A stretch of DNA of 64,000 bases, taken from IMG/VR virus record IMGVR_UViG_3300044846_004119, positions 113,136-177,135 of that record, one strand, 5' to 3'. Numbering within the stretch: position 1 is the stretch's first letter; every line of letters begins with the position of its first letter. The position numbers and the translations under genes are program-made. The notes under the pieces were generated by a model that saw nothing but the letters and a program-made list of their open reading frames with translations, was not told the DNA's origin and made no database searches. Shown here in pieces: positions 1 through 64,000 of this stretch. This DNA comes from a virus.

Positions 1-127
1 AGAAAAAATCCACAACTAATTATGAACCGATTAGTTAAAATTTATGGGGATAAATTTTTAGAGTTTGCCGAAAAAGCTTACATTAAGAACTATAAAATAA
101 AATAATATTTAAATTAATTAAAATACA

Positions 128-724
128 ATGAATAATTCGCACGATGAAATTAAAAATTTATTAAAAGCCTCTAGAAAATTATTAAATAATGAGACTATTA
201 ATGAAGATATCCGTAGACAATATGGGGTATTAACCGAACAAGGTGTTGACATGACTGACGATAATGTTACTAAAAAACTTAATATTACACAATCTGTTGA
301 AGACGAAATAGATGATAATACAGAATCCTCAAAAGATAAAACACAAGGGTATAGAATATCTGGTGGTGTATTGGTTTTACATGGTAAAACCCAAACTGAA
401 TTAGAATTAACAACTGATGAAAAAACTGCATTCCAAGAAACTATGGATGAGTTTGTTACTGGGGTTTCTGATTTAGTTGATTTTAATAAGTTAAATGTAT
501 TCCCAAACAATGTTGAATGGTCGGGTAAAATAATTGATTTTGATATTGAGTTTTTTTTCACAATTGGCGAAGAAAATGGAGTTTATATTAATGGACAAAT
601 GATTAAGGTAGATGATAAATTTTTAGATATGGTTAATAAATTAAAAACTTTTTATGAAAAGTTTAAATCAAAATGGGCTAAAATTATGGCATCAAGAAAA
701 AAAACAAAAAAAACCGAAGAATAA
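128..724 (+). CDS. Hypothetical protein with leader-type N-terminus (INE and LTE sites)
   Basis: 198-aa ORF; stop overlaps next start (TAATG). Confidence 0.8.
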   Translation: MNNSHDEIKNLLKASRKLLNNETINEDIRRQYGVLTEQGVDMTDDNVTKKLNITQSVEDEIDDNTESSKDKTQGYRISGGVLVLHGKTQTELELTTDEKTAFQETMDEFVTGVSDLVDFNKLNVFPNNVEWSGKIIDFDIEFFFTIGEENGVYINGQMIKVDDKFLDMVNKLKTFYEKFKSKWAKIMASRKKTKKTEE

Positions 725-1065
725 TGAAAAAATTTTTTAATGAACAAACAATTTTATTATTAATTATTGCCGTATTGGCAATTTGGAATATATTCAACAC
801 TAACAGTATTAAAACGGATGTTGATTCATATAAAGATAAGATAAAGACAATTCAAGTACAAGTAGACTCTGTCCAAACGGTAAATAAAGAAATTGATGGA
901 AAAATTGGTAAAGTTGACAAAAAAATTGTTAATGTTACTAAAGAGATTCATCATATTGATAATACAATAACAATAGTAAAAAATAACACAAATGAAAAAA
1001 TTAATACTGCTGACAATTTTGGCGTTAACGAGCTTGAATTGTTTTTCGCAAACAGGTACCAATAA
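724..1065 (+). CDS. N-terminal TM plus coiled-coil protein (i-spanin-like architecture)
   Basis: Hydrophobic TILLLIIAVLAIWNIF then heptad-like K/D/V-rich stretch. Confidence 0.65.
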   Translation: MKKFFNEQTILLLIIAVLAIWNIFNTNSIKTDVDSYKDKIKTIQVQVDSVQTVNKEIDGKIGKVDKKIVNVTKEIHHIDNTITIVKNNTNEKINTADNFGVNELELFFANRYQ

Positions 1066-1414
1066 AGAATCAGACACCACTAAAGTTGTTTTAACTAAAG
1101 AGGTTGCTAAACAAATTGTGAAAGACTTGATTAGGCTAGATGGATGTCAAGAAGAGTTAAAATTAACTCAAAATAAAATTATTAAACTTGAAGAAAGAGA
1201 AATTCAAAAAGATACAATCATTTCTTTATTGAGAGATAAAGATAAGAATAACCAATTTGTTATTACTCAAAAAGATAAACAATTACAAATATCTGACGAG
1301 TTATCTAAAAGTTTAGGTAAAGAATTAAAAAGTTCTAAACGTACCACTTCCTTATATAAATTAGGAACTTTAGTTGGGATTATATCAACATCACTTTTAT
1401 TAATTATTAAATAA
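992..1414 (+). CDS. Signal peptide, coiled-coil and C-terminal TM protein (spanin-partner candidate)
   Basis: MKKLILLTILALTSLNCFSQ signal; C-terminal LGTLVGIISTSLLLII; overlaps upstream gene out of frame. Confidence 0.65.
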   Translation: MKKLILLTILALTSLNCFSQTGTNKESDTTKVVLTKEVAKQIVKDLIRLDGCQEELKLTQNKIIKLEEREIQKDTIISLLRDKDKNNQFVITQKDKQLQISDELSKSLGKELKSSKRTTSLYKLGTLVGIISTSLLLIIK

Positions 1415-1415
1415 C

Positions 1416-2147
1416 ATGAAAATTAAAGAAACATATTCTGGTGACCTAAAAACTAAAATGGCGGATGAAATGAGTAAAACAGGTGTTTTCTCACAAGGTT
1501 CAGACGCGGTCCAAACTGCAAACTCTTTTATTAGAAGTATACCTGAAAGTAAAAACAAAAAAGAAGAGATTATTCGTAAACCATTAAAGAAAGGTTTTAC
1601 CAATAAGTTAGTTAGTACTAAAAAAATAACAAAACCTATAGGCAAATTAACTATGGGAATGCCAATAATGGGTGAAAAAAAAACAGAATCAACAGAATCA
1701 ACAGGTTCAGGTTCTGCGGGAGGATTCTCAGAGCCATTATTCTCAACAACTAAAAAAGAAATGGAAGAAAATACGTTCAAAGCCCCAAAACTAACTATGT
1801 TTTCGGATGAAAAACCAAAACTTAAAAAAGTTGAGGCGACAGAAGCTACAGGTTCATCATCTTCAGGTGCTTATGAAACCAATGCGGCTTGGGCAAAATC
1901 CACAAGTAAAAAAGATTGGAGAGGTAAATCTAAACCTCAAATACCTGGAGGTAAGTTCGTCCAAGTTAAAGAGAAGTGTAAAAAATTCCCATACTGTAAT
2001 CAAGGAGATATTAAAGCTTTAAAAATATTTGAAAACAATACTGTTAAAAAAGTGATTACAAATATTAGTAAAAAACATAACATAAGTGAAAACGTGATTA
2101 AAACGATACTATCTTATGAGTATGAAAATAGTAAATCTAACAAATAA
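1416..2147 (+). CDS. Hypothetical basic protein with two E-xTGSxSxG modules
   Basis: TESTGSGSAGGF and TEATGSSSSGAY; C-terminal CKKFPYC. Confidence 0.8.
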   Translation: MKIKETYSGDLKTKMADEMSKTGVFSQGSDAVQTANSFIRSIPESKNKKEEIIRKPLKKGFTNKLVSTKKITKPIGKLTMGMPIMGEKKTESTESTGSGSAGGFSEPLFSTTKKEMEENTFKAPKLTMFSDEKPKLKKVEATEATGSSSSGAYETNAAWAKSTSKKDWRGKSKPQIPGGKFVQVKEKCKKFPYCNQGDIKALKIFENNTVKKVITNISKKHNISENVIKTILSYEYENSKSNK

Positions 2148-2184
2148 ACTGAAATATTTAGATATTTATATTAAAAACAAGAAA

Positions 2185-3732
2185 ATGAAAAACACAAATA
2201 ACAAATACCTTGATAATTTGGTCGCTAGATTGGTTAAAGAAACCTTAGAGGAAAGAACCGATGAGTTAACTACCAAGATAAATGAATTAGGTGGTATGGA
2301 TGATGGTCATCCTAAATTTGGTAAGTTAAATTTAAATAAAATGTCAGATGAAGACTTAAATGACTTAATGAGTTCTAATGTTGAAGGTGATGACGACGAC
2401 TATAAAGACCGAAGTGCGTATAAACCATATTATGGTGAAGAAGATGGTGACGATGATTTCCAAGACGATGATTTCCAATACAATGGTGACATTGACAATG
2501 ACTTTGATAATGATGAGGAATTAGACGAATCATCAGAAGTATGTGAATGTGGTGGTGGTATGTATGAAGGTATTTGTGAAGAATGTGGTTATAGTAAAGT
2601 AGACGAAGGAATTGATGATGAAGAAGACCTTAATGGTAAATTTGATTATGTTGAGGAAGAAGTTGATTTTGAAGATGAGGAAGAAATTGAAGACGAGACT
2701 CAATCAGAAGATAAAGAGGCTTGCAAGTACCATATGGATAATTTTGGTCCTGAGGACAAAAGAACACAACAGTTCTGTGGTTCAAATAAAATGGGTTTAA
2801 ACAAATTTAAATTCTCAATGAATGAAAGATTAAAAGGTCGACAAAGAAATATTGACAAAAACAAAAATGGTAAAATTGATTCTGAAGATTTTGAAATGTT
2901 AAGAAAAGGTGAGACTAAAGAAGGTAAAATGAATGAGAAATTAAAAGGTCGACAAAGAAATATTGACAAAAACAAAAATGGTAAAATTGATTCTGAAGAT
3001 TTTGAAATGTTAAGAAAAGGTGAGACTAAAGAAGGTAAAAAATCTGTTAAACTTTCTGAGAACGAAATGATTGATTTAATAGAAAAACTTGTTAGAGAAG
3101 AAAATGCTGGCAAAAAACAAACTAATAATATTAAAAGTGCCGGAAAACCTAAAGGACTTACAAAATACGAACAAATTCACACTAAAGATGGTAAAGAAAA
3201 TGATAACTATCTTAAGGATGTTTCTAAAAAAATGAAAGATTATTTAAAAGACGGTTCTAAAGGTGATTTTGATATGAACCCTAAAATGTTTCCTAAAGGA
3301 AATGGTGAATTAGCAACAATGAAAAAGAAAGCATATATCCCATCAACTGCGGTTGAGGACTACGTTGACAACTTTACGGCTGCTGCGTTAGAAAATTTAG
3401 ATTACGATGGTATCCATGCAAATGAAGAATGGGTAACAGATAACATCGAAGGTTCTTCAAGAACAGGTAATAACCCTGAATGGGCTAACACGGGGGAATC
3501 TGATGTGAACAAAAAACGTAACAAAATCAGAAAAGATAATATGTTGGCTAAACTTAAGAGAAAGGCCTACAACAAATCACCACAACCAGTTGTTAACGAT
3601 ACTGCGGGTGAAGATAAAGGTAGTGTGATTATGGCTAAATTAGAGTCAACTGAACCAAAACAAGCGAAACAAATTAATGAAGAGTTTGATAGAATGAAAT
3701 CTTTAATAGGTTACAATCAAAAAACTCAATAA
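2185..3732 (+). CDS. Modular acidic protein with tandem EF-hand-like repeats (putative head-internal protein)
   Basis: Start moved to 2185 behind TATTTATA at 2163; CECGG..CEECG microdomain; two DKNKNGKIDSED loops. Confidence 0.8.
   Translation: MKNTNNKYLDNLVARLVKETLEERTDELTTKINELGGMDDGHPKFGKLNLNKMSDEDLNDLMSSNVEGDDDDYKDRSAYKPYYGEEDGDDDFQDDDFQYNGDIDNDFDNDEELDESSEVCECGGGMYEGICEECGYSKVDEGIDDEEDLNGKFDYVEEEVDFEDEEEIEDETQSEDKEACKYHMDNFGPEDKRTQQFCGSNKMGLNKFKFSMNERLKGRQRNIDKNKNGKIDSEDFEMLRKGETKEGKMNEKLKGRQRNIDKNKNGKIDSEDFEMLRKGETKEGKKSVKLSENEMIDLIEKLVREENAGKKQTNNIKSAGKPKGLTKYEQIHTKDGKENDNYLKDVSKKMKDYLKDGSKGDFDMNPKMFPKGNGELATMKKKAYIPSTAVEDYVDNFTAAALENLDYDGIHANEEWVTDNIEGSSRTGNNPEWANTGESDVNKKRNKIRKDNMLAKLKRKAYNKSPQPVVNDTAGEDKGSVIMAKLESTEPKQAKQINEEFDRMKSLIGYNQKTQ
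2818..3039 (+). repeat. 111-bp in-frame tandem duplication (37 aa)
   Basis: 2818-2928 and 2929-3039 differ at 2 positions (gaaagatta vs gagaaatta). Confidence 0.95.
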
Positions 3733-3779
3733 TTTACAAACACATAATATAACTTATAATTTCTCCATAGACTAACTCT

Positions 3780-4247
3780 ATGGAGAATTTTTTTAATTAC
3801 ATATCAAATCCGTTAACTCCTGAGGATGTTGACATCTGGTTTAGGGTAAATAATATCATACCTGAAAAAATAGAGTTATTTTCCGACTTCTCACATTCCC
3901 TGAACATATTAATTGTTGAAACTTATTTAGGTGAGAATAACACCGCAAATGAAACCAAAATTGTTATGTCGTTAGACGATAATCACAAACATTTTGAATG
4001 GTGTTGGAATAAAATAATTGATAACTTTACTAAAGAGAATATTAGATTCCAACCAATTGGTGACCACTACGAATACTTCCAATCATTTTTTGTTGATATC
4101 TTTTATAATCAAAGTGACGTTAAAATTAGACATTCTATTGATAGTTACCTCAACGACCTTTTTGACACCAAAAAATCTTTCACTAAATCTGATTTAGATA
4201 TGATATTAACCATATATAAAGTGTTAGATAAAAATCTTAAAATTTAA
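3780..4247 (+). CDS. Hypothetical protein
   Basis: 155-aa ORF. Confidence 0.75.
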   Translation: MENFFNYISNPLTPEDVDIWFRVNNIIPEKIELFSDFSHSLNILIVETYLGENNTANETKIVMSLDDNHKHFEWCWNKIIDNFTKENIRFQPIGDHYEYFQSFFVDIFYNQSDVKIRHSIDSYLNDLFDTKKSFTKSDLDMILTIYKVLDKNLKI

Positions 4248-4329
4248 AAAATACCTTTATAGTGTTTACTATAGACCAAAAAAAATTATTTTATAATAAA
4301 ACAATAAATAAACTAATTGAATTTTAAAA

Positions 4330-4506
4330 ATGGAAACATTAGAACAAATTAAAACACTAACTGAAGAATTGTCACAAGAAGTGGCCAAATTCTTTAAAGG
4401 TAATAAAAGTGCGGGTACTAGAGCTAGAAAAAACGCTCATGACTTGAAAAATTTATTACAAACACTAAGAACTGAAATACTTGAAGAAAGAAAAAAACCT
4501 CAATAA
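4330..4506 (+). CDS. Histone H1-like (Hc1-family) nucleoid protein
   Basis: Not in ORF track; METLEQIKTLTEELSQEVAKFFKGNKSAGTRARKNAHDLKNLLQTLRTEILEERKKPQ carries the GNKxAGxRARK motif. Confidence 0.8.
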   Translation: METLEQIKTLTEELSQEVAKFFKGNKSAGTRARKNAHDLKNLLQTLRTEILEERKKPQ

Positions 4507-4694
4507 TGCATAATTTAAATGCAATATATTTGTTTTTATTTATCTTTTCGGTTCTGACCGTAATTAGAACGGTCGCTAGGTTTATAAGTACCCTATTACA
4601 GAACCCACCAAGTCAACTAAAATTGACTAGGTGGGAACTTATACACTTAGGATTATCACTATCCTATGTCATAACCTATTTTATTAAAAATTAA
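4506..4694 (+). CDS. Small two-TM membrane protein
   Basis: Two hydrophobic segments; coupled to upstream stop. Confidence 0.7.
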   Translation: MHNLNAIYLFLFIFSVLTVIRTVARFISTLLQNPPSQLKLTRWELIHLGLSLSYVITYFIKN

Positions 4695-4696
4695 TT

Positions 4697-5146
4697 ATGA
4701 GTTTATATAAAGAGTTTTCAACATTACTTCCATACATACAGTCTGTAAGGAAACTTAAAAACTATTTAAGTTTTGACGTTAGTTTTCCTAAAACATGGAA
4801 ATTACCTAAAAAATATATTGAAGAAGATAAAATTTTAGAACAAGAAAGTACTATTATTGATAATAGATTTTTTTCTTTTGTATCTGAGATAACTGAAGAA
4901 GGTGTTGAAAACACATCTAAAAATATTCAAAATATTATTAAATATAATTTAGAAAGAGAAGAGAAAGAAAAATTATTCCAAAATAAAGTAGATGAATTAA
5001 AGCATATTTTTGAAAAACAAAATCTTAAAAACTTAAAAAGTTTACAATTTGAAATAAAAAATAATAAATTAGAACTTGAATACGATGAAGAAGAGCTCGA
5101 AGGTGCTAGAGTGGTTCCAGAACGAATTAACAAAGGACAAGATTGA
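4697..5146 (+). CDS. Hypothetical protein
   Basis: 149-aa ORF in operon. Confidence 0.75.
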   Translation: MSLYKEFSTLLPYIQSVRKLKNYLSFDVSFPKTWKLPKKYIEEDKILEQESTIIDNRFFSFVSEITEEGVENTSKNIQNIIKYNLEREEKEKLFQNKVDELKHIFEKQNLKNLKSLQFEIKNNKLELEYDEEELEGARVVPERINKGQD

Positions 5147-5279
5147 TTTAGATAAAGGAAAGTCTGATTTAATCAACCAAATTAAAAAATTAAAAAAGGA
5201 AGAAATACTTCCTAAAATACCTCAAACCCCTGAAAAAATATCACTATGGAAGAGAATCAAAAAAGTATTGATGGGATAA
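5076..5279 (+). CDS. Hypothetical small protein
   Basis: 67-aa ORF overlapping neighbours. Confidence 0.6.
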   Translation: MNTMKKSSKVLEWFQNELTKDKIDLDKGKSDLINQIKKLKKEEILPKIPQTPEKISLWKRIKKVLMG

Positions 5280-5560
5280 TTGAAAAATTAGCGTTAGTTG
5301 CTGATGCGATTGACAGTTTATTTCCTGATGGAAAATCCGCAATCGCCTTTGAACTTAAATCAGAAGATTTTAAAAGAGTTCAAAATAACTTTCGACAAGT
5401 TGACCATACACATAAACAATTCAAAATAGTTATTTCAAATACCGAATTTATGTTTTTGTTGGATGGGTTGTTGATTGACGAAACAGATAGGTTTTCGGAA
5501 ACCCTTTCTCAGATAAAATTAAATAAAGATACTTCCTCTGAGCAGTTGAATAATCTTTAA
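5246..5560 (+). CDS. Hypothetical protein
   Basis: 104-aa ORF; 3' end overlaps a convergent gene. Confidence 0.6.
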   Translation: MEENQKSIDGIIEKLALVADAIDSLFPDGKSAIAFELKSEDFKRVQNNFRQVDHTHKQFKIVISNTEFMFLLDGLLIDETDRFSETLSQIKLNKDTSSEQLNNL

Positions 5561-6095
5561 CAAACATACAATCACTTCTTTTTTGAGATATGAAATTTTC
5601 AGAAAGATTATCTAATAGTCTTGATGAATCATCATCATTTTTTAATGTGAATAAATTATAATTGTCATCGTTTTGTACAATTACTTTATTATTTAATTTA
5701 GATATCATTTTTAAACCAGGTGGGTCTAAATATTTTTTAATAAAATCATTGATTGTTATTCTAGTATTGGTGGAATAGTCAACAATAAGTTCCTCTAAAT
5801 TATATTTTGATATTTTGATAATTGAGAAATCATTATCGTCTAAGTCAACTTTAACCTGTCTACCAAAAACATCTTTCATATACATTGGTGACAAAGTTCC
5901 TGATGTTTTTTCTAACAATGCTAATTCATACAATGATTCGTAACCATTTTCATATTTTTTATCAAAAAAAATGGAATTACTTTTCTCAACCAATAAATTA
6001 TATAACTCATTTGCTTTTTTATGTGTTTTAAATTTATTGATTATTTTCTTTTTTACTTTATTCTTAAACAGTACTACTTGATAGTTGTATGACAT
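5448..6095 (-). CDS. Hypothetical protein
   Basis: 215-aa ORF with protein-like composition. Confidence 0.75.
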   Translation of the reverse strand: MSYNYQVVLFKNKVKKKIINKFKTHKKANELYNLLVEKSNSIFFDKKYENGYESLYELALLEKTSGTLSPMYMKDVFGRQVKVDLDDNDFSIIKISKYNLEELIVDYSTNTRITINDFIKKYLDPPGLKMISKLNNKVIVQNDDNYNLFTLKNDDDSSRLLDNLSENFISQKRSDCMFVKDYSTAQRKYLYLILSEKGFPKTYLFRQSTTHPTKT

Positions 6096-6144
6096 TGAAA
6101 AATGATAATATTAACTAAATTAGTTTCAAAACAAATATAAGTAA

Positions 6145-7068
6145 ATGAGTATGGATAATTTTTACAATACAATAGGGGTTAATGAAACCGCAACACAAGA
6201 TGAGATTAAAAAAGCTTACCGTAAATTAGCAATTGAACATCATCCAGATAAAGGTGGTGATGAAAATAAATTTAAAAAAATTTCGGAAGCCTACGATACT
6301 TTAGGTGACGAGATTAAAAGAAGTCAATATGACAATCAAAGGCAAAATCCTTTTAATAACATGGGAGGTGGAGGATTCAACCCATTTGAAGATTTGTTTA
6401 AAGGAGCATTTCATACTCAAAGAAGACGAACTGTTCCTGATAAAGTAATTGAAGTTCAGATTAGTGCTCTTGAATCGTTTATTGCGGGGGATAAGGTAAT
6501 TAGTTATTCAAGACAACATATGTGTAATGATTGTGTTGGACAAGGTGGAGATAGAGACACTTGTAATGTATGTAATGGAGATGGATTTATTGTTCAAAAA
6601 ATTGGTGGAAGTATGTTTTCTCAGGTGGTTAGACAAACGTGTAACAAATGTAAAGGGAATGGATTCGCCTATAAAAAAACTTGTGGTACTTGCCACGGAC
6701 AAACAACTAGGTCTGAAACGGAATCAATTAAGATTAAATTACCACATGGGATTGATGATGGACAATTTTTAAGGTTACAAGGTAAAGGTGATTATAAAGA
6801 TGGTATGTATGGTAATTTGGTTATTAGAGTTAAAGTGATGTCTGAAAATAATTTTGAAAAACTTGGGGATGATTTAATCTATAACGCTTATTTTGATTTA
6901 AATGGGTTACACAGTGATAATTTAGAGATTCCGCATCCACAAGGGAATATATCAATTAAATTACCAACTCAATTTGATACATCAAAACCCCTTAGAGTTA
7001 AATCTAAAGGGTATAATAATGTTGGTGATATGTTTGTTAAACTTTTTGTTAGGTTTAACCGTAATTAA
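6145..7068 (+). CDS. dnaJ: DnaJ chaperone
   Basis: J-domain with HPD, G/F region, four CxxCxGx(G/T) repeats, C-terminal IKLPHGIDDGQ. Confidence 0.95.
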   Translation: MSMDNFYNTIGVNETATQDEIKKAYRKLAIEHHPDKGGDENKFKKISEAYDTLGDEIKRSQYDNQRQNPFNNMGGGGFNPFEDLFKGAFHTQRRRTVPDKVIEVQISALESFIAGDKVISYSRQHMCNDCVGQGGDRDTCNVCNGDGFIVQKIGGSMFSQVVRQTCNKCKGNGFAYKKTCGTCHGQTTRSETESIKIKLPHGIDDGQFLRLQGKGDYKDGMYGNLVIRVKVMSENNFEKLGDDLIYNAYFDLNGLHSDNLEIPHPQGNISIKLPTQFDTSKPLRVKSKGYNNVGDMFVKLFVRFNRN

Positions 7069-7268
7069 TTTGTGAAGTAATTTTGAGCTTCGTGTATTAA
7101 TTTTATAGTCCCGTATATTGCGGCAAATAAAATATAGAATGATATTGCAATTAAAAACCACTGTTGTTTTCGGAATTTACCACAAGAACTACATTTTTTT
7201 GTTGATTTAGAGGATTTACCTGTATTAATTTCGGTTTCATCAATTACTGTTCCTTCGACTGTATCCAT
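7065..7268 (-). CDS. Small membrane protein with CxxC
   Basis: CSSC followed by one TM helix. Confidence 0.65.
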   Translation of the reverse strand: MDTVEGTVIDETEINTGKSSKSTKKCSSCGKFRKQQWFLIAISFYILFAAIYGTIKLIHEAQNYFTN

Positions 7269-7386
7269 TGTTTTTTAAATTTAAATAGTTTATGACCCAA
7301 AAGTAATCTAAAAATACATTAAAGTAAAATACCTAAAACATTTGCCTTTTTGGTTTTTTTCACTTATACTTTTAAAAAAAATAACT

Positions 7387-8226
7387 ATGCTATCATACAT
7401 CGGAGGTAAAAGTAAAATTGGAAAGTGGATTGTCCCTTTCTACCCTGAGGATATGGAGACGTACGTAGAAACATTCGGAGGGATGTTTTGGTGTTTCTTC
7501 AACATGGATTTATCCAAATATCCAAATCTTAAAGAAGTCGTATATAACGACTTCAATCCATTAAATTATAACTTGTTTCAATGTGTTAAAAATCCTAAAC
7601 TATTATTGGATGCGATTAATGCAATACCATGTCAACAATTTGGTGAAGAAATTACACCGTCAATTTACAAAGAACAATTTATCAGCTTCCAAGCTGAAAT
7701 ATTTGCCGATAATTACAGCGTACAACCTGGCGATTATGTTGTTGCCGCGAAATATGCTTACGTATTAACACAAGTATTTAGTGGTAGTAAACCTGAAACG
7801 AGTGGTTTTATTGACTTAAAAGGTAAGTATAAATCAAAATACCTTACATTTAGAGATAAGTTATCTAAACCTGAATGGGTTGAACATTTTTTAAAGATAA
7901 CCAAGGTTGAGAATATGGATTTTGAGGATGTTATTAAAAAATATGACTCACCAACAACATATATCTATTTGGACCCACCTTATTGGAAAACGGAAAATTA
8001 TTACAATAATCATGACTTTGATAGAGATGACCATGAGAGATTGGCTAATGTATTAAAAGATATTAAAGGTAAATTTAGTTTATCTTATTATGACTTTGAA
8101 TTATTACATACTTGGTTTCCTGAACCAAAATATCGATGGGAGAAAAAAGAATTCGCCAAAGCTGCGGCGGCTAAAAAAGGTAAGACTCAAAACATGGGGG
8201 AAGAACTTTTAATTATGAATTACTAA
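7387..8226 (+). CDS. D12-class N6-adenine DNA methyltransferase (Dam-like)
   Basis: YIGGKSK, ETFGG, YNDFN, YLDPPY motifs; ATG at 7387. Confidence 0.9.
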   Translation: MLSYIGGKSKIGKWIVPFYPEDMETYVETFGGMFWCFFNMDLSKYPNLKEVVYNDFNPLNYNLFQCVKNPKLLLDAINAIPCQQFGEEITPSIYKEQFISFQAEIFADNYSVQPGDYVVAAKYAYVLTQVFSGSKPETSGFIDLKGKYKSKYLTFRDKLSKPEWVEHFLKITKVENMDFEDVIKKYDSPTTYIYLDPPYWKTENYYNNHDFDRDDHERLANVLKDIKGKFSLSYYDFELLHTWFPEPKYRWEKKEFAKAAAAKKGKTQNMGEELLIMNY

Positions 8227-8275
8227 ATAATGGATTATTTCTTAATTCTGAATATTTATATTAAAAACATTTAAA

Positions 8276-9652
8276 ATGAGAATAACAACATTACTTTCGA
8301 ATTTAATAGTAGAACAATCTAGATTTCAGGTTTTATTTGATAAATTAGTTAAACCTGCCACTAAATCTAAAAATATTGAGACAGGAAAAAAACCAAAAGG
8401 TATTATGGATTTTGAAACCCTAAAGGCGATTATCCTTGCTGACCCAACAACTAGAGTACCTGAAGGTAAAGATATAGACACTTTATCCATGGAAGATATG
8501 GAAAGAGTTAAAGTTGGTAAATACTCACAATGGTTACTTAAAAACTATGTTAGTCCTCAGATTGAAACTGATGATGAAGTTGATTTTAAAAGTCCTGCAT
8601 ATCAAAAGTCTTTAGTTGAAGGCCGAAGATTATTCATGGAGGATTTATATAAAACTACCGCTGATTTAGTTAAGTTTGAAAAGGCTAAACCCTATTTACC
8701 CCAAGAACAAAGAGACATCAATAAATTTACGGTAACATCATTATTTGATACTTTAAAAGATTTTCAAATTCCTGAAAAGAAAAGGGGTGAACTTGAAAAG
8801 AAAGAAGCTAAAAAATCAAGAGAAGGTTTTAACCACGCTGGTGGTAAAATCGTTTATGAAGGTCCAAATTGGACAATGATTAAAATTGAAGACCAAGGTA
8901 GTGTTGGTAAAGACGCGGCGGTTTACTATGGTGGATTCCATGAGTACGACCAAGGAGAATCAAGATGGTGTACGTCATCACCTGGATTAACTTATTTTAA
9001 TGGATACATTAAAGATGGCCCATTATATGTCGTATTTCCAAATGATGACAAAGGTTTAGTTGGTAAAAAAACAGGTTTACCACAAGAAAGATTCCAATTC
9101 CATTTCCCTTCAAATCAGTTTATGGATAGACATGACAGACAAATTAATTTAGTTGAATATTTGAACGGACCTATGTCTGAACTCAAGGACTTCTTCAAAC
9201 CTGAATTTGCGAAAGGATTAGTAACTAAAGGTGGTAATAAGGTTGAAATTAACTATCCTGATAGTTCTGCGGGTAAATTTGTTGCTTTATATGGATTTGA
9301 TGAATTATTTGATAGTTTACCTGAAAATATAGAACACTTATTAATTAATAACAAATCAAAAGAAGAGATTGCGTTAACAGTTCCTGAGTCTTTAGGTAGA
9401 TTCAAAGACTTACAAGCATTGTTATTACAAAATATCGCTAAAACATTACCTGAGTCAATCGGTCAATTACAGAATTTAAATTTCTTGGCGTTACCGTCAA
9501 ATAAATCGTTACAAAGTTTACCTGAATCAATTGCTGATATACCAGGTTTAGCGTTTATTAACTTAAAAGATAGTAACCCTGGTGTTAAAATACCTGAAAG
9601 ATTAAAAGAAAAACTATCTGATGAAGGTAGTGGGTTTTATTATGTAAACTAA
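8276..9652 (+). CDS. PcfJ-like domain plus C-terminal leucine-rich-repeat protein
   Basis: RWCTS..YFNGY..GPLYVV..FQFH core; repeats VPESLGRFKDL, LPESIGQLQNL, LPESIADIPGL. Confidence 0.75.
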   Translation: MRITTLLSNLIVEQSRFQVLFDKLVKPATKSKNIETGKKPKGIMDFETLKAIILADPTTRVPEGKDIDTLSMEDMERVKVGKYSQWLLKNYVSPQIETDDEVDFKSPAYQKSLVEGRRLFMEDLYKTTADLVKFEKAKPYLPQEQRDINKFTVTSLFDTLKDFQIPEKKRGELEKKEAKKSREGFNHAGGKIVYEGPNWTMIKIEDQGSVGKDAAVYYGGFHEYDQGESRWCTSSPGLTYFNGYIKDGPLYVVFPNDDKGLVGKKTGLPQERFQFHFPSNQFMDRHDRQINLVEYLNGPMSELKDFFKPEFAKGLVTKGGNKVEINYPDSSAGKFVALYGFDELFDSLPENIEHLLINNKSKEEIALTVPESLGRFKDLQALLLQNIAKTLPESIGQLQNLNFLALPSNKSLQSLPESIADIPGLAFINLKDSNPGVKIPERLKEKLSDEGSGFYYVN

Positions 9653-9681
9653 TTTACTTATTTTTTTACAAAAATAATGTT

Positions 9682-9972
9682 ATGGGAAATGTTGACGTAG
9701 ACATATATGTTAATCAGTTTATATCATTTTTTGATAAAAACCCTGAAGAGTTAAAAATTTTAATCGGTGATGTGGATAAAAATGAATTTTATCTTAAAGT
9801 TACTGAACAATGTTATGTTAATGTTGAAAATGGGGAAGAAATTTCTTTAACAAGGCCTCAGATACTTAAAATAATTGTTAAACTTAGAAAGAGTGAAATT
9901 ACTATCTTTGAAAAAACTAAGATTTACGAAATTCACCAAAAAACAAAATTCGGAAACATTTGTTTAAATTAA
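9682..9972 (+). CDS. Hypothetical protein
   Basis: 96-aa ORF. Confidence 0.7.
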   Translation: MGNVDVDIYVNQFISFFDKNPEELKILIGDVDKNEFYLKVTEQCYVNVENGEEISLTRPQILKIIVKLRKSEITIFEKTKIYEIHQKTKFGNICLN

Positions 9973-9973
9973 A

Positions 9974-10005
9974 TTTGGTAATATGAATGGTATTCATTAC
10001 TTTTG
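9974..10005 (+). promoter_or_regulatory. Bacteroidota sigma-A-type promoter
   Basis: TTTG (9974), 20-nt spacer, TACTTTTG (9998). Confidence 0.75.
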
Positions 10006-10031
10006 TATTATAAATTTAAAAACAACAAAAT

Positions 10032-10787
10032 ATGTCATACACTTCCGAGTCAATTAAATCAACCGCACCAGCAGTATTTGCAACGTTCCCATCTCAAAAG
10101 ATGTCGGATAAGTATGTTTTCGTACCAACATTTGAAATTCTTGAGAATTTTGAACGTGAGGGATGGCAATTATCATCTGTTAAACAAACAGGTCGTGGTG
10201 AACATGGTGTTCACGAATTAAGATTTCGTAATGGGGAATTACCTAAAGTTGGTGATTCAATCGTAGAGGCAATTATTCGTAACTCGCATAACGGATTGGC
10301 AACATTCTCAGTTAGTGCTGGCCTTCATCGATTAGTATGTAGTAACGGTTTAACGGTACCTACGTCACTTTCTGAGTCATTCAACCTTAGACATCAAAGA
10401 TTTGATTTAAATGAGGTAAAACAACTTACAGAGAGTTTTGCGGGACGGTTACCTGTAATCCAAAGGTCAGTAGACCGAATGATGAATAAAGAACTGACTT
10501 TACCTGAGAAAATTCAATTCATTAAGAAAGCTATCAACACTCGTTGGAAGACTGGTACTGTACCGCCAACTCTTGATGTTATGGAGATTATGTACCCTAA
10601 ACGTGAGGAAGATAACAAGAATGACTTATGGACGGTATTCAATGTGGTACAAGAGAAGTTTATTAAAGGTGGTCTTGAGTATCAAACACAAAGAGGTAGA
10701 AAAACATCCTTAAGAGGTTTAAGTAGTATTATGGCGGTTAACCAAGTTAATACCAAACTTTGGGAACTTGCAGAAGAGATGTGTTAA
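10032..10787 (+). CDS. DUF932/DUF945-family protein
   Basis: APAVFA..MSDKYVFVPT, NSHNG..FSVSAGLHRLVCSNGL, LWTVFNVVQE. Confidence 0.85.
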   Translation: MSYTSESIKSTAPAVFATFPSQKMSDKYVFVPTFEILENFEREGWQLSSVKQTGRGEHGVHELRFRNGELPKVGDSIVEAIIRNSHNGLATFSVSAGLHRLVCSNGLTVPTSLSESFNLRHQRFDLNEVKQLTESFAGRLPVIQRSVDRMMNKELTLPEKIQFIKKAINTRWKTGTVPPTLDVMEIMYPKREEDNKNDLWTVFNVVQEKFIKGGLEYQTQRGRKTSLRGLSSIMAVNQVNTKLWELAEEMC

Positions 10788-10791
10788 TTTA

Positions 10792-10814
10792 AATGGGGGT
10801 AATAATCCCCCATT
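10792..10814. terminator. Hairpin terminator candidate
   Basis: AATGGGGG-7nt-CCCCCATT just after stop. Confidence 0.6.
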
Positions 10815-10829
10815 CATTTAATTTAAATT

Positions 10830-12596
10830 ATGAAAGAAATTTATTCATATACTTTGACGGATTACACCACGATAAAATTCGAGGGTACTAATGATTTATG
10901 TTTTGATAAACATGAGACTGTGAATCCATTGGGGGATGACGAACCATTAAAGAAAAAAGTTACACTATCAACCGATGATTGGGATGGAGGGTATTATGGT
11001 AAATTTAAACAAGAATCTGTTAGTGAAGACAAAGAGGATTTTATTAAAAACTATGGTAATCCTTTATGTACTGTAAGGTTGTACAGAAGAACCATTGTTG
11101 TTACTGAGAAGGATAATAAGATTGCTTTAAAAATATTTGAATATAACCGAGTTAGGATTAAGGCGACCAAATATTTTAGGTTATCAACAAGAGTTGAATT
11201 TCTAACATTTAATCATACAACAAATTCATTATATACGGGTTATATTCTAGACTATCATAAAAAAAGAAAGTGTCGTAAAAAAATTAGAAGGTGTATTTTT
11301 GCTGAAGACCCAATTAATCGTTTTCGTTCTTTAATAAATTCTTTATTTGGTGACTACAATAAAAAAGTTATTGAACCTAAAATTTGGGGGAGGTCTGATT
11401 TAATTAATCATATTATTAATTTGTTTGTTAACTCAATCCCTGGCACTGAAAAATACCCTGAATTATCACCTGAGTTAAAATTATATAAACGATACTTAGA
11501 TTATTCGGGTATTAAATTCTCAAACAATTGGAGTTCGTTTATATTATATAATCCACAACCTAAAAAGGTTGAGTTGGTTAAGAATGGTATGAAATATATT
11601 GATACTATTATTAGTAACGCAGGTCTTAATGGAGATAAACTTAAACGTGTATTACATAAAGTAAAACAATGTGATTTTACAACATTATCTTATACTTATG
11701 AGGTTTTTGGTAAGAATTTTATAATGTCACAAAATGACGATATCATTAAAAAAATGATTGAAAACTCCGTGGTTAACGGTAGTGGCGTACAGGTTAATTT
11801 TACTAACAAGGAAAACCAAAACTCGTTCGATATCTTCAAGTTAGTATTAGATGGACAAATAAATTATAATACCTTCCATGACCATTTAAACTTTCATAAT
11901 TTCTTAAATAATTTAGAAACAATTAAGTGGAAGTCTTCTAATTACGAAGACTTTATGGATGAACACTTTGAGTGGTCAGAAAAACAAGCGTTCTATACGT
12001 CAGGTGACTTTAAAAGATATTATGGTGAGAAGTTTAAGTCAGAAGTTGAAAGACCGTTATTGGGTGTAAATGTTCATTTTCCTGTTTTATTGACCACTAG
12101 TAAAGAATATAATAAAGAATCTTTCATACAGTCTAATTGTGTTAAAACTTATATTAAAAAACCACACTCAGTTATTGTATCTTTAAGAAGAGATAATGTT
12201 GATTCTGAATATAGAGTGACTATTGAATACTTTATTAAGTATAGTGGTGGTAAAGTAGTTGAATTGAAAAGAGTACAATCATTAGGTAAATTTAATTATA
12301 ACTTTGGGGAAGATTGGTCAATTATTTTAGAAAACCTTGATAGACGAATAGATAACTTGGTTAAAAAAGAATTGTTTGTTTTACCTGAGATAGAATCTAT
12401 ATTTGGTCACAAAACAATCAAAAGTAAATTAGTTGAAATAGGCCCAAACCAATTTTATGATGTTCATAACAGAGGTAGTGAAACTAAATTAGATTGGGAT
12501 AATGATATGATATATAATGTTGCTTTAAAACAAAGTATATTTGATGATTTTGAACCTAATAATTTACTAAATATGATTAATGAATTAGATTTTTAA
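10830..12596 (+). CDS. PcfJ-domain protein
   Basis: C-terminal LLTTSKEYNKESFIQSNCVKTY..RVTIEY..VQSLGKFN pattern. Confidence 0.65.
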   Translation: MKEIYSYTLTDYTTIKFEGTNDLCFDKHETVNPLGDDEPLKKKVTLSTDDWDGGYYGKFKQESVSEDKEDFIKNYGNPLCTVRLYRRTIVVTEKDNKIALKIFEYNRVRIKATKYFRLSTRVEFLTFNHTTNSLYTGYILDYHKKRKCRKKIRRCIFAEDPINRFRSLINSLFGDYNKKVIEPKIWGRSDLINHIINLFVNSIPGTEKYPELSPELKLYKRYLDYSGIKFSNNWSSFILYNPQPKKVELVKNGMKYIDTIISNAGLNGDKLKRVLHKVKQCDFTTLSYTYEVFGKNFIMSQNDDIIKKMIENSVVNGSGVQVNFTNKENQNSFDIFKLVLDGQINYNTFHDHLNFHNFLNNLETIKWKSSNYEDFMDEHFEWSEKQAFYTSGDFKRYYGEKFKSEVERPLLGVNVHFPVLLTTSKEYNKESFIQSNCVKTYIKKPHSVIVSLRRDNVDSEYRVTIEYFIKYSGGKVVELKRVQSLGKFNYNFGEDWSIILENLDRRIDNLVKKELFVLPEIESIFGHKTIKSKLVEIGPNQFYDVHNRGSETKLDWDNDMIYNVALKQSIFDDFEPNNLLNMINELDF

Positions 12597-12597
12597 G

Positions 12598-12909
12598 ATG
12601 AAAGAAATTCCTTTATTTTGTGTTGAAATGTTTACCAAAAAGTATGGTGTTCATCCTAGTTTTGTTGAGGTGATGTTACCATATTCAGAATCCGCAATTA
12701 AAACGGTAATTAAGAAATCGTATTTACTATGGTACAATGACTTTGTTAATGAGAAAGGTGAAGTGTTAACTAAAGACACGTTATATGAATACGATTCAAC
12801 AGGAGTTCTTTTGTATTTTAAAAACGGTACTCATATATTTATATTAACAAAACCCGACAAGAAAAGTATTGTTGAGTTTTTTATACATAACTTAAAAAAA
12901 ATAAAATAA
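12598..12909 (+). CDS. Hypothetical protein
   Basis: 103-aa ORF in operon. Confidence 0.7.
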   Translation: MKEIPLFCVEMFTKKYGVHPSFVEVMLPYSESAIKTVIKKSYLLWYNDFVNEKGEVLTKDTLYEYDSTGVLLYFKNGTHIFILTKPDKKSIVEFFIHNLKKIK

Positions 12910-12912
12910 ACT

Positions 12913-13236
12913 ATGGAAATTACACAAGAATTATTACAGGAAAAAATTAACAACGGAGAAAAATTAGTTGTGGATTTTTGGGCACCTTGGTGTGGCCCTT
13001 GTAAAATGATGAAACCTGTTTTTGAAACCGTTGCGGAAAAATATCAAAAAGAAAATTCTGAAGTACAATTATATACATTGAATGTTGAAGAGAATAAAGA
13101 ATTTTCGTCCAAGTTAGGAATTAGAGCAATCCCTACAATAAAATCTTTTGCCAATGGTAAAGAACAATTTTCAAGACCAGGATTACAAATGGAGTCTCAA
13201 ATAAATGATATTGCAAAAAATTTATTAAATGGATAA
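12913..13236 (+). CDS. trxA: Thioredoxin
   Basis: VDFWAPWCGPCKMM, GIRAIPT. Confidence 0.95.
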   Translation: MEITQELLQEKINNGEKLVVDFWAPWCGPCKMMKPVFETVAEKYQKENSEVQLYTLNVEENKEFSSKLGIRAIPTIKSFANGKEQFSRPGLQMESQINDIAKNLLNG

Positions 13237-13513
13237 AGTATTAATTCTTTTCACAATGGAGGGTTGTCCTTTTTGTGATATAATGAAAGAACAATTAAAT
13301 GAGATTGATATCGATTATGTGGTTAGGGATATTAACGAATATGAGGAAGAATATGACATGTTTGTTGAGATTACCGAAAATGACTTTGTACCGGCATTTA
13401 TGATTATTGAATCACCTGATGAAAATCCTAAGACCATGTTATTTGCTCCTGATAGAGATTTCAATGAAATTGAAGACGGGGTTAAAATAATTAAAGAACA
13501 TTTTAATTTATAA
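13229..13513 (+). CDS. Glutaredoxin-like protein
   Basis: CPFC active site, FVPAF. Confidence 0.85.
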   Translation: MDKVLILFTMEGCPFCDIMKEQLNEIDIDYVVRDINEYEEEYDMFVEITENDFVPAFMIIESPDENPKTMLFAPDRDFNEIEDGVKIIKEHFNL

Positions 13514-13548
13514 AAATCCTTCACTGGATTTTTTTATGTATTTACGAT

Positions 13549-14073
13549 ATGAATTTGACTTTTAAAAAAAATGGTGTCACTCATCATCCTGCAAGAACTT
13601 GGGAATTAACTGACGGTAATTACATTAATATTTATCAGGGTAGTCGTGGACACAATCCAGAGTTAGATTTTATTGTTAAATATAAAACTGAAAAATCTAG
13701 ATTAAGAGCACCATCACATACTCATTGGATTGTTGATTTACTTTTAAAATGTGAACATAATCCAAATGGAGTTAATTCTTATGTAACTGAATGGTTAGAG
13801 ATATACGATGTTGCCTCAGCATTCAACTCTATTGAGGAACGTAATAATTATTGTTTAATGTATAACGATTATTTTACCGAAAAATATGATTTATTACAAA
13901 ATTTAGGTGTTTTTTCAGTTGAATTTTTATCCGCAATGATTGAATTGTTTATTAAGTGTGAAAAACAAACGCCCAATGCCTTCATGTTTAAAACCCTTTT
14001 AGTTTTAATTAAAGATTATTGTGAGGGTAAAAAAGACTTCTACCAAGTAGTGTCCTATTCTAAACGAGTTTAA
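13549..14073 (+). CDS. Hypothetical protein
   Basis: 174-aa ORF; PSHTHW motif not assigned. Confidence 0.75.
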   Translation: MNLTFKKNGVTHHPARTWELTDGNYINIYQGSRGHNPELDFIVKYKTEKSRLRAPSHTHWIVDLLLKCEHNPNGVNSYVTEWLEIYDVASAFNSIEERNNYCLMYNDYFTEKYDLLQNLGVFSVEFLSAMIELFIKCEKQTPNAFMFKTLLVLIKDYCEGKKDFYQVVSYSKRV

Positions 14074-14891
14074 AAAATAATTAAATCTTTTGTTCTATCA
14101 TGGATTAACCATGGTTTATCACTAATAGGATTATTTAAATCCTCAGAAACATCGTAGTTTAATATGGTAGTTTGAAATTTATTTAAATTAAAATCAAATA
14201 CATCCAATACCATAGATTTAATTGTTTCTTCCTGATAAATCGAATCTGAAATTATTCTTATATTAAAATCGTAATCTTGGTTTTTAAGCGTTGATATTTT
14301 GAATAATATCTTATTTGAATTAATTACTTTGAATAACTGATTACAAATATATTCTGAATAATAAAAATATAATCTACCCATACTTAAACTATGTCCGTAT
14401 GGGAATTCTGATGAAATATTAAGAGGTGAATAAGAGAAGTAACTTAATTTTGTTGTATCTTCATGACCAAAATCTAACTCAACCATGAACCCTTTATGGT
14501 CCGATACTGAATTATATTTAACAGTATTATCTGATTGAACAAAGTCAATCATTTTTTGGTTAAATGACGGTCTTTCAGTATTATAGAAGGTGAACCAATA
14601 TTCTTCCTTCTTAACTAATTCATTATTGTATAAGATTAGGTCGACAACATTTATATTATCATAACCGTACTTGTTCAACAAGGATTCGTTTTCTTTATAA
14701 AACCTTTCTTTAACGTCAGACATGTCTAATATCTTAGAAGAGTTTGTCATACCGTTTATTACAAAGAATTTACCACAATCAGTTATCTCAACTACCGTAT
14801 CGTATTTTGTATCTTTGTTTATCTCTTTTAAAACAAAATCGGCAAAACTGTTTACGATTCCTTTATTTGAATATTTATTGATGTAGTTCAT
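14070..14891 (-). CDS. Degenerate S-adenosylmethionine-synthetase (MetK)-like protein
   Basis: By-eye match to MetK N- and C-terminal segments; GHPDK, GAGDQG and GGGAFSGKD absent. Confidence 0.55.
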   Translation of the reverse strand: MNYINKYSNKGIVNSFADFVLKEINKDTKYDTVVEITDCGKFFVINGMTNSSKILDMSDVKERFYKENESLLNKYGYDNINVVDLILYNNELVKKEEYWFTFYNTERPSFNQKMIDFVQSDNTVKYNSVSDHKGFMVELDFGHEDTTKLSYFSYSPLNISSEFPYGHSLSMGRLYFYYSEYICNQLFKVINSNKILFKISTLKNQDYDFNIRIISDSIYQEETIKSMVLDVFDFNLNKFQTTILNYDVSEDLNNPISDKPWLIHDRTKDLIIF

Positions 14892-14990
14892 TTTTAATAA
14901 TTATACCAATTAATAGTAAAAATAATTTAGATTATAAATAGAAAAAGAGGTGTTTATCACCCCTTTTTAATAACAGAAATAAGAAATATA

Positions 14991-15164
14991 TTACTTCTTA
15001 TTGTAGTACTTCTCAACAACTTTCTTAATTGACTCTTGAATAGAAGAGTTATTAGTAGTTTGCCCTTGAACCTGAGCCAAAGTTTGATTTTGACTACTTT
15101 GTTGAGGGGTCGAAACTGTTTGAGGTTGAGTTTGATTTCCTTTATTTTTGCAACCGCAGCCCAT
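14991..15164 (-). CDS. Small Q-rich protein starting MGCGCK
   Basis: Not in ORF track; 57 aa MGCGCKNKGNQTQPQ...IQESIKKVVEKYYNKK. Confidence 0.75.
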   Translation of the reverse strand: MGCGCKNKGNQTQPQTVSTPQQSSQNQTLAQVQGQTTNNSSIQESIKKVVEKYYNKK

Positions 15165-15271
15165 GGTAATAATATTTAGATTTGTTTATTCTTATTTATA
15201 AATATCACCAATTAATATTTAATGTCAAGAAAATCAAGTTAAATTTATTTTATTTTCAAGTATTTATAGAC

Positions 15272-16636
15272 ATGGCAAATAAAGTGAGACTTACTGAACA
15301 GGGGTTACAACAACTAATTAAAAGAATTGTTGAGGAAGTTGATGGTGAATATTATAAAATATCACCAGAAGAATATTTAGAACTATTAAAGTTATCGGGG
15401 TATCACGGACAAGGAATTAGCAGATTACCAAAGTTTCAAGGAAAACCTTTGTGGATAACCGGTGATTTAAAAATAAGTAACACATCAACAGATTCTTTAG
15501 GGAATGTTGGTTATGTTGATGGTAGTTTAGATATATCAAACACTAAGATAAGTGACATATCAAAAATTAATGTTAAAAACCATGTATGGGATGGCGGGAC
15601 TCCAGTTCAACGAAAAAGATTGGCGGCCGAATTACAAAAAAAGAAAAATGAAATGGATGTTCTTCGCGATAACGATGAATGGAACATTAATAATACAGAT
15701 GATGTAGGTTTAAAGGCTAATGCCTTATTTAAATATTTAGTTTCTGTCGGTTTAGATGTATTAGACGAAGAGGGTCAAGAAAAATTATCTAACTTAAAAA
15801 TTGAGTTAGATAAACTACAAGACAAATATAACAACGTTGAAGAACCTGAATTAGTTTCTGGTTTATATGATGAAATTAGTGATTTAGAGGGTGATATTGA
15901 AGGTTTAGAGAATGAAAATAATGATGTTTATATCATTTCCCCAAATCGTTATAGTACCTATGGGTTACAAAGTTTTGAAGTCTTAAGCCCTGAGTTTACA
16001 GACATGGTTTATAGTGTTGGGACCTCTGATGAGATGGATGACGCGGCGTTAATATACGCTAAAAATTATATTGATGAGGTTGGACTTGATGGGTTTAATC
16101 GGGGTTTTATTGATGAATACATTGATATTAATTATCTTAGAAGTTACTTTAGTGATTGGTTTGAAGATGATATACGACAAAATTCTGAAGTTTATTTTAG
16201 TGAAGATGATTTTAAATTAACTCAAAAACAAGAAGAAGAAAAAACTAAATTAGAACAAGAGATTGAAGAATATGAAGAAAGACAAAGTAATTTAGATTTT
16301 GACACTGAAGCTCCTGAGGAATTTCATAGAATGTATGACCAAATACAAGACCACATCGATACCTTACAAGAAGAATTAGATAATATAACACCTGATGATG
16401 AACCTACCGAGGAAATGATAGAAGAACTTCTTGAAAGTAGGTTAAATGATGTTGAAGACAGTCCTATATATTATATTAAAGAATATGGTGCTGACATTAG
16501 AAATTTTATTGACGAAGACGCTTTAGCTAAAGGACTTGTTGATAGCGACGGATGGGGTGTTATGAACGGGTATGATGGAGATTATGAGGAAGTAACCGTA
16601 AATGGGCAAGATTTTTATATTATGAGAGTCGAGTAA
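15272..16636 (+). CDS. Leader-tagged acidic protein with beta-solenoid-like repeat segment
   Basis: Start at 15272 (MANKVRLTEQGL) behind TATTTATA 15261; GDLKISNT..GSLDISNT repeats. Confidence 0.8.
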   Translation: MANKVRLTEQGLQQLIKRIVEEVDGEYYKISPEEYLELLKLSGYHGQGISRLPKFQGKPLWITGDLKISNTSTDSLGNVGYVDGSLDISNTKISDISKINVKNHVWDGGTPVQRKRLAAELQKKKNEMDVLRDNDEWNINNTDDVGLKANALFKYLVSVGLDVLDEEGQEKLSNLKIELDKLQDKYNNVEEPELVSGLYDEISDLEGDIEGLENENNDVYIISPNRYSTYGLQSFEVLSPEFTDMVYSVGTSDEMDDAALIYAKNYIDEVGLDGFNRGFIDEYIDINYLRSYFSDWFEDDIRQNSEVYFSEDDFKLTQKQEEEKTKLEQEIEEYEERQSNLDFDTEAPEEFHRMYDQIQDHIDTLQEELDNITPDDEPTEEMIEELLESRLNDVEDSPIYYIKEYGADIRNFIDEDALAKGLVDSDGWGVMNGYDGDYEEVTVNGQDFYIMRVE

Positions 16637-16678
16637 AAGTATTCATTTATTTATAAAATTTTTGTATATTTTTAATAA

Positions 16679-17455
16679 ATGGAAAAGAAAGGGAGACATA
16701 AAAAAGTTGAGTTTATAATGGATACTGATTGGTTATTTCAAGGTATCTTAGATGCTGAACAAAAACAATACGTTTTATTAGACTATTTCCAAAAATTAAA
16801 TAAACATTTGGAATTAATGGAGGTCTATCCAATGTTTATTGAACTATCACTACATTTAGGGAATATTCAAACCTTACTTAATAAAAACCAAATTTTATAT
16901 ACTGATAAAAAATTTTTAACTAATGATGATGAGTTAGTATTATCGGATTTAAAAGTTAAAGACATTCCTGTTCTTGCGGACGAAGAAATTGACGAGTACC
17001 ATCAGATTTTAAAAAATACACAACCACAATTATTTTACTACTTTAATTTTGCAAAATCAATTTGGAGTATGGTGTATGATTCTGTCGATATTGTTGTAAA
17101 AAAAAATAAAAATAATTTTAAAAGTAATTCAGGGTTTTTTTATTTTAAATCTAAAAATATTGTTTATGTATGGCAATATACCACCAAAAAAGTTTATAGG
17201 GTTAAGAATCAAAGTAAAACAACTACAAAATTAGTTTACGAAGGACCACAAAATAATTTGACAATGTTAGAAATTATTTCTAAATTTTCTAAAACATATG
17301 AAAAGAACGAGGAAGTTAATAATCCTGTTTTTGAAATGTTTTGTAAAGATATATTTCCGCTTGAGGAAACGTTAATTCCAATCTTTAAAAGAAAAGTGTT
17401 AACATATATTAGTCAAAGTGGTGGTAGTAAAAAAACGGTTAAATATATAGAATAA
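16679..17455 (+). CDS. Hypothetical protein
   Basis: 258-aa ORF. Confidence 0.8.
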   Translation: MEKKGRHKKVEFIMDTDWLFQGILDAEQKQYVLLDYFQKLNKHLELMEVYPMFIELSLHLGNIQTLLNKNQILYTDKKFLTNDDELVLSDLKVKDIPVLADEEIDEYHQILKNTQPQLFYYFNFAKSIWSMVYDSVDIVVKKNKNNFKSNSGFFYFKSKNIVYVWQYTTKKVYRVKNQSKTTTKLVYEGPQNNLTMLEIISKFSKTYEKNEEVNNPVFEMFCKDIFPLEETLIPIFKRKVLTYISQSGGSKKTVKYIE

Positions 17456-17661
17456 TGGGGCTCAAAAGTAGATTTATTGATATTGATAGCATCAATCATT
17501 ACTTAAAAGGTAATGAAAAATTAGATATGTTATTTAAGGCGGATTCTTTTATTTTTATGGATGAAACTGCGTCTAAAGTTTACGAGTGGTATATTAAAAA
17601 GTTAACTGATGAAGAAATAAAATTAAAAATCAGTGAGTATTATATAAATAAAATAAAGTAA
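17455..17661 (+). CDS. Hypothetical small protein
   Basis: Coupled TAATG overlap. Confidence 0.7.
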   Translation: MGLKSRFIDIDSINHYLKGNEKLDMLFKADSFIFMDETASKVYEWYIKKLTDEEIKLKISEYYINKIK

Positions 17662-17666
17662 AAAAG

Positions 17667-18860
17667 ATGATAAAAATTGAATATGTATGGTTAGATGGAT
17701 ATGCACCAGAACCTAATTTAAGAAGTAAGATAAAAGTAATTGAAGGTGTGATTACTGATTTAACAAAAGTACCTGAATGGAACTTTGATGGTTCGTCAAC
17801 AAAACAAGCCGAAGGATATAGTTCTGATTGTATATTAAAACCCGTTCGAATATATCGTGAGAATGATTGTTATAATAAAGTGTATGTGTTTTGTGAGGTA
17901 ATGAATCCTGACGGAACACCACATGAATCAAACCATAGAACCATGTTAGGTGACGAGGTTAATGATATGTGGTTTGGGTTTGAACAAGAATATTTTATTC
18001 AAGAGGGTATTGGGAAATCAATATTAGGATTTAATCGAGGTCATATTGAAGGACAAGGTAAATACTATTGTGGTGTCGGTAGTAATGTTGTTGGACGACA
18101 ATTAGTTGAAGAACATATGGATTTATGTTTAAATATGGGGATTGAAATTACCGGAGTTAATGCTGAAGTTGCTTTGGGACAATGGGAATATCAAGTGTTT
18201 GCTAAAGGTAAAATTAAAGCTGGTGATGATTTATGGATGTCAAGATATTTGATGGAGAAATTATCTGAAAAATACGGATATCATATTAACTACCACCCAA
18301 AACCTATTACTGCGGGTGATTGGAATGGTTCGGGTTTACATACAAACTTTTCAACAAAAAAGATGAGAGAAGTTGGGGGTGAAGGTTATTTCAAAACACT
18401 ATTCAATGCGCTTGAGTCAAGAAAAGAACAACATATTGAAGTTTACGGTTCAGATAATAATCTTAGATTAACTGGTAAACATGAGACACAATCAATCCAT
18501 AAATTTAGTTGGGGGGTAAGTGACAGAGGAGCTTCAATTAGAGTTCCAAGGTTAGTTGCAGAATTATGGAAAGGGTATCTTGAAGATAGACGGCCAGCAT
18601 CCAATGCAAACCCATACGAGGTTATCAAAGCAATTAGTGATACTATTGATATGGCTGACGAATTATCGGTTACATTAAGTAATATGTTTTCAAATGTTAA
18701 TACTAAAAACTTTGATGATTTAAAATCTAAATACAATGGAATACCAACCGCAGAAGAACTTTTGGAGGAGTATAAAAATGATGATGATTATGAGTTATCT
18801 GAAAAAATGATGGAGTCTAAAGCAAATGTTAAACCAGAGTTTATTAATAACAAAAACTAA
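17667..18860 (+). CDS. glnII: Glutamine synthetase type II
   Basis: EYVWLDG, WNFDGSST, WFGFEQEY, GDWNGSGLHTNFST, DRGASIRVP, YLEDRRPASN. Confidence 0.95.
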   Translation: MIKIEYVWLDGYAPEPNLRSKIKVIEGVITDLTKVPEWNFDGSSTKQAEGYSSDCILKPVRIYRENDCYNKVYVFCEVMNPDGTPHESNHRTMLGDEVNDMWFGFEQEYFIQEGIGKSILGFNRGHIEGQGKYYCGVGSNVVGRQLVEEHMDLCLNMGIEITGVNAEVALGQWEYQVFAKGKIKAGDDLWMSRYLMEKLSEKYGYHINYHPKPITAGDWNGSGLHTNFSTKKMREVGGEGYFKTLFNALESRKEQHIEVYGSDNNLRLTGKHETQSIHKFSWGVSDRGASIRVPRLVAELWKGYLEDRRPASNANPYEVIKAISDTIDMADELSVTLSNMFSNVNTKNFDDLKSKYNGIPTAEELLEEYKNDDDYELSEKMMESKANVKPEFINNKN

Positions 18861-18868
18861 TAATATAA

Positions 18869-19168
18869 ATGAAAGATAATTGTGTGTGTAACCCAATAAA
18901 TGGGGGAGATGGTAATTGCCAGTGTGTAAATTCATCTAATGTTAACATAGAAAAAGAAATGGTAAATCATCCTGACCATTACCAATTTGGTAAAAATAAT
19001 GAATACGAAGCAATAAAAGTTATTGACGCTTGGGATTTAGGGTTTAGTTTAGGAAATGCAATAAAATATATTAGTCGTGCAGGAAAAAAAAGAAAAGATA
19101 CAGAACTTGAAGACCTCAGAAAAGGACTTTGGTACCTCCAACACCATATCGAAAACATCGAAAAATAA
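18869..19168 (+). CDS. DUF3310-family phage protein
   Basis: VNHPDHY..GFSLGNAIKYISRAGKK..EDLRKGLWYL. Confidence 0.85.
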   Translation: MKDNCVCNPINGGDGNCQCVNSSNVNIEKEMVNHPDHYQFGKNNEYEAIKVIDAWDLGFSLGNAIKYISRAGKKRKDTELEDLRKGLWYLQHHIENIEK

Positions 19169-19472
19169 AACAGGACTTAGTAAAGAAATTTCAGTTTTAG
19201 ATGCAATTACAACACCAAGTGAATTACTACGAGAAACTTTTATTAATTTTATGTGGGGATTTTTAGGTAATTCTATTGTTGTGTTTGTCGCAAAAGAATT
19301 GGACTTTTTAGTTTTAATAAATTATATTTTGTATTACGTTTTAATTTCGTATATTGTCAACAGAAAAAAATATGATACAATTTTAGGTAAGTTTATAGTT
19401 CTCCCTGGTTCGGCCGCGGGAGGAGCATTTGCGGGATATAAATTAGCTCAAATAATTACAGAAATGGTTTAA
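19077..19472 (+). CDS. Multi-TM membrane protein (start uncertain)
   Basis: Three hydrophobic segments; GTG start overlaps upstream gene. Confidence 0.65.
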   Translation: MQEKKEKIQNLKTSEKDFGTSNTISKTSKNKTGLSKEISVLDAITTPSELLRETFINFMWGFLGNSIVVFVAKELDFLVLINYILYYVLISYIVNRKKYDTILGKFIVLPGSAAGGAFAGYKLAQIITEMV

Positions 19473-19489
19473 TTAAAAAAAGATAAGAT

Positions 19490-19561
19490 ATGATAGGTAG
19501 TTTAGTGTATGTAAGTTTGTTATTGAATGTAGTATTAATTTTAAAATTGATACGCAAATGA
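19490..19561 (+). CDS. 23-aa single-TM microprotein
   Basis: MIGSLVYVSLLLNVVLILKLIRK; ATGA overlap with next ORF. Confidence 0.5.
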   Translation: MIGSLVYVSLLLNVVLILKLIRK

Positions 19562-19647
19562 TGATAGTAATGGGAATTTTAATTGTTGTTGCGATAGTGT
19601 TAACAACTGTGTTAGTGATGGACATTTTAATTGATATAATAATATGA
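19558..19647 (+). CDS. 29-aa single-TM microprotein
   Basis: MMIVMGILIVVAIVLTTVLVMDILIDIII; ATGA overlaps at both ends. Confidence 0.55.
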   Translation: MMIVMGILIVVAIVLTTVLVMDILIDIII

Positions 19648-20174
19648 AATACTACAAAATAATTTTGGCCGGTAAAGGAGCTGAACTTTACCCATTTCAA
19701 TTAAACACAAAACAATACGAAACTTTTCGTGATAACGGGGTAGAACAAGATGAGATGGAATGCGATGATATATGTGAAATATTAGAAGTTGAAAGTTTCC
19801 TTGATTCGACAAACGAATCTATTATGGGGCCTTTTGCGGATTCATTTATTTTAAGAGTTGAAGATGAGTATGGAAAAGTTGTTTATGAAACAGAAGTTTT
19901 GGATATAAAAAAAATTGATTACGAAGAAAAATATTGTAGTAATAAAGCTTTTTTAATTGTTGAAAATTATTGTAAAGGTGAACAAGTAATTTATGATATA
20001 CCACTTGAAGAAGATTTTGATATTGATAAATTAAGATTAAAAGTCTATGATGTTGGTTGTAGAGTCGAAGTAGTAAACGAAATTATATATGATGAAAAAT
20101 CATATGAAATTTATAAATCATATGGTGATACAACTAGTAAAGGATTTAATTATCATTTAACCGCAGGAATTTAA
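19644..20174 (+). CDS. Hypothetical acidic protein
   Basis: 176-aa ORF. Confidence 0.75.
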   Translation: MKYYKIILAGKGAELYPFQLNTKQYETFRDNGVEQDEMECDDICEILEVESFLDSTNESIMGPFADSFILRVEDEYGKVVYETEVLDIKKIDYEEKYCSNKAFLIVENYCKGEQVIYDIPLEEDFDIDKLRLKVYDVGCRVEVVNEIIYDEKSYEIYKSYGDTTSKGFNYHLTAGI

Positions 20175-20179
20175 AAATT

Positions 20180-21031
20180 ATGGAAACAGGAAAAATAATA
20201 AATGGAGATTGCATCAAGGTAATGAAAACATTATCTGATGGGTGTGTTGATTTGGTTGTGACATCACCACCATATAATTGCGGAATTAAATATGATACCC
20301 ACATAGATGACTTACCTATGGATAAATATTGGGGTTGGACAAGAGAATGGTTAACAGAAACTTACCGATTGATTAAAGATGACGGTAGAGTCTCAATTAA
20401 CATTCCCTACGAAGTGAATGTTCAAGATAGAGGAGGTAGAGTATTTTTTGTTTCAGAATTTTATCAAATAATGAAAGAGGTTGGATTTAAATTCTTTGGA
20501 ATCGTGGATTTAGAAGAAGATTCGCCACACAGAAGTAAGACAACCGCATGGGGTTCTTGGATGAGTCCTAGTTCTCCATATATTTATAATCCAAAAGAAT
20601 GTGTAATATTAGCTTATAAAAAACAACACATTAAAAAAGTTAAAGGTGAGCCAGAGTGGAAAGGAGTCCCAACTGAGATTGAACAGGAAGATGGGACATT
20701 AAAGAAAAAAATTGTATATGAGGAAAAAGATAAGAAAGAGTTTATGGAACTTGTATTTGGTCAGTGGAATTACTTTGCAGATACTAAATCACTCACCAAG
20801 GCAACTTTCTCGATGGACATACCAACAAAAGCAATTAAAATATTGTCCTACAAAAACGATGTAGTTCTTGACCCATTTGCGGGTAGCGGGACATCATGCG
20901 TTGCTGCGGAAATATTAGATAGACGATGGATAGGTATAGAACTAAGTCCTGACTACGCTGAGATTTCTCGTAAACGAATACAATCTTTTGTGGATAAGAA
21001 AAAACAACTTAAATTAGAATTTAATAAATAG
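20180..21031 (+). CDS. Beta-class site-specific DNA methyltransferase (N4-C or N6-A)
   Basis: VTSPPYN motif IV precedes VLDPFAGSGT motif I. Confidence 0.92.
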   Translation: METGKIINGDCIKVMKTLSDGCVDLVVTSPPYNCGIKYDTHIDDLPMDKYWGWTREWLTETYRLIKDDGRVSINIPYEVNVQDRGGRVFFVSEFYQIMKEVGFKFFGIVDLEEDSPHRSKTTAWGSWMSPSSPYIYNPKECVILAYKKQHIKKVKGEPEWKGVPTEIEQEDGTLKKKIVYEEKDKKEFMELVFGQWNYFADTKSLTKATFSMDIPTKAIKILSYKNDVVLDPFAGSGTSCVAAEILDRRWIGIELSPDYAEISRKRIQSFVDKKKQLKLEFNK

Positions 21032-21054
21032 GGGAATTTAATATCCCCTTTTTT
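21030..21054 (+). terminator. Rho-independent terminator
   Basis: AGGGGA-8nt-TCCCCT plus T-run. Confidence 0.65.
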
Positions 21055-21085
21055 GTTTTCATGATATTTATTATAAAAAATACAC

Positions 21086-22234
21086 ATGAAAGGAATGAAA
21101 CTTAATGAGTCTGAATTAAAAGACAGGATATTTCAAATTTATAAAGAGGAACAATATAAGATTCTTGAAGAAAAATGGAACAAATTATCTAAAGAAGATA
21201 AAATATTTGTTTTTGAATTTGCAAAAAAAATATACACTGAACAAACCAAGTTAATAAAAGAATCTAAATGGTATAATACTCTTGGTGATGTTGTCGGTAT
21301 CTTTGACCCAACAGGTATTGTTGATATTGTTAATGGTATTAGTTATTGGAGACAAGGTGATAAATTATATGCAATTCTTTCATTTGTTTCGGCAATCCCT
21401 TATTTAGGTGACCTTATCGCTAAACCTGTCATTGGTGTTATGAAATTAGGTGGTGGAGCCGCTAAAGCGTTTAAAGCAGCAACTTTAACTGGCGATGCCG
21501 TTAAAATTGCTGGTACGGCAAAAAGAGCTGGTGGACCTATTGCTAAGATGGTTGAGACTGCTCCAACTTGGGGTGAGAAATTAGTGACCGCTTTAAAAGG
21601 GTCTATTGGCCGAGTTCCTTTGTTAGGTTCTGGCTTAGTAAAAGTTATTGAAGAGTACGTCCAAATTTTTGGTAAAGCCGGAAAAGAAATGAAAGCGGGA
21701 ACTGAAATTGGTAAAGGTATTGTAAAAAGTGAAAAGGCGTTAAGCGCTGTTGAAAAAGAAGAATTATTAAAACAAATGAGTAAAGACCAATCTTTCAGAG
21801 GGTTTAGAGATTTAGGCACTGGAAAAAATAGTTGGTTAAGTTTTATGAAATCGGATGCAAGTTTAGGCGCTAAATTTTATGCGGGGGTTCCTAGAATTTT
21901 TGGTGGTAATCCTGCAACAAGGTCTTTGATGAAAAGAACTAAATTTTATGCGGGGTTTTTAGATTGGTTAGGTGTTGGAAATTTTGTTGGTCCTGATGAG
22001 CTTGAAAAAATGTACCCTGACGTTGAAAAACAGTATGAACAATACGCTCAATTACCCGAATCACAAAATTTATGGAATCAGGAGTTTGCCTCAGGACAAA
22101 CAACACAAACTACTGTAGCGTCCGAGTTACCATCATTGTCTACTGCAAAACAATCAACATCAACTGCGGTTAAAACAGATGCATTCACATCATTAATTAG
22201 TTCACTATTAGGTGGGGGAAAAGCGTTAGTATGA
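21086..22234 (+). CDS. Leader-tagged protein with pre-toxin-TG-like G/A-rich helical region
   Basis: MKLNESELKDRI leader; GDVVGIFDPTGIVDIVNGISYWRQGDKLYAILSFVSAIPYLGD. Confidence 0.7.
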   Translation: MKGMKLNESELKDRIFQIYKEEQYKILEEKWNKLSKEDKIFVFEFAKKIYTEQTKLIKESKWYNTLGDVVGIFDPTGIVDIVNGISYWRQGDKLYAILSFVSAIPYLGDLIAKPVIGVMKLGGGAAKAFKAATLTGDAVKIAGTAKRAGGPIAKMVETAPTWGEKLVTALKGSIGRVPLLGSGLVKVIEEYVQIFGKAGKEMKAGTEIGKGIVKSEKALSAVEKEELLKQMSKDQSFRGFRDLGTGKNSWLSFMKSDASLGAKFYAGVPRIFGGNPATRSLMKRTKFYAGFLDWLGVGNFVGPDELEKMYPDVEKQYEQYAQLPESQNLWNQEFASGQTTQTTVASELPSLSTAKQSTSTAVKTDAFTSLISSLLGGGKALV

Positions 22235-23637
22235 AAAACTTACTAAAAGAAAGTGGTATCAGAGATATCAATAAGTTAGCTAAACGTTATTCTAAAGCTG
22301 AAATTTATTTTCACCAAGATTTGGATGGCGTAACAACCGCACTTGCGATGAAAAAATACCTTGAAGACAATGGTATTAAAGTTGTTGATGCTCACGTTAT
22401 TCAATACGGGGATAAAGAGTTCTCGGTAAAGAAGAATGACGCTCAAGGTGATATTATGCCAGTACTTGTGGATTTTGCTCATGGTAAACCAATGTTTGTT
22501 ATCCATACAGACCACCACGATAGACAAGCGGGTGCGGAAGACACTAAATCAACTTCATTTAGAAGTTCACGTTCAAATGTTGAAACAATATCCCAGGTGG
22601 TATCACCTAATGAAATATTCTCACCTGAAGATATTCAATTAATATCTATGGTTGACTCAGCTAATTACGCGGCGAACGAAGTAACGGTTGACCAAGTAAT
22701 AAATTATTTATTCAAATTAGATAAAGATAAATCTTTGGGTAAAAACAAAACTGCCTTAGGTTTAGTTGCTAATAAGTTATTATTGGCGTTTAAAAATAAA
22801 CCAGGGTTTTTAGAAGAACTTGTTATGGTTGGAACCCCATCACTTATGAATCTTGTTACTAACATAAAAAGAATCATGATTGAAAAAGGTTACGCTACCG
22901 TACCCGAATTACAGAAAAACAAAGAAGGTTATATTGACCAAATGAAAAACCACCATAATGTTAAAATTGAAGGTAACATTATTGTTCAATACGGAGGTGG
23001 TAGTATGATGAAACCTGGTTCTTATGATAGATACACGCCCTTCAAAAATAACCCTGACGCTGATTTCTTAGTTATTGCTTGGCCATTAGGTTTAGTTCAA
23101 GCGTCTTGTAATCCTTATAAAAAAGAACGTGAGTTAAAAGGTGTTAACTTAGGTGAGATTGCTCAGGAAGTACTTGCTAAATGGGAGACTCAATTACAAG
23201 AAAGACAAATACCGTTATCAACAATTAAATGGATTTCTGAAGGTTCAAAAGGATTTGGTCCTGAATCAGTTGGGTTTACCTTTAAAGATTTTGTTGCGTT
23301 ATATGGTAACAATTTTAAAACAATGGAGAATGGTAAAAAACATTTAACTCAAATTGGTAAAATGATGGAAATTCCTTTTACTGAATTAAGCGAGGAAGAA
23401 ATGAAAATGTTAGATGGTGTCACAATTAATGCTTGGGATTTAATTCAAGCTAATAGTGGTGGACATAAATGTATCACGAACATTTCGGGGCTTAGTTATT
23501 TAGGTAGGTCTAAAAGACCGCCAGATGGAAAGTACAAGTATAATGCTGAGTCAGATGATTCTCCTTATGTGAAGTTTACTAAAATGGTTCAAAAAGAATT
23601 GGTAAATGTGTTACAGTCTAAAATTAATGAAGGTTAA
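22231..23637 (+). CDS. DHH-family phosphoesterase-like protein
   Basis: HQDLDG, VDFAH, TDHHD motifs. Confidence 0.7.
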   Translation: MKNLLKESGIRDINKLAKRYSKAEIYFHQDLDGVTTALAMKKYLEDNGIKVVDAHVIQYGDKEFSVKKNDAQGDIMPVLVDFAHGKPMFVIHTDHHDRQAGAEDTKSTSFRSSRSNVETISQVVSPNEIFSPEDIQLISMVDSANYAANEVTVDQVINYLFKLDKDKSLGKNKTALGLVANKLLLAFKNKPGFLEELVMVGTPSLMNLVTNIKRIMIEKGYATVPELQKNKEGYIDQMKNHHNVKIEGNIIVQYGGGSMMKPGSYDRYTPFKNNPDADFLVIAWPLGLVQASCNPYKKERELKGVNLGEIAQEVLAKWETQLQERQIPLSTIKWISEGSKGFGPESVGFTFKDFVALYGNNFKTMENGKKHLTQIGKMMEIPFTELSEEEMKMLDGVTINAWDLIQANSGGHKCITNISGLSYLGRSKRPPDGKYKYNAESDDSPYVKFTKMVQKELVNVLQSKINEG

Positions 23638-23975
23638 AAATTAACCTCATCACCGATTTGTAATCCTAATTTTTTTGCGGTACCCCCCATAATTTCTAAA
23701 ATTATATCACCTTCACCACAGTAATTAACACATTCATCTGTCGTACATGGGGAACAATTATGGTGTATTTTAGTTATGGTATTACTATCAATAAAAATAA
23801 TGTCTAACGGGATAATACAATTTTTCATCCAAAAACAATGTTCACCATCATCTATTAAAAATAACATACCATTATAGGAACTGTCAAATTTTTTACCCAT
23901 CATACCACTTTCAGTATCTTTTGGAGTAATAACTGTTTTAACTTTAAACTTATTGTTATTAATTTTTATTATCAT
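23634..23975 (-). CDS. DUF192-family protein
   Basis: GMMG..GMLF..FWMKNCIIPLDIIFID..LEIMGGTAKKLGLQIGD. Confidence 0.88.
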   Translation of the reverse strand: MIIKINNNKFKVKTVITPKDTESGMMGKKFDSSYNGMLFLIDDGEHCFWMKNCIIPLDIIFIDSNTITKIHHNCSPCTTDECVNYCGEGDIILEIMGGTAKKLGLQIGDEVNF

Positions 23976-24044
23976 ATTTAATAAATATCTTAAGTTTTTA
24001 TAATAAAATTTTAAAAATAGTTTTTCTTTTTGAAAAGTTTAATA

Positions 24045-24135
24045 TATTTATATCCTACAAAGCCCCAACGACCCCCTTTCTTGAGTTGGTTAATAATTAA
24101 ACCCTAACAGTGTAAAAATTGTTAGGGTTTTTAAT
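24045..24135 (+). ncRNA. Candidate small RNA or attenuator leader upstream of smpB
   Basis: TATTTATA, CCAAC/GTTGG stem with C-rich loop, then 11-bp hairpin 24099-24130; no ORF. Confidence 0.35.
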
Positions 24136-24145
24136 TTTTAATCAC

Positions 24146-24153
24146 TATCTTTG
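24146..24153 (+). promoter_or_regulatory. Bacteroidota -7 element TATCTTTG (smpB)
   Basis: 4 nt upstream of ATG 24158; same element at 24603, 25384, 36444, 39374, 44303, 44470, 46028, 61909. Confidence 0.7.
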
Positions 24154-24157
24154 CTTT

Positions 24158-24592
24158 ATGGGGACTCAAATCAGCATAATAAATCGTAAAGTTAAGTTCG
24201 AATATTCATTTATTGAAACTTTGATTGTTGGTATAAAATTGGTTGGTCCTGAAGTTAAATCAATTCGTAGTGGTAAAGTGTCATTAGTTGATGCTTATTG
24301 TTTTTTTATTGATAACGAGTTAGTAGTTAAAGGAATGAATATTCCAGAATATAAAATGGCGTATACTCACGAACCATTGCGAGATAGAAAGTTATTACTT
24401 AAGAAAAAAGAAATTGTTAAATTACAAAAAGAACTTGTTAAAGGATTAACATTGGTCCCATATAGAATATTTTCAAATGATAGAGGATTGTTGAAGATGG
24501 AAATAGTTTTGGGTAAGGGTAAAAAATTACATGATAAGAGAGAATCTATTAAAGAAAGAGATATTAATAGAGAAATTATGCGTGGCATTTAA
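24158..24592 (+). CDS. smpB: SsrA-binding protein SmpB
   Basis: NRKVKFEY, GIKLVGPEVKSIR, RDRKLLL, GLTLVP, GKGKKLHDKRESIKERD. Confidence 0.93.
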   Translation: MGTQISIINRKVKFEYSFIETLIVGIKLVGPEVKSIRSGKVSLVDAYCFFIDNELVVKGMNIPEYKMAYTHEPLRDRKLLLKKKEIVKLQKELVKGLTLVPYRIFSNDRGLLKMEIVLGKGKKLHDKRESIKERDINREIMRGI

Positions 24593-24630
24593 AAATTTTT
24601 TGTATCTTTGTAATCACAAACACCGATACT

Positions 24631-25374
24631 ATGACAGACGCATTAACACAAAAAAAAATTGCAAAAACTAAGTACCAAGACGCTAAGCGTAGTGCGTTAA
24701 GAAGTTATGACCAACAAAAGTTGGTAATTGACATTAAACAAAAAGTTTTTGAAGATTTTTATACCGATATGGTTAAAGTATCTCCTGATTTTGAATTGGT
24801 TAAAACTCAAAATTCTTTGGACTATAAAGTTTGGGTTAATTCATTTCCTGTTGAAACTTTAACATTAAATTATTTTGATTATGAAATTAAATACACAGGT
24901 AAATTACCTGAAGTAGTATCAAAAGGTAAAATTCGTATTGATGTTAGTGAACACTATGTTACTCCAAGAGGTTCGTGGAAACAAAAAAACTTGGGTTTTA
25001 AAATTAAAACTTTATTAGGTTATAATGAAGAAAGTCCATATTACAAATCTGGTAGAACTGTTGCTAAGAAAATAATTGAATATGTAGATTCTTTATGGGT
25101 AATTGAAAAAGACAGATTATTAAAACAAGATATAAGAAGCCGTGCCTTCAGAGAATTAATTGGCATGTTTAGTTTTTCTAGAGTTGATTTTGGTACACCA
25201 ACAACGCCAAACGACCCTAATACTTTTACAGTAACTAATGTTAATAAAACCAAGATTATTTTAGGGTACAGATATCGTTCTGTTAATGATAAGATTGAGT
25301 TTATTAAAAAGGATATCATTGTACCTAAAGAATTTAATTTAACTTCTTTAGTGGAAAAATTAGGAGAATTGTAA
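24631..25374 (+). CDS. Hypothetical protein
   Basis: 247-aa ORF with TATCTTTG promoter at 24603. Confidence 0.8.
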   Translation: MTDALTQKKIAKTKYQDAKRSALRSYDQQKLVIDIKQKVFEDFYTDMVKVSPDFELVKTQNSLDYKVWVNSFPVETLTLNYFDYEIKYTGKLPEVVSKGKIRIDVSEHYVTPRGSWKQKNLGFKIKTLLGYNEESPYYKSGRTVAKKIIEYVDSLWVIEKDRLLKQDIRSRAFRELIGMFSFSRVDFGTPTTPNDPNTFTVTNVNKTKIILGYRYRSVNDKIEFIKKDIIVPKEFNLTSLVEKLGEL

Positions 25375-25408
25375 AAAACTCAGTATATTTGTAGAAACAA
25401 TTAAGGAT

Positions 25409-25684
25409 ATGAACACACAGACATACAACATCAGAATCGAGAACGAGAAATTTGGTAAACTTTTGAATGAAACATTCATTGATGGAATCCAATTCAAATT
25501 ATTTTTGAAGATGGTTAGTGGATGTTTAGAGTTAAAAAATGACTTAACATTTTTCAACGGAACCGATTTCTTAATCAACATTCCTTACAAATTTTTAAAG
25601 GATTCAATTATTGTTACATCAACTAACGAGTTCACTTTGGCTGACCATGCAAAAAGCAAAATTGAAGCGTTAGTTACTAAATAA
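25409..25684 (+). CDS. Hypothetical protein
   Basis: 91-aa ORF with TATATTTG at 25384. Confidence 0.75.
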   Translation: MNTQTYNIRIENEKFGKLLNETFIDGIQFKLFLKMVSGCLELKNDLTFFNGTDFLINIPYKFLKDSIIVTSTNEFTLADHAKSKIEALVTK

Positions 25685-25692
25685 AATAAATT

Positions 25693-25935
25693 ATGAGCAT
25701 TGAAACAGGATTATTAATCTCAATTTTAGCATCACTTTATATCATCTATAAGTTTTGGAAAAAAATTCTTAAAACTTTGTTGATTATTACAGTACTTTTT
25801 TTTGTTTTTTTAGTAATTAAAGTAAAAAGTGTTTACGATAAATTAATTTCAAAAGATACTATTGAACAACCTAGTGAAACAATTCTTAATAAAAAAGAAC
25901 TTAATAAAGTTTGGGAATTAATTACTAAAGAATAA
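25693..25935 (+). CDS. Small membrane protein
   Basis: Two hydrophobic segments. Confidence 0.7.
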   Translation: MSIETGLLISILASLYIIYKFWKKILKTLLIITVLFFVFLVIKVKSVYDKLISKDTIEQPSETILNKKELNKVWELITKE

Positions 25936-26085
25936 TAAAAAAATGTCTTTTATTAATATAAGAACAATTTTGTTAATAAAAATGTTGATGGTTTTAGAGT
26001 TTTACCTGTTTCTGAATTCTCATAATATATTGTTTCCTTGTTTAAAAAAATAAGGTGGTGGTGTCTGACATAACCTGTCGGCCCT

Positions 26086-26112
26086 AAAGGAGACTTAGGT
26101 CTCCTTTTTTTT
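26086..26112 (+). terminator. Rho-independent terminator
   Basis: AAAGGAGAC-ttag-GTCTCCTTT plus T-run. Confidence 0.75.
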
Positions 26113-26142
26113 GTTTTAATGATATTTATAACTAAAACAATT

Positions 26143-26463
26143 ATGGCTAAAGATATTATTATTTCGGAAAAACAATTAGAACTGTTAGTTAATGGCGTTA
26201 AAAAAGGAAATATACAAGAGCACGGACAAGAAGGGTCTTATATGGCAAAACAACAATTATTCACTATTGCAACATTAGCACATGCTATGTGGGAAAAAAT
26301 GGAACAAGGTGAACAACTTGAGGATTGGATGGAGACTAAACTTGCTCAGGCCGAACAAAGTGTTGTTAGTGTTGTTAAGACATATATGTATGACGAATTT
26401 GAGTCTAAAGACTCTGAAGGTATGGGTAAATTAAATTACGATGAAATAGTAATTGGTAAATAA
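26143..26463 (+). CDS. Leader-tagged small protein
   Basis: MAKDIIISEKQL leader behind TATTTATA 26123; IQE then EGSYMAKQQL module. Confidence 0.75.
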   Translation: MAKDIIISEKQLELLVNGVKKGNIQEHGQEGSYMAKQQLFTIATLAHAMWEKMEQGEQLEDWMETKLAQAEQSVVSVVKTYMYDEFESKDSEGMGKLNYDEIVIGK

Positions 26464-26522
26464 TTAGAAAATACTTTTACATTTAAAAACTTTTGTTTTA
26501 TTATTAAGACAAAAGTTTTTTT

Positions 26523-27419
26523 ATGAGTAAAATTATAGTAACAGGTGGGTTAGGTTTTATTGGGTCACATTTTGTAAATTATGTTAGAGAAAATACATAC
26601 CACAAAGTATTAATTATTGATAAACTTACATACGCAGGTAATCTTAATAATCTTATATTACCAACCGATTATTTAAAAAAAGATATATGTGATGTGATAC
26701 CTGAGGATTTAGGTGACTACGATTACATAGTTAATTTTGCTGCTGAGTCACACGTTGACAATTCAATTAAAGACGGATTACCATTTGTTAAATCAAATGT
26801 ACAAGGTACCTTCAACATGATTGAGGTCGCAAGAAAAAACAAAAACCTAATTAAATTCTTACACATTTCAACGGACGAAGTTTATGGTGATATAGATGAG
26901 TATTCAGCAATTGAATCCGATAACATTATTCCAAGTTCATATTATTCTGCAACTAAAGCATCTGCCGATATGTTGGTAATGTCTGCAGGAAGAACATATG
27001 GGTTTCCATATTTAATCACACGTACTTGTAATAATTACGGGGAAAATCAACACCACGAAAAATTTATACCAAAGATTATTAGGTCAATTAAAAACGGTGA
27101 TGAGGTACCGGTGTATGGTGATGGTGAACAAGTTAGGGAGTGGATACATGCTGATGATAACGCAAAATCAATATTAACCTTATTAATGTCGGATGAAGTT
27201 AATGAAATATATAATATTGGAACTGGAGAATCATACACTAACAACCAAATAATCAAAATGATTGGTGATATATTAGGTAAGGATGTTAAATTTAAATACG
27301 TTGAGGATAGACTAGGCCACGATAGAAGATATTCATTAAGTTCTTTAAAATATGAAAACAAATTTGGTGTAATGCAAAATACTAAACTAACCGAATGGTT
27401 AAAAAAAATAATTAAATAA
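26523..27419 (+). CDS. rfbB: dTDP-glucose 4,6-dehydratase (RmlB)
   Basis: VTGGLGFIGSHF, NFAAESHVDNSI, HISTDEVYG, YSATK. Confidence 0.93.
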   Translation: MSKIIVTGGLGFIGSHFVNYVRENTYHKVLIIDKLTYAGNLNNLILPTDYLKKDICDVIPEDLGDYDYIVNFAAESHVDNSIKDGLPFVKSNVQGTFNMIEVARKNKNLIKFLHISTDEVYGDIDEYSAIESDNIIPSSYYSATKASADMLVMSAGRTYGFPYLITRTCNNYGENQHHEKFIPKIIRSIKNGDEVPVYGDGEQVREWIHADDNAKSILTLLMSDEVNEIYNIGTGESYTNNQIIKMIGDILGKDVKFKYVEDRLGHDRRYSLSSLKYENKFGVMQNTKLTEWLKKIIK

Positions 27420-27425
27420 ATAAAA

Positions 27426-27647
27426 ATGGTAGAAAAACAAAACAGATTACTTAATGCGTTAGACGCAAAATATCGAGCGGAAATAATGGACGCTTTAGCA
27501 AGATTAGAAGTTTACGTAACTTCACCCGTTGCAATTGGGGAACATCCACAACATACTGAAGAAATGGATAAATTAATTGAACAGTATGCAAATGCTAAAG
27601 ATAAAGCTGAATCATTAATGATTATGAAAGCGGAATTAGGATTTTAA
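27426..27647 (+). CDS. Hypothetical small helical protein
   Basis: 73-aa ORF. Confidence 0.7.
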   Translation: MVEKQNRLLNALDAKYRAEIMDALARLEVYVTSPVAIGEHPQHTEEMDKLIEQYANAKDKAESLMIMKAELGF

Positions 27648-27677
27648 ATGAGTTAATTTAAACAAATAATAAATAAT

Positions 27678-28199
27678 ATGGAAGAAGGTTTATTAATACA
27701 TAATTCAGTATTCAAAGATAGTCGAGGAACATTTGCACCTTTACCTTTAAAATTTGATGAAAGTAACTTATCTGTTTTACGTAAAGATTGGGTACAAAGT
27801 AATATTAGTGTTAACCCTAATAAATTTACGTTTAGAGGATTACATTTTCAAGTTGGTGAGTTCGCTCAGTCAAAGTTAGTTAAGGTCATTACGGGGAAGA
27901 TAATCGACTTCATCGTTGATATTAGACCTAATTCGCCTAACTATCTAAAGACTTATGAGTTTGTTGTAGAACCTAACAATGAATTGTTTGTCCCTAAAGG
28001 ATTTGCCCACGGGTTTATAACTACTGAGGATAACACGGTAGTTCAGTACTTGGTAGACAATGATTACTCACCATTAAAGGAGGGTTCCATTTTTTGGGCT
28101 GACTTTAATTTAGTTAAACAAACCGTAGAACGAGTGATTGAGGATAATGAGTTAACAATTTCAACAAAGGATTTGGTAACTAAAAATTTTAATGTATAA
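27678..28199 (+). CDS. rfbC: dTDP-4-dehydrorhamnose 3,5-epimerase (RmlC)
   Basis: FKDSRGTF, RGLHFQ, QSKLV, IVDIRPNSP, VPKGFAHGF. Confidence 0.93.
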   Translation: MEEGLLIHNSVFKDSRGTFAPLPLKFDESNLSVLRKDWVQSNISVNPNKFTFRGLHFQVGEFAQSKLVKVITGKIIDFIVDIRPNSPNYLKTYEFVVEPNNELFVPKGFAHGFITTEDNTVVQYLVDNDYSPLKEGSIFWADFNLVKQTVERVIEDNELTISTKDLVTKNFNV

Positions 28200-28458
28200 T
28201 CAAGCGATAAAATTTCATGAGAATAAGACAATACCAATTGAACTACCAAGTCCAACAGGCACAACTTCTGTTGATATAAAGTTAAAAAGTGGGAAGAATG
28301 ACCTCAGTTTTATTGTTGAAGTTTATAGAACCAAGGATATTAATGGTTTAACTAATAAAGTAATACAACACTATATCTACAAACAATTATCATTGTATCT
28401 AACATTATTCTCAATCGATGACGAATATAACATAGAGACTTTTAATTTTATTGATTGA
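28192..28458 (+). CDS. Hypothetical protein
   Basis: 88-aa ORF. Confidence 0.65.
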   Translation: MYNQAIKFHENKTIPIELPSPTGTTSVDIKLKSGKNDLSFIVEVYRTKDINGLTNKVIQHYIYKQLSLYLTLFSIDDEYNIETFNFID

Positions 28459-28485
28459 TAAGATATTTATAGTGAAAACATTACT

Positions 28486-28929
28486 ATGAAAAATGAAATT
28501 TTAAAAGATAAAATATTTGAGGTTATTAAACAACAAGAATTATTAACCGAACAAAAAACAGGTACTAAAGATTTTATTGAGATGGTTTCTCTGTTATTTC
28601 ACTCTAGAACTCAAGCACATACATTACATTTACAGACCAAATCATTTGCTGAACATAGTGCATTAAATGGGTATTATGACGAAATTGGAGGATTGGTTGA
28701 TGGGATTATAGAATCATACCAAGGTAAATATAGTATCCTCAAAGGGTATAAAAAATACGATATTGAAGATTATAAAGACTCAACAACCACAATTAATTAT
28801 TTTAAAGACCTTTGTGGACAAGTTAATGATTTAAGAGATTGTTGTAAAGATTCTTATATTCAAAATCAAATTGATACTGTTTGTGAATTAATTAACTCAA
28901 CATTATATAAATTAAGATTTTTAAAATAA
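28486..28929 (+). CDS. Ferritin/Dps-like phage protein (DUF5856-like)
   Basis: AHTLHLQTKSFAEHSALNGYYDEIGGLVDGIIESYQGKY; LLTE leader site. Confidence 0.7.
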   Translation: MKNEILKDKIFEVIKQQELLTEQKTGTKDFIEMVSLLFHSRTQAHTLHLQTKSFAEHSALNGYYDEIGGLVDGIIESYQGKYSILKGYKKYDIEDYKDSTTTINYFKDLCGQVNDLRDCCKDSYIQNQIDTVCELINSTLYKLRFLK

Positions 28930-28949
28930 TTAAATCAATATTTATTTTT

Positions 28950-30137
28950 ATGAATAAACGAGAAATTCTTAACGATTTAATTAAAAAAATAATTTCATGT
29001 AATACTCAACATGAACTTAAAGAAATTGTTAAAGATATTAATGATTTTATTAATGATTATTCTATTGTCAATAATTCTAATGAGTATAAGAGGCTCAAAA
29101 ATGCCGTTGGAATTATGAGAATAAAACTAAAAAAAGATTTTAAGATTGATGAGTCAAAAACAATTCGTGTTACTGAGTTTGACTTAGTTAAAATTGTTAA
29201 ATTAATTATTAAAGAACAACTTGAAGGTCAAGGAGAAAATCCTTTGTCGGAAAAAGAGATTAGGTTATTCAAATATCTTAATAAAAATAAACAAGATATG
29301 GGTAACCAATCTAAAATGTTAGCTTTTGTTAAAACCATGATGCCTTTTGTGGGGAGACCTGAATCTGATGCAAGATTCTATTACGAAATTTATACCGCGA
29401 ACTACAGACCTGATGGTGATTACGAGAATTTAGATAAGACAACTTTCAGAAACTTCAAAGAGTTTAAACAAAGAAGAACGCCAAACAATAACGCGTACCA
29501 ATTCAGTAGCGCTAAAATTCCTTTTAAAGGTTCTAATATTGAAGGGTATTGGGATGTTAATAGAAAAAATGAATGGTATTATGTTGTTAAGTCTTATGGT
29601 TGGTATCCAGTTTATTTATTCATTAACAATCAATGGTATGTAGTTAGTAATACCTATTCATCATCAACATCTAAACAAATGTCACACGCTAATCCTGTAA
29701 GATATAATTCAGGTTTAGATGCTAAAGTTATTAGTGTAACAAAGGAAGAAATCCAAAATCTTATTAACGGAAAAAGTTTAGATGATGTTAAATCCGAAAG
29801 AGTAACTAATTTTGGTGATAAATTTGCTAGTTCTTTAATTGGTACTAAAAAATTATTAACTATTGATTTTGGATGGGGTGATAACAGAAAGAAAGTTAAT
29901 TATACTATCACAGACGTTAAGAATGACGGTGGTAAAATTAAAATTGACATCACTATTAATAAAGCAGGTACCGTTGAAGGTACAAATAAGATGGTTGTTA
30001 ATCCTGAAGGTTATGTACACCCAAGCCCTTTCTCAGAAGATTTGGAAAATGGTATTGAGTTAAAAATAATTTCTGATAATAAAGATTATTTAACTGATGA
30101 TAATACTGAGTTTACTTTTCATCACCCCTCAAAATAA
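28950..30137 (+). CDS. Hypothetical protein with internal leader (IRVTEFDLVKIVKLIIKEQ)
   Basis: 395-aa ORF; TATTTAT at 28939. Confidence 0.8.
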   Translation: MNKREILNDLIKKIISCNTQHELKEIVKDINDFINDYSIVNNSNEYKRLKNAVGIMRIKLKKDFKIDESKTIRVTEFDLVKIVKLIIKEQLEGQGENPLSEKEIRLFKYLNKNKQDMGNQSKMLAFVKTMMPFVGRPESDARFYYEIYTANYRPDGDYENLDKTTFRNFKEFKQRRTPNNNAYQFSSAKIPFKGSNIEGYWDVNRKNEWYYVVKSYGWYPVYLFINNQWYVVSNTYSSSTSKQMSHANPVRYNSGLDAKVISVTKEEIQNLINGKSLDDVKSERVTNFGDKFASSLIGTKKLLTIDFGWGDNRKKVNYTITDVKNDGGKIKIDITINKAGTVEGTNKMVVNPEGYVHPSPFSEDLENGIELKIISDNKDYLTDDNTEFTFHHPSK

Positions 30138-30140
30138 GGT

Positions 30141-30845
30141 TTAAAATTTTATTAAAAAATCTATTGAGATTGGTACTTCTTCTTCTCGATTCTCGGAAAA
30201 GTCTAAGGTAACATCCTTTGACTCATTATTAAAGATAAAACGACCTTGAGAACCTTCATTAATTTCCCATCCACCCATGTGTTTTTCTAATTGTTCGTAA
30301 ATGAAATTAACAATTTTAACGTCTAAATTTATCCGGCCTTCAAAATCTCCGTATGCAAAGTCATTACAGTCACCACTATCACCACCACCACTAAAATCAA
30401 CATAACCTTCAGAAACATTTTTTTCGTGAAGTTGGTCAAATAAATTCACAATTGCTTCATACAATTCATCACTATAATCTTCTTTAATTTCTTCTAATGT
30501 GGTTTCTGATTGAGATTCTAATGTTGTGTATTGCATTTCCCATACGTTTAAAAATAATATACGTTCTTTACAATCAATATTAATTCTAATTGTGCCTCTA
30601 TACTCACAATCTGACATTACTTTGTAGACCTCATTTTTGTCTAAAATATGTTCTAAAGTGTCAGATATTGCTTCATATAATTCTATTGTTGTTCCGTCGT
30701 CACTGTACGCACTGTCGTCCATGTAATCAAGGTGGCATTCTTCAGTATAAACGGTAATGTTAACCTCACTACTTCCATATGACATGCAATAATATGAAAA
30801 TAGTTTAAGGGTTTTTAATTGTTCTTCAGTTACTTGAGGTGTCAT
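30141..30845 (-). CDS. DUF6878-like protein
   Basis: FSGGGDSG..GWEINEGSQGRF pattern, adjacent to DUF6915-like gene. Confidence 0.6.
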   Translation of the reverse strand: MTPQVTEEQLKTLKLFSYYCMSYGSSEVNITVYTEECHLDYMDDSAYSDDGTTIELYEAISDTLEHILDKNEVYKVMSDCEYRGTIRINIDCKERILFLNVWEMQYTTLESQSETTLEEIKEDYSDELYEAIVNLFDQLHEKNVSEGYVDFSGGGDSGDCNDFAYGDFEGRINLDVKIVNFIYEQLEKHMGGWEINEGSQGRFIFNNESKDVTLDFSENREEEVPISIDFLIKF

Positions 30846-30867
30846 ATTGTTTTTAACTATAAATACT

Positions 30868-31215
30868 TTAATCTATGTTAATATCTAAAGTTCTCATCAT
30901 CCACATAGGTCTTTCTTTAGATTCTAAAGCCATTATCCATTCTTTAGCACAAGGTAAATGGTTATAACAATCTTCTCTAACATGTTGTTCACCAACATAA
31001 CGAGTGTAAACAATCTTATCATCACTATTTACAAATGACATACCAAAAACCTTTTCCATTTCAAAAATACCCTCACTATGATGTCTAAACATTCTGTGAT
31101 TAGAATGTCCATACCAAGCCTTGGTCTCGTCAAACCAATTGTGTATGTTTATGTATTCTTCCCAAGTTCCACCAAATTTTTTGGCCGATGATTTTGCGTG
31201 AATAATAGGGTGCAT
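30868..31215 (-). CDS. DUF6915-like protein
   Basis: HPIIHAKSSAKKFGG..IHNWFDETK..RHHSEGIF..GEQHVRED. Confidence 0.75.
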   Translation of the reverse strand: MHPIIHAKSSAKKFGGTWEEYINIHNWFDETKAWYGHSNHRMFRHHSEGIFEMEKVFGMSFVNSDDKIVYTRYVGEQHVREDCYNHLPCAKEWIMALESKERPMWMMRTLDINID

Positions 31216-31293
31216 AATGTTTTTAATGTAAATATAAGTATTTTGTTCACATGATAAATAAAAAATATTTCTTAACCCAATATATTTATTAAT

Positions 31294-31731
31294 ATGGAAA
31301 ATACATCATTCGGTAATGATTACCAATTTGGACATTGTCATTACTTTGCAAAATATCTAATAAAAGTATTCCAAGAGTTACTTCCTAATGAGGAAATTAA
31401 TTACCATTTAATATTAGCTGAAAGACTTGATGATGATAATGAAAATATTGACGATGTGTTAGTCCATGTTTATCTTAAAGTAGGTGACTATCTAATTGAT
31501 TCTGAAGGTGTACATTCTATTGATATTGCTTCAGAAAGAGAAAAAGAATGGGCCGACAGAGAAATGGATTTAACCCCTGATGGGTATGACTTCTCAACTT
31601 GGGAAGAAAGTAGAGATGAGATTCCTGAAATGTTCTTCAATAGATTCTGTTCAACCAAAAAATTAAAACAAGATGTAATTGATTTTGTTAAAAGACAAGA
31701 TGTTCAAGAAGTTATTCAAAAATTAAAATAA
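31294..31731 (+). CDS. Putative papain/transglutaminase-like Cys-His-Asp protein
   Basis: GHCHYFA..HVYLKVGDYLIDSEG. Confidence 0.5.
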   Translation: MENTSFGNDYQFGHCHYFAKYLIKVFQELLPNEEINYHLILAERLDDDNENIDDVLVHVYLKVGDYLIDSEGVHSIDIASEREKEWADREMDLTPDGYDFSTWEESRDEIPEMFFNRFCSTKKLKQDVIDFVKRQDVQEVIQKLK

Positions 31732-31743
31732 ATTTACTACATT

Positions 31744-32313
31744 ATGAAACTTAAAATAACAGAACAACAATTACACAGTATCAACGAATTCCTTGCCGAA
31801 AAGAAAGCTTTCTTTAAATATTGGGATAGATTTGGTGGTAAAATTGATGATAACTTTTATAAGTTATTTGGTTTTGACGGTACTCGATTACCTGAGTTAA
31901 TTGTTGGTAAAACTAAAATTAGGTATTACGATGTTTTAGGTTTTTTAAGAGAGTGGTTAGGTGAGTCTAAATCAATTGAAATGACTGAAGAATTGTTAAA
32001 AGGCACCCACCATGTTGTTGGGCCTATTTATGGTGGTTATGATTACAAATTTACTGTATCTGAAGTACAAGAAAAAAATTCAACCCAATTTACAACTACA
32101 GTACTTATTGATGATGTTAATGGTGAGGTGACTTTATTTCAGAATGAAGAACTTTATAAATTAATTGACGCGAGAAATGAAGAAAATTTTGGATGGGAGA
32201 TTGAAAATGAAATTCAAGACTGTACTGATGAATACCTTTCAAAAGAAATAACTAGCCGTACGGGAATTGTAATTGTGTTTAATGATATTGATTTCACAAG
32301 TGGTGAAAAATAA
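31744..32313 (+). CDS. Leader-tagged hypothetical protein
   Basis: MKLKITEQQLHSINE leader. Confidence 0.8.
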   Translation: MKLKITEQQLHSINEFLAEKKAFFKYWDRFGGKIDDNFYKLFGFDGTRLPELIVGKTKIRYYDVLGFLREWLGESKSIEMTEELLKGTHHVVGPIYGGYDYKFTVSEVQEKNSTQFTTTVLIDDVNGEVTLFQNEELYKLIDARNEENFGWEIENEIQDCTDEYLSKEITSRTGIVIVFNDIDFTSGEK

Positions 32314-32703
32314 TTATCTTTTTTGTCTTTGTTCCCAATCTGTTTTACCTGTACTTCCAGGTTTCATTTGACTTAATCTATGTTCCCAATCAAAAATTGA
32401 AATACCTTTTCCATCGTAAATAATTACTTGATAATCATAACTTTTAAGCGGTAAATGTTCAAAAGGAATTAATTTTGAAACGACATTCATTATTTGATGG
32501 TCAATCAACCAAAGAACGTCAATGTCATCCTCTACCTCTTCTATGGTTATATCTTCATCTTTCATATAAATTTTATAGATAAGATATGGCTGACGCACCC
32601 CATGTATAGACACATCAATATGGTCAACATTGGGGTACGTCGATAGTATAAGACCTGAATTAACAATCTTGTTTAACGCTTGTATTTCTTGGTCTTGAGT
32701 CAT
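32314..32703 (-). CDS. Hypothetical protein
   Basis: 129-aa ORF. Confidence 0.7.
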   Translation of the reverse strand: MTQDQEIQALNKIVNSGLILSTYPNVDHIDVSIHGVRQPYLIYKIYMKDEDITIEEVEDDIDVLWLIDHQIMNVVSKLIPFEHLPLKSYDYQVIIYDGKGISIFDWEHRLSQMKPGSTGKTDWEQRQKR

Positions 32704-33299
32704 TATTTAATATCGTTACTTCCGATTAAAGTATAACTGAATGAGTTACCATGGATGTTTTTAGACTTTCTACAGATTGACATGAATTCCTCAAAATCCG
32801 CAGCTTTCTTAAATACTTGACAACCTTCAGACCAATTCTCTACGTAAGTTGAGTCAGCACCCGCTTTATGAATATTAATACCGTAAACACCTTCAGTTAT
32901 TTTTGTTTCATCATATTTCATATCACGATTTGCATCACGATAAACCTTAACATTCTTTGCTTGACCTAACGCTTCATATTTACCTTGGTGTAATCTAATA
33001 GTGTGGGAACCACGATATTGGCCCTCAACTAAACGAGCAACACCCGCAGCGTTATGATATTCCATAACACCTTTTTTACCTGGGTCAGTAGTTGCTGGCC
33101 AAATATGGAATTTCCATTCACCATTTTCTTTGTATGATAATGTAATATAATCATCAAATACATTGGTAACTTTATCACCTGTAGAATCATTTCTAACTCC
33201 CACAATGTTCACATCAAAACCTTTGTTGTTTGCATCCTCAAACCATACGTGACCTTTACTTTTAACCGCCGATTCAATTTGCTCTCTTTTGTAAGACAT
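32703..33299 (-). CDS. YkuD/L,D-transpeptidase-fold cell-wall enzyme (endolysin candidate)
   Basis: ATTDPG..GINIHKAGADSTYVENWSEGCQVF (His..SxGC). Confidence 0.7.
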   Translation of the reverse strand: MSYKREQIESAVKSKGHVWFEDANNKGFDVNIVGVRNDSTGDKVTNVFDDYITLSYKENGEWKFHIWPATTDPGKKGVMEYHNAAGVARLVEGQYRGSHTIRLHQGKYEALGQAKNVKVYRDANRDMKYDETKITEGVYGINIHKAGADSTYVENWSEGCQVFKKAADFEEFMSICRKSKNIHGNSFSYTLIGSNDIK

Positions 33300-33410
33300 A
33301 ATTTAATTTTTAATTGTTTATTTATTAAATAAATATGAGGTTAACATTTAATCTGCGGTTTTGAAGTTAAATAATAATATAAACTATTATGGGATATATT
33401 TATATTATAG

Positions 33411-34145
33411 ATGAAAAAAAATTTGTATATCTCTGAGGTTGAGAAGGTGGTAAAACAAATATTACCTAAATTTATTGATAGGTTTAAATCTCAACACAAT
33501 TTTGAATTACCTAAATTTGTGATTGACATTAGTGGGTACCCAAACAATATGTGGAATCGGAGAGGTGAGTATGAACCTATTAGTTTTAATACAATAGTTG
33601 CTAAAGTCAAAGTTGATGTTAAAGATGGTCGTTTAGGTAGATTAAAGAAACTATTAAAAATTGTAATAGAACAATCTCTTAGTAGTTTAGGGTATAATTA
33701 CGGTGAGGTTTATATTGAGTTTGATAAAGAGTCAATCCAAGAACAAACAAACTCGGTTGATAGATTTAAAAGTATTATAACTAAGTTGATTAGCGATAAA
33801 CCTACACATCAAGGGTCATACACAATGCCTTATACTGATAATGATGATATGGTTGATTGGCACGTTGAGTACGTGGTGAAAAATGTTGAATTATGGAAAC
33901 CAAATGAACGTGAACTTAGTTTATGTGAACAAGATACTTTATATACTGGTACTGTATATATTAACGTAAATAGAATCTTAGTTGGGTTTGAAGAAACTGA
34001 CGAATGGGAAAGAGGTCATGGTGAAGATGATTTACCTAGTTGGTGTTGGGACGATGTTCAAGAAAATGTTATGAATACTATTGAACAAATGTTACCGCAA
34101 ATATGTATTGATGTAGATTTAAGTTTTAAAGTTAATTATGAGTAA
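33411..34145 (+). CDS. Hypothetical two-module protein
   Basis: Internal IQE junction; TATTTATA at 33397. Confidence 0.75.
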   Translation: MKKNLYISEVEKVVKQILPKFIDRFKSQHNFELPKFVIDISGYPNNMWNRRGEYEPISFNTIVAKVKVDVKDGRLGRLKKLLKIVIEQSLSSLGYNYGEVYIEFDKESIQEQTNSVDRFKSIITKLISDKPTHQGSYTMPYTDNDDMVDWHVEYVVKNVELWKPNERELSLCEQDTLYTGTVYINVNRILVGFEETDEWERGHGEDDLPSWCWDDVQENVMNTIEQMLPQICIDVDLSFKVNYE

Positions 34146-34632
34146 AGAAAAAAAAATATACGAATTAATAGAAAATCTTGGGTTAACTAACGCATCTAAT
34201 ATATTGGGGTTACCAAAATATGAATTAGTTAGGATTGCAAATTACCCTATTAATTATGAAACCGCAAATATGTTACTTTTTGATTTGAATAGAGATAATT
34301 TATTACCTACTGTTTATAAAGATTGTGAGATAAGTGTTAGTAATTGGGATGGTATATTTTATTGGGAGTATAAAGGACCTGACGATGAAAAAATGTTAAC
34401 CATGGCGACACCATTTTGGGATGGTAATAACATCACACCCGTTGAATCAATAGAATATAAAATCAACGGGTTTACAATTGATGAGGGTTTTTATATCGAA
34501 TTAAAAAGCCAAATAGAATTTGATGGTATTGAAGATTTATTAACTTGGTATAAACACTTTTATTTGCCAAAAGTTTATAATCTGATATTAAGTAATTTAG
34601 AAAGATTTAGAGATAATGCAACGTTCTATTAG
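34138..34632 (+). CDS. Hypothetical protein
   Basis: 164-aa ORF ending in TAG. Confidence 0.75.
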   Translation: MSKEKKIYELIENLGLTNASNILGLPKYELVRIANYPINYETANMLLFDLNRDNLLPTVYKDCEISVSNWDGIFYWEYKGPDDEKMLTMATPFWDGNNITPVESIEYKINGFTIDEGFYIELKSQIEFDGIEDLLTWYKHFYLPKVYNLILSNLERFRDNATFY

Positions 34633-35487
34633 TTAAACATAAAGACCTATAACCCTTAATGCACCTGAAAGATTTTGTAATTCAATCATTGGTTTTAAAT
34701 CTACAGTAATAAATACTGTTGTATTATCTTCCAAATCAAGAAGACCATGGTCATCAGACTCATCAACCCATTCTTTATTAAAGAATACTAATGATTGAGA
34801 GTTATCTATTAATTTAAGATAGGTTTCGTTATTAATTACTTTAGGTTGTTCCATAGTTTCAAACAAATCTCTAAATTTACTATTCCAAGATAATACAAAG
34901 AAATATTCTAATTTAAGTGAATCGTTAGTCGCAATATCACCATTACCATCACAATTATAACAATCAACACTACCAGTGGAATCACATGAGTTACATTCAA
35001 TATCCCCATCACCACCACATTCATCACAATACACTTGTCCGCCACCTTGACACTTACCACAATCTTTACCTTCCGAATCTTCATCTTCACCTGAACCCTC
35101 ACAATCAATACACGTAACTTCACCTGAACCATCGCACAAATCGCATCTTAAATACGAATCTCCCATACAATCTTCACAACCATTTTGGCCAGCACCGTCA
35201 CAGGAAGGACACTCAACATTTGGGTCATGTTCTAATATAGTTGCAATTGATACCCCAAATAAATTGGATTTCATAATATCATAAGCAACGTTAATATCTC
35301 TACCTTTTTTTTCTTGAGGTATAAGAAAACACATATATGCTAAATCTTCACCAGATATCCTATCACCAAATAATTCTGTAATAAACTTATTTTCTCTTAA
35401 TGTACCTAATACATTACCAGGATGTAAACCATTTTTATATTGTATTGATAATTTTTTAACTAATGACAGTAATTGTTCTTTTTTCAT
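34633..35487 (-). CDS. Protein with eight DnaJ-type CxxCxGxG zinc-finger repeats, no J-domain
   Basis: CPSCDGAG, CEDCMGDS, CDLCDGSG, CIDCEGSG, CGKCQGGG, CDECGGDG, CNSCDSTG, CYNCDGNG. Confidence 0.85.
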   Translation of the reverse strand: MKKEQLLSLVKKLSIQYKNGLHPGNVLGTLRENKFITELFGDRISGEDLAYMCFLIPQEKKGRDINVAYDIMKSNLFGVSIATILEHDPNVECPSCDGAGQNGCEDCMGDSYLRCDLCDGSGEVTCIDCEGSGEDEDSEGKDCGKCQGGGQVYCDECGGDGDIECNSCDSTGSVDCYNCDGNGDIATNDSLKLEYFFVLSWNSKFRDLFETMEQPKVINNETYLKLIDNSQSLVFFNKEWVDESDDHGLLDLEDNTTVFITVDLKPMIELQNLSGALRVIGLYV

Positions 35488-35488
35488 T

Positions 35489-35977
35489 TTAACTAATTTT
35501 TCTTACTGAACTATAGTCATAACTAACATCTGTTGTTTCACCATCGTAATAGTCTTCATCAATCATATCACCATCGTAATAATCAAATACCCCTTCGCCT
35601 TCAGCCATTCTACTTGTTGGAATAACTAAGTTTGCATCATAAGAACTCATTTCATGGCGATATGTTCTTGTAACATGCTCCGTTCTATCTTCAGAAATTT
35701 CAAACTTATAGACACCAACTGACGGTCTTTTAATTTCACCATTTGGTTTTTGTGTTGAAAAATCATAATTTGTATTTAGGTGTAATGTTGCGACAATATA
35801 ATTTTCGTCAATTGGAAAATTTAAATCCAACCCAACAATTTTTGCTGCGTGGTCACAATTATTTGATAAACCATAATCTTCCATATCAGGCGTTGAATCA
35901 TTAGATTTTGATATAAAACTTTTAAGTAAGTAAAATAATTGTTTATTACCAATGTTTTCTAATTTTGACTTTTCCAT
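35489..35977 (-). CDS. Hypothetical protein
   Basis: 162-aa ORF; late motif at 35983. Confidence 0.75.
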   Translation of the reverse strand: MEKSKLENIGNKQLFYLLKSFISKSNDSTPDMEDYGLSNNCDHAAKIVGLDLNFPIDENYIVATLHLNTNYDFSTQKPNGEIKRPSVGVYKFEISEDRTEHVTRTYRHEMSSYDANLVIPTSRMAEGEGVFDYYDGDMIDEDYYDGETTDVSYDYSSVRKIS

Positions 35978-36005
35978 ATTTTATAAATATAATAATATAA
36001 TAAAA

Positions 36006-36398
36006 TTAATTTTCAGCAATACTAACCGCATTTAAATCATAACGTTTGTTTAACCACTCAAGAACTAATTGAGGTGCATATAAATCACCAAACAAATCAA
36101 CTATTTTTTGGTAGAGATAAGTATCTATCTCAATTAAAGGGTATGTTGATAACACATAAGGGGTCGTAATGTTATGATATTCTTCATAATCTTCTGAGGT
36201 TCCAAAATAGGTAAATACAAATTCATAGTCAGAATCCATATCCATATCCTCACCATCGTTAGGGTATTCGTAAAAAAACTCTCTAACACTATTACCATAA
36301 CCTGTTCTATGCTCATTAGCATATTTTAATTCATCCTGTGAATCCAAGTACTTGAACAGTAGTTTTTTAAATTTATCCTTATTTATTTTAATGTCCAT
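36006..36398 (-). CDS. Acidic paralog-family protein
   Basis: MDIKINKDKFKKLLFKYLD..EWLNKRYDLNAV. Confidence 0.75.
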   Translation of the reverse strand: MDIKINKDKFKKLLFKYLDSQDELKYANEHRTGYGNSVREFFYEYPNDGEDMDMDSDYEFVFTYFGTSEDYEEYHNITTPYVLSTYPLIEIDTYLYQKIVDLFGDLYAPQLVLEWLNKRYDLNAVSIAEN

Positions 36399-36502
36399 AT
36401 TGTTAAATACTTTTAAACTGTTGTTTTACCCCAATAATTTTTATATATTTGTAATATAAAAATAGAATAAAAAAACACATTATTTAAACAATATAAAAAA
36501 AT

Positions 36503-36724
36503 ATGCAAACACTCACATTCAACACAACATTTAAAAAAGTAGTTTTATTATCAGGTTCAAGAGAAGATTCAAAAGTTTTAGAAACATTTGACAATGTTTC
36601 AACTGTAAAATGTTCTGAATTAGGATTTTACGAAATTATGCAGAAATTAGAAACTGATTCGATTTCGGCAATTCCTGTGATGAGACTACCTATTACAAGC
36701 ACAAATATGATTATTATTAAGTAA
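36503..36724 (+). CDS. Hypothetical small protein
   Basis: TATATTTG promoter at 36444. Confidence 0.7.
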   Translation: MQTLTFNTTFKKVVLLSGSREDSKVLETFDNVSTVKCSELGFYEIMQKLETDSISAIPVMRLPITSTNMIIIK

Positions 36725-36736
36725 AAAACTAAAAAT

Positions 36737-36955
36737 ATGACTGAAGAAGAATTTGAAAATTGGAAATCGGTTGATTACCGAATGAGAGAAGAAGGAATTG
36801 ATTATTGTTTTGAGCATTATAGTCGATTCGAAGAAATCAAAGATGAAGAATTCCACAAATTAAGATTGGAGTTTTTATCTAGTATGCACAAAATACGTGA
36901 ATACGTTAAAAACACAATAGAAAGTTACGAAGAGGAAGACACAAATATGTTGTAA
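36737..36955 (+). CDS. Hypothetical small acidic protein
   Basis: 72-aa ORF. Confidence 0.7.
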   Translation: MTEEEFENWKSVDYRMREEGIDYCFEHYSRFEEIKDEEFHKLRLEFLSSMHKIREYVKNTIESYEEEDTNML

Positions 36956-37019
36956 TACTTTTGAGAGGGACATCAATATCCCCCTCAAAATTTTTTATAA
37001 TGTTTTTTGGGGTAAAGGA

Positions 37020-37397
37020 TTACCAAGTTTTACACGCCCAATATCTTGCTTTCCATCTTGGACCTGGTGTCTCACAATGATGACGAGCTCTAAATGATTT
37101 TCTTCTTGCTGGGTTATTCTTTTTTATCACCATTCTTTTTCCTTTAGCGGATTTACCGCCAAATCCAAAGTTTACTTTAACAACATTACCTTTGTCGTTT
37201 TTAACGTAAACTTTAGATTTCTTTACATCACCTTGCATTATCTTACCTAATTGAACTTTACGTCCTTGGTATTCTGCTTCCGTTAATAAGTCAGTAACTT
37301 TAAATTCAGTCTCCTCGACTGACCCATAAAAACTATCAACCATTTCTTTTAGGTTAAACAGTTTATTGTATTGTGATTCTGTGATTATGAATTTCAT
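37020..37397 (-). CDS. Leader-tagged basic protein (DUF6321-like)
   Basis: MKFIITESQY leader; VYVKNDKGNVVKVNFG..RRKSFRARHHC..ARYWAC. Confidence 0.75.
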   Translation of the reverse strand: MKFIITESQYNKLFNLKEMVDSFYGSVEETEFKVTDLLTEAEYQGRKVQLGKIMQGDVKKSKVYVKNDKGNVVKVNFGFGGKSAKGKRMVIKKNNPARRKSFRARHHCETPGPRWKARYWACKTW

Positions 37398-37750
37398 TTT
37401 TTTTCGTAGTGTGTCATTGTTGGTTTATTACCTTTCCCTATTTTAGGGTCTTTCTTTTCAGCTCTTCTCTTTTGTTGAGTCATTGCTTTTTTTTCATCTT
37501 TATCGTATGATGAAGCAATCTTTGGTGTTTCAGATGAAACTTTTTTTGAGGGGCGACATTTTGGATATGATTTTCCGTCGGCATCCTTTCTTCCACAAGG
37601 TGGATGTTTTCCGTCAACTTTTTTACTTACATCAACCCACTTCTCTTTAAACCAGTTTCTTAAATCTTCATTAACATTTTTGTTTTTTTCAGAAGTGGTT
37701 AAACCGTTAAGTAGTTTTTTGTATTGAGATTCTGTTAAAATAATTTTCAT
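37394..37750 (-). CDS. Leader-tagged basic protein
   Basis: MKIILTESQY leader; VNE then DLRNWFKEKWVD..PCGR..YPKCRP module. Confidence 0.75.
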   Translation of the reverse strand: MKIILTESQYKKLLNGLTTSEKNKNVNEDLRNWFKEKWVDVSKKVDGKHPPCGRKDADGKSYPKCRPSKKVSSETPKIASSYDKDEKKAMTQQKRRAEKKDPKIGKGNKPTMTHYEKK

Positions 37751-37792
37751 ATTAATAAATATATGAATATTTATAAATCAAACAATATAAGC

Positions 37793-38920
37793 ATGAGTAA
37801 TCAAAAAGCATCGGAGATTTTAAATAGATTTAACGATGGTGAGTGGGATGAGTTACAACCATATTTTAATAATATAATAACTTTTTTTAAATTTGTTAAA
37901 AAATATGGACTTTTAGAAGAGATAGATTTAGGGGAGATTCCTTCTGGTTATTTTAGTAATGAAGTGTTTGATTATTTGGTTGAAAATGGTATAATGTCTA
38001 ATTTAGATTATGATTCTGTTCCTGAAGAATTTAAAAACAATTATCTAATACATGGTTTAGAACATAACTACGAAAATACTATTAAGTATATTACAAACGA
38101 CCTTTTAACCGATGTTAAAATTAGACCTGATGGGTTCTATCTATATTTAGGTAATGATAGAGATGATTTAGCTTCTTTTTTCTGTGGTTCCTCCCGTCGT
38201 GACGTTTCTTCTGAAGATGTTGCAAAACAAATATTTAGTGAAGATGGTTTAGGTCACGATTGGTATTTTGATGTTGATACAAAACCATCTGATGTTATTG
38301 ACGATTTAGACGAAAAAAATACCACCCATTTAAAAGATGTTATTTTTAAAGAAATTGGAGATAAAGAATTATCTTTAGAAGATTATGATTCTGATTTTTT
38401 TGAAAGTTTATCAGAAGAACAGGGGACTGAAGGTTATTTTAGAATTAGGCCTGAAGACTTAAATGAATTAATTAAAGATTCCGAAGCAATAGATGAACTA
38501 TGTAAAAATGACTTAAGTGAGTTAGGTCAAGAATTACAAAGTGTTTATTGGAATGCTTATAATTCTGCATATGAAGATGAAATATATGAATTAGTATATG
38601 GTGGTTTAGATGAATACTTTGAAGGAAAAATTGATGAAGTCCCAAAAGAAACTACCAAATCGGATGGTAAAAAAGTAACCACATACTTAAATTATATTAA
38701 AATTAGAGATTTTGTTGGAAACATCACTTTATTTTTAGAAAACAATAAAGGTCAATCATATTCCGATTCATATTTAGACTATTTTGGTAGTTATACTACT
38801 TTGATGAAACAACTAATCGACGATGGTGATTTTGACTGTATAGATTTTAGAACTCCTGATTATCCAGATTGGTCTGATATTAAAAAAAATATAAACGAAA
38901 TGTTTGATGAATATATTTAA
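37793..38920 (+). CDS. Highly acidic hypothetical protein
   Basis: Start moved to 37793 behind TATTTATA 37768. Confidence 0.8.
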   Translation: MSNQKASEILNRFNDGEWDELQPYFNNIITFFKFVKKYGLLEEIDLGEIPSGYFSNEVFDYLVENGIMSNLDYDSVPEEFKNNYLIHGLEHNYENTIKYITNDLLTDVKIRPDGFYLYLGNDRDDLASFFCGSSRRDVSSEDVAKQIFSEDGLGHDWYFDVDTKPSDVIDDLDEKNTTHLKDVIFKEIGDKELSLEDYDSDFFESLSEEQGTEGYFRIRPEDLNELIKDSEAIDELCKNDLSELGQELQSVYWNAYNSAYEDEIYELVYGGLDEYFEGKIDEVPKETTKSDGKKVTTYLNYIKIRDFVGNITLFLENNKGQSYSDSYLDYFGSYTTLMKQLIDDGDFDCIDFRTPDYPDWSDIKKNINEMFDEYI

Positions 38921-38967
38921 TTGACAATTTAAATTTTAATTACTATTTTTATTTTAAAATTAATAAA

Positions 38968-39345
38968 ATGATTGAAGAAATTAAAATTGAGAAAGATAAA
39001 ACTCCAAAAACAACTCCTAACAAACCTATTTTAGATGTTGACCATAAAAATGGTAAAAAAAAATATTATAAACCTAAAAAGAAAAGAGAAATTTTAAATA
39101 TTGAAATTGGTAAAATTGGGTTTGATAATTTTCATAAAGTAGTTCATACAGAAAAACCATATTTAGAATACAAAAAACTAATAACAAATAAAAATGTTGG
39201 TAGCGACTTTATTGATAATAGTAAAAAATTTAGTTTTATCAAATCAGGAATTAGAATTGTTGCTTGTATTTGTGGATTATTCGGTGAATTTGAGTTGGCG
39301 TTTATTTTATTAGGTGTTGCGGAGATTTTTGACGTTTACAAATAA
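38968..39345 (+). CDS. Hypothetical protein with C-terminal hydrophobic segment
   Basis: 125-aa ORF. Confidence 0.65.
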   Translation: MIEEIKIEKDKTPKTTPNKPILDVDHKNGKKKYYKPKKKREILNIEIGKIGFDNFHKVVHTEKPYLEYKKLITNKNVGSDFIDNSKKFSFIKSGIRIVACICGLFGEFELAFILLGVAEIFDVYK

Positions 39346-39385
39346 TTAGTTTAAAAAAGTCAAATTAATTTTGTATCTTTGTACT

Positions 39386-39667
39386 ATGGATAAAGAACTA
39401 GTATATTTGATTACATGGTTAGTAACGTGGAGCGACTTCAAATCAAAAGAGGTTGTTCGGATTATTTTTACTAATGAAAAAGAATTACGCAATGTACCAA
39501 CAATTAAATTAGAAACAACAAAAACTGTTGAGTTTAAAGGTTCTGTTAAGTCTAAAAAAGAAGAACTTCAAGAGGCATTATCCGTTTTAAAATCCAAAAA
39601 GAATAAAACGGTTAAAGATAAAAATTCTATTGGTGTTCTTGAATCGGTCCTGAATAATTATCGTTAA
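39386..39667 (+). CDS. Hypothetical protein
   Basis: ATG 4 nt after TATCTTTG (39374). Confidence 0.7.
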   Translation: MDKELVYLITWLVTWSDFKSKEVVRIIFTNEKELRNVPTIKLETTKTVEFKGSVKSKKEELQEALSVLKSKKNKTVKDKNSIGVLESVLNNYR

Positions 39668-39749
39668 CAATAACCCCATTTATAAGGTTGGGTTTATTAT
39701 TTAATTGTTAATTGTTTATAATCTTAAATTTTTAACCTATTTATGAAAT

Positions 39750-40472
39750 ATGGATTTAAATAAATATATTACCATCGTAATACCTTGTAAAAACGAAAAA
39801 GACATTATATTAAAAACATTGGACCTGTTAAATTATCAGTCAGATATATATAATGTGAAAGTTATTGTGTGTGATAAATCAAACGATAATATAACAAACC
39901 AATCATTAATTAATAGGATGGGGAATAAATCAAATAATGATGTGTTTGATTTATATGTGATAGACGGTGGATTACCTGCTAAGGCAAGAAATAACGGGTT
40001 TAAATTAGTTACAACACCATACGTTTTATTTATTGATGCTGACGTATTTTTGTTGGATTCAAAAACAATCAAGAGAGCTTTTTTAAAAATATATAAAAAT
40101 AATTTAGATTTAGTGACCACCAAATTTAGAAGCGACAACGGTAAATACAATTACATTTATAAAACATTTGATTTTTTACAAATAATTTCAAAATGGTCAA
40201 CACCATTTTGTTTGGGTGGATTTATGATGATAAAATCTAAAACATTTACTGATTTGGGTGGGTTTGATGAAGAAATAAAAATTGCTGAGGATTATCAATT
40301 TTCAAAACAAATTAAACCAAGAAAGTTTGGTAGAATAAATAATGTTGTTTTTACCCCTCCAAGAAGATTTGAAAATAAAGGAATTTTATATATGACCAAA
40401 CTATTTTTAGGTTCATTTTTTAACAACAACAATAAACCATACTTTACAAAAGACAATGACTATTGGACATGA
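39750..40472 (+). CDS. Family 2 glycosyltransferase
   Basis: IVIPCKNE, ARNNG, FIDADV (DxD), GGFDE..AED. Confidence 0.92.
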   Translation: MDLNKYITIVIPCKNEKDIILKTLDLLNYQSDIYNVKVIVCDKSNDNITNQSLINRMGNKSNNDVFDLYVIDGGLPAKARNNGFKLVTTPYVLFIDADVFLLDSKTIKRAFLKIYKNNLDLVTTKFRSDNGKYNYIYKTFDFLQIISKWSTPFCLGGFMMIKSKTFTDLGGFDEEIKIAEDYQFSKQIKPRKFGRINNVVFTPPRRFENKGILYMTKLFLGSFFNNNNKPYFTKDNDYWT

Positions 40473-41182
40473 AAACATGGAGAACAATAATAATGAGTGA
40501 TTTACATCTTGGTGCAAGACAATCACAAACAGACAATATTATTAAATTCTTGGAAGAGAATGAGTCTTTAATATTAATTTTAAATGGTGATATCATTGAT
40601 GGATGGGCACTTAAAAGTGGGGGGAAATGGAAAAAAGAATGTTCCAAGATATTCCGAAGATTTATGAAAAGAAGTGAGACAGGAACAAAAGTGGTTTATA
40701 TCAGAGGCAATCATGACGATTTCTTAAAACCATTCGTACCTTTCTTTATGAATAACATTCAAATCGTTAGGAAGTATATACACATTGGAGTTGATGGTAG
40801 AAAGTATTATTGTTTTCATGGTGATGTTCTTGACTTTGTTATTATGAAAGTAAGATGGTTGGCAGTACTTGGAGGGATATCTTATGACTTAGTAATCAAA
40901 TTGAATACGTTATATAATTTGATTAGGAGAAAGTTTAATCTACCTTATTATTCATTGGCGAATCATATCAAACAAAGTGTAAAGGGGGCAATTAATTTTG
41001 TGTCTGACTTTGAAGAAAACGCCAAAAGATTAACAAAAAGTAAAGATTGTGATGTTGCAGTATGTGGACATATCCACCAACCAAAATTAACTGAAGACTA
41101 TATGAATTCAGGTGATTTTTGTGAGAATTCAACTTGTTTAGTTGAAGACTTTAACGGTAATTGGAAAATACTAACATATTAA
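40463..41182 (+). CDS. LpxH-like metallophosphoesterase (UDP-2,3-diacylglucosamine hydrolase family)
   Basis: SDLHLG, NGDIIDGW, GNHD, HGD, GHIH, NSGDF. Confidence 0.88.
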   Translation: MDMKTWRTIIMSDLHLGARQSQTDNIIKFLEENESLILILNGDIIDGWALKSGGKWKKECSKIFRRFMKRSETGTKVVYIRGNHDDFLKPFVPFFMNNIQIVRKYIHIGVDGRKYYCFHGDVLDFVIMKVRWLAVLGGISYDLVIKLNTLYNLIRRKFNLPYYSLANHIKQSVKGAINFVSDFEENAKRLTKSKDCDVAVCGHIHQPKLTEDYMNSGDFCENSTCLVEDFNGNWKILTY

Positions 41183-41194
41183 GTATTTATTAAT

Positions 41195-41908
41195 ATGAGT
41201 AATTCAAAATCAAATAATCAATTAATTAATTTATTTTATTCAAAATATCTTAAAAAAATTAACGACATTAAAGGTTTAGTTTTTGACTCATCAATTAATG
41301 GTGATAATATTATAATCAATATTAGTAACCCAAATGATTTATCTTATAGTCCCGACGCTGTTGTTGGTTATTTTGAAGAAGTTGTTCATGACTTTAGTAA
41401 ATTTATAAATGGTGCGGAAACTGGTGGTAATCGTCTCTATAAAAATATTTCTGATAGTTTAATTATTTCCATAGATGGTGAATACGCTAAAAACATGAAT
41501 ATTGTTTATGATAAAAAATTTTACTTAAATAAACAAGATTTACGTAATGTTGAACATATATGTGACATGATTCGTGTATATAAAATTGATGAGTTTTGGT
41601 CCAAATGTAAAGTTACTTTTGAGAAAGCTTACGTTGAAAGTGGTGACGATATCGCACTTATTGAACTAAACGTTGTCTTATTGACACCTGAATGGGAAGG
41701 GCAACCTCTTAGAAATATGGGCATTTTAAGTGATAAAATTTCTGAAATGTCAGAAAATGAAAACTTCATTGACTATGAATACGAGTTCGCAAGTTCAGTT
41801 ACAAGTTTTTTTTGGAATAACCCATTAATGGTTGATAAGGATTATATGGGGACACAACCTGTACTTAATTTTTATACTCCAGAAGGAAAATTTATAAATT
41901 ATTGGTAA
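41195..41908 (+). CDS. Hypothetical protein
   Basis: TATTTAT at 41184. Confidence 0.78.
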   Translation: MSNSKSNNQLINLFYSKYLKKINDIKGLVFDSSINGDNIIINISNPNDLSYSPDAVVGYFEEVVHDFSKFINGAETGGNRLYKNISDSLIISIDGEYAKNMNIVYDKKFYLNKQDLRNVEHICDMIRVYKIDEFWSKCKVTFEKAYVESGDDIALIELNVVLLTPEWEGQPLRNMGILSDKISEMSENENFIDYEYEFASSVTSFFWNNPLMVDKDYMGTQPVLNFYTPEGKFINYW

Positions 41909-41928
41909 AAAAAAGGAATTATTCCCTT

Positions 41929-42216
41929 TTAGTTTAATTCTCCCCAAAGAACCTTATATTGTAAAGTGTCGACATGGTCAACTTTAACCGAGTCAATCAC
42001 TCGGTAAATGTTGTAACGATATTCATACTGTAATGTTTGAGTTTGACCATTCTTGTAATTCACAAAGTATGTGTTGTACAAGTTAGTGTCAACCTCAACT
42101 ACACTAACACTCGTTTGAGTATTTTTATCCGTTGACAGTGGCTTGAACCCTTTGCAAGAAGTTAACACTAAAAAAGATGCGATAACGCCGAATACTATTA
42201 AAACTATTTTTTTCAT
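41929..42216 (-). CDS. Small lipoprotein
   Basis: MKKIVLIVFGVIASFLVLTSC lipobox. Confidence 0.8.
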   Translation of the reverse strand: MKKIVLIVFGVIASFLVLTSCKGFKPLSTDKNTQTSVSVVEVDTNLYNTYFVNYKNGQTQTLQYEYRYNIYRVIDSVKVDHVDTLQYKVLWGELN

Positions 42217-42290
42217 ATCTTTAATTATTTATATTGCTAAGATACGCATTTATTCTTAAACTACAAACTATTTATTAAAAAAATTTAATC

Positions 42291-43415
42291 ATGAGCTATA
42301 AAAGATTCTTAATAAACGAATTAGAAAAGAAAGACATATTAAAACAATATGACTTATTAGTTGAAGTTGCAACAGTTGACCCTGAACCAGTGTCTACCCT
42401 AACTATAGATAAAAATGTTCAATTTCGTGGAGGTTATTGGAGTGAAACCTATTTACCAGAAACTTTAGGCCCCGAGATTGAAAAAGTTAAAAAATATTTA
42501 AGTAGTGGGGCTGGTAAAATATATTTAGTTAGTGTTACTATTGAATCAGGTGAATCTCAATTACCAAATGTTGACAATGAAAATGGTGGTAAGGCAGTTC
42601 CCCCACTTTATTTAGCGACAAAAAGAAATGAGTCAATTCAAAACTATATTACAACACAATTACAATCATTTGTTGACCAAAAACTATTAATTAGTTTACC
42701 TAAGTTTCAAGTTGCTCAACCTAAAATAGGCGCGACACCATTCCTTGGTGCACCATTTTGTCCTCAAGGAATGACTGATGTACAACAAAGAAATGTATGT
42801 GTTAAAAAATATAGAGAGGGTAAAACCACTATATATAAAACTGATTATGCTGACAAATATTTAACGGAACAATATGTTCGGGTAATTTTAAAGTTAGAAG
42901 AACTAACGGGCATGAAAAAGTGTTTAGATAATATGGTTATTGAAGTTAATTATACTGATTTATCTAAAAAACATGTATGTAATAGTGCTATTTACGAAAT
43001 ATCATTAAACGATGTTAAACTATTTAGAGATGATAAAAAACCATATGCAAGTTTAAATAACAATTATAATAAGGCTAAAAACTATCCAGGGATTGATGTA
43101 TACGATAACACTAAAGTTGTTGGTGGTAAAAGATTTAATAAATTTATAATAACACCTGAAATTGCTAGTCAGATATTAATTCAAACTATTGGTAAAAACG
43201 GAGCTGAAAAACCATCATTTATTTTAAAAGCGAAATGTCTTAACCCATTCAATAATACAGACTGGAATGGAGGATGTCATAAAGGTGTTGGTAATATTGT
43301 GGTTACGAATGGACAAAAAGAAGTTTTCAATTATATATCCGCAACTCCTAACGCTAAAGATGAGGTTAAAAATTTGGCGACATTCAATGCTTGTGGTAGT
43401 GGTAAAGCACAATAA
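42291..43415 (+). CDS. Leader-tagged hypothetical protein
   Basis: FLINE..LLVE leader; TATTTAT at 42269. Confidence 0.8.
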   Translation: MSYKRFLINELEKKDILKQYDLLVEVATVDPEPVSTLTIDKNVQFRGGYWSETYLPETLGPEIEKVKKYLSSGAGKIYLVSVTIESGESQLPNVDNENGGKAVPPLYLATKRNESIQNYITTQLQSFVDQKLLISLPKFQVAQPKIGATPFLGAPFCPQGMTDVQQRNVCVKKYREGKTTIYKTDYADKYLTEQYVRVILKLEELTGMKKCLDNMVIEVNYTDLSKKHVCNSAIYEISLNDVKLFRDDKKPYASLNNNYNKAKNYPGIDVYDNTKVVGGKRFNKFIITPEIASQILIQTIGKNGAEKPSFILKAKCLNPFNNTDWNGGCHKGVGNIVVTNGQKEVFNYISATPNAKDEVKNLATFNACGSGKAQ

Positions 43416-43417
43416 AA

Positions 43418-43834
43418 ATGACAGACGATTTAATTGCGTACCCAAGCTCATTTATGCCTAAATTGAATATTAACGTAATCTTCAAGGAGAACCCTAATTA
43501 CCCACAAATGAAAGAATATTTTAATATGATGGGTTATGGTTTTCTTGCTCCCGAATTTAAAACAATTTTCTTAGATGGTGAAAACTTTATTGGTGAAAAC
43601 GCATTCACCTTTGACGATATGAAATTCGTTGAGGCTCATGAAGTGTCTCATCTTATATTAGGACATAATGGTCCTCGTTCAGAAGAAGATGAGATTGAGG
43701 CCGACTTAGGTGCGTACATTCTACTAACTAAATATAATATGTCAACAGAACGATTGAAGGACGAGTTTGAACACAGACACGGAGTTCCTTTTTCTGAAGA
43801 ATTATTGGATAAAGTAAATGATAGAATGTTATGA
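43418..43834 (+). CDS. Zincin-like metallopeptidase domain protein
   Basis: HEVSH followed by EIEAD. Confidence 0.65.
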   Translation: MTDDLIAYPSSFMPKLNINVIFKENPNYPQMKEYFNMMGYGFLAPEFKTIFLDGENFIGENAFTFDDMKFVEAHEVSHLILGHNGPRSEEDEIEADLGAYILLTKYNMSTERLKDEFEHRHGVPFSEELLDKVNDRML

Positions 43835-44298
43835 GAGTAATAGTAAATGAAGATGTATATAATAATTTATCTCTGAAGTTTAGTAATGAGTTTAGAAGAC
43901 GTATTCCCCTTCTTGATAAATTAATAAAGGTTTTATTACCTCAAATGTTTCCTTGTGACTTTGATGACAAGGATGATTTTGTTAGAGGGGTTATGGATGA
44001 AATATCTTGGTTAGTAAGGAATGAAAAGTATGGATTAGATATGGTTGACGTTGGTGACATATCAGATTATTTATTTTCAATTAAGAAAGGTTATTTAATC
44101 CAATACTATAAAGAACATTGTGAACCCTCTGAAAATGATATTAACGAAATGATTAAATTAGACATTAAAGTTGGTGACATCCTAATGGGTGGTAAATTTA
44201 AAAACAAAAAAGTTGTTGTCAAAGATATTGGTAAAAACGAAAAAGGTGACATAACTATCAACGGAAAACCATTACTTAGATTTAGAATCCAAAAATAA
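43831..44298 (+). CDS. Two-module protein (RRR-family domain plus basic tail module)
   Basis: EFRRRIPLL..; INE then IKVGDILMGGKFKNKK. Confidence 0.75.
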   Translation: MRVIVNEDVYNNLSLKFSNEFRRRIPLLDKLIKVLLPQMFPCDFDDKDDFVRGVMDEISWLVRNEKYGLDMVDVGDISDYLFSIKKGYLIQYYKEHCEPSENDINEMIKLDIKVGDILMGGKFKNKKVVVKDIGKNEKGDITINGKPLLRFRIQK

Positions 44299-44314
44299 TT
44301 ATTATCTTTGACAT

Positions 44315-44395
44315 ATGGATAAATTAATTATTGCTCTCACATTATGGTTTTGTATTGTTTATTTCGGTAGAAGTAAGAAAAAGTACGAAGATTAA
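44315..44395 (+). CDS. 26-aa TM microprotein
   Basis: MDKLIIALTLWFCIVYFGRSKKKYED; own TATCTTTG at 44303. Confidence 0.55.
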   Translation: MDKLIIALTLWFCIVYFGRSKKKYED

Positions 44396-44481
44396 CTTCA
44401 ACTGAATATCTAATTCATTTTCCATCCAACAAAGATAAGAAAATAGTTGTTATAAACAAAATAATATTCTATCTTTGCTAT

Positions 44482-45102
44482 GTGGAAGGATACATTTATT
44501 TAGGACAGTACTATGACGTGTTAGGGAGAGAGTTGAATCTATCTGATAAGAAGATAGGATTTTCAATCGACCCTGTCAGTAGAGAATATCAATTAAATAG
44601 GACAAAATCTCCCATAGGTTACTCGATTATCTCTGTTTTTAAGGTAGACAATATGAATAAGGTAGAAAAGATGTTACATGCAATCTTAGACAGTCGTAGA
44701 GTATTTGGTGAGTGGTTTAAAGATGATGAAGATACTTTAACAGGTGAGTTCATTAACTTCATGATTGCTTACGGTGGAACAACATGCGATACCACAGAAC
44801 TCAAACAAAGTCGTGAGACGGTAGAACTAACACCTGACAATAGATTAGTTGATGTTGCTAATAATTTTGGCCAAGATAAAATGTTAATTAGAACTTATAT
44901 GGGGATTGATTATGATGTATTACTTAACACCAAAGGTATGTTAGTTTTTAATGGTGAGCAGTTTGACACCCCAAATAAATTATACAACAACGGTGTTGTC
45001 AAGTTTGTTAAAGGTAAGAAAGGTAACAGTGGGACTAATAACTTATCTCAATTTAAAATTAAAGAAACAGGTGAGCGATTAGTTGACACCGTAATAGAAT
45101 GA
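44482..45102 (+). CDS. GIY-YIG (T5orf172-type) nuclease with RAMA-like C-terminal domain
   Basis: GYIYL..KIGFS..R..VEKMLH..GEWF; C-terminal GMLVFNGEQFDTPNKL; GTG start. Confidence 0.7.
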   Translation: MEGYIYLGQYYDVLGRELNLSDKKIGFSIDPVSREYQLNRTKSPIGYSIISVFKVDNMNKVEKMLHAILDSRRVFGEWFKDDEDTLTGEFINFMIAYGGTTCDTTELKQSRETVELTPDNRLVDVANNFGQDKMLIRTYMGIDYDVLLNTKGMLVFNGEQFDTPNKLYNNGVVKFVKGKKGNSGTNNLSQFKIKETGERLVDTVIE

Positions 45103-45133
45103 TATAAAAAATCTTATTTACAATTATTTTTCA

Positions 45134-45961
45134 CTAATCTTTGTCTTTACAGTGACGCGAAGTATGAATCATTACGATTATGTTGATAGGTAAAAAACTT
45201 TTAATGTACGACGACAACGTTGTTTCATTCATAGAATAGGACATCAAAACCAATAAAATGTATTCATCCAAATTGGTTTTAATACAGATTATATCACAAA
45301 CGTCATCAGAGTTCTCAAAATAAGAAAGAGCAATATCCTCAATTAGTTTACCGTACTTACCTTGGTCAGGATTACTATCTCTGTTAAACTTTTTCATAGG
45401 TTTTTCTTCAGATTCTTTAACCGTATTTACATCTTCAGTATCAATTTCATAAGTTCCATCAACACCTTTTTCCCACATACCAACAACGGTGCCTTCATTA
45501 CCTTTCAAGTTTTTGTTTTTACTTTTACGATTAAATTTAGAATCAACACTATTAATAAATGGATATAATAATGATTTTTCCCATTTTCTAATACCAAGTT
45601 CGATAGGTCCGTTATATTCACCAGCACTAATTAAAGTTGTATTTTCATTAAGATAAAGACCAACATTGTATTCTTTAAGACCAATCCAAATAGATTTTGG
45701 TTTTAGGTTTGTTTTACTACGAATCCATTTAGCGACATTAATAGCAAATTCCTTATCTATTTTAACAGGAACAAAACTTTTAACTTTATTGATGAAATCA
45801 AGACCAACATTAACAATACCATTTTCATAATGAAAAAGTTCCTCATTGTCATACTCAATTCTGTATGTTGGGTTATACGAATATATTCTCGTAACAGACA
45901 ACTCTGAGAAGAGACTATCTAATAATAAGAAAAACTGAGGACCATTAATGATTACGTTCAT
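45134..45961 (-). CDS. Modular leader-tagged protein
   Basis: MNVIINGPQF leader; internal LNE and VKE junctions. Confidence 0.75.
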   Translation of the reverse strand: MNVIINGPQFFLLLDSLFSELSVTRIYSYNPTYRIEYDNEELFHYENGIVNVGLDFINKVKSFVPVKIDKEFAINVAKWIRSKTNLKPKSIWIGLKEYNVGLYLNENTTLISAGEYNGPIELGIRKWEKSLLYPFINSVDSKFNRKSKNKNLKGNEGTVVGMWEKGVDGTYEIDTEDVNTVKESEEKPMKKFNRDSNPDQGKYGKLIEDIALSYFENSDDVCDIICIKTNLDEYILLVLMSYSMNETTLSSYIKSFLPINIIVMIHTSRHCKDKD

Positions 45962-46073
45962 AAACTATAAATATTAGTTATTACTAAATATACGGATTAC
46001 TTATTTTGGTAATGTTAATAATTTTTGTATATTTGTAATGTAGTCAGTTATTAATCTTTAAAAAAATATAGTT

Positions 46074-46148
46074 ATGGAATTAAGTGTGGGTTTATTAGGT
46101 ATTTGTATATTAATTTTAATTGCCGTGTGCGATTTAAATAAAAAATAA
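46074..46148 (+). CDS. 24-aa TM microprotein
   Basis: MELSVGLLGICILILIAVCDLNKK; TATATTTG at 46028. Confidence 0.5.
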   Translation: MELSVGLLGICILILIAVCDLNKK

Positions 46149-46214
46149 TTAAACTTATGGTCATTTTAAATATATTTATATTGTGTAAATAATTCATAAA
46201 AAAAAATAGAAAAA

Positions 46215-46823
46215 ATGACAATTACAGAACAAAGATTACAAGAATTAACCAACGTTGCTCCAACAGTATCAGTCAAAATGGATATGGAGTGGTTGAGTTC
46301 AACAACAAACACCGCAGACTTCCAAATTCGGTTAACAAACACTGGTACATCAGTAATTAAATTAAACGCTTTGATTATTCGTGGTGTTCATTCACCAAAG
46401 ATAACAACAGGAACTATAACATGGAAAGCATTAAATGACAATACTATTCCAGAATGGTTAGGATGGCCTAAAAAAGGAACAACCAACTTACCATATATCT
46501 CAGGACAAAGGAAATTAAATTTCTCTTCAGCAACAAATATCTTTACCAATGAAACATCTCCTATCATACCAACGGGAACAGGAGTAGTAGTTGGAACTTT
46601 TAGAGTTTCAACAACAACAACATGGAACCCAAATAGTAACTTTGGTTTTGTATGGGAAATGACAACAGGTGGAGTTGTTGGTTATGTAAATTTTGAAACA
46701 CAGTCTTCAACTACATCACTACCAGTTGGTTTTATGCATTACGGACCAACAACAAATACAAATATAGGTAAATGTTTAACAGTAACTGCCCCAAGTGTAC
46801 AACTATTAAACCCAAAGTTATAA
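46215..46823 (+). CDS. Thr-rich beta-sandwich-like protein
   Basis: MTITEQRLQE leader; alternating beta-strand pattern; no signal peptide. Confidence 0.75.
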   Translation: MTITEQRLQELTNVAPTVSVKMDMEWLSSTTNTADFQIRLTNTGTSVIKLNALIIRGVHSPKITTGTITWKALNDNTIPEWLGWPKKGTTNLPYISGQRKLNFSSATNIFTNETSPIIPTGTGVVVGTFRVSTTTTWNPNSNFGFVWEMTTGGVVGYVNFETQSSTTSLPVGFMHYGPTTNTNIGKCLTVTAPSVQLLNPKL

Positions 46824-47249
46824 CAACAATATTCTATTAGCATTAAAACCAAATTGTTTGTTTACCAAATCTAATAACTGATTTTCCCATATATCAGAAG
46901 AACCTAAGAAGTCGGTAATAAATTCCATACGTTCTTCGTAGAATATAACCACATTAAAATCAAGATTGGTAATGTCGGGTTGTTGTTCACAAACTTCAGG
47001 TAGTTCACCACTAAGTTCAGGATATTTACCATTATTGTGATAGTTCTTACCATCAACCAATTTAAATAAGTAATTGTCGTGACTATCCTTGGGTAAAACA
47101 AAACCAACAGCGTAAGGGTCACAACAAATACCCATACCACAATTAAATTCTGCCCAATCATAATAACAATCATCAAAGTTTTTAAACTCTGACTTAAGAA
47201 GTTTAAGGAGTATAGATTCTAGTTTATTATTGGGGATTATATATTTCAT
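46818..47249 (-). CDS. Acidic paralog-family protein
   Basis: MKYIIPNNKL leader; ends LVNKQFGFNA. Confidence 0.75.
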   Translation of the reverse strand: MKYIIPNNKLESILLKLLKSEFKNFDDCYYDWAEFNCGMGICCDPYAVGFVLPKDSHDNYLFKLVDGKNYHNNGKYPELSGELPEVCEQQPDITNLDFNVVIFYEERMEFITDFLGSSDIWENQLLDLVNKQFGFNANRILLL

Positions 47250-47264
47250 ATAGATAAATATTAG

Positions 47265-47582
47265 TTAATCCGCACCAGAGTCAGAATAGTAGTAAGTAAC
47301 CTCAACACCAAGTTTATTTTCAACCCAATCAGATATAATACTCAAAGTATTGTCGGAGTATAAAGAAAACATAGTGGCAACATCACTAGCAAAGTCGGAA
47401 CTAATAAAACAATCCTTATCACCAATGGAGTAATTCATAATAGGATTTTCACCATCTTCAATAGTTTGACGGGAAGTAAAGAACATATAACTATGGGATG
47501 TCTTTAATACATAGGGGTCTTTCATATCAAGATACTTAAATACGGACTTCTCCAATTGTGACTCTGTTATAATTAATTTCAT
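47265..47582 (-). CDS. Acidic paralog-family protein
   Basis: MKLIITESQLEKSVFKYLD..DWVENKLGVEV. Confidence 0.78.
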   Translation of the reverse strand: MKLIITESQLEKSVFKYLDMKDPYVLKTSHSYMFFTSRQTIEDGENPIMNYSIGDKDCFISSDFASDVATMFSLYSDNTLSIISDWVENKLGVEVTYYYSDSGAD

Positions 47583-47583
47583 A

Positions 47584-47898
47584 TTAGTATTCTACGTATT
47601 TTATTTTAACATTATACATATCTTCAAACCAATCCTTAATGAATGATTTTGATTGTTCCATATCAAGGGGAAACCAAGAAGTGAACTTATCAAAGAAATC
47701 CTTATTAACAAAAAGTCTACCATCACTACTATCATATTCCATTGCAACATCGTCAACTGAATACTCGTCAGGCTCAGGGTAGTTGTAGTCAACAACGATA
47801 TAAGAATCGACCTCATGTACACTACAATGATTAAGAAAATCATCAAGATATTCAATCATAAACTTACGTAACTGAGGATGAGTAACAAGGTAATTCAT
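47584..47898 (-). CDS. Acidic paralog-family protein
   Basis: MNYLVTHPQLRKFMIEYLD..DWFEDMYNVKI. Confidence 0.78.
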   Translation of the reverse strand: MNYLVTHPQLRKFMIEYLDDFLNHCSVHEVDSYIVVDYNYPEPDEYSVDDVAMEYDSSDGRLFVNKDFFDKFTSWFPLDMEQSKSFIKDWFEDMYNVKIKYVEY

Positions 47899-47983
47899 AT
47901 TAATAAATATAAGGTTTTAGATTATAAGATAATATTGATTTTACAGAAGTTATTATGTATTATTATTAAAAAATATAAAACTT

Positions 47984-48523
47984 ATGAAAAAACTAAAACT
48001 ATTATTAAGTGCTCTACTACTATTGGGCACAACTAACACATTCTCACAAAACAACACAATTGAAGGCAAATGGAAAATGCTAAACTTCAACAATACGATG
48101 TTTATTTTTGAAAATGGTGAACGATTTACTTATTATTGTACAGCAGGAAATTGTGATTCTTTATACAACACCTTTGAGGCTGGAGATGGTAATCACATTC
48201 CAGGAACAGAAGAGTATACTGTGACTAACGATACAATTACTATGGATTACAATTTTGGAAATATCTTAGTTACTAGTATGGTATTTAGTTGTGAAGGAAA
48301 CATTGTCACATTCGTTGACCAAAATAATTTGAATTATGTTCGTTTAGGAACTAATCTTAACGACTGTAATTCGGCATCACTTACTGAACAAACTCAAAAT
48401 TCATTATTAATGGATAACAAATACTATGACTTATTAGGTAGAGAAATTAAAGACATAGCAACATACTCATTTAATTCTCTTTACATCAAGAACGGTAAAA
48501 AATATATTAAAACTCAACAATAA
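47984..48523 (+). CDS. Secreted protein with T9SS-type C-terminal domain
   Basis: Sec signal ending FS|Q; C-terminal YYDLLGREI..YIKNGKKYIK. Confidence 0.7.
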   Translation: MKKLKLLLSALLLLGTTNTFSQNNTIEGKWKMLNFNNTMFIFENGERFTYYCTAGNCDSLYNTFEAGDGNHIPGTEEYTVTNDTITMDYNFGNILVTSMVFSCEGNIVTFVDQNNLNYVRLGTNLNDCNSASLTEQTQNSLLMDNKYYDLLGREIKDIATYSFNSLYIKNGKKYIKTQQ

Positions 48524-48525
48524 CT

Positions 48526-49542
48526 ATGAAAAACTTAAAATTATTATTACTTACGTTACTAAGCGTAATATCTTTTAACTTGTTCTCACAGACACAAGTT
48601 TACACAACAAACACATCGGGACCAAACATTTGTGATGGTACTGCGGTATTGGACACAACCAATATTAATATGACATCAATCTATTGGCAAGGAATGGGGA
48701 TGATTATTAATCAGGGAAGTTACATTGTAACAAACCTTTGTCCTGGTACATACGGTGTTACATTCATCAGTAACGGAACTTCGGTTACATTAACGTTTAT
48801 CGTCATGGCAGGAAACTTTAATCCATGTTTAAACTTCGGTGGGTTTATAACACCAACAAACTCTGTTGACTCCACAACTTGTGATGGTATTGTAACGGCA
48901 ACAGTAACAGGAGGACAAGCACCATACACATATCTATGGAGTAATGGTAATATGCTTCAGACAATCGATAACTTATGTCCTGGCACATATTGTTGTTATG
49001 TTACGGACTCATACGGTTGCACAATAACATTATGTGATACAATAGGAGTTCAATCTTCAAACTACGGAGATACATTATATATAACAAATGCGGGGATGTG
49101 CAATCTTCCTATTGGTACATTAGTTTCAACAATAGAAGATTGTAAATTAAATTATAATTCTATTGGTGGTGCATTTATTTCAGATGTCACACCAATATCA
49201 GATACTCTTAATATTGTAATGGTTACTTGGATACTTGTAGATACTAATGGTTTTAATGTGTCTACACCTCAGTATCAAACATATACATATATTCCTACAG
49301 TAGGATGTTATAACTTACAATTAATTATATTTTGTTATCAAAAATCTATGAACTATAACACTATCGTTATAAATCAAAATTGGTACGTAGGGTTCGCAGG
49401 TATTAATGAACTATCAGGTAATGGTAAACAACTTATCAGTGTGGTAGATTTAATGGGTAAAGAAACAAATATACAACCAAACAAACATTTAATCTATACA
49501 TACAGTGATGGTTCTAAAGATATAAGATACATTAAAGAATAA
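48526..49542 (+). CDS. Secreted SprB-repeat protein with T9SS-type C-terminal domain
   Basis: Signal ending FS|Q; CDG..TATVTGGQAPYTYLWSNG..NLCPGTY; C-terminal GINEL..VVDLMGKET..IYTYSDGS. Confidence 0.8.
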   Translation: MKNLKLLLLTLLSVISFNLFSQTQVYTTNTSGPNICDGTAVLDTTNINMTSIYWQGMGMIINQGSYIVTNLCPGTYGVTFISNGTSVTLTFIVMAGNFNPCLNFGGFITPTNSVDSTTCDGIVTATVTGGQAPYTYLWSNGNMLQTIDNLCPGTYCCYVTDSYGCTITLCDTIGVQSSNYGDTLYITNAGMCNLPIGTLVSTIEDCKLNYNSIGGAFISDVTPISDTLNIVMVTWILVDTNGFNVSTPQYQTYTYIPTVGCYNLQLIIFCYQKSMNYNTIVINQNWYVGFAGINELSGNGKQLISVVDLMGKETNIQPNKHLIYTYSDGSKDIRYIKE

Positions 49543-49563
49543 TACATTCCATTCACTCACTAC

Positions 49564-49593
49564 AAAGGGAGACTCCATTCGGGTCTCCTTTTT
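49564..49593 (+). terminator. Rho-independent terminator
   Basis: GGAGAC-9nt-GTCTCC plus T-run. Confidence 0.7.
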
Positions 49594-49834
49594 CGTTCAT
49601 TCATGTATTGTATTATTTTAATATTATAATCGGAATATATCCGATTATCTATAAGGTTATTTACAGTAAACTTTACCTTCGTATTAATAACAAGAGTAAT
49701 GATTACCTTTGTATAAAGGATATGTGGTAATTATTGGGGCATATCACAAACAGTAATGTAAAAATTTTATACCTGATTAGACTATCATGATAAAATACTG
49801 ATATAGTTTAATTCTTCAAACTAAATAAACGGTA

Positions 49835-49841
49835 TATTTAT
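49835..49841 (+). promoter_or_regulatory. Putative phage late promoter core TATTTAT
   Basis: Representative of more than 25 copies, mostly 5-25 nt upstream of starts, always on the coding strand. Confidence 0.65.
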
Positions 49842-49845
49842 TAAT

Positions 49846-50415
49846 ATGAACCTACAAGAATCCATAAGAAGAGTATTAAGAGAGGAAACTCAGATACCTT
49901 CATCAATTAGAAGAAGGGTAAGCTATTCGGATATCGAAGAGGCGTTTCTAAATGCGTTAGATTCAATTGATTATTCTCGATTACACAATCAATTCTCACC
50001 AATAAAGAATATATCGTTAAAGACATTTGCTAAACTTGTTATAGATGAACTGAATATGTATTTAGAGCAAGACTATTTTAGTGACGAGAATAGGATTTAT
50101 TTTGATGACGAAACATATCACGAAAAAATTAGAGTTCCACTTATGAATTATTTTGGTAATAGAATTAAAAAAAGATATAATAGTGATGAATCAGAAGAAG
50201 AATTAACAGAAAAGTGGTCACAAAAGTATAAAAAATCTATCAACTGCAATAACCCAAAAGGATTTAGTCAAAGAGCTCATTGTCAAGGTAAGGGTAAACA
50301 TAGTGAGATGAAAGAAGGTGAGATAACCGAAAAATGTTGGGCAGGATATACTCAAAAAGGTATGAAGACAATGTTTGGTAAGAGATACCCTAATTGTGTT
50401 AAGAAGACAAAATAA
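49846..50415 (+). CDS. MNLQE-leader protein: RRR domain plus two Cys-pair microdomains
   Basis: LTE-KWSQKYKKSINCNNPKGFSQRAHC; ITE-KCWAGY..YPNCVK. Confidence 0.8.
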   Translation: MNLQESIRRVLREETQIPSSIRRRVSYSDIEEAFLNALDSIDYSRLHNQFSPIKNISLKTFAKLVIDELNMYLEQDYFSDENRIYFDDETYHEKIRVPLMNYFGNRIKKRYNSDESEEELTEKWSQKYKKSINCNNPKGFSQRAHCQGKGKHSEMKEGEITEKCWAGYTQKGMKTMFGKRYPNCVKKTK

Positions 50416-50416
50416 T

Positions 50417-51193
50417 ATGAATTTACAAGAAAACATACAAAGAATAAGAGAAATGATGATTTCTGAGGAGATGGTTCAATCAGACGCTTGGAAATCAATC
50501 AAACAAACTTTAGATATCCTTAAAGATAAGAAAAAAGTATTACTACTGAGTTGCTCCAACAGGTATAATTTTGATGAAAAGAATATAGACATACCAAAGT
50601 CTAAAATGATTGCAATGTACTTGAACGATGAGTTGGGTAATAAGTCAGTATTAATTGATGTCCCTGAACTTAAAATACTTCCTTGTGAAGGTAATGTATC
50701 AAGAAAAGATGGTAACTCTTGCGGGTTATTAAAAGCCGCTCTTAAAGATAAGAAAAAGAACCCATCAGGAGACCACAGATGTTGGGTTAACATTAACGAA
50801 CCTTCAGATGAGTTATGGAAGATATCAAAAGAGTTATTTGAGTCCGATGCGGTGATATTTTTTAGTTCAATAAGATGGGGACAAACAAATATGTATTACC
50901 AAAACTTAATTGAAAGATTAAATTGGTTGGAGAATAGACACACAACATTGGGTGAAGCCAACATTATCAAAGATATTGAAACAGGATTCATTTGTGTGGG
51001 TCAGAATTGGAATGGAGAAACCGTAACCAAAACACAAAAAGAAGTACACGAGTTTTATGGTTTCAAACCAAATAATGATTTGTATTGGAATTGGCAATAT
51101 ACCAAAGATAAGAATGACGAGACACAAAAATCATATAAAGCGTCACATAATAAATTTATAAAGGATACTAAACTTCCTGAAATAAAAGAGTAA
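50417..51193 (+). CDS. MNLQE-leader flavodoxin-like (FMN reductase / iron-sulfur flavoprotein family) protein
   Basis: Start moved to 50417; KVLLLSCSNR, PCEGNVS..SC, SDAVIFFSSIRWG..LIERL. Confidence 0.75.
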   Translation: MNLQENIQRIREMMISEEMVQSDAWKSIKQTLDILKDKKKVLLLSCSNRYNFDEKNIDIPKSKMIAMYLNDELGNKSVLIDVPELKILPCEGNVSRKDGNSCGLLKAALKDKKKNPSGDHRCWVNINEPSDELWKISKELFESDAVIFFSSIRWGQTNMYYQNLIERLNWLENRHTTLGEANIIKDIETGFICVGQNWNGETVTKTQKEVHEFYGFKPNNDLYWNWQYTKDKNDETQKSYKASHNKFIKDTKLPEIKE

Positions 51194-51852
51194 TGAACCT
51201 ACAAGAAAACATACAAAGGATTAAACAAATGATGGGACTTCTTACAGAAGAAGAAAAGTCTTATGAAAGTAAACCAATTGTCTTTGTTGGAACTGCGGGT
51301 AGTGGGAAATCTACTACCGCTAAAGCTTTGTCCGAAAAATTGGGAATACCACGTATTGATGTGGATGAAATGGAAGGTAGTGAAGAATATGAAAAATTGT
51401 GTAAGGATGAACCTGGTGTGGAAGTAAATATAGTAAGAACTTCAGATGGTCATAATTATGGTGAAACAAATGATGAATACAAAAGATGTGTTCTTACTAA
51501 ACTATTGGATAAATATGGTAATGATAAAGTAATTTTTGATATAGGTGGGGACAGTATAAAAAATCCTGACTTATTAGAAGATTTACCAAATCTATTTGTT
51601 TTTGGATTGCCAACAACACCTGAAGACGATAGACCATATATCCAATTTCTAAAACAAAGGAGAATTAAAAGGGCAACAGAAATGGGTCAAACTAATTTAG
51701 AGGATAAAACAAAAGACGAAGACATACAACAATCAATTAATAGTATTAGAGAATTTTATAAAGGTAAAACAACTATCAATCCACGTAATGAAAACGGGGA
51801 AAGTAAAACAACGGATGAATTAGTTGATGAGGTAATATTTAAACTTACATAA
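51193..51852 (+). CDS. MNLQE-leader P-loop kinase (shikimate/NMP-kinase-like)
   Basis: IVFVGTAGSGKSTTAKALSEKLGIPRIDVD, VIFDIGG. Confidence 0.8.
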   Translation: MNLQENIQRIKQMMGLLTEEEKSYESKPIVFVGTAGSGKSTTAKALSEKLGIPRIDVDEMEGSEEYEKLCKDEPGVEVNIVRTSDGHNYGETNDEYKRCVLTKLLDKYGNDKVIFDIGGDSIKNPDLLEDLPNLFVFGLPTTPEDDRPYIQFLKQRRIKRATEMGQTNLEDKTKDEDIQQSINSIREFYKGKTTINPRNENGESKTTDELVDEVIFKLT

Positions 51853-51853
51853 T

Positions 51854-52678
51854 ATGAACCTACAAGAAAACATATCAAGAATTAAATCAATGATGGGACT
51901 TCTTACAGAAGAAGAAATAAAACAAGAAATACCTTATGGTATCATAAAGTTTAGTGATAATAAAATATTGGTTGGTGATATGCACCAAACACCTTTAGAA
52001 CTACCTGATGAATGGGTTGAAAAAATTGTTAATGTTGCAAACGATAAAGGATATTATGGTGAAGGTATTGGACTTAAACATAATGAAGCGGTTACAAAAT
52101 CAAATTTTTATCATTTATTAAACCCAAAAAAGGAAATTGGTTCTTGGGATGAAAAATTAATTGAAAGTGGTGAAGTTCCGAAAGATAAAGAATATGTTTT
52201 TTTATATGCGTTATTCTCTAATCCAAAAGAGAATCGTAGATTAGAAAAGTTATTAAATAATATTGATGATGGTGATACCATATTTAATGTTCTTTTAAAA
52301 ACAATACCTGATTGGTCGGCGGATATGGGTAAATTTAATTTGGGTGAGAGAGAATTAACAAAGTTCCTTGAAGAAATTAGTGAACAAAATCATAATTTTA
52401 TTGAAATGTCCAAACAAGATGCAACTGAAGAGAATTTATCTAATTTTTTAGACGTAGGTGAAAAATTACAATGGCCATCAACAGAAAAAAATCCAAATTT
52501 ATGGCAACAATATCCTCATATGGCGGGTAAGTTTGCAAGAATAGCAACAACCATCAGAGACCAATTTTTAATAAACTCCGGACCTGGCGTTTATTTTGTC
52601 GGTGCGGGACATTTGAAAGATATTGTAGAAATGCCCGAAGGTAACAAATTAAATTTAATTGGAGGAGAAAAAATATGA
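51854..52678 (+). CDS. MNLQE-leader protein, TraB/TIKI/EreA-like fold candidate
   Basis: ILVGDMH..GEG..IRDQFL..YFVGAGHL. Confidence 0.5.
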   Translation: MNLQENISRIKSMMGLLTEEEIKQEIPYGIIKFSDNKILVGDMHQTPLELPDEWVEKIVNVANDKGYYGEGIGLKHNEAVTKSNFYHLLNPKKEIGSWDEKLIESGEVPKDKEYVFLYALFSNPKENRRLEKLLNNIDDGDTIFNVLLKTIPDWSADMGKFNLGERELTKFLEEISEQNHNFIEMSKQDATEENLSNFLDVGEKLQWPSTEKNPNLWQQYPHMAGKFARIATTIRDQFLINSGPGVYFVGAGHLKDIVEMPEGNKLNLIGGEKI

Positions 52679-53034
52679 ACCTACAAGAGAACATAAAAAG
52701 GATTAGAGAAATGATGAATCTGAATGAGTCAGATAAAAATAAGATTTGGTTATTAAGAAGACTGGAAACCCAAGATATAAAAGGTTACCTAGATGAACAA
52801 ATTGATAGTTTAACCAATCAAATTAGTCCTTGTGGTTATAGTACATTTGAAGATTATAAAGATATAATTTTTGAAGTTGCAGGAGCTAATTTTATTAATC
52901 ATTTTAGTGATGAACTTTATGTTAAACATGAAATGTCAGAAATTGAAGAAATTATATGGCACTTATTAACTAAAAAATATGGTAATTACCTTATAAATCA
53001 ATTTGACGGTAGAATCTGTGATGATGAGTATTAA
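52675..53034 (+). CDS. MNLQE-leader RRR-family protein
   Basis: MNLQENIKRIREMMNLNE then WLLRRLE. Confidence 0.8.
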   Translation: MNLQENIKRIREMMNLNESDKNKIWLLRRLETQDIKGYLDEQIDSLTNQISPCGYSTFEDYKDIIFEVAGANFINHFSDELYVKHEMSEIEEIIWHLLTKKYGNYLINQFDGRICDDEY

Positions 53035-53035
53035 T

Positions 53036-55030
53036 ATGAACCTACAAGAGAACATAAAAAGAATATTAAGGGAAGAAAGAAAACTTTCTAATTTTCTTAG
53101 AAGAAGATTGGAAATGTTGGATTATGAGGTTGAACGATTTAATAAATGGGGAGGTCATAATATATGTATATTTTTTAAAAGTGATATAGAATATTTTGAA
53201 ACAATTATGGAGAATGCAATTGATGCTATGTATTATAATTATTTTTCTCATATGGATGATAATTCAGGAGAATGGGCTCATGAATATCTTGATATGGTTA
53301 ATTATATTAGAGAAAACTACCAAAACAAAATAATGAAACATTACGATGATAATTGTGGTTCAGGTTTAAGTTCTATAAAAGAATCAACATTCTTTCGTAG
53401 AAGGGTTGATATGAGTTTAATAAATAAAGAATTCTTTGAAAATTTAAATATTATTACCGATGTTTATTTAAAAAAATATAATGAGGGGATAAATTTTAAT
53501 TTTGAAACCTTTGAACATCATCTCATACATTATCTTATGGATGGGTATCATGGTGAATTATCTAATGACGATTATGATAATTTCCCATATGATGAGGTTT
53601 ATAATTTTCTTTTAAATTATTTTCATGATAAGATTAAAGATAGATATGACACTTTTTTTGGTAATAAAATTAACGAATCAGTTGACAAATCTGAAGACAA
53701 AAAACTTAAGTTGGTTAAGGATATTATATATAACATGTTTGATGATATTATTGATTTAGAATATCACACTGAAAGAAATGAGATTATGGTTTACTATGAT
53801 AAACAAGAAGAATTAGAGAGTTCAGAAATATGTGATATTATAAATGATTTTACCGGTTTAAATGTTGTTCCTTGGTATGTTTATGATAAACGAGTAGAAT
53901 TAAAAAAGGAACCTGATTTTTATATAGATACTGAAAGATATGAGGAAGAGATTTATGAAAATTATAGTCCTGCTGGTAAAGAAATAACTCCAAACAAAAT
54001 TGTTATACATAAATCTAATCCTAAGTTCAGAGACAAGATTATAGAACAAGGATTAAAAGTTCGTGCTGGTGAATGTTATAAAATATATGCAGGATATGGA
54101 ACAAAATGTAAACCTGCAATATTTGCAACCAACTCAACAAATAAGAGATCGTGGTTTGATTCTACTTATGATGATGATGTTTGGGAAATTGATACAACAA
54201 TGATGCCCGAAATCAAATGGTATAAGGATAGACACTACGAATCAAGTAAAAAACATATAGTAACCTTTCAAGACATACCTAAAGAGGCAATCAAACTTAT
54301 TTATGAAGGTTCAGGTAAAGATGGGGGAATAATGGAATCAGTTGACAAATCTGAAGACAAAAAACTTAAGTTGGTTACAAAAATGATTCATAAGTTTTTT
54401 GATGATGTTAGTTTTATTGATATTAAAAAATATGAAAATAAACCAATGATAACAGTTTATTTTGATAACTATGAATATGCTGGTAATGAAGAGACTTATT
54501 TTGCCGAACAAATACAAAGTAAAATATATGAATATACAGGTATTAAACTTATTCCGTATTGGCACACTATTCAGTATAACACTGACGCAGATTTTCGTTT
54601 GGATGCCATTAAACTAAAATACGATAACGAAGGAAATGTTATAAACGAATCAGAAGATAAACTTAATATATTACTTAACCGTCACTTTGATGAGGTATTT
54701 GATAATCTAACATTGGTAATAGATAATGGTGGTTATTGTAGGTGGTTTTTTAATGATGAAGATATACCTGAAGATGACCATGATGATGATAGTGTTTTCA
54801 GTAAAAATCTTGCGGGTACTCTTTGGGTTCAGAACTGTGATGAGTTTAGAAAATTAGTTGATGTTAGGACTTATTTATCACTAAGCGCCCATGAGATTAA
54901 GATAAAATTAATGAGATACATAAACAATAGATACGAAGAACAATTCTTAGAAGGTTTTTTCGGAAAAGATGGATTTGTTAAAATTGTAGATAGTCATCAT
55001 TGTGTAGACTTATATGGTTTATTACCTTAA
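53036..55030 (+). CDS. MNLQE-leader six-module putative polyprotein incl. ART-like domain
   Basis: Start moved to 53036; junctions IKES, INES, IYEN, IMES, INES. Confidence 0.8.
   Translation: MNLQENIKRILREERKLSNFLRRRLEMLDYEVERFNKWGGHNICIFFKSDIEYFETIMENAIDAMYYNYFSHMDDNSGEWAHEYLDMVNYIRENYQNKIMKHYDDNCGSGLSSIKESTFFRRRVDMSLINKEFFENLNIITDVYLKKYNEGINFNFETFEHHLIHYLMDGYHGELSNDDYDNFPYDEVYNFLLNYFHDKIKDRYDTFFGNKINESVDKSEDKKLKLVKDIIYNMFDDIIDLEYHTERNEIMVYYDKQEELESSEICDIINDFTGLNVVPWYVYDKRVELKKEPDFYIDTERYEEEIYENYSPAGKEITPNKIVIHKSNPKFRDKIIEQGLKVRAGECYKIYAGYGTKCKPAIFATNSTNKRSWFDSTYDDDVWEIDTTMMPEIKWYKDRHYESSKKHIVTFQDIPKEAIKLIYEGSGKDGGIMESVDKSEDKKLKLVTKMIHKFFDDVSFIDIKKYENKPMITVYFDNYEYAGNEETYFAEQIQSKIYEYTGIKLIPYWHTIQYNTDADFRLDAIKLKYDNEGNVINESEDKLNILLNRHFDEVFDNLTLVIDNGGYCRWFFNDEDIPEDDHDDDSVFSKNLAGTLWVQNCDEFRKLVDVRTYLSLSAHEIKIKLMRYINNRYEEQFLEGFFGKDGFVKIVDSHHCVDLYGLLP
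53675..54377 (+). repeat. 43-bp exact direct repeat at module junctions
   Basis: gaatcagttgacaaatctgaagacaaaaaacttaagttggtta at 53675-53717 and 54335-54377. Confidence 0.95.
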
Positions 55031-55037
55031 TCATAAT

Positions 55038-55205
55038 ATGACAACAATCGAAATTCAAATTAAAGAGAAAAATGAAATCTTAAAAGGTCTTGAAAAAACG
55101 TATGAAACACTTTTAGCATTTAAGAAATCAAAAAATAGTGAGTTAGTAGTTTTACGTAATAATAAGATTGTAAAACTAAAACCATATAAGTCCACAACCT
55201 TATAA
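55038..55205 (+). CDS. Hypothetical small basic protein
   Basis: ATG at 55038. Confidence 0.65.
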   Translation: MTTIEIQIKEKNEILKGLEKTYETLLAFKKSKNSELVVLRNNKIVKLKPYKSTTL

Positions 55206-55358
55206 TGTAAAATACTGTTTACAAAATAACGTGTATTTGTAAATTATATTTTACGTTATATCAACGTAGACACAAACAAAAGAATCCCAAAATACTAATG
55301 ATTGGGGATTAGGTAACACAGAAATTGAGTATAAAATTTATTAATTATAAATAAGATA

Positions 55359-56207
55359 ATGGAAAAAATAGGAGTTATAGGACAGGGGTTTGTAGGAAAT
55401 TCAGTTAAAGAAGGAATGAAGAATTATTTTGATGTAAGAACATACGATACCAATGGTAATTGCAATGAACCTTCTTTAAAAAGTTTAATTGAAAATGTAA
55501 ATGAGTTATTTCTTTGTGTACCTACTCCAATGAGAAAATCGGGTGAATGTGATTTATCAATTGTAAAAGAATGTTTACAAGATATTTTAAGTATAGTTGA
55601 GTATTACCAAAAAGAAAATTTTATAGTAATACTCAAGTCAACTATTCCACCGGGAACTACAGAAAAATTAAACCAAGAATTTAAAAATATCCACATCGCT
55701 TTTAATCCGGAATTTTTAACTGAGGCAAATGCTGTTGAGGATTATAAAAACCAAAATAGAATAATTATAGGAGCCGATAGACCATACTCTTCAAGGATAA
55801 AACAGATATTTTCAAAAGCATTTCCAAAAGTGCCTATTATTAAAACATCCTCAACCATAGCTGAAACAATTAAATATGTTACAAATACATTTTTATCAAT
55901 GAAAGTTTCATATGCAAATGAGATATATCAATTATGTAATACTTTAGAAATTGATTATGATAAGGTAATTGAATATGCTAGATACGATGATAGGTTAGGC
56001 AATTCACATTGGTCGGTTCCAGGACCCGATGGTGATTTAGGATTTGGTGGTCATTGTTTTCCTAAAGATATCGCGGCTTTGCAATATTTAATGAAAACAC
56101 TAAATGTTGATTCAACAATGTTAGATTCGACTATTACAAAAAATGAAATGGTACGAACAGATAAAGATTGGGAAAAACAAATCGGACGGGCTGTCTCAAA
56201 AAACTAA
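55359..56207 (+). CDS. ugd: UDP-glucose/GDP-mannose dehydrogenase family, lacking the C-terminal domain
   Basis: GVIGQGFVG, CVPTP, KSTIPPGT, NPEFLTE, GFGGHCFPKD; only 282 aa. Confidence 0.88.
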   Translation: MEKIGVIGQGFVGNSVKEGMKNYFDVRTYDTNGNCNEPSLKSLIENVNELFLCVPTPMRKSGECDLSIVKECLQDILSIVEYYQKENFIVILKSTIPPGTTEKLNQEFKNIHIAFNPEFLTEANAVEDYKNQNRIIIGADRPYSSRIKQIFSKAFPKVPIIKTSSTIAETIKYVTNTFLSMKVSYANEIYQLCNTLEIDYDKVIEYARYDDRLGNSHWSVPGPDGDLGFGGHCFPKDIAALQYLMKTLNVDSTMLDSTITKNEMVRTDKDWEKQIGRAVSKN

Positions 56208-56229
56208 GATTGATAAAACACCACACATA

Positions 56230-56436
56230 ATGAACCCATATATCTATTACAACAAGTTAGACTCCAATAAAGAAATACAAGGTAAATTTCAGGCCATTGA
56301 TTTAGAAGAGGCAACTAAAATTGCTGCCAATAAAAAACAAATGACAGTAGAAGATTTTCTAACAGTATTTAAAGTAGAAGAATGGAAAAAACAGTTTACG
56401 TTAAAAAAAAGGGGGCAATTATTAACTTCTAAATAA
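56230..56436 (+). CDS. Hypothetical small protein
   Basis: MNPYIYYNK..; start moved to 56230. Confidence 0.6.
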   Translation: MNPYIYYNKLDSNKEIQGKFQAIDLEEATKIAANKKQMTVEDFLTVFKVEEWKKQFTLKKRGQLLTSK

Positions 56437-56439
56437 TCC

Positions 56440-57400
56440 CCTTGTTGTAAAATATATCAGGTCCTTATCGTTAGTATTAAATACATTATTAATGATGGAC
56501 AACAAAGGTTCCCTCCAAATAATAATATCATTAAATAAACCATTAAGTCTTTCGGGTTAAGGGTAATGAAACACTCTAACTATTCATTTCATCCTACCGT
56601 TCGTAAACTCACTACGGATTCCATTCATAATTAGATTCTTTCATTACGTATATTTTTTGTAGTATCGTATCATTTAAGTATATTTCCGTATCATTACGTA
56701 TCACTTTAGTATATTTCCCCCCATATACATAGAGACCCCCGATTACTAAGGGACATTTATCTGAGAGACATATAGTATACTCTTTATAGTGTTCATCTCT
56801 AAGGAAGGTTCATAATGAACGGGTAAATTAAATGAACATTCATAGAGTATAAGATTATTCTATGGTAACTTATTATTCATATCAGTCTTGTGAGGTTAAA
56901 CCTCACCACTGTGATACAAAAGATAAGTTCCACTTATTCCCACTATAGTATGTCATTATGGTATGTCAACTTAAAGGGTCACTTGATAGGTGATTTAAAG
57001 GGTCACTTGGGGGGTGTTATATGTCCCCTGACGGGTCGTTGAAGTGATAATTCTAACACACTACGTGTTCCACCGCTCTATGAACCATTACGTACATTAT
57101 TTGCTGGAATACATACATACTTAAAAAACTGGTCCTGTAGGGGTCTACAGAGGGGAAAAAGTGGTCATCAGTATGTCGTAGTGACCATAAACGGTGGTAA
57201 TTAGTGGGTAGAAATACATAGAACAAAGTGGGATAAAGTGGGTGAGGGGATTATCCCCATTGACAAGCGTGACTGACATTCTGTCATTTCCTAATAAATC
57301 AAGTCTTATTTTAACTAAAGTTATCAACAATTTCCCCCCTGACATAGTGTCATGACCAATGTTAATAAATAAAGTTATCGACAATTAACTGTACCATTGT
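56440..57400. other. Repeat- and palindrome-rich non-coding region (origin or terminus candidate)
   Basis: No credible ORF; ttaaagggtcacttg x2, GTGAGGTT-a-AACCTCAC, TGACA-n3-TGTCA x2, taaagttatc(a/g)acaatt x2. Confidence 0.5.
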
Positions 57401-57434
57401 GTACTATGTATTATATTTATTAAAAAACACAGTT

Positions 57435-57743
57435 ATGAAAATGTATTTAGATGACTTTTCAACAAGGATATCCCTAACAGAACATGGATATGATGTAATA
57501 TATAGTGAAGGAGAATTTACAGGAACGGTAAGTTACGTAAGATATGTAAGTGAGATAGGTAGGGTGATGAAGGGGAAACCTGTATACCTTATGACAAATT
57601 CAGACATGGGGGACATTATAGAATGTGTTCACCATAAGACCCCACTATCAAGTGAAGACTTCAACAAAATGAACATGGAGATTAGAACTCACTCAAAAAA
57701 CATAATCACTGAGTTTATTTCTCAAAAGGGTCTTCCCCAATAA
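57435..57743 (+). CDS. Hypothetical protein
   Basis: TATTTAT at 57414; ATG 57435. Confidence 0.7.
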   Translation: MKMYLDDFSTRISLTEHGYDVIYSEGEFTGTVSYVRYVSEIGRVMKGKPVYLMTNSDMGDIIECVHHKTPLSSEDFNKMNMEIRTHSKNIITEFISQKGLPQ

Positions 57744-57871
57744 TATGTCGTCGCCAAAACTTAAGGAACTTACTATCATCATTTAACTTGGGGATAATAA
57801 AAAGTTCTGTAATGTATATGAATACAATAAACGACAATCCAAATACTAAGGTAATTAAATAATAATTCATT

Positions 57872-58303
57872 CTAATAAGTATTTTCTATTTCAGTTAATA
57901 ATATAGGGTTATGAATTAATTCATTCTCTCTAGCCTCAATCTCAAAGGGGTGATTGTCATAACCATACTTATCCAACATCTTTGCATATTTGGTACGACA
58001 AGGTTGTAAAGAGTGGGTGTACTCATGAATATATGTTTTAGTGAAATCCCCCAAGGTCTTAAGGTTATCTTTATATAAACTAATCTGATTATCATAAGGA
58101 CAGTAAAGACCATATAACATTTCCTCAAAGGGGTTGTCTTCAATAACAACACTTAACTTATACTTCTTAGTATTGTTCACCCCAAGATTATTTACACAGT
58201 ATTTCTTACACTTCTTAACAATAGACTTTAACTCCTTGTCACTGAATAGATACAAGGGGATGGAAGAATATAAACCAAAGAATGTATATAAAGACTTTAT
58301 CAT
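57872..58303 (-). CDS. Zincin-like metallopeptidase domain protein
   Basis: HEYTH..HPFEIEAR; TATCTTTG on minus strand at 58310-58317. Confidence 0.7.
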   Translation of the reverse strand: MIKSLYTFFGLYSSIPLYLFSDKELKSIVKKCKKYCVNNLGVNNTKKYKLSVVIEDNPFEEMLYGLYCPYDNQISLYKDNLKTLGDFTKTYIHEYTHSLQPCRTKYAKMLDKYGYDNHPFEIEARENELIHNPILLTEIENTY

Positions 58304-58371
58304 ATAATACAAAGATACATATTATTCCCCACTCCACCAAATAATATTGGGGTAAAATAAATACTTATTCC

Positions 58372-58500
58372 TTTGGCCATGTCAATCCTTTTCCGTACCT
58401 TTGTATAGTCGGTGGTTAAGTCCGAGACGGGTTCGAGGGGTACAGTCTTCGCAGAGGCTAGACTCCAGCCTGCCTTTCCCCCACACTTATTAACATGACA
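58372..58500 (+). ncRNA. Candidate structured small RNA behind a consensus Bacteroidota promoter
   Basis: TTTG-20nt-TACCTTTG (58372-58403) followed by GC-rich hairpins and no ORF. Confidence 0.4.
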
Positions 58501-58646
58501 TACTGACTGTGTATAACTTTATTTGTATATGTCATTGTTTTTACATCACCCCATTAGAGACCCTCTAAGACAAGGGGGACCGTAGGGGTCAAAACAAAAG
58601 GACTCCCCCCTAATAATACCCCTAGACCCCCTCCATACGGGGGGTA

Positions 58647-58671
58647 CCCCTCCCCTCCCCCGTATCCCCCC
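58647..58671 (-). other. Canonical G-quadruplex motif
   Basis: Minus strand G6-ATAC-G5-A-G4-A-G4. Confidence 0.7.
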
Positions 58672-58809
58672 TCCGTATATGACATTCTGACAGGTCAAAA
58701 AGGGGGGATAATCCCTTAAATGAAATATTCGTATAAAAAAATGTTTATATAAATTTTTATGTAAAACTGAAAAAAAAATTTTCAGAAAAATTTGGTATTT
58801 ATAGTGTAT

Positions 58810-59466
58810 ATGAAAAACACTGAAAATTATTACTCAACAATTACTAAAGTAGTTGATAAGTTAAAACCTAAAAAAATATTATTTTTATCTAAAGCCGCTT
58901 GTGAAGAATGGTTATCTCCTAGTATGTTAAAATATTCGGATGATATTCATATTGATTATGTTCTAATTCAAGAAGATGAAATTTTAAATCTTGAGTGTGG
59001 ACTTATGGAAAAAAATAAATACAAATTTCCATATCATTATGTTTCGTTTGATGAGTTTAAAAATTTTCCATTCTTGGGGTCTTATGATTTTATTATTATG
59101 GACACGGTTCATTATAAAGAATATATGGATTATATTTTCAAAAATATTATATCATTGTGTAATGGTTATGTTTTATTACATGATACATTACCTCAGAATG
59201 AGAAGGAAGACATGACAATACCACGTAGACGTAATACAGGTGCTTGGGCAGGTCAAACATTTACATCCTATTATAATTTTTGGTTGGGTAATAAAGATAA
59301 GTCCTATAATTTTAATGATGGTTATGTTGGTTATGGATTAATTGATTGTACCAATAATAACATAAATGTTAATTACGATGATTCAAAAATATGGGGATTA
59401 GATATTGTTAGAAAAGATTCAATTCCTCATGATAATTTTGATACTATATTTAAAAAAACTTTATAA
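58810..59466 (+). CDS. Class I SAM-dependent methyltransferase-like protein
   Basis: YDFIIMDTVHY..LLHD; TATTTATA at 58796. Confidence 0.55.
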   Translation: MKNTENYYSTITKVVDKLKPKKILFLSKAACEEWLSPSMLKYSDDIHIDYVLIQEDEILNLECGLMEKNKYKFPYHYVSFDEFKNFPFLGSYDFIIMDTVHYKEYMDYIFKNIISLCNGYVLLHDTLPQNEKEDMTIPRRRNTGAWAGQTFTSYYNFWLGNKDKSYNFNDGYVGYGLIDCTNNNINVNYDDSKIWGLDIVRKDSIPHDNFDTIFKKTL

Positions 59467-59468
59467 CT

Positions 59469-59780
59469 ATGGATTATATTATTTCACCTGAACAATTAGA
59501 CAAAGTCATGAAACCTTTTTTTGATAAGGAATTTAAAGATGCTAAGTGGGGTGAACATACATCACCAAGAGATAGTAATGATGTATGGTATGGTTTTATT
59601 AATCAGGACGATGTTCTGTTAGTTGGTCATCCCTCCTTTAATGTTGATAATTACTACACTAATGGTCACCACTTTGAAAACATGTGGCATTATTTTAGTG
59701 TTAACCCTCGACAGTTCAGTCAATCAATTGGTAGATACATTAAGAAAAAATATGGTTGTGAATTTGTCAGTATTTATTAA
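59469..59780 (+). CDS. Acidic paralog-family protein
   Basis: MDYIISPEQL leader; ends YIKKKYGCEFV. Confidence 0.75.
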   Translation: MDYIISPEQLDKVMKPFFDKEFKDAKWGEHTSPRDSNDVWYGFINQDDVLLVGHPSFNVDNYYTNGHHFENMWHYFSVNPRQFSQSIGRYIKKKYGCEFVSIY

Positions 59781-59811
59781 TTAGTTTTAACCCCCCTTCT
59801 TTTCAGGGATA

Positions 59812-60491
59812 TCGACCCCTTCTTTTAATTTAACCCCTATATACTGAAAAAAAATTTCTGGAAAATTTTAGGGGTTTATATAGTATTTATTCATATGAAG
59901 GAATCAAATATCATACCTCATCTTACCAAGTTATTAAAGAATCTTATTTTCAAGGATTTTGATTTGGAATTTAAAATTGCACCTGAGTCTATTTTGTCCT
60001 ATAACGATACTTATGATGATTATCTCATAACGATTTATCTTGACCCTGAGCTTATGTGTATGTCGGGGGATAAGTATATTCCTGAAGCAAATAATTTTTT
60101 ATATGAGTTGGAGGATAATATCCATAGTGTATTACCTTATGTTGGTTTGGCCGATTCAAACGTTATTGTAAAGTTTAAGTTTCTAAATGAGAAAGAATTT
60201 TCAAATAAACTTAGGGGTATGATTAATAGGATTACCCCTGAGTTATATAATAGGATTGAAGACTTACCCAAGTTGTCTAGGATTAAGGTGGGTCAACGTG
60301 GGGATATGGCCGAGTTTAAGGCATCCTTTAAATTTGATGAGTACCCAAAGATGGGTATAGATATAATTAAGTTGTATGAATACATTGGTGAATTACTTCC
60401 AACGTTTGATGATGTATATATGGATTTTGGTGTAGATTAGGAAGTATTCGACTCCTTCTTTTAATTTAACTCCTATATAGTAAAAAAAATT
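59812..60491 (+). repeat. About 44-bp intergenic direct repeat (2 copies)
   Basis: tcgac(c/t)ccttcttttaatttaac(c/t)cctatata(c/g)t(g/a)aaaaaaa at 59812 and 60448. Confidence 0.85.
59895..60440 (+). CDS. Hypothetical two-module protein
   Basis: TATTTAT at 59884; internal LNE junction. Confidence 0.75.
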   Translation: MKESNIIPHLTKLLKNLIFKDFDLEFKIAPESILSYNDTYDDYLITIYLDPELMCMSGDKYIPEANNFLYELEDNIHSVLPYVGLADSNVIVKFKFLNEKEFSNKLRGMINRITPELYNRIEDLPKLSRIKVGQRGDMAEFKASFKFDEYPKMGIDIIKLYEYIGELLPTFDDVYMDFGVD

Positions 60492-60529
60492 CCCACCTCA
60501 TCATTTGGGTTTTTAATATATTTATCAGT

Positions 60530-60991
60530 ATGAAGATTCTAATATCAAAAGAACAATATAGAATATTAGTGTTAAAACTTCTTGAAGGTTTGTTTGGTAA
60601 ACTTAGTATTACAACCGCCGAAGAAAAACAAAGATTAGGCCATGGTGATAGCAATTATCATGATATATTTGACGAAAATGGTGAGGAAATTGCGAATATA
60701 TGGATAAAAGGACAATCTAAAAATAAGGGATGTAAACGAGATTTGACCTTTAGTGTTGAAGCAACAGAACAAATGGAAAATTTCATACCTTATTATAAAC
60801 ATAAAATGTTTTCTAATGTTTTAATTGAATACGTTTATAAGTACACAGGTATTAAATGCGATTGTACTCAGTATGAATACAATTTTAATTATAAAAATAC
60901 GGATGATGATGATACTCCCTCATACTCATATACAAAACCTTACTCTAATACAAAAAAATATAACATAAAAAAGAAAAAGAAGATTAAATAA
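60530..60991 (+). CDS. Leader-tagged paralog-family protein
   Basis: MKILISKEQY leader; YVYKYTGIKC. Confidence 0.75.
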   Translation: MKILISKEQYRILVLKLLEGLFGKLSITTAEEKQRLGHGDSNYHDIFDENGEEIANIWIKGQSKNKGCKRDLTFSVEATEQMENFIPYYKHKMFSNVLIEYVYKYTGIKCDCTQYEYNFNYKNTDDDDTPSYSYTKPYSNTKKYNIKKKKKIK

Positions 60992-61003
60992 TATTTTTAC
61001 CAA

Positions 61004-61279
61004 TCACACCGCATAAATCCATAATTGAGTTATTTGTTCGTCAGTAATATTTTCTGGTGTTATATCATATTCGTCATATTTTTTCATATATGTTATATAT
61101 TCTAATTTCATATCTTTGGATAACGAGTTCCAAAAATTTAATGATTTTTGTCTGTCTTCCATTTCTTCATCATTCATAACTCTAATTATTTTATGTTCTA
61201 ATAATTGTGGCGCAATAATACCTTGATTATATAACCAACTCGCTAACTTAAATTGTAATTTTACTAATAATGTTTTCAT
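61004..61279 (-). CDS. Hypothetical protein
   Basis: 91-aa ORF; ATGA overlap with upstream ORF. Confidence 0.7.
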   Translation of the reverse strand: MKTLLVKLQFKLASWLYNQGIIAPQLLEHKIIRVMNDEEMEDRQKSLNFWNSLSKDMKLEYITYMKKYDEYDITPENITDEQITQLWIYAV

Positions 61280-61620
61280 AAAGATTCTATTTTAATTTTA
61301 TATTTAATAACTTTAATTCCATTGTTTATTTCAATTACAGTATGGTGCTTTTCATTTGTTATAGGGTCTATAACTAATGGAGATATTTGATATTCACCAC
61401 TGCTTTGTTCTCCAATCAATTCATCAATAAAATTGATAAGTTTTTTTGGAACATTGTTACTCTACTGTCTCACTTCCTCCTCATCAATCAGTTGATTAAG
61501 TTCTTTTGTTACCCAATCTAAATTTTCACCATAAGTGTTAAAAGGTTCTTGTTGTAATTCTTGAAGAAGTTTGTTTTTGTTTTGTTCCGATTCTTCTCTT
61601 GTCCATTTTTTATTTTCCAT
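61276..61620 (-). pseudogene. 114-codon ORF interrupted by one in-frame TAG (nonsense or readthrough)
   Basis: TAG at 61462-61464; frame stays open to a TGA that overlaps the next ATG. Confidence 0.6.
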
Positions 61621-61729
61621 AATTTATGTTTTTTTACAAATATACTAATTTATTTTGTTAATATCAACCCACCGTACAAAATTACTGTGTATAACAAATG
61701 ATAAACAACATTAAAACGATTGTTTATCA

Positions 61730-61825
61730 TCAGACGTTTTGTGATGATGTATTACCGCAAGATATTGTGGTAAATAAAATGATAAGAGATAAGATAACTT
61801 TAGTGGATAAGATAATTTTTTTCAT
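61730..61825 (-). CDS. 31-aa micro-lipoprotein candidate
   Basis: MKKIILSTKVILSLIILFTTISCGNTSSQNV; TATATTTG promoter on minus strand at 61840. Confidence 0.45.
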   Translation of the reverse strand: MKKIILSTKVILSLIILFTTISCGNTSSQNV

Positions 61826-61920
61826 ATTGTTTTTTTTACAAATATAGAAAAAAAAATATAACATAAAAAAGAAGATTAAATAATCTTTGGTGTATTAAAA
61901 TCTTTTATTATCTTTGTGGT

Positions 61921-62433
61921 ATGAGAATCGACAATTTTTTAAAGAACCTTACTATTGAAGAACTACTTGAGGTACAATCTAAATCTTCAGGTATAATTCA
62001 CGATTTTAAAGATGGATATTTCTATATCTGTGAGGTACGTTCTTATGGTCGTAATTGGAAAGAGTCGGATATCTACAATACTCATACTCTTCAGGAGTTA
62101 TGTTACCAATATGGTGGTGACGACGGTATTGTTGATGTATATTCCAATAACCCCGACTTGTCTGGTATTGATAACTATGGGGCTCTTAAGTTTATTCCAT
62201 CCGTGGAGGACCATAACAAATGGAAGGAATATATGTATCTTAAGAATTCTATTCCCCGACATGAGGTAGAACTTAAAGTGTGGGAAGAACGTGAAAATGT
62301 TCCATTCAGACAAAGACCGAGTTTCGCTCCGTTCTATAGTCGTGAGGATATTGATGAAATGAAATTAAAGTTGGAAAACTTTGATATGAATTTTGTTGAA
62401 CCAAAATCTTATATTAATAATGCTGAAGAATAA
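61921..62433 (+). CDS. Hypothetical protein
   Basis: TATCTTTG at 61909. Confidence 0.78.
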   Translation: MRIDNFLKNLTIEELLEVQSKSSGIIHDFKDGYFYICEVRSYGRNWKESDIYNTHTLQELCYQYGGDDGIVDVYSNNPDLSGIDNYGALKFIPSVEDHNKWKEYMYLKNSIPRHEVELKVWEERENVPFRQRPSFAPFYSREDIDEMKLKLENFDMNFVEPKSYINNAEE

Positions 62434-62434
62434 G

Positions 62435-62641
62435 ATGAAACAAGAGATGACTGAATTCCTTGACAAGTTATATGCATTATGTTGGGAATATCACATTGAA
62501 ATTAAACCCACACATCCAGTACCTGATGATGAATATCCAACTATATCCATCATAAATGGTGATGAAGTTGTAAAATTATTATATGTTGATGGAGATGGAG
62601 AAAATTACTACAATGAAACCTTTAAAAACTCAGAACAATGA
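62435..62641 (+). CDS. Hypothetical small protein
   Basis: ATG 62435 directly after upstream stop. Confidence 0.65.
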   Translation: MKQEMTEFLDKLYALCWEYHIEIKPTHPVPDDEYPTISIINGDEVVKLLYVDGDGENYYNETFKNSEQ

Positions 62642-62773
62642 GGAGGAAGATACGGATAGTAGTATTGATTTGGGAGTTATTGATGAAGAGGTTTAAACGT
62701 AAAAGAAAAAGTATATGGGACTTATGATTATTTTTTATAATCTGTAAAATAAAATCCTTATAATCTGTAAAGT

Positions 62774-62802
62774 AAGCCCCCTTCTTATGTTGGGGGTTTT
62801 TT
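62774..62802 (+). terminator. Rho-independent terminator
   Basis: GCCCCC..GGGGGT plus T-run. Confidence 0.65.
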
Positions 62803-62993
62803 GTTTTAGGATAATAAATTCATACTTTTGAAGGGGCAGTATAAACCGAACCCGACTTCGTCGGTATTTTTTCGTCCCCCGACCCCTTCGGGGATTTATG
62901 GTAATCTACTTGGTGTCCCTCTTAAAAAAATAATCCCCTCCCCGCCGCGTTTTTTATTTGACTTATTAAATAATTTATTTTATAATTGGTCAT

Positions 62994-63350
62994 ATGAAAA
63001 AATATCTTACATTTAAAAACTTGGGGTGGTTGTTAACCGTCTTGGTTACGTTTATGTTGGGAATGTCTTCGGTTTCTAAAATTGTGGGAACTGAAGAAAT
63101 GGTTAATAACTTCACATTTATGAATCTTCTTCCTTATCTTGCTTTGCTTGGTGTGGTTGAACTTGCTGGTGTGATATTATTTATTATCCCAAAAACGTCT
63201 AAGTATGGGGCCGTATTGCTTTCATCTTATTTATCGGGCGCCGTGGCTATCCACATGGCAATGATGGGTGGGGTTGGAGTAATGGTACCTCTCACTCTAG
63301 GTTTGGCCGTATGGGGGGCATATTATTTGAGAAGTTGTAGTACCAAGTAA
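62994..63350 (+). CDS. DoxX-family membrane protein
   Basis: Four TM segments; SKIVG..LGVVELAGVILFIIPKT..YLSGAVAIH. Confidence 0.85.
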   Translation: MKKYLTFKNLGWLLTVLVTFMLGMSSVSKIVGTEEMVNNFTFMNLLPYLALLGVVELAGVILFIIPKTSKYGAVLLSSYLSGAVAIHMAMMGGVGVMVPLTLGLAVWGAYYLRSCSTK

Positions 63351-63375
63351 TAAAACCATACAATCTAAATTAATT

Positions 63376-63408
63376 CCCCATTCCTTAATAAGAGTGGGGG
63401 TTTTTTTT
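63376..63408 (+). terminator. Rho-independent terminator
   Basis: CCCCA(T)TC..GAGTGGGG plus T-run. Confidence 0.6.
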
Positions 63409-63443
63409 GGATATAGAAGTATTTATTAATAAATTAAAATATT

Positions 63444-63719
63444 ATGGCAAGAATTGTAAGATTAACTGAAAGAGATTTAACAAGAATTGTTAAAAGAGTT
63501 ATTAGCGAAATGGATGACAATGATGATTATGATAGTGATTTTGAAAATAAGTCGCTTAAAGAGTTAATAAAAATTGCTGAAGATTTTCTGTTAAACGAAC
63601 TTGGATTTTCACCAGACGCAATCGATGAAATTGATGAATGGTATATTATTGATGTTTTAAGAGACCACCATTATGATGAATTAGCGTCAGAAATAGAAGA
63701 AAAACTTTATGATTCTTAA
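63444..63719 (+). CDS. RLTERDL-leader small acidic protein
   Basis: MARIVRLTERDLTRIVKRVISE. Confidence 0.8.
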   Translation: MARIVRLTERDLTRIVKRVISEMDDNDDYDSDFENKSLKELIKIAEDFLLNELGFSPDAIDEIDEWYIIDVLRDHHYDELASEIEEKLYDS

Positions 63720-63799
63720 TGAACGATATATACTTAGGAAATGAACGATATATCTTAGGAATAACGAAGTAAGGATATAATACATAAAAAGAATGTTTG

Positions 63800-63824
63800 A
63801 ACCTCTATAGTAATAGAGGTTTTT
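63800..63824 (+). terminator. Rho-independent terminator
   Basis: AACCTCTAT-agta-ATAGAGGTT plus T-run. Confidence 0.7.
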
Positions 63825-63859
63825 GTTTTTGTCGATATTTATTGATAAATTAAAATATT

Positions 63860-64000
63860 ATGGGAAGAATTACAAGATTAACAGAAAGAGATTTAACAAG
63901 ATTGGTTAGACGAGTTATTAAAGAAAATAAAACAAAAAAGAAACCTGTCAATGAAGGGTTAAACGACTATTTAACACTTATCGGAGGAACTTTGGTTTCA
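63860..64000 (+). CDS. RLTERDL-leader protein, truncated by window end
   Basis: MGRITRLTERDLTRLVRRVIKE..VNEGL; frame open to 64000. Confidence 0.75.
   Translation, partial: MGRITRLTERDLTRLVRRVIKENKTKKKPVNEGLNDYLTLIGGTLVS

Follow-up and report, generated by a model that had tools for sequence, protein, structure and literature searches.

Six consecutive genes of an uncultured giant phage from a lake were found to share an N-terminal leader peptide fused to otherwise different proteins, and on the present analysis this leader most likely represents, on a much larger scale, the T4 tag by which proteins are loaded into the capsid and then clipped. The genes are tightly packed on the + strand from 49846 to 55030 of the window, the 64,000-nucleotide stretch of DNA analysed here, which is part of a 177-kb, 60%-complete record. 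That it serves as a modular tag of the kind known from T4 as the capsid-targeting sequence (CTS), directing head loading and gp21-type cleavage, is given a slightly better than even chance of being right. In the proposed mechanism, the leader of 13 to 19 residues would act as both address and cut tag: through an amphipathic helix at about residues 3-13 the new protein would attach to the prohead scaffolding core, the conserved [IL]-x-E in the flexible linker would be cut by a gp21-type (S77) prohead protease, and the cargo would thereby be set free within the head. Fusions such as gene 53036 would enter as polyproteins on a single leader, to be separated at their I-x-E junctions, and the near-identical leader DNA would serve as a recombination handle through which cargoes move in and out of tandem arrays.

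The motif MNLQE(N/S)IxR(I/V), noticed in a sequence-only reading of this DNA, does open six consecutive + strand open reading frames, with starts at 49846, 50417, 51193, 51854, 52675 and 53036. A degenerate DNA pattern of the first seven codons matched the window at these six places and nowhere else (0 expected from 100 shuffles), and when the whole 177-kb record was scanned with a leader profile and a looser protein motif, only the six cluster genes matched. An [IL]-x-E leader end is present in all six. The two DNA blocks common to 51193 and 51854 are real, with 92% identity over 64 nt and complete divergence after; the leader DNA of 49846 and 53036 is 86% identical over 50 nt, 7 nt upstream included. 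Past the leader the six proteins cannot be aligned, except for an Arg-rich module in 49846, 52675 and 53036, which corresponds to the 'RRR' domains listed earlier among the cargoes. As for the proposed capture of the leader by recombination, the 86-92% identical leaders of neighbouring genes are a DNA-level sign of exchange between them.

Upstream of the cluster, a terminator-like hairpin followed by a U-run (49564..49592, + strand) lies 3' of the preceding gene, with an RNA fold of -16 kcal/mol and a z of -4.7 that none of 200 shuffles equalled, and it appears to set the cluster apart as its own transcription unit. A promoter-like TATTTAT motif (49835..49841, + strand) was picked out by the enrichment of 8-mers that hold it, about 10-fold in upstream regions, and is placed 4 nt 5' of the cluster's first ATG. 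Of 194 genes, 56 have this motif upstream, among them most of those that bear a leader as well as genes for tail, baseplate and fibre proteins, and in G003, the closest complete relative (sheath 79% identical to that of this record), it precedes the portal, protease and scaffold-like genes and also heads leader-gene operons. Since it precedes a quarter of all genes, TATTTAT is not proof of late expression. The cluster is also covered by RNA-library contigs, with a contig joint that runs from 53378 to 49856; this coverage and the motif shared with virion genes were counted for the head-loading reading.

All six genes pair a leader with a different body. Gene 1 (49846..50415, + strand, 189 aa) consists of a leader of the ...ILRE type (aa 1-13), the 'RRR' module and, at the C terminus, a module with Cys that also occurs in cyanomyophage proteins; a form fused to module 1 of gene 6 is known from another protein (P0274). 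Gene 2 (50417..51193, + strand, 258 aa) has a leader of aa 1-17 ending in I-S-E and a flavodoxin-like, FMN-reductase-type cargo. This fold had been suggested from the letters, and Foldseek agreed, matching FMN reductases of the WrbA/AzoR/SsuE type at E about 2e-4 with a low-confidence model (mean pLDDT only 62.6); against the PDB, the top rows to at least rank 50 were FMN/flavodoxin-like reductases (E from 1.8e-4, TM 0.45-0.5). No Pfam or NCBIfam match was obtained for the protein, which carries the JGI name 'multimeric flavodoxin WrbA' and has relatives in 3388 90% clusters, of which the 120 listed are all at 77-96% identity. Gene 3 (51193..51852, + strand, 219 aa) joins a leader of aa 1-19, ending in L-T-E, to a cargo resembling P-loop kinases, in which strand 1 begins at aa 26-29. 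The earlier kinase assignment is probable: a Walker A motif is present, and the Pfam AAA_18/SKI and NCBIfam kinase matches all stay below cut-offs and cover only about aa 26-75. Gene 4 (51854..52678, + strand, 274 aa) has a leader of the same length and end, followed by a cargo with the residues GxxH...E...R...GxGH, invariant in 25 homologues. This cargo, earlier called TraB/TIKI-like, is possibly a TIKI/ChaN-like member of the TraB/PrgY/GumN/TIKI/ChaN superfamily; neither Pfam nor Foldseek gave a match, and its comparison with ChaN 2g5g (Z 3.9, rmsd 5.4, 147 aligned) was tied with unrelated rows. Gene 5 (52675..53034, + strand, 119 aa) carries a leader of aa 1-18 ending in L-N-E on a small helical module of the 'RRR' type.

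Gene 6 (53036..55030, + strand, 664 aa) has a leader of aa 1-13 and then six modules joined at I-x-E, the five junctions being encoded on the + strand by codons 53375-53383, 53669-53677, 53951-53959, 54329-54337 and 54641-54649. For modules 2 and 4, homologues exist as separate proteins with a leader of their own, whose end aligns with the junction, and an 83-nt repeat occurs at two junctions. Fusion of tandem leader genes automatically yields internal leaders, which are therefore weak evidence for cleavage; at these junctions, I-x-E is kept where the helix itself has decayed. Among leader proteins in general, two cargoes gave sub-threshold matches to ART-PolyVal, the class of T4 Alt, a point in favour of head loading. 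Several others, such as the FMN-reductase-like protein, the kinase and a pterin dehydratase, resemble housekeeping enzymes that a phage has no evident need to inject, a point against it.

The leader reaches far beyond this record. Searched against 1.84 billion proteins, its profile found 495 representatives in public metagenomes at E<=1e-3, a number of leader-bearing protein clusters that is a lower bound, and 138 of the best 150 hits have it at the N-terminus (residue 1-2). At least 55 unrelated cargo families were counted among the 133 non-redundant leader proteins listed, and about 70 BLAST-unlinked cargo groups in the sample when profile hits were added. No cultured phage carries the leader; in one relative about 9% of genes bear such leaders. 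Furthermore, the same cargo core of the 51854 orthologues occurs under at least four leaders, its own and at least three others, one of which begins MKYLKTYxxFE, close to MKTYQEFIAE of T4 IPII/IPIII; it shares K-T-Y-x-x-F with that sequence and continues with L-x-E, the peptides being too short for statistics. Among the best 150 profile hits, 13 or more contain internal leader copies, 10 of the copies being without Met and 3 keeping it. Synonymous codons in the leader vary freely (CTA/TTA 57/56, GAA/GAG 70/49), its variants keep the amphipathic pattern, and its conservation reaches about residue 16-19, ending in Glu. Selection acts on the leader peptide.

The leader is also structurally separate from what it carries. 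In the AlphaFold2 (AF2) model of gene 51854, the helix at residues 3-13 has a pLDDT of about 67 and residues 15-23 fall below 50, and from residue 31 the cargo scores roughly 85-98 in ten-residue blocks. The AF2 models thus show an amphipathic helix detached from the cargo and a disordered linker, which speaks against a leader integral to each cargo fold. Complete bacterial domains begin directly after the leader: profile position 2 of DUF2237 aligns to aa 20 of a leader protein, a Pterin_4a domain starts at aa 19, and strand 1 of the kinase (aa 26-29) corresponds to residues 3-5 in kinases from cells. With the swapping within 51854 orthologues, these observations support the portable leader module that had been postulated.

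The evidence for cleavage comes from the end of the leader and from the heads of related phages. [IL]-x-E with its E at positions 13-24 was found in 44 of 53 cargo families (83%), compared with a background of 15% in equal windows inside cargoes, for a motif that is short and that is in part conserved simply because the leaders are homologous; the leader ends seen most often are INE and LNE. In G003, the capsid protein contains ...FLINE|A, which aligns with the T4 gp23 cleavage site ...FLTE65|A. A search for the prohead protease, proposed along with the packaging idea, found none in the window's own 60%-complete record, which has no head module, so the enzyme is shown only in relatives: Peptidase_S77, the T4-type prohead protease, occurs in every one of the nine records with the leader and a completeness of 90% or more. 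The G003 protease is 36% identical to gp21, with ELNHP and SSRGxGS stretches identical in the alignment. The phage lineage encodes an S77 protease of the gp21 type together with a capsid protein of the gp23 type and an acidic protein that resembles a scaffold. The cut motif, the matching capsid site, the protease in complete relatives and the polyprotein junctions are all consistent with capsid targeting and with removal of the leader by such a protease. That the leader docks to the prohead core, that the prohead protease cleaves it and that virions contain the cargo is what we infer from them; delivery of the cargo into the host would be pure conjecture.

Other explanations were considered. 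An amphipathic, cargo-detached helix could dock to something else than the prohead, for instance a chaperone, a hub protein of the phage or its host, or a different assembly that the phage builds, in which case the leader would stay uncut and its terminal Glu would be linker. Many cargoes are ordinary enzymes and most mature parts are acidic, as this explanation would have it; still, it is unlikely, since it leaves without reason the strict hydrophobic-x-E end and the match of that end to the capsid protein's predicted maturation site, and accounts neither for I-x-E at junctions with a decayed helix nor for the alternative leader, resembling the T4 CTS, that this cargo can carry. More doubtful is a cassette for expression and recombination, in which the promoter-like motif, start and first codons would suit translation that lacks a Shine-Dalgarno sequence and is modified by phage bS21, acquired genes being expressed and shuffled and the peptide having no function. 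The TATTTAT 4 nt 5' of the ATG heading leader-gene operons, the AT-rich upstream regions with no Shine-Dalgarno sequence, the 86-92% DNA identity of neighbouring leaders, the bS21 encoded by the lineage (PMC9723584) and the similar role of PeSL cassettes in T4-type phages (PMC2839356, PMC4122927) point that way. They are countered by residues kept while synonymous sites vary, by variants that stay amphipathic, by in-frame internal copies that keep the peptide without a start codon, and by conservation that extends to about residue 16-19 with Glu at the end.

Very little probability is assigned to a leader recognized by a modifying enzyme in RiPP-like fashion, with one radical-SAM maturase for many precursors: a single short leader on many unrelated proteins is that very architecture, and it is weakened by the absence of Radical_SAM (PF04055) from this record and from four relatives at least 98% complete, with a control positive in 14 of 14 genomes. 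Just as little is left for an ordinary lineage-specific paralogue family with the N-terminal helix inside one common fold. The Arg-rich module that follows the leader in 49846, 52675 and 53036 fits such a family; for the set as a whole it is refuted by unrelated cargo folds and families (FMN-reductase-like, P-loop kinase, Pterin_4a, DUF2237) and by the 55-70 BLAST-unlinked cargo groups. The capsid-targeting reading has points against it as well. Leaders on about 9% of a relative's genes are many for head contents, which counts against loading, and for four of the six genes the predicted mature product is acidic (pI 4.5-5.0), whereas T4 internal proteins are basic, which was counted against T4-like loading.

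The idea of a shared capsid-targeting tag on diverse proteins is not new, since T-even internal proteins are diverse and share only a capsid-targeting sequence, and the T4 CTS on IPI, IPII and IPIII and the short propeptides of Alt, gp24, gp22 and gp21 are removed by the prohead protease gp21 (PMC3012670, PMC9026906). As in T4, N-terminal peptides of 10 to 19 residues with an (L/I)-x-E end sit on unrelated proteins in a lineage with protease, capsid and scaffold-like proteins of those types; one alternative leader of the 51854 cargo resembles MKTYQEFIAE, and the ...ILRE end resembles the first ten residues of gp24. The MNLQENI leader itself shows only general likeness, with no significant match to the T4 CTS. 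The scale is far larger here, with several leader types in a relative and at least 495 clusters of this type, and the cargoes, known here from sequence alone, include enzymes of 20 to 30 kDa and multi-module polyproteins and are mostly acidic when mature. Polymorphic T-even internal-protein (ip) loci were reportedly described by Repoila et al. in 1994. At such loci, too, diverse proteins conserve only the CTS (PMC3012670), and the present cluster resembles them in its tandem, fast-changing genes, with the leader as sole shared part and its DNA as a plausible recombination site; it differs in belonging to bS21-encoding jumbo phages of freshwater Bacteroidota (PMC9723584) and in having several interchangeable leader types and fused polyproteins. 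In phiKZ-like giant phages (201phi2-1, SPN3US), a gp21-related protease processes head and ejection proteins (PMC5694885, PMC7411985, PMC10052503). These phages are likewise giant, pack numerous proteins into the head and remove propeptides by a cut behind Glu. Their head proteins are cleaved at (S/A/G)-x-E, they are not known to have one short leader that is exchanged between proteins, and proof there came from mass spectrometry. PeSL promoter/stem-loop cassettes, which mediate modular shuffling in T4-type hyperplastic regions (PMC2839356, PMC4122927), are alike in short conserved gene-start elements, variable regions and cassette exchange, matched here by the hairpin and promoter-like motif 5' of the cluster; unlike them, the repeated element here extends into coding sequence and is conserved as a peptide.

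For the family of ~300-kb freshwater Bacteroidota phages as a whole, it is conceivable, at somewhat less than an even chance, that a few interchangeable address-and-cut peptides load about a tenth of all gene products, enzymes and polyproteins included, that the head protease releases them, and that the capsid delivers a preformed, rapidly reshuffled set of proteins readable from sequence alone. The short natural tags and cut sites could be used to load foreign proteins into phage heads, as the T4 CTS already is. If true, the capsid-targeting principle, known from few small T-even proteins, would scale to enzymes and cleavable polyproteins, and hundreds of unknown cargo families would be opened as candidates for early-acting host takeover or counter-defence. 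In conclusion, should these tags function like those of T4, one could predict from sequence which proteins thousands of uncultured giant phages package and probably inject.

Six genes lie head to tail on the + strand at 49846-55030, each starting with MNLQE(N/S)IxR(I/V) as the sequence-only reading had reported, and the stop and start codons of neighbouring genes adjoin or overlap. When the first seven codons were searched as a degenerate pattern, exactly six sites matched, those of the cluster genes, and none did in 100 shuffles; scanning the entire 177-kb record by motif and by profile revealed no MNLQENI leader beyond the six. The DNA blocks said to be shared by genes 51193 and 51854 were recovered as 92% identity over 64 nt, followed by complete divergence; between the leaders of genes 49846 and 53036 the identity is 86% over 50 nt. 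A terminator-like hairpin with a U-run upstream, at 49564-49592, was missed in an uninformative consensus sigma-70/terminator scan and confirmed afterwards by RNA folding (-16 kcal/mol, z -4.7); a TATTTAT motif at 49835-49841 is positioned 4 nt ahead of the first ATG, and these two elements appear to set off the cluster as one unit. Just 5' of it, the products of two + strand genes, 47984-48523 and 48526-49542, have signal-peptide-like starts and C-terminal tails resembling Bacteroidota type IX secretion sorting domains, a resemblance that found no match in NCBIfam; the 48526-49542 product contains an SprB repeat (Pfam E 6e-8) and weakly matches a Hoc-like PHROG. Downstream, a UDP-glucose/GDP-mannose dehydrogenase gene at 55359-56207 (+) adjoins the cluster (Pfam E 5e-25, PHROG E 1e-53).

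Judged by sequence comparison and structure modelling, the MNLQENI leader, an N-terminal peptide of 13-19 residues, is a module distinct from its cargo, the protein part that follows. That the cargoes are unrelated was upheld, since BLAST sorts the sequences beyond residue 22 into 55 unlinked groups, or 70 when the profile matches are added. Known domains begin directly behind the leader: position 2 of the DUF2237 profile aligns at aa 20 of one leader protein, the Pterin_4a domain of another begins at aa 19, and the first strand of the kinase-like gene 51193 product, aa 26-29, was aligned to residues 3-5 of adenylate/shikimate kinases. The AF2 model of the gene 51854 product (mean pLDDT 90.9) shows a helix at residues 3-13 (pLDDT about 67), drops below 50 at residues 15-23 and is confident for the cargo from about residue 26; the weaker model of the flavodoxin-like gene 50417 product has a like layout. 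Leader swapping is the most telling evidence for modularity: among orthologues of gene 51854, whose cargo is 47-99% identical and keeps the same invariant residues, one core is preceded by at least four different leaders (MNLQENI, MKYLKTY..., MIKLLDL... and ...FNxFVIKE), all of which contain hydrophobic-x-Glu. K-T-Y-x-x-F is common to the MKYLKTY type and the T4 IPII/IPIII leader, as taken from the T4 record. In G003, a complete relative, homologues of the Arg-rich module and of module 4 of gene 53036 follow yet another leader, MK(I/V)IITE....

Other leader types, MK(I/L)IITESQ-like or ...RLTExDL...(K/R)RVIxE-like, are found on unrelated genes of the window at 15272, 21086, 28486, 31744, 37020, 37394, 46818, 47265, 47584, 59469, 60530, 63444 and 63860; the former type occurs in 24 genes of G003. 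As to the cargoes themselves, the flavodoxin-like family of gene 50417-51193 comprises 3388 clusters at 90% identity, the best 120 of the 3388 matching at 77-96% identity, whereas the sheath reaches only 52-79% among the compared genomes. The gene 51854 product, a possible TIKI/ChaN-like cargo, had no Foldseek match in the PDB, and all Z scores of a wide VIA search were below 5. Against 50,697 cultured-phage records, genes 51854 and 50417 gave no tblastn match, and gene 49846 matched solely via its Cys-containing C-terminal module (aa ~106-189, window 50160-50412). Hypothetical proteins encoded in 35 T4-like cyanophage records contain this module too, with identities reaching 84%; one 50-nt stretch is 90% DNA-identical to Synechococcus phage SynMITS9220M01. 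The module looks like a mobile mini-module common to distant T4-like phages.

An exact-pattern scan of IMG/VR located the leader in at least 119 stretches, many on contigs of 200 to 320 kb, and yielded at least 133 non-redundant leader proteins. Beyond the ten pattern-defined residues, K/R, E/Q/S, M/V, M, G and L/I/V remain conserved to about residue 16, after which conservation fades. Synonymous variation is free (CTA/TTA 57/56, GAA/GAG 70/49, AGA/AGG 77/39, and all four Gly codons), so the constraint lies on the peptide and not on DNA or RNA. A profile of 30 columns, built from one leader per cargo family, retrieved 495 cluster representatives at E<=1e-3 from 1.84 billion proteins; among the best 150 of these matches the leader starts at residue 1-2 in 138 and within the first 45 residues in 12. 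The leader itself had no match in Pfam, PHROGs or NCBIfam, where most cargoes had little.

The window forms the final 64 kb of the 177-kb record, whose CheckV completeness is 60%; its tail genes include those of a T4-like contractile sheath and a baseplate wedge, and SbcC-like genes are present as well. No head module was found in this incomplete record; PF03420 and PF07068 had no match there, nor in 14 control genomes, so that this search alone cannot show absence. The sheath is 79% identical over its full length to that of G003, whose 318-kb genome contains a T4-like head block with genes for the large terminase, the portal, an S77 protease (43090-43815), an acidic scaffold-like protein and a capsid protein that aligns with T4 gp23 (E 4e-25). 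Identity between the G003 protease and gp21 is 36%, and their ELNHP and SSRGxGS stretches match exactly. Inside the head block, between the protease and portal genes and on the opposite strand, lies a gene for a 67-aa product (44393-44596, +) that we take to be ribosomal protein bS21-like. Such a gene would be the hallmark of the bS21-encoding jumbo phages that Chen et al. 2022 (PMC9723584) described for freshwater Bacteroidetes, and placement of the lineage there fits; AT-rich upstream regions without a Shine-Dalgarno sequence and the presence of the window stretch in lake-water runs agree with it. At least 70% of the stretch is contained in 18 DNA runs. By capsid protein, the nearest named Bacteroidota-infecting phage is Flavobacterium phage immuto (40% identity), ranked slightly below Microcystis phage Mel-JY01 and an uncultured phage record; the leader profile had no match in immuto.

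In T4, gp21 removes targeting peptides and other propeptides after (L/I)-x-E, and in the IPIII leader residues 4 and 7 influence targeting, whereas residues 8 and 10 influence cutting; a Glu-to-Asp change at the end of the T4 leader prevents processing and leaves targeting intact (PMC9026906). An [IL]-x-E with its Glu at positions 13-24 is present in 44 of 53 cargo-family representatives, compared with 15% in equal windows within the same proteins, L-N-E and I-N-E being the commonest endings; the leaders of the six cluster genes end in L-T-E, I-S-E, L-N-E or L-R-E. T4 gp23 is cut after residue 65 (...FLTE/A, the slash marking the cut here and the corresponding point in the sequences below), and the G003 capsid protein reads ...FLINE/A at the aligned position. 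The prohead protease expected of a T4-type tag was found as Peptidase_S77 in all nine leader-bearing records at least 90% complete, but not in the 60%-complete record of the window; the leader-bearing fragments lacking it are 36-71% complete. Two further G003 proteins were noted. The scaffold-like protein (41145-42695, -) ends L-I-E/S-K-T-Y-E-N, reminiscent of the K-T-Y leader and the T4 targeting sequence, and an acidic head-module protein (52495-53808, -) has a leader-like stretch close to its N terminus, E-K-I-Q-R-I-M-E...N-E then P-I-N-E/S, which ranked only 5th-6th of 413 N termini and is kept as a lead only.

Gene 53036 encodes a chain of six modules. Module 2 shares 44% identity with a stand-alone leader protein of 112 aa, and module 4 shares 52% with stand-alone leader proteins of 144 to 147 aa. 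Their junctions, I-K-E/S and I-Y-E/N, align with the ends of the stand-alone leaders, the helix part being gone; the remaining junctions read I-N-E/S, I-M-E/S and I-N-E/S, two of which fall within an 83-nt repeat. Only a kept I-x-E, at junctions whose leader has otherwise decayed, speaks for a cut site. Internal leader copies between modules were seen in at least 13 of the best 150 profile matches, with Met replaced in ten and kept in three; these are weak evidence for cleavage because fusions of tandem leader genes carry them by construction. In the fused protein P0274, a homologue of gene 53036 module 1 is joined to a homologue of gene 49846, and the same joint, 53378 to 49856, was present in RNA-library contigs of two lake runs. 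Metatranscriptome contig joints at leader positions 49842-49856, 51190-51193, 53040-53053 and 53378 yield other gene orders and fusions, which suggests that related strains have the cassettes in differing arrangements.

These RNA runs are assembled contigs carrying no transcript starts, strand or levels, and cover all six cluster genes. Upstream of genes, 8-mers containing TATTTAT are enriched about 10-fold, and of 194 genes 56 have the motif in front, including those for fibre, baseplate, sheath and tube and most leader-bearing genes; genes annotated with roles in replication or nucleotide metabolism, for example SbcC-like and reductase-like ones (examples, not a systematic tally), lie outside the 56. 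In G003 it stands ahead of the portal, protease and scaffold-like genes and at the head of leader-gene operons. This pattern, which counts motifs and does not map transcripts, fits co-expression of leader and virion genes. Preferred distances to the ATG are 4-5 or 13-17 nt (49835-49841 and the 37394, 47584 and 60530 regions); were the motif a -10-like element, those at 4 nt would give nearly leaderless transcripts.

On balance, the leader is probably a T4-type capsid-targeting sequence clipped by a gp21-type (S77) prohead protease, a reading we hold with restrained confidence. The mature parts of four of the six cluster proteins are acidic, in contrast to the basic internal proteins of T4; an FMN-reductase-like protein, a kinase and a pterin dehydratase seem odd cargoes for injection, and about 9% of G003 genes bear one of the leader types, all of which counts against loading into the capsid. 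That the leader is instead a docking helix for a partner outside the capsid is unlikely. Still less probable is a pure expression and recombination cassette, against which stand the conservation at the peptide level and the in-frame internal copies. A radical-SAM recognition tag was rejected, the enzyme being absent from the record and from four near-complete relatives.

Capsid targeting of this kind is already established in T-even phages: their internal proteins are described as a varied group in which the targeting sequence alone is conserved (PMC3012670, PMC9026906). A full-text literature search found no prior description of this leader string or of capsid-targeting tags in huge-phage papers. 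What this analysis mainly adds is the leader-swapping alignment, the capsid cleavage-site match, a leader census across 1.84 billion proteins and the homologies at the module junctions. Under the capsid-targeting reading, what would be new relative to the T-even systems is the lineage, the several interchangeable leader types and the scale, as well as cargoes of enzyme size and polyproteins with I-x-E joints.
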